NCBI RefSeq assembly: GCF_964213995.1 | Contig: NC_135818.1 | Span: forward strand, 61,256,001-61,320,000 | Direction of reading: 5' to 3' | From: Mustelus asterias | Taxonomy: Eukaryota | DNA: 64,000 nt | Part shown: positions 1 through 64,000 of the stretch, piece after piece | Layout of the letters: each line of letters opens with the position of its first letter | How positions within the stretch are numbered: the first letter of the stretch is position 1 | Made by a program: the position numbers and the translations under genes | Notes under the pieces: model-generated | What the model was told of the DNA's origin: nothing | The model's input: only the letters and a program-made list of their open reading frames with translations | Databases searched by the model: none

Positions 1-260
1 GAAGAGATTTGATCGAGGTATTCAAAATCATGAAGGGTCTGGAACATGTAGGTAGGGGAAAACTGTCCCTACTATTTAAAGAAACAAGAATGAAAGGCCA
101 CAGATTTAAAATAATTGGTAAAAGAAGCAAAAGCGATATGAGAAAGAACTTTTATCACACAGGGAGGATTAAGACTGGAATGCACTGCCTGAGAGTGTGG
201 TGGAGGCAGGTGCATTGAGGCATTCAAACGGCAATTAGACTTTTGCCTAAAGGAAAGACC
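1..260 (+). mobile_element. Degenerate CR1 3' fragment
   Basis: IEVFKIMKG..TRMKGHRFKI..MRKNF motif of the CR1 ORF2 C-terminus. Confidence 0.75.
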
Positions 261-324
261 ATTGATTCTAGTAAGATTTCTTCTTGAGTAGGAAAACCAA
301 TGTCTTCTGAGATAGACTCTTTCC

Positions 325-633
325 TTCAAAGACTATTTCCTCGGGTGGATGGAGCTATTACAAGGGGGCATAACTATAGGGGTCGTGGTGGGAGATACAG
401 GAAGGATATCAGAGGTAGGTTCTTTACGCAGAGAGTGGTTGGGGTGTGGAATGGACTGCCTGCAGTGATAGTGGAGTCAGACACTTCAGGAACATTTAAG
501 CGGTTATTGGATAGGCACATGGAGCACACCAGGATGATAGGGAGTGGGATAGCTTGATCTTGGTTTCAGATAAAGCTCGGCACAACATCGTGGGCCGAAG
601 GGCCTGTTCTGTGCTGTACTGTTCTATGTTCTA
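325..633 (+). mobile_element. CR1 3' end
   Basis: RLFPRV..TRGHNY..FFTQRVVGVWNGLP; tail tgttctatgttcta. Confidence 0.85.
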
Positions 634-1756
634 TAAACTCACAACTTTTAAGTAGCAGCTCTGGTTTACCTACAGGCAATAGTGCAAGAGAATTCCAATC
701 CTTCCTTTGATTGATCCTATTGAGTTCAAAGCTCAAAGAAAATGGGACTGCATACACCCTACAATTGAACCATGGTGACATGTGGGGTGATTTCATGTGT
801 TAGGATGGTTGAATCTATCTCCAGCCACCTTCATCTGCAATAACTGATTCTAAGAGGTCGATTTTGATAATGGGTGGTTTGCATGCATGCCAAAGGAGTA
901 TAAGTAATGTTGAGAAATACTATTTCATTGTATAGTTATTATTAAAATAGTCCAATGAAAACAAAGAAGCATATGCCACCTTTCCATTTATCAAGTGAGC
1001 CCAGCATCTGCTGCTTTTCACTAGAATAATGACTCCTGACCCACAGAATGCAAAAACCAAGTGATGACGTAACGTGCCACACAAGAATTAAGCTGTATTA
1101 ATTCATGGCACAAGATAAAAAAACTTTGAAGTTTGACTGTGAAAAGCTGGAACCTAACTCTGTACTAATTTAGAAATCCTGAATATGTCCAAACATCAAT
1201 ATTCCTATTATTCCTCAATCTAGTTTTTCTTTCTACTGCTTCAGTTATTTTCTCTTTCCTTATCCATTTTTCCTGTTAGTCACTCTGACACTTTGCTCCA
1301 ATTACTTGCAGCAATAACATTACCATATAGCCCAGCCACAGGGAAGACCAGGTGACTAAAGGAGAGTGGGAACAAACATACACTATGAACATCAGAGTGA
1401 AAGGCAGCAAGAATTTGGCTTAGCATATCTGATGCAGAGTAGTCCAAGAAGCCTACTTCATGGAATACTGCCATGCAATCAATATTTCTACATGTGAAGT
1501 TTTAAAATTACATCTATTGCAGCAACTGGTTCTGCACCACTCCAGGCAATAACAGGTAATTTCGTAGGTTATACACATCGTGGTTGGATAGTACAACTTA
1601 TCAAGCAGTATATATATATATATATATCCCATGTTATTCATCCCTTACAACAAAGAACTCTATTGAAAATTTGAACTCCATCCTAACACTATCCTCATCA
1701 AAGTGAGATGGGAGACTTACAGATATAAGTACAGATGGATTTTTTAAAATTTAATA

Positions 1757-2005
1757 TAGTGTCACAAGTAGGTTTACATTAACACTGCAATGAAGTTACT
1801 TTGAAAATCCCCTAGTCCCACACTCCAGCGCCTGTTCGGGTACACAGAGAGAGTTTAGTATGGCCAATGCACCTAACCAGCACGTCTTTGGGAGGAAACC
1901 CACACAGACACGGGGGGAACGTGCAGACTCCACACAGTCACCCAAGCTGGGAATTGAACCCGGGTCCCTGGCACTGTGAGGCAGCAGTGCTGATCACTGT
2001 GCCAC
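1757..2005 (-). mobile_element. tRNA-derived shark-type SINE
   Basis: ggtggcacagtg..agcactgctgcctcacag..gggttcaattcc (A/B box-like head) and a shared body; many copies in window. Confidence 0.8.
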
Positions 2006-2782
2006 CTAATGGTGTAGTACCCCCAGTTATTTCTAATGATCTTTTATTTGTGGTCAAGTTAAAAAAGATGAATAATAAACACAATGCACGTGGCCTTGGA
2101 AAGATACATACCATATTTTACAAATGTATCAAGGTCAACTATTTCAATATCGCACTGCTGTTACGTCATGTTTCTCAAAGGGAGGATAAACATAAAAATC
2201 AAAAGGATGCCAAAATAAGCAAAAACGTTCGGAGGAAAGAAAACTCACTGAAAACAAATCAAAATAAATTAACAGCTGACACTTGCTGACAGACTCACTC
2301 AGCTGTGTTTTCCTTTCCCAGAGTTTCTTATCCTGACCTAATGATTTCCAATACCGGCCCCCACTCCAACTTCGTTTTTTTCCTCTTTTCGACGGTATAT
2401 CTCTTTTCTCCCTCTTCCATATTATATATCAGATTGCGGTCAACATAACGGGCATTGGGTGGTGTAATGCTGTTGACCATGATGGCCCTCAAAGTACAAG
2501 ACAGCAATAGAAACGACCATGTTGCTGGTGCCAGATACGACATTGAAATCTCTGAAATCAGTAGCAGGCACCAGATGATTTAATTTCTCAACTTCGCACA
2601 GTGTAAACACGCACAAGAACCAAAAACCTCGTACTAGGATGGAAATGATCTTGCATCTTCTGAGCATTATACTGGTTTCTAATCCACAAAAGGCTAGACA
2701 GATGGAAGGTGTAACCCAATCTGTAAGTGCCCGGGCGCTAGCAGGATCCAGCCGGGCTCTGCCCCTGGGACCAGAAACTTAC

Positions 2783-2878
2783 CACATAACCACCCCACAC
2801 ATACAGATAGTTGCCATCGAGAACCGCACAGTGGCCGCTTCTCTCCTCTGCCACCCAGTTAATTGCGGAATCGGCCAT
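2783..2878 (-). CDS. KLHDC1: Kelch domain-containing protein 1, coding exon 1 (rest of gene lies left of the window)
   Basis: Minus strand reads ATG..MADSAINWVAEERSGHCAVLDGNYLYVWGGYV then a GTAAGT donor. Closely resembles the vertebrate KLHDC1 N-terminus (MADSQLFCVAEERSGHCAVVDGNFLYVWGGYV). CpG-rich context; head-to-head with POLE2 as in other vertebrates. Confidence 0.92.
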
Positions 2879-3226
2879 TTCCGCCCCTCAGTCCGCTCCG
2901 CTGTCCCATCCGGGCCTTCGACAGGGGGAGGAGGGACGATCCGGGAAGTGAAACAAGCTCAAAATGCAACAGCAGCAACAACAACGACTGCTGACAGTCA
3001 CAGGCAAAGGATGCAGTGTCTGCTCTTGCAGTTAAAACCATTTCGAGTTGTTAAATGAAACACGAATGCATTTCCTATTTTTATCATTTATGTTATGCAG
3101 TGCTCCTGTGCATAGTACTTTTATAGAATATATATATAGGATGTGTCACAGCTTGGTTATGGCTCCTGTTCTGACCAAGACTGCAAGAAACTACAAAGAG
3201 TTGTGAAGGAAGCCCAGTACATACAC

Positions 3227-3791
3227 CAGTGGTTCCCAAAGGGTGCGGCGCGCCACACTGGTGCGGCGAGAGAGGATGGCAAGTGTGGCGGGAAGATTCA
3301 AGGACAATCAAATAAACATTTAAACATGGATAGATATTTTTATGTAGCTGCATTGTGTGGTAAACCACTGTTAGCTTATTACCTGTATATGTGACATGCC
3401 TGGACACATCCCTGCCGGCCCTACCTGAGACTCCTTCCCCCCCCCCCCCCGGTCCAGGTATAAAGGTGACTGCTCCCCACCCCCCTGCCTCAGTCTAGAC
3501 CAGTTCATCGGCATAGGTGTGCTCCAAGTCTTTTGCTAATAAAAGCCTATTTGTTCTTGCATACAAACTAGTCTTTGCTCGATTGATGGTGCATCACATT
3601 GTTTTACACTTTCTGGATGTCCTATGATCATATTATAAAGTAGTTGTGTTCTATGTTATGAATCAAGCACTGCTAGGAGTTGTTTTTTTTTTGTTTTTGA
3701 ATGTATTTCTTATCAATAAAAAATTCGGTGTGGCGCCAGCAAATTTTTATTCCGCAAGTGCGGCCCAGTGAAAAAAGTTTGGGAACCACTG
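3227..3791. mobile_element. Non-autonomous hAT-type MITE
   Basis: TIRs cagtggttcccaaa / tttgggaaccactg; 8-bp TSD acatacac (3219-3226, 3792-3799); second copy at 37019. Confidence 0.9.
3356..3596 (+). mobile_element. Solo LTR (Gypsy-like) inserted in the hAT MITE
   Basis: TG...CA ends, 5-bp TSD cattg, internal TATAAA and AATAAA; absent from the 37019 copy of the MITE. Confidence 0.85.
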
Positions 3792-4199
3792 ACATACACA
3801 ACCAGCCTCCCATCCATTGACTCCGTCTACACTTCCCGCTGGCTCAGAAAAGCAGCCAGCATAATCAAGTACCCCACGCACCCCAGACATACTCTCTTCC
3901 ACCTTCTTCTATCAGGAAAAAGGTACAAAAGTCTGAGAATATGTACCAACCGACTCAAAAATAGCTTCTTCTCTACTGCCATCTGACTTTTGAATGGACT
4001 TACCATATATTAAGCTGATCTTCTCTACACCTTATCTGTGACTGCAATACTCTATTCTGCACCCTCTTCTTTCCGTCTCCCTTATGTACTCTATGAACGC
4101 TAGGTCTCTATAGTGCATAAGAAACAATACTTTTCACTGTATCCCAATACATGTGACAATAATAAACCAAATCAAATCATATATTCATAGACAGTCTCT

Positions 4200-5715
4200 C
4201 AGGATGGAGGATGAATTGCTTCCATTCCAGCTTGATGGGTCCTGAGATGGTTGATGAATCCAACGAGTGACCTGCAGACGTTGCCACATGTGGTGCTTGG
4301 TCGGGTAGCTTGCTTGGAGCATGTGCACTCTTTCTGACTTCACTTCTGCATGTTCCCAACAAAACGCTCATAATTTTCTCCCTCTTCCATATTACATATC
4401 AGATTGCGGTCAACATAATGGGCAGCATGGTGGTGTACTGCTTTTGGCCAAGATGGCCCTCAAAGTACAAGACAGCAATAGAAATGACCATGTTGCTGGT
4501 GCCAGATACGACATTGATATGTCATCTCTGAAATCAGTAGAAGGCACCAGACAATTTAATTTCTGAACACAGTGTAAACCCGTACATGTACACGAACAAA
4601 AACCTAGTATTAGAGTGGAGATGATCTTGTATCTTCTGAGCATTACACTGGTTTCTAATCCACAAAATGCCAAACAGATGGAAGGTGTAACCCAATCTGT
4701 AAGTGTCTGGGCAATGGGCGATAGCAGGGTCCAGCCAGACTCTGCACTGGGACCAGAAACTTACCACATGACCAACCCACACATACAGATAGTTGCCATG
4801 AGAACCACACAGTGGCCGTTTCTCTCCTCTGCCACCCAGTTAATTAATCTCTCACAATTTTCAGTGCCTTTGAACTTCCTCCATTTTGGTTGGTCACAGG
4901 TCAGTCTCCCATGAATCGGCGGGAATATTTGATCTTTTCAGGGATGCTTTGAGTACATCCCTAAAGCATTTCCGCTGTCCTCCTGGGAATCTCCTGTTGC
5001 AACCGAGCTCCTAGTAGTGCAGCTGCTTTGGGAGTTGATGTCAGGCATATGAAAATATGTCCTGGCCAGCAGAACAATTTATGAGTGATTATCATCTCGA
5101 CACTGGGCATGTTGGCTTGAGAGAGGACAGTACTGTTGGACTGCCTTTCTTGCCACAGCATTTAGAGGACTTGCAAAGGCATACTGGTGGTATTTCTCCA
5201 GTGCTCTAAGGTGCCTGCATAGATTGTCCGAGTCTCAAAAGGAACATGCAACATGGGATCACTGTTGCCCAGTAAACCATGACCTTAGTGACCATGTTTC
5301 ACATCCTGGTTCAGAAATGCTCTTTTCCTTAATAGACCAAAGGCTGAGCTGTCACACTGGAGGCGATGATGAATTTAATCGCCTAAGTCTGCCTTCATTG
5401 AGGAGGCTCCCTGGATGTGGAAAATGATCCACATTTTCCAGGATCCCACCTTTGATTGTAGTTGATAGGGAGGTGTTGTGCAGTGGAAGCTGTTGGAAGA
5501 GAACCTTAGCCTTCTAGATGTTTAGTGAAAGGCCCATTTATATGCTTTGGAGAAGATGCCTACAATGACTTGGAGCTCAGTTTCTGAGTGAGTGCACACA
5601 AACATGATCTGCATTCAAGAGCTCAATGACTGAGGTTGTAGTGGTTTTGGTTTCAGATTGAAGGGGGTGCAGGTTGGAGAGTTTCCCATCTGTTCTGTAA
5701 ATTATCTCCACACTG
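4200..5715 (-). mobile_element. Degenerate RTE-clade LINE, interrupted by the KLHDC1 fragment copy
   Basis: Minus-strand remnants resembling ..EIIYRTDGKL.NL.. and GGQRK.F.DVLKASLK..NI..DSWE..D..KWR, typical of RTE ORF. Confidence 0.7.
4374..4845 (-). pseudogene. Duplicated fragment of KLHDC1 exon 1 (lacking the first 5 codons, frameshifted) plus ~380 bp of intron 1
   Basis: Colinear direct copy of 2404-2864 with substitutions and small indels. GTAAGT donor retained; 1-nt deletion (ctcgatggc to ctcatggc). Flanked by ctcataattttc (4367-4378) and ctcacaattttc (4851-4862). Confidence 0.88.
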
Positions 5716-5965
5716 TATAAAGCATGAACCTGGTTCCACTTTTCCTTTTAGTACCCTTTAGCCCTGTCTCTCCTTTCAGAACAATTTTTTCTCTACACCT
5801 TCTCTGCCTGCTGGTAATCTGTTACCCTCTTGCTAAAAGTATACTGCCTAAAAATGTGAGTAAATTAAATTCTCCTTTGATATCTAATATAAGATTTTAA
5901 ATCCTAAATCTGAAATTTTCCCTCATTTAAATGAAATGTGGACCTCCTCAAAATTAAATAGCCAG

Positions 5966-6070
5966 ATGATAATAAAAACAGAAAATGCTGGAAAAACCCA
6001 GCAGGTCTGGCAGCATCTGTGGTGAGAGAAATGGAGTTAACTTTTTGAGTCCGTATGACTTTTTTAGAGT
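5966..6070 (-). mobile_element. Short terminal fragment of the older Penelope-like family
   Basis: aaaacagaaaatgctggaaaaa..cagcaggtctggcagcatctgtgg..gagtccgtatgac; related pieces occur near 41900 and 53880-53950. Confidence 0.5.
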
Positions 6071-7816
6071 CTATATTCTCTGCTGCTCCTATTCACTTCA
6101 TTCCTTTCAAACTTATCCTCCACAGCCTTACATCTTGCTTTGCTCTACCATTTCTGCTACCTCAGCATTTCACCAAGGTCTGACTAATTTCTCCCAAATT
6201 TTCTCTCCTTTTCATCCACTCCCTATACTCCGTTTTTAAAAATTCATTATTATGACTGGGGGAGTCAACACCCATGGGAACCCATAGCCTGGGCAGAGTC
6301 CATGTCCATTAATTTCCATTATTAAATAAGACACTTCCTAAAACTTACCTCTTTGACCAAGCCAGATGACAATACTGCAGTGATATATGCTGGCATATCT
6401 AACATTTTATCTGTTTGTTATTGTCACCAGTTTTGGGTACAGACAACACTTAAACTGCAGTTGACTTGGGTAAAGACAACATTTAAACCCAGAGTTCTCA
6501 ATTTCTAAGCTTTAATAACTTGTGCACAAGTGAGACCACAAAGCAGAGCAAATGCAGGGAGTTCTGTTGATTCATACAGAAAATGCATTAGTTATAGTTA
6601 ATTACAGCAAATGAGAAATTAGCAACTTTCTAATCCTTCATTTGCATACATATCCACCAATCATAGCATAACCTTTTGCCCTTTCTTATCCAATAGAAAA
6701 CTGTCTCCTGCCAATCCTTCATTAGCATATGTCCCCATATCTTGCTATTTGGAAATTGTCATGGTAACTTGTTCTTTGTTTTCATCCTGTGTCCTGGCCT
6801 GGAATGCAGTGTTTATGGAACAAGGTTTTAGATTTAGTCACCTATCCTGAATGCATAAGCGCTGGCCTTGTTTGGCTAATAGTCGTTTTCCATTACTTGA
6901 CAGACTTTTTTTTTGACAATTATGGAACTTTAATTTTCACAATTGTTTGTAACTTAACATCCATATTATCACATTGCAGAAATAGGTTGATATTTTTCCT
7001 ACAATTGTACAGTGACTACATTCCAAAAGTACTTTAATTGGTTGTAAAATGCTTTGGGATATCTTAAGTTCTGAAAGGCATAAAATATAAGTCTTTTTTC
7101 CACCTATTTCATTATTTGAGAATGTACTTTAGTATATGCATTTATTTACATATTTTAGGCTGCATACAGTGACACCACAAGTGCTGGACTGAATGGAAAG
7201 GTTTAAGTAATTCTCCCATCAATCACACCTGCAAGTGACTAGGATTGATTTTACATATTATTATGTAATAATACTTACTGTACTTAGCTGGAGAAATAAT
7301 CGAGAGGCTCTGAATCGGTCATGCATTTTGTTTGCTGCAATTTGTAAAGACTCGACTTAATAGACATTGATGAGTAAATTGTTGTATTCTGTAAGTCCCA
7401 CCCCACTTCAAACTCATTGGCTAACACAATGATGCCAATAATCATTTTGTTTTCACTGTTCTTTTTCACTATGCCATCCATTGTCATTAAAAAAAATTAA
7501 TCTTTGACCATGCCATCTTCCCAGCTGCCTCTATTTATCCATTTTACCCTAAGCAGCTCCTTGCTTCATTGATATCACTATCTCTTAATTCCGACATCCT
7601 TTCCAGTCTGTATTCTCTGTGGTTCCTACTCCATTAATTTCAAACTTACTCCCACAGCCATACATCTTGCTTTGTTCTATCATTTCTACTACCTCAGCAC
7701 TTCACCAAGGTCTGACTAATTTCTCTCAAATTCCATCTCCTTTTCATCCACTCCCAATATGCCATATTTCCATTATTAAGTAAGACAATTCTTAAAACCT
7801 ACTTCTTTGACTAAGC
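6071..7816. repeat. Dispersed direct duplication (6071-6362 vs 7607-7816)
   Basis: Shared blocks such as ctacctcagca.ttcaccaaggtctgactaatttctc..ctccttttcatccactccc and atttccattattaa.taagaca..; the first copy has an extra ~80-bp insert. Confidence 0.8.
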
Positions 7817-8029
7817 TTTTGGTCATCTGACCTAATGTATCTTTATGTGGCTTGGTGTCATATATTTATTTATAAGGCTTCTGTGAAATACCTTGGGACA
7901 TTTCATTACCTTAAATGTGCTATATAAATAAAAGTTGTTGTTGTTAGATTTCCTTTACATCTTCTTCAGTCTGCTCCTACTGCAGTCCTTCCATTCTCTC
8001 CTGTGCTCATACTTAATAATTTCCCCCAA

Positions 8030-8230
8030 AGCAGGAGCCATACCAAGCTGTGCTACACCCAGAAAGAATGCTTTCTATGGTGCATCTGTAAAAGTTGGTG
8101 AGAGTCGTAGCTGACATGCCAAATTTCCTTAGTCTTCTGAGACTGTAGAGGCCTTGGTGGGCTTTCTTAACTAATGTCGGCATAGGGTACCAGGTCAACT
8201 TGTTGATGATCTGGACACCTAAAAACTTGA
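8030..8230 (-). mobile_element. Rex/Babar LINE fragment
   Basis: KKAHQGLYSLRRLRKFGMSATTLTNFYRCTIESILSGCSTAWYGSC. Confidence 0.8.
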
Positions 8231-8232
8231 AA

Positions 8233-8468
8233 ATCCCTTAGTCACCACACTCTGGCGCCTGTTCAGCTACACTGAGGGAGAATTTAGCATGGCCAATACA
8301 CCTAACCAGCACGCCTTTTGGACTGTGGGAGGAAACCGGAGCACCTGGAGGAAACCCATGCAGACATGGGGAGAAGGTGCAAACTCCACATAGACAGTGA
8401 CCCAATCTGGGAATCAAACCCTGGTCCCTGGCACTGTGAAGCAGCCGTGCTAACCACTGTGCCGCCCA
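8233..8468 (-). mobile_element. tRNA-derived SINE
   Basis: Same family as 1757-2005. Confidence 0.8.
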
Positions 8469-8693
8469 TAAGTTTTGGTTGGGAATTTCAACCTGAAGCT
8501 TCTGGCTCAAATGGTAGGGTGCTAGCTAAACACAGCTCTACAAAAGCTGCCAGACCCCAAAATGTTCTACCTCTTCAATGCTATCACACGCCACAACCAC
8601 AGAGGGAGACTCATTATCTTGTATTGGATAAATAACCTCGATCTTGCTCCGTAAGGAGGGTGACAGTAGCTTTTAGGACATGTTAATGCTGCT

Positions 8694-9135
8694 GGTGGAG
8701 ATAAACACAGTAAGAAGTTTAACAACACCAGGTTAAAGTCCAACAGGTTTATTTGGTAGCAAAAGCCACACAAGCTTTCGGATTCAAAATACATGAATTT
8801 TAAACCCTTAATTATTGAACTTTCTTAACAAAGGAAAATGTTAATTGCATTTTATATACGCACATATGAAGTATTATTTTAGTACTGAACTGCACGGGGA
8901 CGCGTTATAATGGAAAGGAACCATTTTAACATAAACTTGCTAACATTGACGGTGTGCTTTCTGACATTTCTCAGATCTGTGAAGCAGTTGGTTTTGTAAT
9001 ACATTATTCTCTACTCACGATCTCAGGATTTGCTACCAAATAAACCTGTTGGACTTTAACCTGGTGTTGTTAAACTTCTTACTGTGTTTACCCCAGTCCA
9101 ACGCCGGCATCTCCACACGGTGGAGATAAACACAG
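8694..9135. mobile_element. Composite insertion: two inverted Penelope-like ends enclosing an inverted copy of host POLE2 sequence, with 17-bp target duplication
   Basis: ggtggagataaacacag at 8694-8710 and 9119-9135. Arms 8702-8782 and 9029-9117 match the ends of the PLE at 49483-52853. Core 8783-9030 is the reverse complement of 9294-9541 (247/248 by eye). Confidence 0.9.
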
Positions 9136-9220
9136 AGTCAGTCCCAGCTGTTTTATGAATGAGCAGCTTGGCGCCCTTCCAAGAAGCCGTCTGCGTTCCG
9201 CTTTGTGACGAATGCGGCGA

Positions 9221-9232
9221 TTTGGCGCCAAA
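9221..9232. promoter_or_regulatory. Palindromic double E2F site TTTGGCGCCAAA just upstream of the POLE2 ATG (second TTGGCGC at 9168)
   Basis: Matches the E2F consensus TTTSSCGC on both strands; POLE2 is a replication gene of the E2F-regulated class. Confidence 0.65.
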
Positions 9233-9240
9233 GCTGCAGG

Positions 9241-9305
9241 ATGGCGACTAAAGTCAAGAGCAAAGTTTCAGCTGCTTTTAAAATGCACGGATTAATCCTG
9301 AGATC
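9241..9305 (+). CDS. POLE2: DNA polymerase epsilon subunit 2, exon 1
   Basis: ATG MATKVKSKVSAAFKMHGLILR(S), GTGAGT donor; homologous to the POLE2 N-terminus (..SAFKLRGLLLR). Confidence 0.9.
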
Positions 9306-9908
9306 GTGAGTAGAGAATAATGTATTACAAAACCAACTGCTTCACAGATCTGAGAAATGTCAGAAAGCACACCGTCAATGTTAGCAAGTTTATGTTAAAA
9401 TGGTTCCTTTCCATTATAACGCGTCCCCGTGCAGTTCAGTACTAAAATAATACTTCATATGTGCGTATATAAAATGCAATTAACATTTTCCTTTGTTAAG
9501 AAAGTACAATAATTAAGGGTTTAAAATTCATGTATTTTGAAATAAATATAAGCGAACCTCCAAGTCACGGTACATTGCTCCATATCCGCCTATTTTTGAA
9601 GTAACTTCATTTCCACAGCTTTTCCGGTTATTATTGTTCAGAGCTAATGTTGTTGATATGAGCTGTGTTCACTGGTGGAGTGCTTTGAGGAGGCAATTGC
9701 AGAGTTTGGGGGAAGGGGGCAACTGGTAAGGGGGGGAGGGGGTGAGGAATATACCACATACTGCTTTTCAGAGTTGTAAAGCTAAAAGGGGTATGAACAT
9801 AGGGAGGAAAGAAGCCATAAAGGAATAATTTTTAAATGGGAGGCATTGGATTATGAGGGTCTAATTCAGAGTTTACAAACACAGGTATGATGGCGGAGTG
9901 GGATTTTA

Positions 9909-10193
9909 AAGTTTATTTATCAGTGTCACAAGTAGGCTTGCATTAACATTACAATGAAGTTACTGTGAAAATCCCCTTGTTCGGGTGCACTGAGGGAGAA
10001 TTTAGCATAGCCAATGTACCTACCTAACCAGCACGTCTTTTGGACTGTGGGAGAAAACTGGAACACCTGGAGAAAACCCACACATATATAGGGAGAATGT
10101 GCAGACTCCGTACAGACAGTGACCCAAGCCAGGAATTGAACCCAAGTCCCTGATGCTGTGAGGCAGCAGTGCAAACCACTGTGCCACCGTGCC
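9909..10193 (-). mobile_element. tRNA-derived SINE
   Basis: Same family, with tail ..gtgacactgataaataaacttt. Confidence 0.82.
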
Positions 10194-10568
10194 ACTCCAT
10201 GCTGCAGTGTAGAATATGGGCAAGCAGAGTTTTGGACGAGTTGAAGTTTATAGGGGATAAAAGGGTGAGAGATCAACTTTTGAAATAGTTCCGTTTGAAT
10301 GTTTCCAGCCTGCCTCTGGAGATGGGGCCGGGACTAAATTTGGAAAGTAGTAGCCCCAATGCATTCCTGCCTCTGAGCACTTTTGCTAGAGGCTGCATCA
10401 CTGTGGCACTGGTTACTTGCCCAGCAGCTGGTGGCCAGTTTCTAAACAAACTACAATTTCACTTTCTAAACAAACTACAATTTTATCTTTCCTATTACAA
10501 TAAACCATGGTGTCTAGTTTTTAACAAAAGATTCATAATTCTCTATTGTTTTATTTCTCTATGATCAG

Positions 10569-10669
10569 TAATGCTGCCAAATTTCTTGTGGATGTTCTTG
10601 AGACAGTCAATGAGTTGGAGCTTGAAGATGCAATTGAACGCATCGTTGATGCAATTGAAAAACAACCAT
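10569..10669 (+). CDS. POLE2: POLE2 exon 2
   Basis: AG/GT bounded, 101 nt, NAAKFLVDVLETVNELELEDAIERIVDAIEKQP; phases fit neighbours. Confidence 0.93.
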
Positions 10670-11698
10670 GTAAGTAGTAATTGAAAATTGTGAACAAATA
10701 AGGACCTGAGATCTGTTTTTGGTCAAATCTAAGTGGAATGTGCAATGTTGTTCAGTCCTTAGCATTATGTTTTGTAATGGGAAAAATATTCTATTGCCTA
10801 CAATGATAATGGTTGGTTTCTGGGGCATTGCCAGGATGAGTCTTAGTGCTTTAGGCCCAGTCAGAGTTGCTTTTAGCTTTATGCATCTATACTGGAATTT
10901 TAGTTGTGAAAACGGGCTATGCAAATGGTTGAACTTCAGCAGTATGCTTATGGATTGCGAAGCTGAAGCTCTGCCAACTTGAACATAAGCTTTCTGATCT
11001 TGGGAAGTGGGATGTGTACAGAGAAGTAATGTGTGCTCTGTATTGAGTAACAGAAACCCCACATCAGCGACTTGCATTTAAATTACACCTTTAATGTTAT
11101 AAAATGTTGCAAGGCACTTCAGGAATGTTATTAATAAAAATTCATTTCAAGCCACATCATGAGATATTAGGATAGATGACCAAATGCTTGTTCAAAGACG
11201 TAGGTTCTTAACAAGCATCTTAAAAGTGGGGAGAGAGGAGGAGGTCTTCACAGAACAATCACAGAATTTAGTGAGGGAATTCAAGAGCTTGAGGCACTAG
11301 TGATGGGCAGTTTAAATCAGGGATGAGGTTGCAGCCAGAATAGGACGAGTGCAAAGATCTCCAAGGGTTGTAGGGCTGGAGGAGATTTGTAGAGGGATTT
11401 GTAGAATCTAGTGAAAATTTCAAAACGTGAGGCATGACTAGACCAGGAGACACTGTAGGTCAGTGAGCACAGGAGTGATAGGTGAATGGGACTTGTGGTG
11501 AGTTAGGATATGGCAACAAAGTTTTGAAGTTGTAAATTTTGCAGCATCTTGAGTTGGTGTCCTTTACTCGCATGATAGAAATTCATGTGTGTTGGATACC
11601 TGTGTGTTCTAATTTTTAAATACACAGATTCAGTCATTACAAACTATATCTAAATGAAGCAAAGACAACAGTCTGATTTGTGTGTTTCTACTTTTCAG

Positions 11699-11774
11699 TG
11701 AACTGCAACATGATAGAGCAATCAATGGTGGAGGCAGCAGTCCAGGAGTGCAGTCAGACATGTGATGAAACAAT
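11699..11774 (+). CDS. POLE2: POLE2 exon 3
   Basis: 76 nt, NCNMIEQSMVEAAVQECSQTCDET; AG/GT bounded. Confidence 0.94.
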
Positions 11775-11931
11775 GTAGGTCAATTAAAAGATTTATATTT
11801 TACATTGACCAGAAATTAGGGATGGCAGTCTCAGCAATTTTCTGACTTTCATATACACTGATATATGATTTGGATTGCCAAATTTCCACTTCGGTTAAAC
11901 AAAAGTTCAGTCTTTGTAATTTGGGGAACAT

Positions 11932-13845
11932 CCATAAGACCATAAGACCATAAGACATAGGAGCGGAAGTAAGGCCATTCGGCCCATCGAGTCCACTCCA
12001 CCATTCAATCATGGTTGATTTCAACTCCATTTACCCGCTCTCTCCCCATAGCCCTTAATTCCTCGAGAAATCAAGAATTTATCAATTTCTGTCTTGAAGA
12101 CGCTCAACGTCTCGGCCTCCACAGCCCTCTGTGGCAATGAATTCCACAGACCCACCACTCTCTGGCTGAAGAAATTTCTCCTCATCTCTGTTCTAAAGTG
12201 ACTCCCTTTTATTCTAAGGCTGTGCCCCCGCGTCCTAGTCTCCCCTGTTAATGGAAACAACTTCCCTACGTCCATCCTATCTAAGCCGTTCATTATCTTG
12301 TAAGTTTCTATCAGATCTCCCCTCAACCTCCTAAACTCCAATGAATATAATCCCACGATCCTCAGACGTTCATCGTATGTCAGGCCTACCATTCCTGGGA
12401 TCATCCGTGTGAATCTCCGCTGGACCCGTTCCAGTGCCAGTATGTCCTTCCTGAGGTGTGGGGCCCAAAATTGCTCACAGTACTCCAAATGGGGCCTAAC
12501 CAGTGCTTTATAAAGCCTCAGAAGTACATCCCTGCTTTTGTATTCCAAGCCTCTTGAGATAAATGACAACATTACATTTGCTTTCCTAATTACGGACTCA
12601 ACCTGCAAGTTTACCTTTAGAGAATCCTGGACTAGGACTCCCAAGTCCCTTTGCACTTTAGCATTATGAATTTTGTCACCGTTTAGAAAATAGTCCATGC
12701 CTCTATTCTTTTTTCCAAAGTGTACGACCTCGCACTTGCCCACGTTGAATTTCATCAGCCACTTCTTGGACCACTCTCCTAAACTGTCTAAATCTTTCTG
12801 CAGCCTCCCCACCTCCTCAATACTACCTGCCCCTCCACCTATCTTTGTATCATCGGCAAACTTGGCCAGAATGCTCCCAGTCCCGTCATCTAGATCGTTA
12901 ATATATAAAGAGAACAGCTGTGGCCCCAACACTGAACCCTGCGGGACACCACTTGTCACCGGTTGCCATTCTGAGAAAGAACCTTTTATCCCAACTCTCT
13001 GCCTTCTGTCTGACAGCCAATCGTCAATCCATGTTAGTACCTTGCCTCGAATACCATGGGCCCTTATTTTACTCAGCAGTCTCCCGTGAGGCACCTTGTC
13101 AAAGGCCTTTTGGAAGTCAAGATAGATAACATCCATTGGCTCTCCTTGGTCTAACCTATTTGTTATCTCTTCAAAGAACTCTAACAGGTTTGTCAGGCAC
13201 GACCTCCCCTTACTAAATCCATGCTGACTTGTCTTAATCCGACCCTGCACTTCCAAGAATTTAGAAATCTCATCCTTAACGATGGATTCTAGAATTTTGC
13301 CAACAACTGAGGTTAGGCTAATTGGCCTATAATTTTCCATCTTTTTTCTTGTTCCCTTCTTGAACAGTGGGGTTACAACAGCGATTTTCCAATCCTCTGG
13401 GACTTTCCCTGACTCCAGTGACTTTTGAAAGATCATAACTAACGCCTCCACTATTTCTTCAGCTATCTCCTTTAGAACTCTAGGATGTAGCCCATCTGGG
13501 CCCGGAGATTTATCAATTTTCAGACCTTTTAGTTTCTCTAGCACTTTCTCCTTTGTGATGGCAACCATATTCAACTCTGCCCCCTGACTTTCCTGAATTG
13601 TTGGGATATTACTCATGTCTTCTACTGTGAAGACTGACGCAAAGTACTTATTAAGTTCCTCAGCTATTTCCTCGTCTCCCATCACTAGATTACCAGCGTC
13701 ATTTTGGAGCGGCCCAATGTCTACTTTTGCCTCCCGTTTGTTTTTAATGTATTTAAAGAAACTTTTACTATCATTCCTAATGTTACTGGCTAGCCTACCT
13801 TCATATTTGATCCTCTCCTTCCTTATTTCTCTCTTTGTTATCCTT
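11932..13845 (-). mobile_element. Young 5'-truncated CR1 LINE with uninterrupted ORF2 RT/C-terminal reading frame
   Basis: ORF 12021-13886 with [39 protein letters not shown] and KFADD; tandem (ccataaga)n 3' tail. Confidence 0.95.
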
Positions 13846-14229
13846 TCACTAAGATAATTGAATTTTAAGATTTCCAATACTCTCAATCTAGTTAAGTGTT
13901 AAGAGGGGTAATTCCACCCTGACATGCATGTACGCGTATAAGAGCTGTGACTCCTCTATCATCCTACCTCAGTTCCAACATTCTTTGCCCTGGCTCGTCA
14001 GCCTCCGTGCTTTTCCTCGTTCACTTCCTGACGCAGCCTTTCATTCCCAGTTTCTTTCTCACTGAAGTGTGTTGTATTGGTGCCTCCTGGACACATTGTA
14101 AGTGAAGACTGGCTCTAAATCAATATTGAACAGGTGCATCCAATGCACAGCAAATATACCTGTCAACACAACAACATCTTTTGTCATAAACAAATTGAAA
14201 TTAGATTCTGCTAGTTGTTCATGGCTAAG

Positions 14230-14510
14230 CTGGGTTCTCCTAAGCCGCTTATGTAGGAAAAGCGGGCATGAGAATTGGAGTAGTAGAGCTATGCTCTGCC
14301 ATTCTGTACAATCATGACTGATTCTTGGCTTCAACTCCACTTTCCCAATCGCTCCCCATACCCCTTGATTCTCTGAGAAAGCAGAAAAATATCTCAGCCT
14401 TAAATATAGGCAATGATGGAACATCCACAACCTTCTAGGGTAGAGAATTCCACAAAGATTCACAAACCTTTGAGGTAAGTAATTTCTCCTCACCTCAGTC
14501 CTAAAGAGAT
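14230..14510 (-). mobile_element. Degenerate CR1 3' end
   Basis: LFRTEVRRNYLPQRFVNL motif. Confidence 0.7.
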
Positions 14511-15399
14511 CGTACAAGCAAAAAGCAATTCACCTTTAAACAGTTCTCTGAAGTCTCTTAGCACTCAATAGGTGCTGCAAAACTGTGACGTAAAATGTCA
14601 TGAGGTTTGGAAATATTAAGGAGTTAAAGTGGGCTATGGGGAGAAGGGGAAAGGAAGTGGAGACTAACTGAGTTGTTTTTGCAGACAGGAAGCATAGACC
14701 CAATGGGCTGAATGGCCTTCTTTGCTGTAATCATTCTATGATTCTATTTCTGATTAATGGTTTGGACCGATCTGCAGTCGTAGTGATCCTAGTGCACATT
14801 CTCCCAAAGCAGGGGCAAAAGGCACCTTGGCTGTTCTTCAAAAATCGCAGAGCTCCATTTTAGTCTAGGTTTGTTAAAGCAGTTCTCCTTCGGGGTAAGA
14901 TGCTCCTGGGTGAGACAAAATCCTTCTGTTTTGTTCCTATGTGTGAGATACCAGATTATTCTATGAAATGGATTTGTGACAAAAGGCAGAAATGGTAAAA
15001 GATAGGAAGGGGTCCAACCTACACCTACCCATCACTCAATACGTTATAGGGTGTGCCACTCTCATGGCAAACGAATCTCTGCCAAATCCCCTTGACCTGG
15101 AGTAAGCAGTTGGTGAAGAGAGGACTTGGGGCAGGACATTGTGCTTTAACATATGGCAAGGTGCCTTTCACTACACTGAAGATATAGCTAATCTGGGTAC
15201 TCTGAAATTTTGGACAATGGTTACATTGAATTGCATTGATTTTACAGCAAAGAAAACATGCTTTTGGCCCATCTGGTCCACGCCAGTCTTTCTACTTTAT
15301 ATGCACTTCCTCACACTCTTCACCAGCTCGCCCTATCAACATACCTGCTAGGATCTTCATGATTATTTTGAAAGGATCTACTGTTGAATGGAGTATAGG

Positions 15400-16812
15400 G
15401 ACAGAAAGCAGAGAATAGTACCATATTGTTTTTCAGGCTGGAGGGAAGTGTGCATTGGTGTTTCTCATGGGCACTGTTATTTGATGTATATTGACCTGGT
15501 CTTGAATATACATTGCATAATTTCAAAATTTGTAAATAGCACAAATTTACATATGTTTTAATTAATGAGGCGGATAGTAAACATCAGAAGGTCATAGATT
15601 GGTATAGTGGACGGATACATGGCAGATGAAGCTTAATGCAAAGAAGTGTAAAATGATATACTTTGGTGGGAAAAATCAGAAGCAATGTGAACTTGATGGT
15701 ACAATTTTAAAGGGGGTGCAGGAACAGAGAGACCCGGAAGTATATGTATACAATTCCTGAAGTTGTCAGGACAAGTTGAGAAGGATATTTAATATTACAT
15801 ACTTTATTAATAGAAGCATAAAATAAAGTTTATTAATTTTTGTCACAAGTAGGCTTACTTTAAGACTGCAATTAAGCTACTGTGAAAATCCCCTAGTCGC
15901 CACACTCCTGCACCTGTTGGGTTACACCGAGGAAGAATGTAGCATGTCCAATGCACCTAACCAGCACATCTTTCGGACTTTGGGAGGAAACCGGAGCACC
16001 CGGAGGAAACCCTCGCAGACATGGGGAGAACGTGCAGATTCTGCACAGACAGTGACCCAAGCCAGGAATCGAACCCGGGACCCAGGCGCTGTGAGGCAGC
16101 AGTGCTAACCACTGTGCCATTGTGCCGCCCAGTACTAAAACAGAGAAGTTAGACTAGGACCAGAATGTTATAGCCGTTCACCCAGCGGGATTTTCCCATC
16201 CCGCTGTCGTGAACGGAGATTTAGCTCGGCATCAAATACTCTGACCTTGCTGCGGCGGGAGTGTGGCATGAACGGTCAGTAAGATTGCGCCCCATATCGT
16301 TATAAAACACTGATTCAGCCTCAACTGGGATACTGTGTTCAGTTCTTGGCAGCACACATTAGGAAGGATGAAAAGTGCTTGGAGAGAATGAAAAGAATAT
16401 TACTAAAATGGTACTGGGGATGAGAGGCTGGGGAAGTTATTGTCAGAACACAACAGGGTAAGGGAAGATTCGATAAAGGTGTTCAATATCATGAAGGGTC
16501 TTGATAAAGAAGGAGAAACTGTCCAGTGAAGTAGGGTCAGTAATCAAAGGACAGACTTAAAAGGTGATTGGGAAAAGAACCAGAGATGACATAAGGAGTT
16601 TTTAAAAAACACAGTAAGTTGTAGTGAATTGAAATGCAGTGCCTGCAGGGCTGTTGGAAGCAGATTTTATAGCGGCTGGCAAAAAGAAATTGGATAAGTG
16701 CTTGAGAGGGAAAATAAAGGTTTAGGATTATGGAAAGAGCAGGTAAGTAAGATTAATTGGATAGGTTTACCAAAGAGCCAGCAGAGGCATGATGGACCAA
16801 ATGGCTCCTTCA
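15400..16812 (+). mobile_element. Old CR1 fragment interrupted by a SINE (15823-16130, minus) and a small hairpin MITE (~16157-16272)
   Basis: Decayed WQM.FN..KC, EQRD.G, Y.VQF..H.RKD, R..LI.VF.IMKG motifs on both sides of the inserts. Confidence 0.65.
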
Positions 16813-17670
16813 TTCTATTTAACTGAGCTAGGCATGGTTTAGCATTCCAAGGCACTTTTGACATAGTCAATCTTATTCACTAATAAACCTGGAAGAGTAG
16901 ACTTGTCACTAAGGGCTGGAATTGTTCTCATTAAGCTCTGGGTGATCAAACAAGCCAATATCCAAGTGGATAGAATGGTCCTGACTTGATAAGCAACAGG
17001 AAGCCTGCTGGTGCTCTGTGTTAGCAGGCTGCATGTTTTTGCTTGGTTAAACTCTAGCAGTTGTGCACACACCCCAGGACCTCAGAGTCTTGACTCAGAC
17101 AGCTACTGCATTTAATTAAGTGGAGTGTGTGACTTCTGGGAAGTATCTGCACTCCATTTTGAGTGTACTGAACCTCTGGCCAAATGAATTTCTCAAGTTG
17201 CCTGGCTCGGATATCATTAAACATTGTGATTTCTCATGCAGATCAAACGCCTGACTGATAAAAGAGGGAATTAAATGTGCTTTCTGTCCTACTGGTGACT
17301 TCTACCTGCTTTCTTGGCCCCCGTGTCCCACTCTATTCTAGTATAGACCTCAAACCCTTAGTTCCTGTGATACACGTTTTGTAGCTACTCCCATAGGAAA
17401 CATGCAAATGCCAGAATTGGAGGACAAAAGGGTCAGATGAACAGGAGTATGGTGAAATATTGTGAGAGAAGCATATAGAAAGGTAAAGTGGGAGAATCAT
17501 TGAATTACAAACGAGTGGAAGAGAAACAGAGTGCAGTATAGCAGTGGTATTTCAGCAATGCTATAGGAGATCACCACTAATATGTGTTATTTTCATCTGT
17601 TGTACCAGCAAAAGGTGCAAGTATATTTTTAATTGAGTTCGTTTTAACAATTCTGGGCTTATATTTACAG

Positions 17671-17748
17671 AGAACACATTTTCAATGTGATTGGTGCATT
17701 TGAAGTCCCTCGTTACATCTACAATTCAGAAAGGAAGAAATTTTTTCC
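17671..17748 (+). CDS. POLE2: POLE2 exon 4
   Basis: 78 nt, [25 protein letters not shown]; AG/GT bounded. Confidence 0.94.
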
Positions 17749-18412
17749 GTGAGTTTTACTAATTGTCATTATTTAGCAGGCCAAATCATTCATAATTTTG
17801 CATGAGCAATGCTGTTTGAATCCTGTTCTTGGAAATATTGTTCTTTGAAGATTCGGGTTTTTTATGACATGGATTGCTTTTGGTCTTTGCTTCTACACGA
17901 TTCCTATGGAGCTGAACTAGTACGTTTGATAAACTACTGGAACATCCATCTGTAGTTCACTTATCACAAGTTACATTTTTCTTTCACATGTTGAGCCATT
18001 ACTTCTTGATAATGTCCTTTGCTGCTTCTGTATACTGTTAAGCCCCCAGCTGGCCCTGTTTGAAGTTACGTAGCAAAGGGTGTGGGATGTCCCTGAGCTA
18101 CAGTATCATAGTAGCATGAAGCCCATCTAACTTTGTATACGTTTTAAACTGGAATAAATTCAGTCTTTCATTCACTGTGAAACTTAAGCAGTTTGATCAC
18201 TCATGGAACTTTATGCTCGAACACATCGCTTTCATACGGTCTAGATTCTGCCTTCTTGATTTGAGATCCAGATAACTAACTCAGTAGGTAAACAATGAAA
18301 TCTTCTCAAATGCATCTTTCATCGTGGCATCAGGTTAACAGACACCCATAGAATATCAAAACTAAACAGGCTAGCCCTCCTAGACACTGGAAGAAAACAA
18401 TTGTCACACACT

Positions 18413-18547
18413 GGCTGGCATCTTACCACCGTTCACACTGGTGGAACTTTCCCATCCCGCTGCAGTGAACGGAGATTTGGTTGGCCGCCAAATTCTCCGA
18501 CTTCGCTGCAGCGGGAACGTGCCGTGAGCGGCAGATAAGATCGCGTC
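18413..18547. mobile_element. ~130-bp palindromic MITE-like element (second copy at ~16157-16272)
   Basis: Shared core ttcccatcccgctg..gtgaacggagattt..caaat.ctc.gac.t.gctgc.gcggga forming an internal inverted repeat. Confidence 0.6.
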
Positions 18548-18752
18548 TTTGAAAACAATTAAACAAAACAAGCAGGTGAACAAGGATGCAATTTAGCATG
18601 CTAATAGGCTTAATTTTGTCACTGTTCCTGTGCGTTAACCTGGTTGTGTTACTTTCTTTGTGAACTTGGAAAAGCAAATGCAAAATAAATGAATTTGTTT
18701 TTTTTTAAGAAAAAGCAAGGATTTTGGCTAAAATCTTGTTTCTGTACTGCAG

Positions 18753-18846
18753 CCTGGCAATGACAGATCGTAGTGCATCTCGTCTGTTTGGAACTGCCAG
18801 AAACAAAGCTGAACTTTTTTGTGAGCGCTACACGATAATGCAACAG
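18753..18846 (+). CDS. POLE2: POLE2 exon 5
   Basis: 94 nt, LAMTDRSASRLFGTARNKAELFCERYTIMQQ; AG/GT bounded. Confidence 0.93.
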
Positions 18847-18855
18847 GTAAGGGAG

Positions 18856-19878
18856 AGGAGTGACTAGTGGTGTGCCTCAAGATAAAGTGTTGGGACCGCA
18901 ATTGTTTACGATTTACATAGATGATTTGGAGTTGGGGACCAAGTGTAGTGTGTCAAAATTCGCAGATGACGCGAAGATGGGTGGAAGAGCAAAGCGTGCA
19001 GAGGACGCTGAAAGTCTGCAAAGGGATATAGATAATCTGAGTGGGCGAGGGTCTGGCAGATGGAGTACAATGTTGGTAAATGTGAGGTCATCCATTTTGG
19101 TAGGAATAACAGCAAAATGGTCTATTATTTAAATGGTAAAAAATTGCAGCATGCTGCTGTGCAGAGGGACCTGGGTGTCCTTGTGCAGGAATCTCAAGGA
19201 GTTGGTTTGCAGGTGCAGCAGGTAATTAAGAAGGCAAATGGAATTTTGTCCTTCATTGCTAGAGGGATGGAATTTAAAACAGCGAGATTATGTTGCAGCT
19301 GTATAAAGTGCTGGTGAGGCCACGCCTGGAGTACTGTGTACAGTTTTGGTCTCCTTACTTGAGAAAGGATATGCTGGCACTGGAAGGGGTGCAGAGGAGA
19401 TTCACTAGGTTGATTCCGGAGTTGAGAGGGTTGGCTTATGAGGGGAGACTGATCAGACTGGGGCTATACTCATTGGAATTCAGAAGAATGAGGGGAGATC
19501 TTATAGAAACATATAAGATTATGAAGGGAATAGATAAGATAGAAGCAGGGAAGTTGTTTCCATTGGCGGGTGAAACTAGAACTAGGGGGCATAGCCTCAA
19601 AATAAGGGGAAGCAGATTTAGGACTGAGTTGAGGAGGAACTTCTTCACCCAAAGGGTTGTGAATCTGTGGAATTCCCTGCCCAGTGAAGCAGTTAAAAAC
19701 ATTGAATGTTTTTAAGGCAAGGATAAATAAATTTTTGAACAGTAAAGAATTAAGGGTTATGGTGAGCGGGCGGGTAAGTGGAGCTGAGTCCACAAAAAGA
19801 TCAGCCATGATCTTACTGAATGGCGGAGCAGGCTCGAAGGGCCAGATAGCCTACTCCTGCTCCTAGTTCTTATGTTCT
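18856..19878 (+). mobile_element. CR1 3' portion just after the POLE2 exon 5 donor
   Basis: TSGVPQ..VLGPQLF..KFADD through RRNFFTQRVVNLWNSLP with frameshifts; tail ttcttatgttct. Confidence 0.9.
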
Positions 19879-19983
19879 AAAAGTGGAACTTGCACACCTT
19901 TCAGCAGAAAATGATCTCCTTATTTCATAATTTTTTATTTAAAAGACTCGACATCATTTACAAACAAATGGCTTCAATGCCTG

Positions 19984-20780
19984 TTTTGAGTCCACATGAC
20001 TCTTCTTCAGAGCTAGAGAAGGAGAAAAATGTTGGAATTTGCATTGTTTGAGGGGGTGGAACACAGTAGGTCATGGGGTAGGTGAGAACTAGGAGAGATT
20101 TGACAAAGATGTTATGGGCACATGACAAAGAGATGTTAATTATAATGTTAAAGACTAGAGAAGGTGATGATACAGGTATAAAGATAAGATATAGAATATG
20201 TTAATAACAGAACAAAGATCAACACTCTGATAGCAAAACTTAAGAACAAGTGACAGATGGCCCTGTGGGGAGGGAGGTGCGTAGGGACAAATGAAGGATT
20301 AAAAAAGGGGTCAAGATGGAGAAGAGAGTTCGTAGTCTGGAGTTATTGAACTTTGTTAAGTCCAGAAGGCTGTAAAATGCCTAGTTGGAAGATGTGGTGC
20401 TGTTCCTCCAGTTTGTGTTTGGCTTCGCTGGAACATTGCAGCAGGCCAAGGATGGACATGTGGGCTTGAGAACAAAGCAGTGAGTTGAAATGGCAAACGA
20501 CAGGAAAGCCGGGGTCATGCTTGCAGACTGAGTGAGGCCGTTCTGAAAGTGGTCACCCAGTTTGCAGCGAGTACAGTAGACCAAATTGAAGGAGGTGCAA
20601 GTGAAGCGTTGCTTCATCTGCCTTTGACAGTGCGGAGGTAATGGGGCAGGTGTTGCACCTTCTGTGATTGCATGGAAAGGGGATGAGGAGTAGGGGTGAT
20701 GGAGGATTGGACTAGGATGTCACAGAGGGAGCCGTCCCTGTGGAATGCTGATAGGGGAGGTGAGGGGAAGATGTGTTTTT
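19984..20780 (-). mobile_element. Older Penelope-like element fragment (second family), 3' part
   Basis: GIY-YIG-like peptide QRFTCTSFNLVYCTRC; terminal ctgaagaagagtcatgtggactc motif related to 5966-6070. Confidence 0.65.
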
Positions 20781-22127
20781 ACTGAAAGTTTTACATTTTA
20801 CATTAAGTGCAACAAATTCCAAAAATCTAGTACAGTACAGAGTCATCATTATTCCACATAAACATGTAGAAAAGACCAGTGAATGTTCGTACAAATGGAT
20901 CAAATTATAAATCATTGTGATCGTTGTAGTCGGCATCTCCTCTCGTATGGATAAAGAAAGGGTGGGGAATCTCAGGGTAACAGGATAAAACCACTAGCAT
21001 ATGGCCCCGTAGTGCACGTTCTCCTCCACAGGATAACAGGGCCGGAGCTAAAGATTTACAGGTTCTCTTATGGGGTAAGATTCAACCAACCAGGGCCTAA
21101 CTCAACATTCCAGGGTTTCCAAGCAATGAAAGGATAACCCACAAAAGGGGGAAACACCAGGGTACTGCCATTGGTACAAGATGTGGTGTGGCAGTGTACA
21201 ATCTCATGTACAGAAACCAGTAAGCCAAGGATTCATGCACCTTGCCAAAGCTTGCAACACAACAAACCTCTCTCCTCTCCCGCCATATCAGAGGCACTGA
21301 TCAGGCTCCCGTCACTGGAAAGCTTAAACCATTTTCCAACAAGGAAACCCTACCAACAAGGAAAAGAAGAATCGTCAAGAAACCCATCCACAGGGTATCT
21401 TGGGGAGAGATACAACTCTCCTTCTCCTGACAAGATAAGGGAAACCCTTTAGGATTAACTACAACAAATCAGAGTCTATATCAGAAACTCCCATGCCCGG
21501 ATAAAGAAAGGAAACTCCAAAAAGAGAGGAGCATCAGGATTATCCAGATGTGGTCTTTCAGACCACATATTTGCAGGAGGGATACCGGGAACAGAATAGC
21601 ACAAACCACTGAGAAACAGGACACTGCTCGCCCAAGGGAGCCCAAACCTCAAAAAGCTGGAGAGGCTGGAAGTCTCCATATAAGACCACTTGCTCAGACT
21701 CCACAGCCAAAAGGCTACTACACCCCCAGGGGAATCCAGTCTCAAGAAGGAAAGCAGTCCAGAAGCCCCAAAGGGGACATCTCAGGGGAGGGAAACCTAC
21801 TCCCTCATTCAATATACCCTCCATCTGACCCGGATAAACACAGCCACTACTGCCTTAACCTATTCAACAACACACCAGAATAAGGACCAACAAGCCAAAA
21901 ATACGTCATTCTTACATGTTGAACAAAGCAAACTACCCCTATCTCTATGCAGCCCAGAGGTGCCATTTAAGCCATCAAGGAGTTTCGATCATTTCCCTTC
22001 ATCAGAGAAACCCTAACAACCAGATAATATACCCACCGTACATTCCATTAGCCAAGTAATTAAGTAACCACTGTCCCTACCTGCGCAGCCAAGTTAAAAT
22101 AGAAGACCAACTTAACAAGGCTAGATA

Positions 22128-22904
22128 TTGGAAAAAAGAATAGAGGCATGGACTATTTTCTAAACGGTGACAAAATTCATAATGCTAAAGTGCAAAGGGA
22201 CTTGGGAGTCCTAGTCCAGGATTCTCTAAAGGTAAACTTGTAGGTTGAGTCCGTAATTAAGAAAGCAAATGTAATGTTGTCATTTATCTCAAGAGGCTTG
22301 GAATACAAAAGCAGGGATGTACTTCTGAGACTTTATAAAGCACTGGTTAGGCCCCATTTGGAGTACTGTGAGCAATTTTGGGCCCCACACCTCAGGAAGG
22401 ACATACTGGCACTGGAGCGGGTCCAGCGGAGATTCACACGGATGATCCCAGGAATGGTAGGCCTGACATACGATGAACCACTGAGGATCGTGGGATTATA
22501 TTCATTGGAGTTTAGGAGGTTGAGGGGAGATCTGATAGAAACTTACAAGATAATGAACGGCTTAGATAGGATGGACGTAGGGAAGTTGTTTCCATTAACA
22601 GGGGAGACTAGGACGCGGGGGCACAGCCTTAGAATAAAAGGGAGTCACTTTAGAACAGAGATGAGGAGAAATTTCTTCAGCCAGAGAGTGGTGGGTCTGT
22701 GGAATTCATTGCCACAGAGGGCTGTGGAGGCCGAGACGTTGAGCATCTTCAAGACAGAAATTGATAAATTCTTGATTTCTCGAGGAATTAAGGGCTATGG
22801 GGAGAGAGCGGGTAAATGGAGTTGAAATCAACCATGATTGAATGGTGGAGTGGACTCGATGGGCCGAATGGCCTTACTTCCGCTCCTATGTCTTATGGTC
22901 TTAT
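22128..22904 (+). mobile_element. Second copy of the same young CR1 family (3' end)
   Basis: Near-identical reverse complement of ~11941-12718; its 183-aa ORF differs from the 621-aa ORF C-terminus at about two residues. Confidence 0.93.
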
Positions 22905-22909
22905 ATTCA

Positions 22910-23742
22910 AGGATTAGCCAATCATGCCCGGGCATGCACCAGTAAGTACATAATTCCCAAACTCCAACAACACCGGGGTGGCCCTGCAGCTCGCCATGAT
23001 CGCTGGCCTCCCTCCAGCCCCCACTGATCCTACCTGCAGAGTGGCAGTGAGGCCCCTGCCCCCTAGACCCCGTCCACAATAGGCCCTGCCCCTTGGCACT
23101 GCCCAATGCCCGGTGGGCAGTACCAAGGTGCCCCCTGAGCATGGGAATTTTGCCCCTTGGGCAATGCCAGGGGGTGCAGGCTGGCACTGCCAGGGTGCCC
23201 ATGTCCAGAGGGCACCACATCCCATCGCCCGACCCCCCCCGGGGGGCCGAATTGCCCTCCCCTTCACTCCAGTGGGGTCTCCCGCTAGTTCCCCGAACGT
23301 GGGGAGCTACTCTAAACCCCGCCTGGGTGAAGTACTCCTAGCGGGGTGGGAGATGCTATCGGGCCTGGAGAATGTAATCCCAGGCCCCGATAATGACATT
23401 TACAATAGATTAAAAATAGATTTAAATCACTTACCTTGTCTTCCTGCCAGTTTCCAGCGCAGTTCCGACTGCACCTGCTTTCCAGCTGTGGGAGACATGC
23501 GTGCGTCGGGGACGCATGCGCGAATCCCGTGAAATGGCCGACACGCGCATCTCCCAATCTGACACGCCAAAAAACGTGTGCGTTGGGATGGGAGAATCAG
23601 GCTCCAGAGATGCCAATGACAAAAAAAACCCACCCAGGGTAGAATTTTCCAGTTCCGCCCACCAGGATAATGCAAAGGTCCGTTGACCTCAGGTGGCATT
23701 TTCTGGTCTTGGGGCGAGCGTGGCTGGAAAATCCCACCCCCA
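22910..23742. mobile_element. GC-rich non-autonomous DNA-transposon-like remnants (Harbinger-like), including a ~105-bp unit at 23637-23740
   Basis: Abrupt GC/CpG-rich block; 23637 gggtagaattttcc ... ggaaaatcccaccc 23740 imperfect TIRs. Confidence 0.45.
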
Positions 23743-25565
23743 GTCTTTTCCTGGATACATGATCTGTCTGTGTCCGTACCTTCATAGGAAACAAGCAAGG
23801 ATTCCTTAATTCCAAAATAATGAAGCTACAAAGGAAAACCTGAACCCAATAATCCATCAGGGATTCTATAACCCAAAACAACTGAAATACAAAAAATAAA
23901 CTAGCCCATAAATTCTAGGGGGGCAGATTCCTCGCTTCTATGAGGACTCTTAGGACCCTACCTGCTACCTCATAATAAACCATTTGGCCAACACCCTGCA
24001 ATGGCTCTACTCATCTTAACCATTATGTAATAAAGGACGTTACTCCAAAGATGTGCAGATTAGGTTGATTAGCCATGGTAAATTGCCCCTTAGTGTCAGG
24101 GAAATAAGCAAGGTAAATACGTGGGGTTGCAGGGATAGGGCCTGGGTGGGATTGTTGTCAGTGCAGGCTCAATGGATCAAATAGCCTCCTTCTGCACTGT
24201 AGGCATTCTATGATTCCCGGTTGAAAAAGTCCACCATTACATATTCCAGGATTGTAAAACAAGAAGATGGATAAAAATCGCACTCCCCTAGTAAATAGAT
24301 GTCCCTGGGTTCACCAGGAAAACGAGCAAATATTTGCTACCATGCTCACTCACAGGATTGCACTTATCAATGAGATAAATCATGTAACAGAATTAATTAA
24401 GAGATGAAATTACCGAGGATACATACCAGGATTAACATGGATTATTCTAAACAGGATAATTGGCAAAATTTGCCTCAGAGCTCAGTTACAGGGTTGCCCC
24501 CTTCTACATGAAAAAAGCACACTACAGGATTAACACAAGGATCTAATTATGAGGGGTACAGTCCAGGATTAATGAATCCTAATTTTGGCAGTGTTACAGG
24601 ATAACAAACGACAAAGCCTCTGTGCTCATGTATCATACATCTTTGTCAGGAAAAAAGACAATATCATGAAATCAGGAGTTTAATCACAAGGGAACAAAGT
24701 TCAGGATTAATGATGAACGGCAGGATAATATAACCGTCCACAGAGCTTGAAAAGTCCAAAGCCATGACAGGATAGTTGAGCAACATCCAGAATCCATCCA
24801 GAGTTTCAGCGAAGCCTTTGCACCATTGCCATTTTGTCATCCCGAAGCCCTGGTCAGGAGAAATTTAGGCCCCAGTGGGTGGAGAAGATCTGTCATGTTT
24901 GGCCGCCCCCAGCCCTTCTCGACAAACACTGAGGACAGGACAACGTATGACCAGTGGTTGGAGTCTTTGACTGACCCCGGCCTCAAAGACCGGATAAACG
25001 TGCTCAATCGAACTTGAAACACCCAGCCTTCAAATCGAGATTGTGAAAGCATGGCTGTCAGTTCCCGAATTCGGTTGGGAATTCATTCCTAGCTCTCCTT
25101 GGGAGACCAGGCACATGGATATTTCTCTCTGGCCCCATCTTCCTAAATCAACCAGGATATTCGACATACCATGCAGCAGGATTTTCAAGGGCTGAAGGTG
25201 AACCCTCACTGAGGAAACTGCCCTCTCGACCAACAGGATTCTCTTCTCCGCGTCATCCATTCTCTTTAGGATATCCTGCAGTTCATCAGCGCCAGCACCA
25301 ATAGTTTGCCGGGGAGCCGAAACCATCATTCACAACTTCACTCACCGTGGCAGCCATCATCTTGCTGACCATGGTACCACCAAATTTTAGGCCCGCTCAC
25401 CAGCGAAACCACCACTGCGAACTGGGCCCCACCCCGGCTATCTCCAACCGCCTCAATCAAACAAGGATTTTCTTGACTTAACTTGGCTCCCTGCCACCAA
25501 GCCAGGAGCATCACACAAGTTATACTAATCAGGATCAAATAATTACGGGTTGTGCATCAGACATG

Positions 25566-25876
25566 CAGGCACAGTGGTTCGCACTGCTGCCTCACAGCGC
25601 TAGGGACCTGGGTTCAATTCCGGCCTCGGGTCACTGTCTGTATGGAGTTTGCACGTTCTCCCCGTGTCTGCGCAGGTATCCTCCGGGTACTGCGGTTTCC
25701 TCCCACAGTCCAAAGGTGTGCAGGTTAGGTGTGTTGGCCATGCTAAATTGCCCCATAGTGTCAGGAGGAATAGCTAGGGTAAATACATAGGGTTATGGGG
25801 ATAGGACCTGGGTAGGATTGTGGTTGGTGCAGACTCGATGGGCCAAATGGCCTCCTTCTGCACTGTAGGATTCTGT
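25566..25876 (+). mobile_element. tRNA-derived SINE with CR1-like tail
   Basis: ggcacagtggtt.gcactgctgcctcacagcg..; ends gatgggccaaatggcctccttctgcactgtaggattct. Confidence 0.82.
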
Positions 25877-26260
25877 GAAAAAAATTTTTTTAAAGAATTA
25901 AAAAGCTGTTGTCAACGGGGTTTCCCATTAAATGCACCCCTCAATGCCAGGAAAGTGGTGGCTGAGATGGGCCATCAGTGGGACTGGAAGATCCTGTTAG
26001 GGTGAACAACCGGAAAATTGCGGCCAATAGGTTTGAAAGCTCAAGAAGGAAGGGTTTGACTTTATATGTAGAATCATATAGCACAGTAGTCCATCATGCC
26101 TGTGCCAGTTCTTGGGGTGAGATTTGAAAAGGTTATTGATTTCCATTTAATACAAATGATTTTAGGTGGTGCCCATATTAAGAATTTTAGAAAATTTGTG
26201 TAACTATAGAATTGATAAACAACTTGTTGCATCTCATACCCTTAACACTTTATTTTATAG

Positions 26261-26335
26261 CGGACGCATAGACATGAATTATTTACACCCACTGTGACAG
26301 GAGCACACCCTGATGAGAACAGGGATAAATTTCAA
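26261..26335 (+). CDS. POLE2: POLE2 exon 6
   Basis: 75 nt, [25 protein letters not shown]; AG/GT bounded. Confidence 0.94.
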
Positions 26336-26614
26336 GTAAGATGTCAAGTGTTTGTCAACAATTGAGTTTCTGTCTCTTTCTCTCTCTCTCTCTCTGCTTG
26401 CTCATCACTAATTTTTCTCCATCTTTTTTCCTCTCTTTTATCGTTTACACGTTTTGGGGAGAGTTTAAGAATCAACCACACCTGTCATAAACAGGGTGGG
26501 TGCAACCTGAAAACTGTACTGGAGCATTTGATTCCCTGGTCACACTTATGCTCCAATTGCCCCCATATTGGGTAGGATCCTGAGATGGGGGCCAGAGCAC
26601 TTACCTTTTTCAGG

Positions 26615-27578
26615 TGGGGGCCGCTGTTTGTGATTTATATATAAACGATCTGGAAGAAGGTGTAACTGGGGTGATCAGTAAGTTTGCGGACGACACGAAA
26701 TTGGCAGGACTTGCAGATAGTGAGGAGCACTGTCAGAGGCTACAGAAGGATATAGATAGGCTGGAAATGTGGGCAAAGAAATGGCAGATGGAGTTCAATC
26801 CTGCGAAGTGATGCATTTTGGTAGAAATAATGTAGGGAGGAGCTATACGATAAATGGCAGAACCATAAAGGGTGTAGATACGCAGAGGGACCTGGGTGTG
26901 CAAGTCCACAGATCCTTGAAGGTGACGTCACAGGTGGAGAAGGTGGTGAAGAAGGCATATGGCATGCTTGCCTTTATAGGACGGGGCATAGAGTATAAAA
27001 GTTGGGGTCTGATGTTGCAGATGTATAGAACGTTGGTTCGGTCGCATTTGGAAAACTGTGTCCAGTTCTAGTCGCCACACTACCAGAAGGACGTGGAGGC
27101 TTTGGAGAGAGTACAGAGGAGGTTTACCAGAATGTTGCCTGGTATGGAGGGGCTTAGTTATGAGGAGAGATTGGGTAAACTGGGGTTGTTCTCCCTGGAA
27201 AGACGGAGGATGAGGGGAGACTTAATAGAGGTGTATAAAATTATGAAAGGCATAGATAGGGTGAACGGTGGGAAGCTTTTCTCAGGTCGGTGGTGACGTT
27301 CACGAGGGGTCATAGGTTCAAGGTGAAGGGGGGGAGGTTTAACACAGATATCAGAAGGACATATTTTACACAGAGGGTGGTGGGGGCCTGGAATGCGCTG
27401 CCAGGCAAGGTGGTGGAGGCAGACACACTGGGAACGTTTAAGACTTATCTAGATAGCCATATGAATGGAGTGGGAATGGAGGGATACAAAAAAATGGTCT
27501 AGTTTGGACCAGGGAGCGGCACGGGCTTGGAGGGCCGAGGGGCCTGTTCCTGTGCTGTATTCTTTATTCTTTGTTCTA
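26615..27578 (+). mobile_element. CR1 3' portion
   Basis: YINDLEEG..KFADDTK..WQMEFNP..ERVQRRFTRMLPG..FTQRVVGAWNALP; frameshifted. Confidence 0.9.
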
Positions 27579-28031
27579 TAGGCAATTCATTGCCCTATGC
27601 CATACAGTGGCCACTCAATGAAGGGTGCTCATGGTAATTTTTAACTGGTATTTATTTCACATAATTACCACAAAACTTGCAAAAGGCAGATTGGCAAAAT
27701 AACAGCTAATTTTATGTCAGTCCTTTCCATGATCTACAAAGGAAACAGATACAGGAATTTGAAGATGGCGACATTATTCTGCAATTTCTGTTGCACCTAA
27801 ATAGCAAAATGTTTCCCTTTTGGGGATAGTGTTTGATAATGGTTTCCATTAAGGGGAAAATGAAACAGGAAAGGAGGTGCTACTCTGTGGTAAATCAAAT
27901 GCAGTACTTGAACTATTTTAAATCTCCACTGGGAGGTGGACTACAAGTAATTCCACAGCATAAAGCAAGGAAGAAAATACTTTTTTTCTACAAGGAATGC
28001 CAATTTTTCAGACCCGTTGCTTTATTTTCAG

Positions 28032-28115
28032 CTCAACACCGTGGAAATGCTGCTTGGCAGCACCACAAAGATCGGAGAAGTTATTGTTCTGGGGATGATA
28101 ACACAACTCAAAGAG
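28032..28115 (+). CDS. POLE2: POLE2 exon 7
   Basis: 84 nt, [28 protein letters not shown]; AG/GT bounded. Confidence 0.94.
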
Positions 28116-28814
28116 GTAAGCTGTACTGTGTGATTAAGAGTTTATATTAACAGGAATTTGTTCCAGGTTACAATGAAATACAGCATTCTTCTCTGCTGGG
28201 CTTCCGAGAGCAATAAAATGAACAGTAGGGCAAATGTCAAGTGATAAGATCATTACATATTCAAGAAGTACAGTGTTGCTTTTAATATATTGCCTTTATT
28301 TTACCCACATTTTAGATTTTGAACTGACACAGTGGAGCTCCATTACTCTGAGTAAAACTATGGTGATGAAGGTGCTTAAAACACTTGCTGCATCTTATGG
28401 CCATACGAAATAGTGGGATCCAAGATTTGATATGTGGTCTGTTTTTAGTTAGCTATCAAAACTTGGTGGCAGAAACACTGCCATTAGCCTCAGAATCCCT
28501 AAAAGGTTAACTGGGTTGCAGCAGATTGTTGGCTATCTGGTGACCTCTTCTGGAATTGTGTATGCTCCGTGAGAAGTGAATTAGGCTCATTTGTCATGAC
28601 TCTTGTAAACATTCACTGTGCAGGTAGTCACACGAAGAGTGATCATGTGGATAAGATGCACATGTTGCTGCCTGTAATACTGTACCCCACCGTGGGATAG
28701 GGGAGGAAAGCAGAGGAAATAGGGAGAGTGAGCAAAATGCTTTTTGTTGGCCCAATTTGAGCAATGTTAATAGTTATCACTGATAGCATTCTGTCATGTT
28801 TTTAAAAAAACTTA

Positions 28815-29102
28815 GGGCGTGAGTTTTTCAGTGCCGAATGAGCGAGAAAATGGGAGAGTTTCAGACCTGTGTTCTAGTCGAGTTTGAAAATGCAATCTTG
28901 TAACATTCTCTCACTTATCTGGACAGAAGTGCAATTCTCACCAGCTTGCGGGGGGAGGGTGGGGGGCGGTGGGGGGTTTGGGAGGTGGAAGGGGGGAGTG
29001 GGGTTGGGGGGTGGGAGTGGAGAGGGGGGTGGTGAAGCCTACATTCAACGGTGAAGTTGGCTGCAGACAACCTGAGGGGTCTGAGCCGGTAAGATCGCAC
29101 CC
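28815..29102. mobile_element. Harbinger-like MITE remnant with G-rich core
   Basis: Imperfect TIR gggcgtgagttt / aagatcgcaccc flanked by TTA; many GGG runs at 28950-29035. Confidence 0.45.
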
Positions 29103-29210
29103 TTAAGGCTCAAAAGAAGTCCTGTGCAACCCAAAGCTGAAATGAACATTTTTGTTTACAATGTTATCAATTCTGAATGACTATATTATTAATTACATTT
29201 ACTGTTTTAG

Positions 29211-29267
29211 GGAAAATTCTTTCTTGAAGATCCAACTGGAACTGTTCAACTTGACCTGAGTAAAGCC
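29211..29267 (+). CDS. POLE2: POLE2 exon 8 (followed by U12 AT-AC intron)
   Basis: 57 nt, GKFFLEDPTGTVQLDLSKA, followed by the U12 donor ATATCCTTTT. Confidence 0.93.
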
Positions 29268-30107
29268 ATATCCTTTTATGTACTCTTAACCATGGAGTTT
29301 AAAATTCATGTGAATTCAGAACGAGAAGCAAAGTATAATCACAAATTTCACACATAAGGAGGTGAAATGAGATCAAGTCCAGCACAGTTATTTGGTGATA
29401 AAGTTGGATTGTAAGAGGAAGGAAAGGTTAAGAGTGAAGGAAGTTCCGCTTTCATAAAATGTTGGAAAGGAATGAGTTATGTTTTACGAGTTGGTCTCTT
29501 TTGGGGCAATAATTGGGATGCTATAATTAACCTAAATTCTGAGCTGGGAACAGTGAGGCAGAATTGCGCTGCTGATTGCAATCCACTGACACCCATTGGA
29601 AGCTATGTGTATTTGGATATCTGATGAGGACAGGATTGAACTGGAGTATAGTGCTCCAGTCCAACAGCAAGGCAGTATCCGCAGCCTTTGCATGAAGATT
29701 CCACATTGGCACTCTTGGAATGGTCTTACAACAACTGAGCGTCAGTATGGTTTTTGTTGAAAATGTGCGAAGAAAAGTGCAAAAGATGTGATAATCCTCA
29801 TTTTACTATTGCATTGCAGAACATTTGTATAAGCTTTAGATAAAAATGTATGAAATCAGAACCAATAGGGAATTGTTTCCGAGTGACCACTGGGTCTCTA
29901 TCCATTTTTGCATTTTACCTACCACTAACACAATTGTCACCTGAAGTGACTTATCTTTTCATTGCATATTCCCTTAGTTGAGAAAATTGTCGATCTAGCC
30001 TTCATTCAATTCCATTAATGTCATGTATCTCAAAAATGCATTTTCTGTAACATATGATCCTGAAATTCCATATTTTCTTGTTAGTAATTTCTTTAACATT
30101 GAAGCAC
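29268..30107 (+). other. POLE2: U12-type (minor spliceosome) AT-AC intron, POLE2 intron 8
   Basis: 5' ATATCCTTT; branch-like TTTCTTTAAC ~10 nt before the terminal AC at 30106-30107. Splicing joins ..LSKA|QFHSGLY in frame. Confidence 0.9.
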
Positions 30108-30156
30108 CAGTTTCACAGTGGCTTATATACAGAATCCTGCTTTGTTCTAACAGAAG
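30108..30156 (+). CDS. POLE2: POLE2 exon 9
   Basis: 49 nt, QFHSGLYTESCFVLTE; AC acceptor, GT donor. Confidence 0.92.
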
Positions 30157-30543
30157 GTAATGAATGCGAATAAATTTATCTTGACAGTGCTTGCAGCAAT
30201 TTGCATGTTTTACTGTCACCAAATGTCACTGCTTTGTGAGCTCTCTGTTTTTCCATCTATTTCGATGGGAGGTAACACAATACTGTTATTTTGGTTGCAT
30301 TGAAAAGTATCTTTGTTCTTGAATTTTAATAGTTCCGCACAGTTAATGGTCAGTTTAGGTGCTTTTAAAAAGATATTTATGAGTTGTGTCCTGATTGCAA
30401 CATAGAATCGCAGAATCCCTACTGCGCAGAAGCAGGCCATTTGGCCCATTGAGTATACACCGACTCTGATAGGGCATCTTACCCGTAATGCCACATATTT
30501 ACGCCACTAATCCCCCTAATTTACACATCTCTTGGGACACTAA

Positions 30544-31553
30544 GGGCCCGATTTTACCATTTTCATTCTAAGTGCTGAATCTGCCCCTAATGCAGATCCG
30601 ATTTAGAAATCTGCTTTCCGGCGCCCCCATACGCACTCAGCCATCTCCAGTCCCATTCGCGCTGTGGGCGGGGCTTAGCGCGGCCGAAACAATTAGAGCT
30701 CTGAACTGCGCATGCGCAGTTAGAAAAAAGTTTGAAAAAGCGCGCCCGTTTCAGATCGCTCCTGAGCCGCAGAAAGCAGAGAAACCAGGAGCGATAGTGC
30801 ACACACACATCACTATCCCCCTTATCCACCCCCTCCCCTGCTTCCCACACACATCACTATCCCCCTTATCCACCCCCCCTCCCCACCGATCGCCCGCAGA
30901 GTGGCAGTGGACCCCCCTGTTCCCCCCCCCCCCCACCAGAGATCCATCTGCCACCCACCCCCCCACCAGTGAGCGATCGGGGCCCCCCCCCCCCCCCGAC
31001 AACAATCTAGCCTCACTCCCCCGTCACCCCCAGAGAATGGTCTGGCCTCACTCACCCCCGCCCCCCCCCCCCCCCCCCCCCGCCCCAGACAACAATCTAA
31101 CCTCACTCTGATATCTGGCCTCACTCACCGCCCTGCCCCGCCAGAGATACATCTGACCCGCCTCCCTCCTCCCCCCCCCCCCCCCCCCCCCCCCCCACCA
31201 CTGATCTGAGTCAGAGAGCCGTTGGAAACACTGAACGCGCTCTTCAGCAGCTGGAGCACCCGATTCAGACTTTTATTTAGCATGTCCATTTCGGCCTGAT
31301 TCCGGATTGGCAAACGTGGTGGTAAAGGGGGAAATGCTGATAGAGTTGGGCGGGCAGTTCATTAATTCAATTTAAATGCATGCAAATGCATTTAAATCGT
31401 CATTGTGCCCGTTTTGGGTGTGAAGCGGATCGCCACCATTCCCGGGTTTTGGTAAAGTGGCAATCTGCGTGGATCGCATTAATGGCCTCACACCCGAGTT
31501 TACCACGTTTTCGCACCCGAAAACGGGCGCAACGCAATGGTAAAATTGGGCCC
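30544..31553. mobile_element. PIF/Harbinger-type MITE inserted in a SINE (SINE halves ~30402-30543 and ~31554-31676, minus)
   Basis: TIRs gggcccgattttaccatt / aatggtaaaattgggccc; flanked by TAA and TGA. Removing it restores SINE sequence gggacact(a/g)aggggcaatttagc. Confidence 0.85.
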
Positions 31554-31731
31554 TGAGGGGCAATTTAGCATGGCCAATCAACCTAACCTGCACACCTTTG
31601 GAGTGTGGGAGGAAACTGGAGCACCCGGAGGAAATCCACACAGACATGGGGAGAATGTGCAAACTCCACACAGACAGGACAAAATGAACTGTAATGACTA
31701 TTTATTAACAAGTTATTTTAATAAATAAAGA

Positions 31732-32155
31732 GTTTGCATTTATCTGGTGCCTTTTGTAAATTCAGGACATTCCAAAGTGCTTTCAACCACAGAAGTATTT
31801 CTGAAAGGTGTCCCTGTTATAAGGAAATATGACAGCCAATTTGTGAACAGCAAGGTCTCTCCGATAGTAATCAGATAATGACCAGACAATCTATTTTTAG
31901 GATATTGGTTGAGGGATGAAAATTGCCAATGCCAGAAGAACTCCCTGCTTTTCTTTGAAAATCCTTGTGGTATCTTTTGGATCTACCTGAGAGAGCAGGT
32001 AGGCCTTGGTGCAACATGTCATCCAAAAGCTGGCACCTCCAACAGTGCAACACTCCCTCAGTACTGAACTGAAGATTCAGCATAGATTATATGATCTGGA
32101 ATGGGACTTGAATGCCACAACCTTCTGATGCATTGTTGCACTCTGTGCTGAGTTG
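31732..32155 (-). mobile_element. Old Deu-domain SINE (SacSINE1/AmnSINE-like)
   Basis: Minus strand gagggagtgttgcactgttggaggtgccagcttttggatga resembles the Deu core; L2-like tail (ataaatgcaa). Confidence 0.55.
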
Positions 32156-32635
32156 ACCTGCAAGGAGCAATATTAGCATTGGCCAGAGAAGTCTGATCTT
32201 CTAGGGTCAAAATCATAATGTATGACTCACCACGGTCTTGGGGTTGTACTACACTTGCTTCTCTGGCGACATAAATTGTCCCTGGGTGTGCAGAACTGTA
32301 AGTCTTGATTAGCACTGAGACAATGTTACTGCTTAAATGCAATTAATCTATAAGTATGGAATATGTCTACAGTATTGTGCGTGGTTATCAAAATTATAAT
32401 ATTTCTTAATAAAGTAGGCAGAAATGAGATCACTCACTTTAAAATACTTAGTTAGGAATACACTCTTCCATTATAATCACACATTATAGGATATATTTTG
32501 GCAAGCATTGAAATGTGCAACAAGACAAAATCTAATTACTCGGTTTTGTGTATTTGTTAGTTAAAATTGTTGTTTGGTAATTTCACAATCAACACGCACT
32601 CTGGAAATGGCTGTTATAATGAGTATTCTTTACAG

Positions 32636-32708
32636 GATGGTATGAAGATGGAATTTTTCATGTCAATGGGTTTGGATTTCCACCTACTGAATCTTCCCAC
32701 ACGACAAG
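32636..32708 (+). CDS. POLE2: POLE2 exon 10
   Basis: 73 nt, WYEDGIFHVNGFGFPPTESSHTT; AG/GT bounded. Confidence 0.94.
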
Positions 32709-33258
32709 GTGATTTTTACTGGAGAGTTTTCCAATAGGTATCTGCTTCAAGGTGGTTTTCTGGCATTTGATTTGATAAATGAATAGTATTTTGGTTTATT
32801 GCAAGGCCCAAGCCATTATTGCAGGCTATCAAACTGTTGCTATCATACTAAACAATATACTTCATTCTACTTCCTTAGCCAATAACTACTGTTTCTATCA
32901 ACTTGCTGCAATAATCTTTTAATGTTCAGAAAATGTACCCAGATTCTTAATAGAGGATTTTGGATTATGGGTGCCAAGTTCATGAAGGCTGAATTAGTTA
33001 GAGAGGGTTGGGGGGGGGGGAATAGAATATTCACAGCAGAGTTTTGGATGAGCCCATGGAATGCTGGAGATTGGGAAACTGGCAAGGAACTACACATTGG
33101 TTCTGTGGCAGTTAAAATAATGTGCAGAAGATTCATTGTAGATTTCAGCTAGAGACCAGACAAACTAAAAATAATATCCTGTCACACAAAACACCCATAG
33201 AAAACATTTTGTAACAGTTACAAGATACAGTTAACCTGACTGCTTTATTCTGCCACCA

Positions 33259-33306
33259 TGTGGAGATGCCGGTTTAAACCTGTTGGACTTTAACCTGGTG
33301 TTGTGA
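33259..33306. mobile_element. 48-bp Penelope footprint made of both inverted ends
   Basis: tgtggagatgccgg + taaacctgttggactttaacctggtgttgtga, both matching the PLE ends; flanked by ttctgccac at 33248-33256 and 33309-33317. Confidence 0.8.
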
Positions 33307-34350
33307 TGTTCTGCCACACCATTAATAATTCTTATTATAGAAATTTATGTTGCACTCTGTCTAATTGGTAGTGCATGTATTTGGGAATATGATATAATCA
33401 ATAATGATTTAACACACATATCTTTGTTTATGTCTGTGACCTAACCCCAAGCCAACTATACAGTTCATACTGAAAGCTTATATCTGTAATGTTGTGCTCC
33501 GTAGCAGTACTGTTGGTGGAACATAGTTGGCTTGAGGTTGGCCCTTCATACTGTTTTCAAAAAGTAATGGAAGCATTAGATGATGGTTTAGCAACAGGTG
33601 AGGTATACTTTAAGCATTACCTGCAGCTTCTTTCCTTTCAGAAGAGCACCAGAAGAAATTTTGAAATTGGGATGGTGCAGGGGGGTCAGGGAGCATGATA
33701 ATGAAAAGCTGGATGCCAGTATGAACTCCAGTGCTCCATATGGCCGTGAATAACCAGTCTGAGGACAGAACAAAATATATCTGGAAGATGAGCAAAATCC
33801 TATCTTTTATGCCTGACTTTTATTCTATGATCTATGAACAGCATCGAATCCTAATTAAAGCCCTTGACTAAAAGCTCCTGTGTCAGATGTAGCCATCAGG
33901 GCAACGTTTATTTGCTGTTCAGTGTTTCTCGATCATAGGAACTGAAGTAGGCTATTAAGCCCCTCATTCCTCCTCCACCATTCTATTAGATCATGGCTGA
34001 TCTGTACTTCATGTTCCTTTACCCCCACCATTTTTCAATATCCCCTTTACCCTTGTCCAACAAAAATGATCAATTTCTGGCTGAAAATTTTCAATTGACT
34101 GCATCCACCACCTTTTGTGCAAAACAGTTACATTGCAAAAGGCAGTAGAAATCTGGAAAAGTGCTTCCTGACGTAAATTTAGAGCTAGGATATTTAAGAA
34201 TTAAAATCACTTGCATTTGACAATTTAAAAAAAGATCAGATCCATTAGAAATTAAAATTGTCGATGTGGGAATATGGTCCTTATGTTGTTCGTTATTGCC
34301 CAATCTCAGCCACTTGATGATCTTGAAACCTTTCATGTTTTGACTCTCAG

Positions 34351-34523
34351 AGCTTATTACGGCAACATAAACTTTTTTGGTGGTCCCTCTGCTACGTCAG
34401 TGAAATCTTCGACAAAATTAAAGCAATTGGAGGAAGAAAATGAAGACGCCATGTTCGTTTTTGTCTCTGATTTGTGGCTGGACCAGGTGGAAGTACTTGA
34501 AAAACTTCATATGATGTTTTCAG
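34351..34523 (+). CDS. POLE2: POLE2 exon 11
   Basis: 173 nt, [57 protein letters not shown]. Confidence 0.96.
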
Positions 34524-35052
34524 GTAATAGGTTTACTGTATTTATTTAAACAAGGAATTTCGGCTTATTGGGCTATGCAGAATTTCATTGGGCATCAGGG
34601 TGCCGAACTAGTGTGAGCTTGTATTTTGAGTTGCAAGCAATCTTGTCCTTGACCAACAACCATACATCTTCCCCTCTTTACCCAAACATCACTAACTTTC
34701 TGGTTTGTATGGCTTTTAGAAACCTGAGTACGTGGGGAAAGGTAATAATCTCTGAAACAAGGTAGGCTTGTTGATTTGAATCTAAGATCCAAAACAATGT
34801 TATGTTGACCTGCATTACCGTAACAGTAAATCTTTTTATTCATAACAAAAACATAAGACATAGTAGACCATAAGCCCGTCGAGCTTGCTCCGACAATCAA
34901 AATGTCCCTTTCATGGTTGATCTTGGGCTTCAACTTCAATTTCCTGAATGAAAAATGTGCGATTAGATTGATCGGTGTAGTAGGAAGGATATGAAGGCAT
35001 TGGAGAGAATGCAGAGGAGATTCAGCAGAATGATTCCAGGGATAATTGATAA

Positions 35053-36372
35053 TTGATGGAGAAGATCCTGAGGGACAGGATTTATGAGCATTTAGAGAGG
35101 TTTAGTATGCTCAAGAATACTCAGCACGGCTTTGTCAAAGGCAGATCGTGCCTTACGAGCCTGGTGGAGTTCTTCGAAAATGTGACTAAACACATTGACA
35201 AAGGGAAAGCGGTAGATGTGGTTTATATGGATTTTAGCAAGGCGTTCGATAAGGTCTCCCATGCAAGGCTTCTAGAAAAAGTGAGAGGGCATGGGATCCA
35301 AGGTGCTGCTGCTCTGTGGACCCAGAACTGGCTTGCCCAAAGGAGGCAGAGAGTGGGTATAGATGGGTCTTTTTCTAAATGGAGGTCGGTCACCAGTGGT
35401 GTGCCCCAGGGATCTGTTCTGGGACCCTTGCTGTTTGTCATTTTCATAAATGACCTAGATGAGGAAGTGGAGGGATGGGTTGGTAAGTTTGCCGACAACA
35501 CGAAGGTTGGTGGGGTTGTGGATAGTCTGGAGGGATGTCAGAAGTTACAGAGGGACATAGATAGGATGCAAGACTGGGCGGACAAGTGGCAGATGGACTC
35601 AACCCAGATAAATCCGTAGTGGTCCTTTTTGGCAGGTCAAATGGGATGAAGGAGTACAATATTAAGGGTAAGACTCTTAGTATTGTAGAGGATCAGAAGG
35701 ACCTTGGGGTCCGGGTCCATAGGACTCTAAAATCGGCCCCGCAGGTGGAGGAGGTGGTTAAGAAGGCGTATGGTGTGCTGGCCTTTATCAATCGAGGGAT
35801 TGAGTTTAGGAGTCCGGGGATAATGATGCAGCTATATAAGACCCTTGTCAGACCCCACTTGGAGTACTGTGTTCAGTTCCGGTCGCCTCATTACAGGAAG
35901 GATGTGGAAATGATTGAAAGGGTGCAGAGGAGGTTTACAAGGATGTTGCCTGGATTGAGTGGATGCCTTATGAGGATCGGCTGAGGGAGCTCGGTCTTTT
36001 CTCCTTGGAGAGACGTAGGATGCGAGGAGACCTTGTAGAGGTATATAAGATGTTGAGAGGCATAGATCGGGTGGACTCTCAGAGGCTTTTTCCCAGGGTG
36101 GAAATGGCTGCTACGAGAGGACACAGATTTAAGGTGCTGGGGGGTAGGTACAGGGGAAATGTTGGGGAAGTTTTTCACACAGAGGGTGGTGGGCGAGTGG
36201 AATCGGCTGCCGTCAGTGGTGGTGGAGGCAAGCTCAATAGGGTCTTTTAAGAGACTCCTGGATGAGCACATGGGACTTAATAGGATGGAGGGTTATAGGT
36301 AGGCCTAGAAGGTAGGAATATGTTCGGCACAACTTGTGGGGCCGTTTGTGCTGTAGATTTTCTATGTTTCTA
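35053..36372 (+). mobile_element. CR1 (RT to 3' end) nested in an older CR1 fragment (34980-35045 / 36375-36595)
   Basis: [35 protein letters not shown]; tail ttttctatgtttctatg; flanks rejoin as CR1 sequence. Confidence 0.9.
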
Positions 36373-36604
36373 TGATAAAAAACTGTAGCTGTGAGGATAG
36401 ATTGGAGAGGTTGGCATGTTTTCCTTGGAGAAAAGAAGGCTGAGAGGAGACTTGGTAGAGGTATTGAAGATCCTGAGGAGTATGGACGGAGTAAACAGTG
36501 GGAAGCTGTTCCCCATTCAAGAGTATCAAAAACTAGAGGGTACCGATTTAAAATAATTAGCAAAAGAAGTAAAGGTACAAGTAAGAAGGAAGAAAATTAA
36601 ATTA

Positions 36605-39215
36605 CCATAAGACTTGGAGCGGAAGTAGGCCATTCAGCCCATCAAGTTCTCCGCCATTCAATGAGATCATGATTGATCTGATATCACCCTCAACTCCACT
36701 TTCCCGCTTTATCCCTATAATCCTTGATTCACTTGCTGATTGAAAACCTGTCTATCACTTTGACCATACTTAACAACCCAACCTCTACAGCTCTGTGCGG
36801 TAAAGAATTCCACAGATTCACTGCCCTCTGAGAGAAGAAATTCCTCCTCATCCCTGTCATAAATGGGTGACCCCCTTACTCTGAGGTGACCTGTTTTGTG
36901 CCTCTCTCCTTTATTGAATAAGGGTGTTACATTGGCAGTTTTCCAATCCTCTGGGACTTTTCCAAAAATTAAGGATTCTTGGAAGATTATTGCCAGTGCA
37001 TCTATTGTCTCTTTAGCTCAGTGGTTCCCAAAGGGTGCGGCGCGCCACACTGGTGCGGCAAGAGAGGATGGCAAGTGTGGCGGGAAGATTCAAGGACAAT
37101 CAAAGAAACATTTAAACATGGATTAGCTATTTTTCCAAAGTGATTGATTTATACTTTCTGGATGTCCCATGATCATATTATAAAGTAGTTGTGTTCTATG
37201 TTATGAATCAAGCACTGCTAGGAGTTGTTTTTTTTGTTTTTGAATGTATTTCTTATCAATAAAAATTTGGTGTGGCGTGAGCAAATTTTTATTCCGAAAG
37301 TGCGGCCCAGTGAAAAAGGTTTGGGAACTACTGCTTTAGCTGTATCCTTTAATATCCTGGGATGCAACCCATCAGTTCTGGGGACCGATCAGCCTTTAAC
37401 CCCATTAGTTTCTCTCGAACTTTTTCTCTAGTGATAGTTACTGTGTTTGTATATTTCCTCCCCGACTTCTGCCCCTTGATTATTTAGTATTTTTAGAATG
37501 TTATTAGTGTCACTATGAAGACTGACGCAAAGTATTTTTTTAACTCCTCTGTCATTTCCTGGTTCCCCATTATTACTTCCCCAGTCTCATTCTCCAAGGG
37601 GCCTATGTTCACTTTGGCCTCTCTCTTCCTTTTTATAGATTTAAAGAAGCTCCCGTTTTTATATTACTTGCTAGTTTACACAATAGTTTATCTTCTACCT
37701 CTTTATTATTTTTTGGTCATCTTTTGTTGGTTTTTAAAACTTTCCCAATCTTCTGACCTACCATTAATCTTTGCCACCTTATATGTTTTTCCTTTCAGTT
37801 TAATATTATCCTTAACTTCCTTGGTTAACATTTATCCCCTTCCTAAAATCCTTCTTCCTCATTGGGATATGTCTTTGTTGTGAGTCATGAACTATTTTCA
37901 TAAACATCTGCCATTGCTGATCAACCACCTTTCCTGCCAAACTCCTTTCCCAGTCCACTCCCGCCAGCTATGCCCTCATTCCTTTATAATTACCATTATT
38001 TAACTGTAGCAGTTGTTTCTGACCCATATTTCTCACTCTCAAATTGAATGCTAAATTCTACCATATTATGGTCACTGTTTACCAGGGAACCTTTTACTCT
38101 TGAGATTGTTTATTAAACCTGCCTCATTACACGTTACCAGATCCAAAATAGCCTGATCCTGATTAGATCCACAATACATTGTTCTAGGAAACTATGCCAA
38201 GTACGCTCTATGAATTCTTCCTCATGGCCCCTTCTGTCAATTTGATTTTCTCAATCCACATGAAGATTAAAGTCACCCATGATTAAAGTACTGCCTTTTT
38301 TACACGTCCTTATTATCTCCTGTTTTATTCTGCATCCCACAGCATGTAGGGGGCCTATCAGTGTCTTTTTCCCTTTGTTATTTCTCACTTCCACCTGTAT
38401 GGATTCTACATTTTCCGATCCAAGATCATTTCTTGCTATTGTACTTATTCCATCTCACACTAACTAGGCCACCTCACCACTCTCTCCTTCCTGCCTATCC
38501 TTATGAAAAATCAAATACCCCTGAATATTTAGCTCTCACTTATGTTTCCATAATGACTGTAAGATCATAACCATTAACCCCAATTTGCACCATTAATTCA
38601 TTTATTTTGTGCTGAATACAATGTGCATTTAAGCAAATAGCCATTAATTTTGCCTTGTTACCATTTCTTTCCTTTTAGACCCTATTTGCTCCTTTTTGTT
38701 ATGTTTGTACACTCCGTCCCTGTCTGCAACATTCTGAGCATCATTACTTAAGTAGCTGCCTTGCAATGCTGCCATATCCTTTTGCTTTGTGAGCCTAAAC
38801 ATCCCCTCTCCAAAACCATTCCCCCACTCTATTTAGTTTAAAGCCCTCTCGACTTCCTAATATGCGGTTTGCAAGAACACTGGTTCCAGCATGGTTCAGA
38901 TGTAGGCTGCCCCAACAATACAGCCCTCACTTTCCCCAATACTGATGCCAGTGCCCCATGAACTGAAACCCACTTCTCCCACACCAGTCTTTGAGTCATG
39001 TATTCATCTCTTTAATTTTATATACCCTATGCCAATTTACACATGGCTCAGGTAATAATCCAGAGATTATAACCTTGGTTCTGGGTTTATAGTTTAGTGT
39101 CTAGCTCTTCAAACCTTCAATGCAGAACCTCTTTCTTCATTCTACCTATGTTGTTGGTACCCAAATAGGTCACAACAACGGGATCCTCCCCCTCCCACTG
39201 CAAGTTCCTTTCCCA
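36605..39215 (-). mobile_element. Older, internally deleted CR1 including 5' regions
   Basis: Tail ccataagacttggagcggaagtaggcc; body homologous to 13330-13840; extends into endonuclease/ORF1-like decayed sequence. Confidence 0.75.
37019..37333. mobile_element. hAT-type MITE, second copy
   Basis: TIRs cagtggttcccaaa / tttgggaactactg; 8-bp TSD ctttagct (37011-37018, 37334-37341). Confidence 0.9.
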
Positions 39216-39378
39216 TTCCAATAGTTCGACTATGGAGCGGTCCACTATGGAACACTATTCTCTTCAATCTACTACTGGATTCAGTGACTTAAGACATTTT
39301 CTATGTGTAAACAATTGTGGTTAAGCATTCCTGAAGCTGTGATATAAACCATGTATGCTTACACTATGTGTTCTGCAG

Positions 39379-39468
39379 GTTATTCTTCCATGCCGCCCAC
39401 ATGCTTCATCTTCTGTGGCAATTTTTCCTCTGCTCCCTATGGAAACAATCAGATCAAGTCTCTAACAG
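39379..39468 (+). CDS. POLE2: POLE2 exon 12
   Basis: 90 nt, [29 protein letters not shown]. Confidence 0.94.
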
Positions 39469-39562
39469 GTGAGGAATGGTTGATTTTCTTTTTAATTAAT
39501 TAATTCCTCACTTAGAACTCCAGCTTTATTTTTAATTTTTAAAAATCTTATCAAATTTTCAG

Positions 39563-39617
39563 AATCGCTGAAAACACTTGCAGATATGATCTGTGAATAT
39601 CCTAACATCCATAAAAA
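39563..39617 (+). CDS. POLE2: POLE2 exon 13
   Basis: 55 nt, SLKTLADMICEYPNIHK; AG/GT bounded. Confidence 0.93.
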
Positions 39618-39939
39618 GTAAGTGCAATAGAACATACAATCAACCCCGTCAGTAGATTGCAATAATTCTTGGTTAAGTGATTATGAAGGATTGCAATGGA
39701 TGGAGGAAGTAAATTCATTGAATTAATTAATCTTCAAAACATGCTAATGTTGACAGATCTGATGTTTTTGTCCTCTACTTTTCCCTTTGTACTTTTTTGT
39801 CTTTGTGCAAATTCAAGAAGTTCATTTGAGTTACTTTGCTCAATGTTTCCTAATCAGACTACAAGCCTGCCAGTTTATGTCCTGGTGTTCAAACCTAATG
39901 ATTGCTTACTATATTGTCAGCAGGATTATAGTTTAGTTT

Positions 39940-40218
39940 AGTTTATTTATTAGTGTCACAAGTAAGCTTACATTAACAGTGCAGTGAAGTTACTGTGAAA
40001 ATCCCCTAGTTGCCACACTCTGACGCCTGTTCGGGTACACTGAGGAGAATTTAGCATGGTCAATGCACCTAACCAGCACGTCTTTTGGACTGTGGGAGGA
40101 AACTGGAGCACCCGGAGGAAACACATACAGACACTGGAAGAATGTGCAGACTCTGCACAGACAGTGACCCAAAGTCCCAGGTGCTGTGAGGCAGCAGTGC
40201 TAACCACTGTGCCACCAT
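39940..40218 (-). mobile_element. tRNA-derived SINE
   Basis: Same family as 9909-10193. Confidence 0.82.
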
Positions 40219-40636
40219 ACTCCACCAATGGTGAGACAGTGGTATCGGGCAATTGTCCTTGAGGAGAAAAAAACTAGCTCAGGTGGACTGTCAGGTTATT
40301 TCTTTTGAGGATAGTTCTGTGCAGCAGTCATTGGGTGAGACATCTAAAACTTCCGAGGGGAATACAAAAACTATTAGTAAAGGTTCTACATTTTAGCTGT
40401 GCAAAATGTAAAGATGATGCTGAGTACAACCCAAAACAGTTACTGAACTATAACATTACTATGACATTAATATCTGAGAACAATCAACAACTTAGATTTG
40501 CTTTGAATCGTGAAAAATGTTCCAAGGCCACCAGCAGAAGGTCTGGAAATGGCTTTATAAATGAAGGTTTGAGACCACGAAGGGATTGGAACACAGTTTG
40601 TAGCACTGAGAGACTGAGAGCCAACTACAAAATCAG

Positions 40637-40960
40637 TAGAATCCATAGAATCGCTACAATGAGGCAATTTGGCCCATCGAGCCTGCACCAACAACAATCC
40701 CACCTGGGTGCTATTCCCGTAAACCAACCTATTTACCCTGCTTAGCCCCCCCCCCCAATGCTAAGAGGCAGTTTATCATGGCCAATCCACCTGACCTGCA
40801 CATCTTTGGACTTTGGGAAGGAACCGGAGCACCTGGAGGAAACACACACAGACAAGGGGAGAATGTTCAAACTCCACACGGACAGTCACCCAAAGCCGGA
40901 ATTGAACCCGGGTCCCTGGTGCTGTGAGGCAGCAGTGCTAACCACTGGGCCACCGTGCCG
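40637..40960 (-). mobile_element. tRNA-derived SINE with CR1-like tail
   Basis: Same family as 25566-25876. Confidence 0.78.
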
Positions 40961-43913
40961 TAAGCACAGGGTTGATGCTGAATGAAACTTTGTGCGGGTT
41001 ATATGAGCAGCATGATTTCGGGCGAGTTGAAGTGTATGGTGGTTGAAGGATGGAAGTTCAGTTTGAAGAGCATTGGAATAATAAAGTCTGGAACTTAAAA
41101 AGGACATGGATGAAAGCTTTAACAGCGGTAGATTAGCTGAAGGAAGGGTGCTGATGACTGAAGTTATAAAGGCGGAAGTGGGTGGGCTTTGTAATTGCGA
41201 GGATATAGGGTTGCAACCCATGCTCGGGAATAAATACAAGATTGTGAACAATCTTTTTCAATCTAAGAGGTAGCTGGAGGGAATAGAATCTGGTGAGATG
41301 TTTGTGATGGTGGCTGAAGATGATGGCTTTGATTTTCTCAATGCTAAATTGGTTGAAATTGAGGCTTATCCAGGACTTAATGTCAGATTAACAGGCTGAC
41401 AACACACAGACACGGAATGGTCAAGGGAGGCAATGGAGATATAGAGCTGAGTTTCATCTATGGAAATGTAGAAACTGATGTTATGTCTTTGTATGATGTT
41501 GGAGGGGGAATGTTTGGTCGACTGTGTCAAAGGCTGGAGGGATAGTGCACCACCGTTAGACTTGGAGACGTGTAGCATAAGCAGACTGGCATGGATTCTG
41601 AGTGTTTCAGTCTGATTGAATAGTTGGCCATTGCACTGGAATGTGGTCCAATGTAACATTCATGGTGAGACACAACAATGATTTGGACCATAGCAGCATT
41701 TAGCTGAAGTGAGTTCTGGCTTATCTAGGACACTGTTGGATATTCCGATAATCTGCCAAAGCAGCTTCAACGAGCAGGTCATTCCACATCTGTGGTTACA
41801 ACTGATAAAATAATGCTTCAGATTTTAACGTATTGTCAGAACTAATAAAGACTCCACACCTGACTAAGCATCTGTGGACAGAACAGTAACTTGATGAGCT
41901 GAGTGTTTCCAGCATTTTCTGTTTGTTTCAGATTTCGAGGGCTGAATCTTTGTCTTTGAGGTAGGAGTCAGGAACTCTAACTCCAAAATCCCATCTCCAT
42001 CCTAGTGCCCACTACCATATTTTCATCCCAGATGGAGTTAGGCCTGTCTGCTCCTGAAGCAGACTCGAGGCGGCAGCCAAGGTGGGTGAATGCCAATGAA
42101 GGCAGGTTAGAAAGCCCACCTCAATCCACTGGATAATCGGCCCAGTTCTATTCATGGTTGCTAGGCCCCCCCTAGCCCTCATCCCTCAACCTCTCCCACC
42201 CACATCCTTACCCCCTTCCAAACCATCCATGGGTCCTATACCCAATCTTTCAATATCCATTCCTTGCAGAACTAGTGAACTGTATAATAACACAGGCATG
42301 TCTTTAAATTGCCATGAAACTGTCAAAATAAGCAAACAGGTATTCAAAATGCCCTTATAACAAACCGATAAAATGGTCAATTCATAATCCCATAGAAAAA
42401 GCTTTAATCCTCTCAATCTCACCCAAATAGATAAGCAGGCATTGAAAAACCATTTCAAAGAAAGATAAAGCAAGTTCATATATATAACCTAACATAATAT
42501 TACAAGTTCATATAACCATCAATCAAGCAAAGCAAATGTCCCCTTCACAACTGTGTAAACAGCTCCCGAGAGACCTTGAATCCATTAGTGAGTTTGGAAC
42601 TTAGCCAAACATTGAAAATAGGATTTTATTGCACAGCTATGTAAACAAAGGCTCTAAAACTGAATACATTGCAACCTTTGAAGCAGGCTGAGCAGGTAGC
42701 TGTCAGGCTCAGTTAACCTACTCCTTTTATTAACAGTTTTAAAAGATTTCTGGCTCCAGATTAGGCATTCCTAATTAGGCATGTTACTCATGACACCTCT
42801 GAGTAGCTGTGAGCCATAGAAGTTGTGCACCATGCCTCCTGCAAAAACTTGCCCAACTCCATCAAAATTCAGGGGTTTGAAATGCCCAGCCTGCAATGCA
42901 CTAGGCAAAGGGTGGGATTGCTGTGTGCAGGCCTGCTACCTGCACCCTTATCTTAGGATCATAAAAATTCCACTAGAGGGAATTGGGGACATGAATCCCA
43001 GAATCGTGTCCTGCATGCCAGTTTTATAGCCCCACACCCGCTCCCCACATCTTCATTTCAACACAGACAGAAGCATGAAAATCCAAGTCTTGGCATCTGT
43101 AATTTCCTGCTTTCTGTTTCAGTGAAAGATTTAGCAGAAAGAGAAAACTGTCTGTCATCAGTGTAAACTGACTCCGTGCTTAAGGAAAATGTGGATGAGA
43201 GTCGACATGTATGTCAACAGTAAACGGAAGGGGAAAGATGAAAGCTTGAGGGAATATAGGAAGGAATGTGCTTGTTGTCTTATGACAGATAGGAATAGAA
43301 CATGAAAGGGCAGTGCCATAGAGATGCACTGTGGGGGTAGATGCAGAAATTGACTATATTGAAGGGTAAAGATGGATAATGCTATGGTAACAAACACTAC
43401 GACCAATGTAGTCCCTGCTGCGCATTGGACAAAATGCAGAACAGAGTAATTTTAACTCAATGATGGATGTGAAGATGGTAGATAATGGTACATTCAGTGG
43501 CCTTGAGGAGGAAAGAACAGAATGAACTCTTGAGGAAGAAGATAACTCTGGGTAGGAAGAAATATTTCAATAAATGAGAATTTAGGCATTGAGCCAAAGA
43601 GGAGTAGCTGAGTCCGAAAGAAGTCACAGAAGCAAGGGATTGGCTTTGTAGTAAAGATGAATCTGATGTGTAAGGAGTAATAAAGGAATAGCTGCAGAGT
43701 ATTATAGAGGTCCAGGGAAGTGATGGGGCAGCAAATGGTGAAGGCAGTTAAGTAGATTTCTTTGGAGTCCGAGAAGTTGATGACCTCCTCACGTTTGATA
43801 TCAGAGGCATAGGTTGAAGGTGGTGTGTAGCGAGGTTAATTAATTAAGGAAGATTGTGGCGAATATTGGATTATCCTTGCCCTCAAGATAATTCTCTTAA
43901 CTATTCTAAGATA

Positions 43914-44090
43914 TCATAGAATCCCTACAGTGCAGAAGGAGGCCATTTGGCGCATCGAGTCTGCACCGACCACAGTCCCACCCAGGCCCCACTCTTGTAA
44001 CCCCCCCTCTCCCCCATATTTACCCTGCTAATCCCTCTGACACTAGGGTTAATTTAACATGGCCAAGCAACCTAACCCGCACATCTTTGG
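43914..44090 (-). mobile_element. SINE 3' half
   Basis: catagaatccctacagtgcagaaggaggccat..ctaacccgcacatctttgg. Confidence 0.72.
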
Positions 44091-44420
44091 TGGCAGGCAT
44101 GTTAATCGCTTGCTCAGTCAGCACTATATGGCAACAGCAACTTGGGATTTATTACATCAGCTACACTCATAGTTGGGAGATTGAGCCAAACTACTTCCGA
44201 GCCAAGTAGACCTTAGTATAATTTTATAGTGTAGGAAAAATTACGATTCAGGGTTCTTCTTTTCACTTCAGTGTAGAACAGTTCACCTGATGTGATGTGG
44301 AATATTATTACGTCATCCTTTTAAAAAATAAATTCATGCTTTCAGTAAAAGTTGTAGAAATGTTTTATATTATATTATAGTCAATAATAGAATCTAAATA
44401 TTTTTCTTCTCATTTTGCAG

Positions 44421-44480
44421 CTGCCGCTTTGTTTTCGTTCCTGGCCCTGAAGATCCAGGTCCCAGTTCTATCTTACCCCG
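44421..44480 (+). CDS. POLE2: POLE2 exon 14
   Basis: 60 nt, CRFVFVPGPEDPGPSSILP. Confidence 0.94.
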
Positions 44481-44589
44481 GTAATCACTAGTCTTTACTG
44501 TATTTCTTCTCTTCTGCCCTTTTCAATATTGATGGTGTCCAGCACCATTGGACCAGAAACACAACTGCCTCTACTTTACATCTACTCTT

Positions 44590-44943
44590 CCTGCTGCTTT
44601 GGGAGAGCAGCCAACATAATCAAGGACCCATTCACCCCGGACATACTCTCTTCCACCTTCTTCCCGTTGGGAAAAAGATACAAAGTCTGAGATCACGTAC
44701 CAACCAACTCAAGAACAACTTCTTCCCTGCTGCTATCAGACTTTTGAATGGTCCTCTCATATATTAAGCTGATCTTTCTCTTCATCCTATCGGTAACTGC
44801 AACACTATATTCTGCACTCTATCCTTTCCTTCTCCCCTGTTTACTCTGTGAACAGTAAGTTTGGTCTGTATAGCTCGTAAGAAACAATACTTTTCACTGT
44901 ATCCCAATACACATGACAATAATAAATCAATTCAATTCAATCA
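44590..44943 (+). mobile_element. Rex/Babar LINE 3' end
   Basis: Homologous to 3850-4178; tail aataaatcaattcaattcaatca. Confidence 0.75.
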
Positions 44944-45311
44944 GCTCAGCAGCGACAGTGGGACTGAATGAATTCATTCTATTGCTATGAGTTTTCAATT
45001 AGCCCAGCCACTTCACTCATCTGTAACCCTTTTTGTGACAAATCACACTTGATGTTGTCTATCCCATACTTCCTAAGTCTTCTTTGGCTTCTTGTTCCAT
45101 GTAGCTCTGTATGCAGGACCATGAAAGGTATTCTAGCTGTTTACATCCTTGAAACGTTCCCAATAGCATTTTATTTTTAAAGTGTGGCATTCCATTTAAG
45201 CACTAAGAATCTCCCGAATGCAGTAGGAAGCAAGATTGCCTTTGGTAATTGTCTAAAATTGATTTTACAGATGGAAGATTATTTTATAACCCTACTTTCA
45301 TTTGTTTAAAG

Positions 45312-45389
45312 ACCTCCGCTAGCTGACTACATCACGGAGGAGTTCAGTAAGAGAGTTCCATTTTCTGTGTTTACTACAAATCCCTGCAG
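45312..45389 (+). CDS. POLE2: POLE2 exon 15
   Basis: 78 nt, PPLADYITEEFSKRVPFSVFTTNPC. Confidence 0.94.
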
Positions 45390-45504
45390 GTAAACTTTCT
45401 GCATAACTGATCGTTTCACAGTTTGCTGGTCGTTTCATTGAGTGGATATTCTGTAATTTTTTTTAAGCAGCATAATAATACTTTTCTGTGCTTAATTCTG
45501 TTAG

Positions 45505-45613
45505 GATTCAGTACTGTACTCAGGAGATCGTCATTTTTCGTGAGGATTTGGTAAATAAGATGTGTAGAAATTGTATCCGCTTTCCTGGCAGTAATTTGGA
45601 TATTCCAAACCAT
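45505..45613 (+). CDS. POLE2: POLE2 exon 16
   Basis: 109 nt, [36 protein letters not shown]. Confidence 0.96.
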
Positions 45614-45940
45614 GTGAGTAGCTCTTTATTTATTAACTCTGGTTTGGTGTTACCAACCACTACTGTAGACTGTCTTTGTATGCCCCATGAGCCTGAGTGT
45701 CACTTTACTTATCTTATTTCTGGGAATAAAAGCACTATACAGGGATCAAACACAATATTTGCCACTATATGCTGGTTTACTGAAATGTTCCATGTGCTGC
45801 CAAGTGATTCAGCTTGTCTTGACTATCATTCCCTACAATGAACAATTGGCAACTTCCCTCTCTCCAGAACAGTGGGATTGATGCCAGTTACAGCATTCTT
45901 TTATATGCTACCCTTGCTGAGATCAGCTAAATCAGCATTG

Positions 45941-47410
45941 ATCCTTTGTAGAGGTAACTGATGTTTAGCAGTACTAATTATAAAGCACCACAAATTGCGA
46001 TCTTGTCAATTTGATGGCTCAGTGAGTTTGCACCATCAAACGCACCACTGCCGCATTATTTCTGAATAAAATGCAAGTTTTCTAATTACAGCGCATAAAG
46101 AACCTTGAGGGTTAAATTGTATATAATAACACAATTCAAACTAGATTCTCCCCCATCATAGTCACTTATGGCAATCCAGGCTTAAATCTATTTATGTTAA
46201 ACTTTAGATAATTTTACTGTCAGAATCTGAAATTTTAATCCTAAAGGAAGCAAGGAAGTACTTGCAGTATACAATGCTGGCTAAATTAGCCTGATATCAA
46301 AACATTAAGGATTGCTACCTTACTACAGTTATTTTAATTTCTAAATGCAGATCCACCGGTTGGCACTAAGTTAGAATCTTGGAAATTTATGGTGCCGGGG
46401 ATTAACATGTCTGTGTTGGCTTTTTATTGGAGATGGATCCCACTGTTATGTTTCTGCCTGTAGGCCAGTGTCTCCCATGCTCTGAATGAATCAGTGGCCT
46501 CTGCCTCAACCTCTCCTTGTGGCAATGTATTCCTTGCTATAACAGTTCTGCATAAAGATGTATTACCTAACCTTTCTCCTCGTTCTCTTAGTAGTTATTT
46601 TAAATTGATGGCTCCTTTTGACTGACCTTCCAACCATAAGAAATTCTCCACAAAGTCTTCTCTGCTCTAATGAAAATCTAGCATAGTTGCTCAACCTTGT
46701 TATCATCCTTTTGGATCTGTGCCACACACCCTTTGTGGCTTTAATATCTTGTCTATAATCCTTACATGCCCTGTGTTACATTCGCAACTTCACTTCAAAA
46801 GTACTTTATTGGCTGTGAAGCACATTGAGAGGTCCTGAGGTGGTGAAAGACACTCCAAAAAAATGTGAGGTTTTTTTTATAATGAGGCCTCGCAAAATGC
46901 ACACCACATTATGGATTTGGCATTGCTTTAAACTGATATTTGGCATTGCTGTATATTAATTTATTATTACTGCTTCATTTATTTTATATCCTGTTAGTTA
47001 ACATATGTATTATATTTTCAGGCCTGTTCAGTTAGACACAATGCTCAAATTTTTAGGTGTTAATTTAATATTTATGACAAATATAGATAGAATATACAGC
47101 ATGCTGTACAAGCAAAATGGCCATAACAGTAAAGAGGACCCTTCACAACATTTCTGCTGTGAAACAATCATTTCAAATGAATGAAGTAAATATCTGTGTT
47201 CCTGAAACAACTTTAGCTTGTAGAGAATTCATCTTTGTTTCTTGTCTGGGTGTACATTCTTTCTTATTGCTGCTATGTGACAACTCTGTTGTAACTCTCT
47301 TGTTTCTCAGCTTTCCCAAAGATTTTACTACACTTGTTTAAACAGCTGGCACCTCCTTTGTGGTGCTTTATAATTAGTACTGCTAAACATCAGTTACCTC
47401 TACAAAGGAT
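45941..47410. repeat. Perfect 54-bp inverted repeat pair (45941-45994 / 47357-47410)
   Basis: atcctttgtagaggtaactgatgtttagcagtactaattataaagcaccacaaa and its exact reverse complement. Confidence 0.9.
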
Positions 47411-48077
47411 ATTCTTCCCTTTGGTGAAGACTATTTGACTGCAGGAACCATTCTGCCTATAAATTCCTCACTTTACAAAGGCATTTCCATGCTATCATCT
47501 TTCTTTCTACAATCTATCTATTCAGATGTTCTAAATATTGATTAACAAGTTTAACCTATTTTTAAAAATCTTTGATACAATTACAATAATAAAAAATAAG
47601 CACAGCAATATTACAGTAATGTGTCTCTTTGGAGAATTAATCAGGCCTGCTGCAGTACCTCTGAGTAATCCTTTGCATCCAATTCAATTGATATTAGAAT
47701 CCCTACAATGCAGGAGGCCATTCAGCCCATCAAGCCTGCACCAACTCTCGGAAGGAGCATCTTAACCAGCAAACTCCCCCCCCCTCCCCCACCCCGCCAC
47801 CCCATCCCTGTGCATTTACCATGACTAATCCACCTGACATCATTGACTCAAAACTATTATCCAGCAATTCCCCATACATGACATTTAATTTGATTTTGGT
47901 CCTTTTTGTGCATTTTACCTATTTGCTCACCCTTTAATACTTTTTTCAAAGCTGCATTTGAGATTCTTTACCTCCTGGGGGAGGAATCTATTCCTCAGTT
48001 GCTGACTCAGGAACAGTCTCTTGCGTATTTGGGTTGAAAAAAACTTCTGAGAGGCCAGTGCCCCTTCACCTAAACTG

Positions 48078-48860
48078 ATTTATTTACAATGGTTTGCAAT
48101 ACTCAGGCAGGTACTGACCAGTACAGAGCATTCACCCCAGTGCCAGTGACCCGGACACTCCACATTATCTTTTGATGCCAACCAAATAAACAAAATCAAC
48201 TTAACTTCAGGACAACTCAAAAGGGGCAGCTCCCAAAAAACAAAGCGGAAAGGAAGCTTAAAACATCAAATTAAAATGTGATTACAGGGGTCAGTAATAC
48301 ACCTCAGTCCCTGCGATGCCCAGCGGGCACAGAAGGCATTAACAGTGTCCTCGGACACCGCATGCTCCCTCTCCGGAGACACCCGGCCGCAAATGTAGTC
48401 GCAGTAGAGGGGGTAGACAGTCAGGTTGGACAACCCCCTCGGTTGCCCGCTGCCTGGACCTGTAGATGGAACGCCTTGCCAGGCCCAGGAGCTGGTTCAC
48501 GAGAAGGTCCTTCTCCTCTCCAGCTCCCCCGCCCCCCCCCCCCCCCCCCCCCCCGGCATCGGGCGCCTGTAGATCAGGAGCGTGGGGCTGAAGTGCAAAC
48601 AAAACATCAATAAAGGTTTTTGAGGAAACTGAAAGGTTGTGCAGCCTATAACACGGAACATAGACATGGTCCACGGACTTCACAAGGTTGCAAAAAGGGC
48701 ACGCTTGGGAGCCCGTGAACCGGTACAACCTACAATTGTACGGTACTGCTGCGTGCAGCACCCTCCACCCCAGGTCCTCAAGATAGTGGGGGGAAGATCC
48801 CTCTGTAGAGGGACCTCCGCTGGGGAAGGCCTCAATTAGAGAGCTCATATTTCAGCAGGT
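48078..48860 (-). mobile_element. Tx1/L1-clade LINE 3' end
   Basis: Zn-knuckle ACPFCNLVKSVDHVYVPCYRL and EDLGWRVLH..; ends in aataaa. Confidence 0.7.
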
Positions 48861-49024
48861 CCAACTCATGGACATGATTGAGGTCATTACAGGGTGACAG
48901 ATGAGTTAAAGTGTAACAGTTCTTTTTCCAGTAATCCATTTAGATTTTTGTTCCTTTGAGTCATTTTGAGGGTTTTTTTTGTGATGAAAATATTAATGTC
49001 ACTAATATTTTTCTTTCTTGGTAG

Positions 49025-49201
49025 TTTGTGAAGACCATCATAGCACAAGGACACCTAACACCGCTGCCACTGTTCGTCAGTCCTGTCTACTGGGCCTATG
49101 ATTATGCTCTTTCTGTGTACCCGGTACCAGACCTGATCGTGTTCGCCGACAAATATGATCCATTCAACATCACAAATACAGATTGTGTCTGTATCAATCC
49201 T
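49025..49201 (+). CDS. POLE2: POLE2 exon 17
   Basis: 177 nt, [59 protein letters not shown]. Confidence 0.96.
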
Positions 49202-49482
49202 GTAAGAACCACTGCTTAAAGTTCTTAGCACAATGTAACCTAAATTAATATTAGGAAAAAAACTAATTAGTACACCGCTTTAAAAATATTTTATTTCCAA
49301 TAATCTTCGTGAATTTTCTGAATTCAGTGTTACAGTGTTTTTTTAATTACTGTTAAGTATTGTACTTCTTTAACAAAATGTTGCAGCTTCTTGCAATGTT
49401 GTCACCTTCAATCAGTTGCCATTTGCAATGCATTTTTTTCTATTTTTCCTTTAATTTTTTTTGGCTGCCGTTCTTGCCACGA

Positions 49483-52400
49483 TGTGGAGATGCCGGCGTT
49501 GGACTAGGGTAAACACAATAAGAAGTCTCAAAACACCTGGTTAAAGTCCAACAGGTTTATTTGGTAGCACAAGCCACTAGCTTTCGGAGCGCTGCCCCTT
49601 CATCAGGTGAGTGGGATTTCAGTTCACAAACAGGGCATATAAAGACACAAACTTTATTTACAAAATAACGGGTGGAATGCGAGTCTTTACAGGGTAATCA
49701 AGTCTTAAAGGTACAAACAGTGTGAGTGGAGAGAGGGTTAAGCACAGGTTAAAGATATGTGTATTGTCTCCAGACAGGACAGTTAGTGAGATTTTGCACA
49801 CCCAGGCAAGTTGTGGGGGTTACAGATATTGTGACATGAACCCAATATCCCCGTTGAGGCCGTCCTCATGTGTGCGGAACTTGGCTATCAATCTCTGCTC
49901 AGCGACTCTGGGTTGTCGTGTGTCGTGAAGGCCGCCTTGGAGAACGCTTACCGGAAGATCAGAGGCCGAATGCCCGTGACCGCTGAAGTTTTCCCCAACA
50001 GGAAGAGAACACTCTTGCCTGGTGATTGTCGAGCGGTGTTCATTCATCCGTTGTCTGTGCATCTGCATGGTCTCCCCAATGTGCCATGCCTCGGGACATC
50101 CTTTCCTGCAGCGTATCAGGTAGACAACGTTGGCCAAGTTGCAAGTGTATGTACCGTGTACCTGGTGGATGATGTTCTCATGTGAGATGATGGCATCGGT
50201 GTCGATGATCTGGCACATCTTGCAGAGGTTGCTGTGGCAGAGTTGTGTGATGTCGTGGTCACTGTTCTCCTGAGGGCTGGGTAGTTTGCTGCGGACAATG
50301 GTCTGTTTCAGGTTGTGCGGTTGTTTGAAGGCAAGAAGTGGGGGTATGGGGATAACCTTGGCGAGATGTTCGTCTTCATCAATGACATGTTGAAGGCTCT
50401 GGAGAAGATGTCGTAGCTTCTCCGCTCCAGGGAAGTACTGGACGACGAAGGGTACTCTGTCCACCGTGTCCCGTGTTTGTCTTCTGAGGAAGTTGGTGCG
50501 GTTTTTCGCTGTGGCGTGTCGGAACTGTCGATCGATGAGTCAAGCGCCATATCCTGTTCTTATGAGGGCATCTTTCAGCATCTGGAGGTGTCTGTTGCGA
50601 TCCTCCTCATCTGAGCAGATCCTGTGTATACGGAGGGCTTGTCCGTAGGGGATGGCTTCTTTAACGTGTTTAGGGTGGAAGCTGAAGAAGTGGAGCATTG
50701 TGAGATTATCCGTGGGTTTGGGGTACAGTGAAGTGCTGAGGTGACTGTCCTTGATGGAGATGTGTGTGTCCAAGAATGCAACTGATTCTGGAGAGTGGTC
50801 CATGGTGAGTCTGATGGTGGGATGGAACTTGTTGATGTCATCATATAGTTGTTTCAGTGATTGTTCACCATGAGTCCAAAGGAAGAAAATGTCTTCGATG
50901 TATCAAGTGTATTGCATCGGTTGAAGGTCCTGTGCGGTGAAGAGGTCTTGTTCGAACCTGTGCATGAAGAGGTTGGCACATTGAGGTGCGAATTTGGTCC
51001 CCATGGCTGTTCCGTGTGTCTGGATGAAGAACTGGTTGTTGAAGGTGAAGACATTGTGGTCGAGGATGAAGCGGATGAGTTGTAAAATTGCATCTGGAGA
51101 TTGGCAGTTGTTGGCGTTGAGTACTGAGGCAGTTGCAATGCCATCGTTGTGGGGGATGCTAGTGTAGAGTGCCGAGACATCCATTGTGACGCGGAGTGCT
51201 CCTGGTTCAACTGCTCCATGTGTGCTGAGTTTCTGTCAGAAGTCCGTAGTGTCGCAACAAAAGCTGGGGGTTCTTTGTACAATGGGTTTCAGTATGCCCT
51301 CGATGTAGCCGGAGAGGTTCTTGCACAGGGTCCCATTCCCGATATGATGGGACGGCCGGGTGTGTTTGCCTTGTATATCTTCGGGAGGCAGTAGAGATCT
51401 CCAACACGGGGAGTACGTGGAATGAGAGCACGGAGGGTGCTCTGAAGGTCTGGATCAAAGATCTTGATCAGTCTGTTGAGTTGACAGGTGTGTTCTTTGG
51501 TCAGGTCTGCTGTAACTGTCTGTAGTGTTCCTCGTTGTTCAGTTGTCGGTATACTTCTTTGCAGCAGTCCATTCTGTTCAGTATGAGATGGCCCCTCCTT
51601 TGCTGGTTTGCTAACAATGTTGCGATTGGTCTTGAGAGCGCAGATGGCGTTGCGTTGTGCCTGGGTGATTTTTGGGGCTGTCTTGTGAGTGTGGTTGATT
51701 AATCTGGCATTGATGCACCTCCTGACGGCTTGGGCATACATGTCAAGTCGAGGGCAGCAGCCTTCCAGGGGAGTCCAATTTGACTCTTTCTTCTTCGGTT
51801 GCTGCACTGCGGACTCTGTCGGCTGTTCCGGTTCATTGGCTGTCTCATTGTGTTCGCTGTTGGCCTCTTGGGGTTTGTGGAAGAACTCCCGCAGCCTCAT
51901 TCGCCTGATGAATTCCTCTGTGGACACGGCGGACAGAGTACCCTTCGTCGTCCAGTACTTCCGCGGAGTGGAGAAGCTACGACATCTTCTCCGGAGCCTT
52001 CAACATGTCATTGATGAAGACGAACATCTCGCCAAGGCCATCCCCACACCCCCACTTCTTGCCTTCAAACAACCGCACAACCTCAAACAGACCATTGTCC
52101 GCAGCAAACTACGCAGCCTTCAGGAGAATAGTGACCACGACACCCCACAACCCTGCCACAGCAACCCTGCAAGACGTGCTGGATCAGCGACACGGATGCC
52201 TTCATCTCACGTGAGAACACCATCCACCAGGTACATACACTTGCAACTCGGCCAACGTTGTCTACCTGATATGCTGCAGGAAAGGATGTCCCGAGGCATG
52301 GTGCATTGGGGAGACCATGCAGACGCACAGACAACAGATGAATGAACACCGCTCGACAATCACCAGGCAAGAGTGTTCTCTTCCTGTTGGGTAACACTTC

Positions 52401-52853
52401 AGCAGTCATGGGCATTCGGCCTCTGATCTTTGGGTAAGCGTTCTCCAAGGCGGCCTTCACGACAACACAGAGTCGCTGAGCAGAGACTGATAGCAAAGTT
52501 CCGCACACATGAGGACGGCCTCACCCGGGATCTTGGGTTCATGTCACACTATCTGTAACCCCCACGACTTGCCTGGGCTTGCAAAATCTCACTAACTGTC
52601 CTGGCTGGAGACAATACACATCTCTTTAACCTGTGCTTAACCCTCTCTCCACTCACATTGTCTGTACCTTTAAGACTTGATTACCTGTAAAGACTTGCAT
52701 TCCAACCGTTATTTTGTAAATTGAGTTTGTGTCTTTATATGCCCTGTTTGTGAACTGAAATCCCACTTACCTGATGAAGGGGCAGCGCTCCAAAAGCTCG
52801 TGCTACCAAATAAACCTGTTGGATTTTAACCTGGTGTTGTGAGACTTCTTATT
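49483..52853 (-). mobile_element. Penelope-like element (RT + GIY-YIG, 5'-truncated, disrupted) with inverted partial second copy
   Basis: Minus-strand fragments MDVSALYTSIPH..GTAMGTKFAP (RT) and NVVYLIRCRKGCPEAWHIGET..RMNEHR (GIY-YIG). 51922-52853 is an inverted copy of ~49515-50472. Flanked by gttcttgccacga (49470-49482) and gttcttgccatga (52854-52866). Confidence 0.93.
49573..49615 (-). ncRNA. Minimal type-I hammerhead ribozyme motif in the Penelope pseudo-LTR
   Basis: Minus strand: cac CTGATGA a ggggc-agc-gctcc GAAA gc TA gtg, i.e. CUGAUGA and GAAA core boxes, stem II, and a short stem I cac/gtg. PLE pLTRs are known to carry minimal hammerheads. Confidence 0.7.
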
Positions 52854-53040
52854 GTTCTTGCCATGAGCAGAGGCAGATAACGGGTGAACAACAATGACTT
52901 CAGTGCTGGAAGAAACTGAATGTGTATTGGCAGATGGAGTGTGTGCTAATTGGGCAATGCGCAACTGTCTTGGTGTGGCGGCAGGAGTTCCAATGATAAG
53001 TGTACATCTTTTTAATGCAAGTTTTACTTATTTGTTTTAG

Positions 53041-53108
53041 GGCTCGTTTCCACGTAGTGGATTCTGCTTCAAGGTGTACTACCCCTCAAATAGAACTGTG
53101 GAGGACAG
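53041..53108 (+). CDS. POLE2: POLE2 exon 18
   Basis: 68 nt, GSFPRSGFCFKVYYPSNRTVED. Confidence 0.95.
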
Positions 53109-53220
53109 GTAATGGAGAAACCTTGTGTAGAGCTTCCGTTGTAATTTAAAATAGAAACATTAATTTTCATTTTCTTAACTTGGGCCAGCATAATCAGATG
53201 CAACAGTGTAGGAATGTTTA

Positions 53221-53518
53221 GGGCGGCATGGTGGCACAGTGGTTAGCACTGCTGCCCCAACAAGCCAGGAATCGAATCCAGGGACCTGGATTCGATTCCC
53301 AGCTTGGGTCACTGCCTGTGTGGAGTTTGCATGTTCTCCCCTCATCTGCGTGGGTTTCCTCCGGGTGCTCCAGTTTCCTCCCACAGTCTGAAAGGTGTGC
53401 TGGTTAGGAGCATTGACCGGAACAGACGCCGGAGTGCGGCAACTAGGGGAGTTTCACAGTAACTTCAACGCAGTGTTAATGTAAGCCTTACTTGTGACTA
53501 ATAAATAAATAAACTTTA
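53221..53518 (+). mobile_element. tRNA-derived SINE
   Basis: gggcggcatggtggcacagtggttagcactgctg.. to ..gtgactaataaataaataaacttt. Confidence 0.82.
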
Positions 53519-54355
53519 ATAAACTCCAAAATCCAGGAATCTATGAAAAGGTAACTTGCATTATTTTGAATTCTCATCACTGCAAATCCTGTCAAGTCAG
53601 CTTTGGATTAGACTGGAGGGGAGGAACATGAAGGAAGCCAAGGACAGATCTGTCCCACGTTGTCCTCTCTTTATTCACCCCTGTACCACTCACTTTTGCC
53701 TCTTGCCACCACTCTTTGGTCATTTAATCATGCCTGCAGACCTTCCCTCTTGTCCTTTCCTCCTTCCTGTATTTTCAGCCTCTGTACTTATAATTCTAGG
53801 AATTTATTGCATAGAAGAGGGCCATTTGGCCTGTTTAAAACCCACTGCATCGCAGTAATGATGAGAGATCAATGACCAAAATTATTAACTCTCTTTCTCG
53901 CTCCATGAATGCTGCCTGACCTGGGTGACATTTCCAGCATTTTCTGCTTTTCTTCCATGTTTCCTGCATCTGCCAAATTTTACTTCTGTCATAGAATTAG
54001 GTTTGGTAGTCATGGTTACTGCATTAAAAAGCCTGCCAGCATGCATCATCTAGATTGTCAAATGAAGAATGGCAGACTAAGTGAAGAAATTAGGTCCTGT
54101 CAGCACTGCTGCAACTGTATCCCAACATAAGTTAGGAGACAGGGCAGGAAAAAGCTATTTTCCATGTAAACTAAATATATTAACTGTGGACATTTATTCC
54201 AAATATATTTTTTTAATGTATTAACAATGGTGATTACTGATTTTTTAACATTAAAAGTATGTGAAATGTAAAATGTGTTTACAGAGATGCATTAGTTAGA
54301 GAATCGTTTCAACTAGTTTTGTAAAAATGCTGATTAGATTTTCCTTTCTTTTCAG

Positions 54356-54374
54356 TAAACTTCAAAATCTTTGA
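54356..54374 (+). CDS. POLE2: POLE2 exon 19 (last coding exon, (S)KLQNL-stop)
   Basis: Polypyrimidine tract + CAG acceptor, then T AAA CTT CAA AAT CTT TGA. Matches the POLE2 C-terminus pattern SKLQxx; all exons sum to 1581 nt in frame. Confidence 0.88.
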
Positions 54375-54487
54375 TTGTGAATTTTTTAAAGTTGGAGAAG
54401 TCCAGATGCTGAAGACTTACACTTGCACATTAAAATCTTTTAAATTTCTGATAATTCCTTGTTTATTTGTATATATTTATATTGTGA

Positions 54488-54493
54488 ATTAAA
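54488..54493 (+). terminator. Candidate polyadenylation signal (ATTAAA) of POLE2
   Basis: ATTAAA ~115 nt after the stop, followed by a GT-rich tract (gttgtgtgtgtgtt). Confidence 0.45.
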
Positions 54494-55516
54494 CTTAAAA
54501 TATCTGCCTGATTTAGTTGTGTGTGTGTTATTGATAATTATTCCTATTTTTTTCAAAGCTTGATGTCAAATTAGAATATGCAGTTATATCCTTTTTAAGA
54601 ACTGCTTTTATCCCTGAAGGTTTCTATCATTCTCCGAATTTATGAAACTTGTATCTGTATCACCTCTAATACGTCTTTCAATTTACTGCAAGAATTATGT
54701 TGCTGAAATGTTGATTATGTTATGAAAATGCTGTGACGGAAGATCACGCAAAATTGTTAGTGGCAATAAAGACTTTTTGTTCGGATGATAAGAATGCCCA
54801 ATTGTCCAGGATATCAGCACTTCGTGTCCAAATATGACTAATTTCCAAACTAGAGACAATATTATTTTCTGTATTTTTAACCTAATATTCTGATGCAAAA
54901 AAAAAACTTTTTTTTACTACTGAACATTTTTGAGACCAAAGGTGCTGCATTTCTGTTAGGAAAATTAAACTGTTTTGAATTAGTCCAGTCCCTCCCAACT
55001 TTGATACTGATATATCTTTAGCATATAACACAGTAGATAAAATAAATTTTTCAGAGGATCATCAAATTTTGTAACTAGGTCAGTTTTACGCTGTTGATTG
55101 GCCAGCCAATTTAATCGTCAATCTGTGGCAGAATTGAGCCATTTCCATTTTCTGACATTACACAAGAATCTCAAGTTCATGACGGCAACTTATGTTTGTA
55201 TTCATTGATTGATCCATGTGGATGCATCACAACTGACCTTGATACATTAGGCACACACACATGGTTCAGAACAGTGATCTGGAACTCAGTCTTGATTTTC
55301 CTTCTCCTGTTCTCTTGCTAACTGTGACACTGCTAACTTAGCACAGACCGGGATTGAATCTAGACAACCATGTCTCTACAGCTCAATTTCAAAGTTAACA
55401 CTGCACTGAGTAATTAGGAAAGAATAAATATGGTGATCCACTTTTATTTGGCTCTTGAGCTTCTACCTTCTTCAGAGCCCTCAGAATATCCTTGTGTTCC
55501 TCCTTCTGATACTTGT

Positions 55517-55822
55517 TTTGATTTTGATTTGATTTGATTTATTATTGTCACATGTATTAGTATACAGTGAAAAGTATTATTTCTTATGAGCTATAGAGAC
55601 AAAACATACGTACATAGAGAAAGAAAGAAGAGAGTGCAGAATGTAGTGTTATAGTCATAGGTAGGGTGTGGAGAAAGATCAACTTAATGTGAAGTAGGTC
55701 CATTCAAAAATCTGATAGCAGCAGGGAAGAAGCTGTTCTTGAATCAGTTGGTACGTGTCCTCAGACCTTTGTATATTTTTCCCCACAGAAGAAGGTGGAA
55801 GAGAGAATATCCGGGGAGTGTG
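55517..55822 (-). mobile_element. Rex/Babar LINE 3' end
   Basis: Reverse complement of the 44640-44943 type sequence; (tttga)n tail. Confidence 0.75.
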
Positions 55823-56139
55823 GCTGCTAATAATAAATTATAGTTTGGGTCCTCTGTGATGTGTAAGTAATTCAATCATGTTGGACCTGTTATATTTCAA
55901 TACAGAAAAGGCACTGAGATGATTGCCAATCCACCTCTCTCACTGACCACATTAAATCCTACTTATCTTCTGAAATAACGTTAATAAAAATGGGAAAAGC
56001 TGATGCCACATCAGATGTCAGAAATCAGACTGTCCATGGTAGCATCAGTGCAATTACTTCCACGCTTCACTGGAAACTTCCAAATACATTAACCATCCCT
56101 TTTGAGCTTTCATTTATTTCTAACTTGCTTCCTCTTGAA

Positions 56140-56790
56140 CAGCAAGCTCTTGAGGAGTTGAGGAAAATGGGTATCAGTAAGCAGGTTGAATTGAAGAAAT
56201 TAATGGGACTGAAGGTTGATAAGTCCCAAGGACCCAATATTCCATATCCCAGAGTGGATGCATTGTGATCATCTTCCAGAATGCGATACATTCTGGAATG
56301 ATTCCTGCGGATTGGAAGATAGCAAATGTCTTCCCACTATTTAAGAAGGGAGCGAAAGAGCAAACAGGGAACTACAGACCTATTAGCCTTACATCAGCAG
56401 TAGAGGAAATGCTGAAATTTGTTATAAAGGATGTGTTAAATGAACACTTAGACAATAATTATCTGATTAGACAGTGTGGATTTATGAATGTGAAATCATG
56501 TTTGACAAACCTGTTGGACTTTGGGGGAGTCAATGAATATGGTGTACTGGGATTTTCAGAAAAGCATTAATTAAAGTTTGTGGGATAGCAGGCAAGATAC
56601 TAGTATGGATTAAGAATTCGTTAACAGACAGAAAACAGTCGGAATAAATGGGCCATTCTCACATTGGTAGGCTATGGACCAGTGGGGTTCCACAAGGATC
56701 AGTGCTTGGGCCCCAGCGGTTCACAATATACATCAATGATTTGGAGGTTGGGACCAAATGCAATATTTCCAAATTTATAGATGACACTAG
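56140..56790 (+). mobile_element. Degenerate CR1 RT fragment
   Basis: LKKLMGLKVDKSQGP..DWKIANVFPLFKKG..NYRPISLTS..SCLTNLLDF. Confidence 0.85.
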
Positions 56791-57589
56791 AAGATATATT
56801 TACACTTTGGACACAAAGTGAGTGCACAGCTCACATGTAATGCTTACATTAATGGCTTCTTAAATTAAACTCCAATAATTATTATACCAACATTTGAGGG
56901 GAGACAGTGGTAATATCACAGATTTAGACTACGTTCTGCACTCTCTCCTTCTCTATGTATGGTATGCTTTATCTGTAAAGCACGCAAGAAACAATACTAA
57001 TGTAATGCATGAACCTCACTTCACTTACCCTTGCTTTACGTGTGTATCAATTCAGTAATACCAGTAGGAAAAACAAACTACTCGGATGGAAATCAGCGGA
57101 ATGTGGCAAAATATCTTGTGGGCCACAGTCAGAACTCAGATGGGCTGCATGTGGCCCCTTATTATTTCTAATGCATGTCACCAGCAGCTATCTACTTGGA
57201 GAGAAATTACAATGTAAAAGTTGATAGCCAGCAGAATTGGAGAGCCAGCACCCATTTAATTCTGTTGTTGAGCCAAGTTCTGCATAGTTTTTTTTAAAAT
57301 TGAGAAACTAAGGTGAAGCACCAAAGTAAATGATGACCAGTCATTTGAAACTATTCGCTGTGGCAACTTTTAACTAAGAACATTTTTTTTTTAAATTCAC
57401 GGGATGTGGATATCCCTGGCAAGGCCAGCATTTGTTGCCATTTCTGTGGCTTGCTCTGCCATTTCAGAGGGTAGTTAAGAGTCAACTGCATTGCTGAAGG
57501 TCTGGAGTCACATATGGACCAGACCAGACAGGTAGCCTTTCCTAAAGGGTATTAGTAAACCAGATGATAGTTGCAGGATCACCATTACT

Positions 57590-58497
57590 GGGGCAGCACG
57601 GTGGCACAGTGGTTGGCACTGCTGCCTCACAGCGCAAAGGACCCAGATTCAATTCCGGACTTTGGTGACCATGTGGAGTTTGCACGTTCTCCCAAGTCTG
57701 CATGGGTTTCCTCCGGGTGCTCTGGTTTCCTCTCACAGTCCAAAGATATGCAGGTTAGTGGATTGGCCATGCTAAATTGCCCCAAGTGTTCCAAGATTTG
57801 TAAGTTAGATGGCTTAGCCATGGTAAATGTGTGGGGTTTAAAGTTTATTAGTGTCACAAGTAGGCTTACATTAACGCTGCAATGAAGTTAATGTGAAAAT
57901 CCCCTCGTCGCCACACTCTGGTGCCTTTTCGGGTGCAATGTGGGAGAATTTAGCACAGCCAATGCATCTAATCAGCACATCTACGGGAGGGAACCGGAGC
58001 ACCACGCAGACAGGGGGAGAACGTGCAGACTCCACACAGACAGTGACCCAAACCGGGAATCGAACCTGGGTGACGTGGGGGCAGCACGGTAGCACAGTGG
58101 TTAGCACTGCTGCTTCACAGCTCCAGGAACCTGGATTCGATTCCTGGCTCGGGTCACTGTCTGTGTGGAGTTTGCACATTCTCCTCGTGTCTGCGTGGGT
58201 TTCCTCCGGGTGCTCCGGTTTCCTCCCATAGTCCAAAGATGTGCGGGTTAGGTTGATTGGCCATGCTAAAATTGCTCCTTAGTGTCCTGAGATGCGTAGG
58301 TTAGAAGGATTAGCAGGTAGGGCCTGGGTGGGATTGTGGTCGGTGCAGACTCGATGGGCCGAATGGCCTCTTTCTGCACTGTAGGGTTTCTATGATTCTG
58401 GTTATGAGAATAGGGTGGGAGAGGACTCTGTCAGAGAGTTGGTACAGACTCGATGGGCCAAATGGCCTCCTGCACTGTAGGGTTTCTATTCTATTCT
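57590..58497. mobile_element. Cluster of adjacent SINEs: + (57590-57838), - (57839-58070), + (58077-58398), plus a tail piece to ~58497
   Basis: Family head/body motifs in alternating orientation with almost no spacer. Confidence 0.8.
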
Positions 58498-58690
58498 AAT
58501 TGCAGTGATGGAATTCAAACCCATGTCCCTGGAGCATTAACCTGGGTTACTGCTCTGTGATATTATTATCACTGTGTCCCCTCAAATGTTGGTATAATAA
58601 TTATTGGCAGTTTAATTTAAGAAGCCATTAAAATGCGGGGATGAAGAATGATGAAGCGAAAGCAGCAAAAACCAGGCTGTGTTTGGCTTT

Positions 58691-58704
58691 GTTTCCATGG
58701 CAAC
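58691..58704. promoter_or_regulatory. RFX X-box GTTTCCATGGCAAC upstream of DNAAF2
   Basis: Exact fit to the X-box consensus GTTNCCATGGNAAC, ~370 bp before the ATG of a motile-cilia gene. Confidence 0.75.
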
Positions 58705-58834
58705 AGGGACGCAGCACATCGCCAGTTCCGCCTGCTTGGTGTGCGCATCCGCCGCAAAGTAGTGACCCCACAACGGGCAACGTTTGCTCGACTTGAAAGG
58801 CCGGTGACGACAAACGGCTGTTGCGTTCAGAAAG

Positions 58835-58856
58835 ATAGAGAGAGAGAGAGAGAGAG
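58835..58856. repeat. (AG)n microsatellite upstream of DNAAF2
   Basis: agagagagagagagagagagg run. Confidence 0.85.
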
Positions 58857-59070
58857 GAGGGGGTTAGGGTTAAAATAATGTTTGGGAAGGGGGAGACTGG
58901 CGGGAGGACGCTGGCGTTGACGCCATCAAGTGCGCCGGGCGGCTGGAGCCGGAGGCAGTGCTGCGGCCGGGCGGATGGGTATGGAGGGATGGTGCTGCGG
59001 CCGGGCGGATGGCCACGTTGTGAGGCCGGCGGGTTGACGGTTGTGCTGCGGCCCGGGTTGAGGCGGGAAG

Positions 59071-61176
59071 ATGTCGTCCGGCTCCCGGCTGGAGGAGCTG
59101 GAGCTGACCCCGGACGAGGTGGAGCGCTTCGCCAAAGCCTTCAAAGATGAGAAGTTCAGGAAGATGCTGTGCGAGTACGCGGAGGAGATCTCCAGCCCGG
59201 AGAGCCGGCAGAAGTACGAGGAGGAGATCAGCCAGCTGGAGCGGGAGAGGGGGGTGGACGTCCAGTTCGTGCACCCCCGCCCCGGCCACGTCCTCCAGAC
59301 CAGCCTCGACGGCGACCAGAAGTGTTTCATCAACGTCTGCAGCAACGAGCTGGTCGACAAGCCGGCGTGCCGGGCCGGCCAGGGGGGCGGCGGGGCGGCG
59401 GGGCAGCACTGGTCCCTCCCTTACAGCCTGGCCCCCGGCAGGGAGGATCTGGGACCCGGCGGCAGGAGGCACATGATTTATGATGTGGTTTTTCACCCCG
59501 ACACCCTGGACATGGCCGGCAAGAACAGCAAGTTCAAAAAAATGCTGGACCAAACCGCCATCGAGGTGATCGAGCAGCAACTGGGCGCGAAACTGGATCC
59601 CAGAAACGTCAAGACTCTAAAGGTGAAGTACAAGGGGTTGCCTGACGCCGCCGTCATTCGCAAACCCATCCCCGGTGGTCCCAAACAGCCGCCTCCAGAA
59701 GAAGAAGGAGGAGATGACGACCCGCTCAGATTCCCTTACCCCTTTGATCCTCCAAAGTCAGCACATGCCCCTGGGCGTGGCGCGAAAGTTAAAGCAACGA
59801 GCAAGAGTTCACAAGCTGCAGCCAAAGACAAGAGTGCAAATGTGCAAGACAGCAAATTTACCCAACCCAAACACTCCATCGTTTACAGGTCGCACGTCGA
59901 TTTGCAAGATTACCGGTACGCTCGGGACGCCGCTCCCAGCACCAGACCTAAAGAGCTGGTGGTCACCATCGACCTCCCCTTGCTCAAGTCTGCTGAGGCT
60001 GCTTGTTTAGATGTCACCGAGAAACTGTTGAGTTTAGAGTCGCAGACGCCAGCTTACAAGCTTGAGTTGCCTCTGCCATATCCAGTAGATGAAAATCTGG
60101 GGTCGGCCAAATTTAACAAAGCCAAGAGACAGCTTGTAGTTACTTTGCCTGTGCTACCTGTGAAGCAAGCCTGTGTCCCAGAAATCAACCAAGATCACAG
60201 TCGCGACCTTGATCAAACAGTGAAGACCAGTGAGCCGACAGAGAGTGCCCAGTCACTCTGTGAATCAGAATTACATCAGTTTGAAGGATATTCCCATCAA
60301 CAAAATGGAGAGTGCCCTGGTGCTTGCTTAAAATCTGAAGGTGAGTCTGAACTGGTTAGTGCCTTTCAAGATTTCAATTTGGAAACGTCTCAGAACAATG
60401 AACAATCTGAACTGAGCCAAATAAAAACATTGACTGAGTCAGAAGTTGAGGAAGCTTCATCAGTTTCAAGTAATTTTGTGAAAGCAAATGATGTGATTGC
60501 TTGTCCCAATTTGGAAACATCTCAGAACAGTAAACACCCTGAACTGGGCCAAATAAAAACATCTACTGAGTCAGAACTTGAAGAAGCTGCATTGGTTTCA
60601 AATAATTTTGTACAAACAAATGATGTGATTGCTTGCCCCAAACTTCTTTCAGAGGTAGATTCTGATGAACAGAAAAATGATACCAAAGAAGGTACGGTTG
60701 CTTTGAGTGGTCAGGACTTTCCTGGGACTAAGGAAAAGGCATGCAGTCATTCTGAGGGTGGGCAAGTAACTGATCGTCTCCAGTCAGATTCATCTGATCA
60801 TCTCCAAAGAGAGTCATCTGCAAACACTGAATTCTGCTCAGATAACTATTTAAAGGAAACTGAACCAGTATGTCCTGATTTCCATTACCATCAAAATGAA
60901 GACTCTATTACATTCGTACTGCAAGTGCGAAATATTAATGAAGAGAGTTTCAAGTTAGTACTTCATGCTGATGAATATAGTGTTATATTTGGGACACAAG
61001 ATTCTGACACCTTGTATTCCTTGATTGTTCAGTTTCCTCCAGAGCATCAGCTGGACACTACAGAAAGTATACTTAATATATCGAACGACAATGCTGCAGT
61101 GGTGCTAATAAAATCACCTGAGTGTCGAGGCATGTGGCAGAGCTTTCACGCTGGAGGTACACGCAGCTGTTTACAG
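59071..61176 (+). CDS. DNAAF2: Dynein axonemal assembly factor 2 (kintoun/PF13), large coding exon 1
   Basis: 702 codons ending ..RSCLQ|GTAACA. PIH1-domain motifs (FVHPRPGHVLQT, KCFINVCSN, HWSLPYSLAPGRE, YDVVFHP) and a CS-like region; CpG island; syntenic with POLE2. Confidence 0.95.
60376..60639 (+). repeat. In-frame 132-bp (44-aa) tandem duplication inside DNAAF2 exon 1
   Basis: NLETSQNNEQSELSQIKTLTESEVEEASSVSSNFVKANDVIACP / NLETSQNSKHPELGQIKTSTESELEEAALVSNNFVQTNDVIACP; units start at 60376 and 60508. Confidence 0.92.
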
Positions 61177-63704
61177 GTAACATTTCCAGTCCCAGAAATC
61201 TCTCGTATACAAAACATGATGCTACGTTCATTCTTCTGCCCTGAATATTTAGTCTCTTGTTGACAGCTTTTGTAAAAGAAATACTGAAAACATTTTAAAA
61301 TCCCCTAATGCTGTTTATTTTAGGGGCAAGTCAGTCACTGGGTTATTGAAAGGTAAAGTAGGCACTTAAAAGAACATTCAAAATGATATTTTAAAAAACT
61401 ATTAGAAATGATGTGAAAGGAAATAATATCAACCATGTCCGAGATAAATAATGCCTTGGTATTTGTACTTGAGCAATTTTTGATGGACAGTAACCTTCCA
61501 AGGACTATCAATATGATAACAGTATTAGTGCAGTTGTAGCTTTGCCACATAGCTAACTGATATTTCATAAATATAAAAAATGTAATCCTGTCAACTCTAT
61601 CTAAATATAACTAGAGTCCCCTTAAATAATACACATTGCATTATCTTTGCCTCTTTTCCTACTGGAAATTGATTTCAGAAATGTCTGCTCATTGCAAACA
61701 TAGTTTTAGCACACATAGCAACCTGTGTACTGATGTAATGTACATTCATCTCTTAACCAGATTTGTTGCAAGTAACCAGTGGGGAATTTCAGGGGGGAAA
61801 TAATGGGTCATAAATACGAGAGGCAATTAGATTTTACAATTTCACTATCTGAATAAAATTTATGTAACAAAATGGGTTAATCTATTAATTCCTAGATTTT
61901 CATTAACACAGAAGCTAATTCTAGTTGATGTTCTCCTTTTGAAGCCTAATTTTCCAAGCATAGTATTTAGATGTCCCTAACCCTTTTAAGCATAAGCAAA
62001 TGTGGGTGATTTAATCAGAAAACAAAAGGGATGTAGTCAGGGTCTGAAGTTACTGTCTTGACTTGGGGCCAAAGAGTGTCCTATGCAGCTAAGATACTGT
62101 TCCTGTTGTTAGTGTTGAGCATGGTTTAAAGAGTATTGGACACAAAAATTGGAGAAGTCAAAGTGGGAATAGGAGAGGAAGTTAAAATGCCACCACAGAA
62201 AGGTAAAACCTGCCACCAGAATGGAGATTTTGAGCAAAACTATCACTCAATCTGGGTTTGGACTCCATATTTTAAAGGAGACTGCAGTGTGAGTAGCAAA
62301 TACAGCATAATAGATTGGATGATGTCTCGCATGGAAAATTATTAACATGGGAAGGGCAGTGCAAGAGGAATTTTCTCGGGTGTGTTCCCCTTGGGGTGCC
62401 CTGTATTTGTTGAACCTCACTCAACCAATACATAGAATGTGAAAGACAGCATGTATTTAAAGAATGAAAAGGAATTTATTTGCTAATGCATGCATCAGGA
62501 GAGAGACACAGTCATTGAGGGTTGACTGTGCTCTCTGACCTAATATTGCCGTAAAATTATTATATTATTCTTAACATTTCATCCCACCTAGTCTCGTCAA
62601 TCAGACTGGAGGGCCCAATCACAATATTCAACATTATTGCCTTAGCCAATAACGTTCCACCTGTCAACAGGAATAGGAGCTTATTGCCCATGTAGGTTCT
62701 TTCCACTTTACCTAGGAAACCTGACCCACATCATTACCAGTAACCAAGGCCATAACGAACACCTGTGATTTTTAATTGGTGAAAGGAGTCACACTTTTGC
62801 TGGAACCTGGGCCTCCTTTATCAGCTTGAGAGACTGCTCCAGCCTCGCTACCCATGAATGAATCCACTCCCTTACATACCAGGCTTGTGATTAAACTTGC
62901 CTTTCGCATATCCAAAAACAGAAAAGAGAAGCTGCCTTTCTGTGCTCCATTATATTAACAGAATTTGGCCTGTCTACCACTGTGTTTCCCATCATGCTGC
63001 ATTCCGAACGAAGTTGGCCAATGCACACAAGACAGGGTTTAAAATACAATTTAAACTTATAATACTTGGTTAATTTGTGGATATACACATATCCTCTCAG
63101 GCAGCTTACAAAAAGACTTCTCGTTGATGCAGTTATTCAACCTGCTTCTTCTTCATCTTGTCACATGCCCATGATGTGTTGCATAAGATAATGTTACAAT
63201 TGAGTGGCAAAAACTTTTAAAAATACATTGTGGTTGTACTATAAGTGATAATTCAGGCTGAATAGCCTTCCACCTGTAGATTTTAGTGTGTGTAAATGTA
63301 AATTTATAAAGACACTTGGCCAATTAGAAGTGAAGTTGATGTGTCAAGTTTTTTTAATACAATATCAGTTTGTTTGCCTCTCCGTATGTACTGCAAGATT
63401 ATACATTCTTTATTCAAAGAAAAGTTACATTTTATAAAATAGATTTACACTATATAATACCAAATAAATCCATTTTTAAATATCCATGAATACAGGTTGA
63501 CTCTTTATAAATATACTGCAAATTAAAAAATACTTTTGCTGTAAATCTCTATGTATTAGGATATGTATTAGAATTAAAGTTAGATTTGGAAGAATTGTGT
63601 ATTCTAACAAGAGTACTATTTGTAAAGGTGGATGCATAATGCAGTTTGCTTTTGTCAGATGTTCTCTACTGAATGTGTGAACATGAAGTGTTCTTTCTGT
63701 TTAG

Positions 63705-63854
63705 AAGTTGTTGTTTGTAACTTCGGAAAATGTTGATCAATTCCTGAGTGCTTCCTTGGAGGAGGATCCAGTCCCAAATGAGCTAACTGAGGAACATCCA
63801 ATAGTAATTAATGTGGCGGAAGTCAATGAAAGTGGCCTCGTTTTTCATTCTAAG
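63705..63854 (+). CDS. DNAAF2: DNAAF2 coding exon 2 (gene continues beyond window)
   Basis: 150 nt, phase 0, KLLFVTSENVDQFL...VFHSK, GTAGGT donor. Resembles the DNAAF2 RLFVNEENVNEFL segment. TAGAAG tandem acceptor allows a 3-nt alternative start. Confidence 0.85.
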
Positions 63855-64000
63855 GTAGGTTATGTGAAACCAAATCTAAAGGTCAAATTTTAAAAAGTGC
63901 CACTTACAAATTATCCTTTTCTTCAACAACCAATTGAAAACACAAAAGTTGTGGAAATATTTCATAGAAGTAGATTGCTCCATATCGACTTGCATGTATT

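Follow-up and report, generated by a model that had tools for sequence, protein, structure and literature searches.

The window, the whole 64,000-nt stretch of DNA analysed here, carries the first exons of POLE2 on the forward strand. The coding part of exon 1 (9241–9305, followed by a GT donor at 9306) matches Pfam Dpoe2NT (2–21) at E 0.0016, under the curated cutoff, and exon 2 (10569–10669, forward strand), with its AG and GT read from the sequence, matches the same domain at E 8.6e-9, over that cutoff. Ahead of the coding part lies CpG-rich DNA (9168–9228, forward strand) with two TTGGCGC motifs, at 9168 and 9221, which we take to be putative E2F sites. No divergent host gene was found upstream of POLE2 in the 56 scanned frames of at least 55 amino acids. 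Elsewhere the window holds a 777-nt inverted repeat 3′ of POLE2 exon 2 (11942–12718 and 22128–22904, 99.1% identity, 9.4 kb apart) and a perfect one of 54 nt (45941–45994 and 47357–47410, 1.4 kb apart).

A Penelope insertion lies immediately upstream of this gene. The preliminary description had reported two Penelope ends lying head to head, a direct repeat of 17 bp and, in inverted orientation, 248 nt copied from the POLE2 exon 1–intron 1 junction, and all of these are present. The repeat, GGTGGAGATAAACACAG, occurs on the forward strand at 8694–8710 and 9119–9135 with 100% identity, its right copy 105 nt upstream of the POLE2 ATG. Next to the left copy is a tail-less Penelope arm (8711–8782), antisense on the forward strand, which stops 3 nt beyond the GAAA of a hammerhead-like core. 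The inverted host copy, hereafter the filler (8783–9030, reverse strand), includes the splice donor GTGAGT at 9018–9013 on the reverse strand and is followed by a right arm with a tail (9029–9118, forward strand) that belongs to a subfamily ending in CCACACG. The two arms form a perfect 62-nt inverted repeat, and both match Penelope copies elsewhere in the genome. The filler is the reverse complement of 9294–9541 on the forward strand, with a single mismatch (8818/9506; 99.6% identity). This donor starts 158 nt past the right repeat copy and comprises the final 12 nt of exon 1 (9294–9305) and, from the GT at 9306, 236 nt of intron 1. Of the candidates scored across the genome, this donor was the sole match to the filler apart from the filler itself.

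Both microhomologies that had been claimed are real: the last 9 nt of the left repeat copy (8702–8710) are common to the target and the left arm, and 2 nt (9029–9030) are common to the host copy and the right arm. G9119 is also common to the target and the right arm, and comparison of the junction sequences found zero microhomology between the left arm and the host copy at 8782/8783. The right arm had been assigned to 9029–9117; the arm is there, but 90 genomic copies end in CCACACG and base 9118 is therefore element-derived, which makes 9118 its true end.

The insertion belongs to a family abundant in what is probably a shark genome; a 31-mer of its arm has 56,683 exact genomic matches. One family copy (L125) contains a 915-amino-acid open frame with a Pfam RVT_1 match (E 4e-10) and, at its C terminus, VVYLIRC..WYIGET, a GIY-YIG-type motif recognized by eye that gave no Pfam match at E 0.01; a search for a PDB relative found none. 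The predicted combination of reverse transcriptase (RT) and C-terminal GIY-YIG-type motif in a single ORF is that of an EN+ Penelope-like element, and the insertions have the inverted pLTR arm, the tail of 30–40 nt on one arm and the short target duplication (TSD) of such elements. The hammerhead-like motifs (CTGAAGA, a stem II that folds, and GAAAGCTT) were likewise identified by eye, and an Rfam search returned no hammerhead match. The left arm had been said to stop within the hammerhead core; its position agrees, but the hammerhead is recognized by motif, and such stops are common, with arm ends inside the hammerhead-like core in 60 of 272 left and 64 of 275 right arms (about a fifth). The right arms of L022 and L034 start with GTGTGGC, the predicted cut position of a minimal hammerhead; of the 275 right arms, 5 end at this position.

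The POLE2 copy falls into a small subfamily, with 90 matches (54 + 18 + 18) to the CCACACG end genome-wide. The base that follows is A in 54 of the 90, and many TSDs start with GATG, which suggests either homology-biased first priming or a target preference. Other copies show the range of forms in the family. L017 and L126 are partial tandem copies with a 57-nt element segment in both arms, and L017 has a perfect 412-nt inverted repeat that terminates at an internal tail junction; the apparent 57-nt filler of L017, L067, L125 and L126 was rejected as belonging to the element. SINE and LINE copies are nested in the Penelope arms of L003 and L265. Within the window, an older long copy (49470–52863) has the same head-to-head layout between 10-nt direct repeats (49470–49479 and 52854–52863), and a minimal head-to-head insertion of 52 nt (33248–33317) has a tail arm of 16 nt and a second arm of 32 nt, flanked by direct repeats of 9 nt.

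A search for an empty site had been suggested as a check on the structure, and two relatives, organisms B and C, lack the insertion. In a comparison over 8470–9293, a contig of organism C contains the equivalent of 8538–8674, 20 letters, 9119–9293 and then the donor, an empty site with a single copy of the 17-mer; organism B likewise has no element before 9118. The empty site in the relatives shows the 17-bp repeat to be a genuine target duplication, and the single copy in organism C led us to reject an element origin for the 17-mer, the halves of which resemble the element end. At the mismatch 8818/9506, organisms B and C both have the donor letter, so the filler letter at 8818 is derived. 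Two substitutions (8912 and 8952) and an 8-nt gap (8967) distinguish the species from both relatives and are common to donor and filler; the copying therefore came after those changes. The empty site in the relatives and these shared changes support the recent age that had been proposed.

Contigs from short reads of the same sample (run X1) support both outer junctions (contigs 8470–8727 and 9095 onward). None of the X1 contigs listed spans the inner junctions at 8782/8783 and 9029–9030. At the mismatch, the X1 contig that runs through the donor has the letter of the filler, and depth across the duplicated part, averaged over the whole contig, is 22.7, not raised above the 21.9 of the flank; all three observations count against the structure. 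A further run, X3, does not cover the filler. The near-identical filler and donor copies were probably collapsed in these contigs, with short links into a very high-copy repeat dropped.

We surveyed 430 loci of the family, sampled by tail motif, and analysed 413 distinct tail ends that had no less than 500 nt of sequence upstream and 300 nt downstream (median flank, about 1.4 kb on the left and 2.0 kb on the right). The sample is non-random: it takes in nearly the whole CCACACG subfamily, the best matches to the POLE2 insertion and the first-listed copies on contigs C1 and C2. Of these ends, 275 are paired with a TSD, 33 are single-arm with a TSD and 105 have no TSD call; head-to-head arms with a TSD are the normal insertion form of this Penelope family. 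Exact TSDs are 12–13 nt long in 115 of 190 cases; the 17 nt at POLE2 are inflated by the second-arm microhomology, which is the longest of 194 scored. Second arms begin 28–47 nt from the tail end, and at their start at least 2 nt are common with the target in 98/194, against a shuffle null of 6%, or about 16% with two-sided chance extension. Two primed ends on element RNA would account for the arms and the TSD. The proposal of a twin-primed Penelope insertion with a true TSD is supported by the empty site and by the 275 of 413 ends with paired arms and a TSD.

The joins between arms were scorable in 148 of 228 simple two-arm copies; 61 are insert-free and 87 have extra or unmatched bases. Microhomology of at least 2 nt occurs in 32 of the 61 insert-free joins, against 16% expected. 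There are 40 fillers of at least 9 nt, in 39 insertions, and 21 of 31 short ones contain a copy of at least 8 nt of adjacent arm sequence (shuffle mean, 0.7). The short fillers are patchworks of adjacent sequence, and joins across the family bear the marks of end joining. Short flank matches of 13–18 nt were left out of the count (inverted in L005; direct in L022, L183 and L266; both in L030).

Nine fillers reach at least 90 nt, and seven match their own flank, the main segment at 96–100% identity. Besides the POLE2 locus, 6 of 274 paired insertions hold own-flank fillers of 98–426 nt (four inverted, one mixed and one direct), so that, with the POLE2 locus included, five of seven are pure inversions. 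The donors of the six span distances of 53–1,645 nt, and six of all seven donors start within 53–321 nt; together with the donor 158 nt from the TSD at POLE2, these loci uphold the earlier claim of local capture. The inverted fillers are 98 nt in L141 (100% identity, 0 nt of microhomology at the fold-back junction), 252 nt in L178 (98.4%, 2 nt), 426 nt in two segments in L381 (96.6% and 93%) and 134 nt in L385, the donor of which is ambiguous, with 96.3% identity to its own flank versus 97.7% to another copy of the same repeat (L420). L325 has a direct filler of 354 nt (98.9%) from 1,645 nt away, with other copies at 89% or less, and L395 combines 112 nt direct with 129 nt inverted (99–100%), copies of adjoining flank segments (848–1534 of the oriented locus). 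All six donors lie on the tail-less side, and POLE2 is the sole tail-side case among the long own-flank fillers. Unpaired ends, screened within the first 267 tails, yielded L094, in which 29 nt are inverted from the tail-side flank with 2 nt of microhomology at the arm.

Several other candidates were rejected: in L265 the long filler is a LINE that inserted within the left arm, in L130 it is a repeat-like piece, and L232 and L181 have fillers (138 and 66 nt, respectively) that look element-like by eye and were put into the masking reference ahead of the final count. In none of the 275 paired insertions did we find a spliced piece or a long filler derived from a unique locus far away. The donors at the six other loci are LINE or anonymous DNA without promoter-like CpG content: observed/expected CpG at these sites is 0.27–0.44 (median over 266 sites, 0.33), compared with 0.57 at the POLE2 insertion site. 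Around these six sites and L094, no host exon was found in 117 frames, which gave LINE domains and one low-complexity match.

We favour, at a probability of roughly 0.6, double target-primed reverse transcription followed by DNA-templated fold-back synthesis during end joining. The element endonuclease would cut both strands about 12–13 nt apart, and each 3′ end would prime cDNA synthesis on element RNA, the first at the tail end and the second about 28–47 nt further in, aided there by microhomology (9 nt at POLE2). Both cDNAs would halt after 70–90 nt. The right-arm cDNA (bottom strand) would fold back, its last AA pairing with TT at 9294–9295 of its own strand, and on a template strand exposed by resection or unwinding it would be extended by 248 nt, then released and joined bluntly to the left arm. 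The copier would probably be a polymerase-theta-type end-joining enzyme or, alternatively, the element's own RT acting on DNA. A DNA template is favoured because donors are tightly local and non-genic and distant captures are absent. At POLE2 the donor is local, inverted and on the strand of the extending end, as fold-back requires, and L094 repeats this geometry without a left arm to prime.

The principal alternative is that the left-arm cDNA switched to nascent, unspliced POLE2 RNA at 9541, copied it into exon 1 and joined the right arm through the 2-nt microhomology; we consider this doubtful. By gene structure, the POLE2 donor is complementary to the transcript as required, and the preliminary description was correct that the filler has the orientation of a cDNA of that transcript, but fold-back predicts the same orientation equally. 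The two routes differ in the junction at which priming is needed. Fold-back is favoured because the 2-nt microhomology sits at its priming junction, whereas 8782/8783, where a switch to RNA would have primed, has none. RT jumps need no homology, and the 2-nt match is itself weak: at the putative priming junction, 2 nt are found at POLE2, L178 and L094 and 0 at L141, so that it is not a consistent mark of the fold-back junction in the other long cases.

As a switch to RNA would have it, the donor lies close to the promoter, on the downstream side of the cut. The POLE2 insertion, the one tail-side long case, is in a CpG-rich promoter, a place where nascent RNA would be expected; fold-back would also need about 420 nt of exposed strand there. 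L325, direct and 1.6 kb off, sits poorly with fold-back. Simple resection and fold-back could not produce L395: either both DNA strands served as templates, or a single bottom strand was copied two times. Two cDNAs that copied neighbouring stretches of a single bottom-sense template would account for L395, which is the best case for RNA. Against RNA stand the absence of distant unique-locus or spliced pieces (0/275), the LINE or anonymous donors in both orientations, and the patchwork short fillers. The genome-wide donor check that had been proposed, run over the 413 ends, confirmed local donors but, near the other six loci, revealed neither a host exon nor a CpG-rich promoter, and the donors lie in both orientations; the RNA-template step is accordingly not favoured. 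Two papers give precedents, one pre-mRNA co-insertion for L1 (PMC10191854) and the movement of intron-containing host genes by Penelope elements (PMC3846280). That the Penelope RT jumps in vivo from its own RNA onto host transcripts that are still attached near the cut, making a POLE2 cDNA here and copying a host transcript twin-primed from both ends at L395, seems unlikely to us; if true, it would explain how Penelope elements acquire host sequence with introns, a step for which a route has been missing.

A later origin of the filler is improbable; on that reading the head-to-head arms, folded into a hairpin or cruciform, would have suffered a break that was mended by a templated insertion from nearby. 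In its favour, the arms form a perfect 62-nt inverted repeat and templated inverted insertions are known at plain breaks (PMC11724301). Against it, long fillers are about as frequent in the young CCACACG subfamily (2/63) as in the rest (5/212), and the target duplication is intact. Least probable is a filler produced by misassembly between real arms, as the X1 contigs might suggest, given the same architecture at six other loci, base-exact junctions and the expected behaviour of contig builders, which would drop links into a high-copy repeat and merge near-identical copies.

The Penelope literature describes head-to-head arms, a tail and a TSD (PMC3846280, PMC8557442). Our insertions resemble Penelope/Poseidon insertions (PMC3846280, PMC8557442, PMC11167929) in the inverted 5′-truncated arm, one-arm tail and short TSD, in RT with a C-terminal GIY-YIG motif and in two start points about 30–45 nt apart; they differ from those descriptions in having host DNA from the adjacent flank between the arms. 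Cutting of two strands and two start sites were reported in vitro (PMC11167929), where starts were non-homologous, whereas the in vivo starts here have target microhomology. The formation of head-to-head ends is called undefined in one of these sources (PMC8557442) and tentatively ascribed to self-priming on antisense RNA in another (PMC3846280), in which host captures lie between direct pLTRs and moved in trans, unlike the flank fillers here. In the literature searched, which took in few subscription papers, neither local templated capture nor twin priming turned up for Penelope elements.

For L1, published studies report fold-back inversions of 52–220 bp, credited to DNA polymerases, with one pre-mRNA co-insertion (PMC10191854), 22 templated insertions (10.1101/2024.08.27.596794) and three more (PMC11702581). 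As in L1 twin priming in these three sources, two ends are primed and a local segment of about 50–250 nt is duplicated, attributed to DNA synthesis at resolution and mostly from the second-primed side. In contrast to L1, the element is of another class, its two arms are copied from overlapping stretches of one terminal repeat and the insertions are germline-fixed. Capture is also more frequent (about 2%, against 4 fold-backs (0.4%) and 22 templated insertions of 3,598), and donors start 53–1,645 nt away rather than within 15 bp as in the L1 tumour set. The L1 pre-mRNA co-insertion (PMC10191854, one event) likewise placed unspliced local sequence in an insertion near a transcribed gene, but here orientation cannot separate RNA from DNA and the sibling events are not gene-tied. 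Inverted or direct local copies also arise in SD-MMEJ/polymerase-theta insertions and in fold-back insertions at yeast breaks (PMC11724301), as do patchwork short inserts and 1–3 nt of microhomology. The break ends here differ in being fresh retrotransposon cDNAs, and the copies are 98–426 nt long, compared with 5–34 bp in the yeast study.

Overall, the POLE2 insertion is real, recent and recurrent in kind, probably a known repair by-product in a new element class. Both the DNA and the RNA route are already described for L1; our literature searches turned up neither for Penelope elements. The POLE2 housekeeping promoter now lies within a 248-bp inverted repeat, and the filler adds a predicted antisense splice donor upstream of the gene. 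The Penelope junctions favour two primings on sense RNA and then host end joining, a reading that agrees with in vitro results in which both strands were cut and synthesis started at two sites (PMC11167929). The genome holds tens of thousands of such ends. Extrapolated from our non-random sample, local capture at about 2% would amount to some hundreds of small duplications genome-wide, a number large enough to decide between DNA and RNA templates by counting. The insertions are a useful natural data set on the completion of Penelope insertion.
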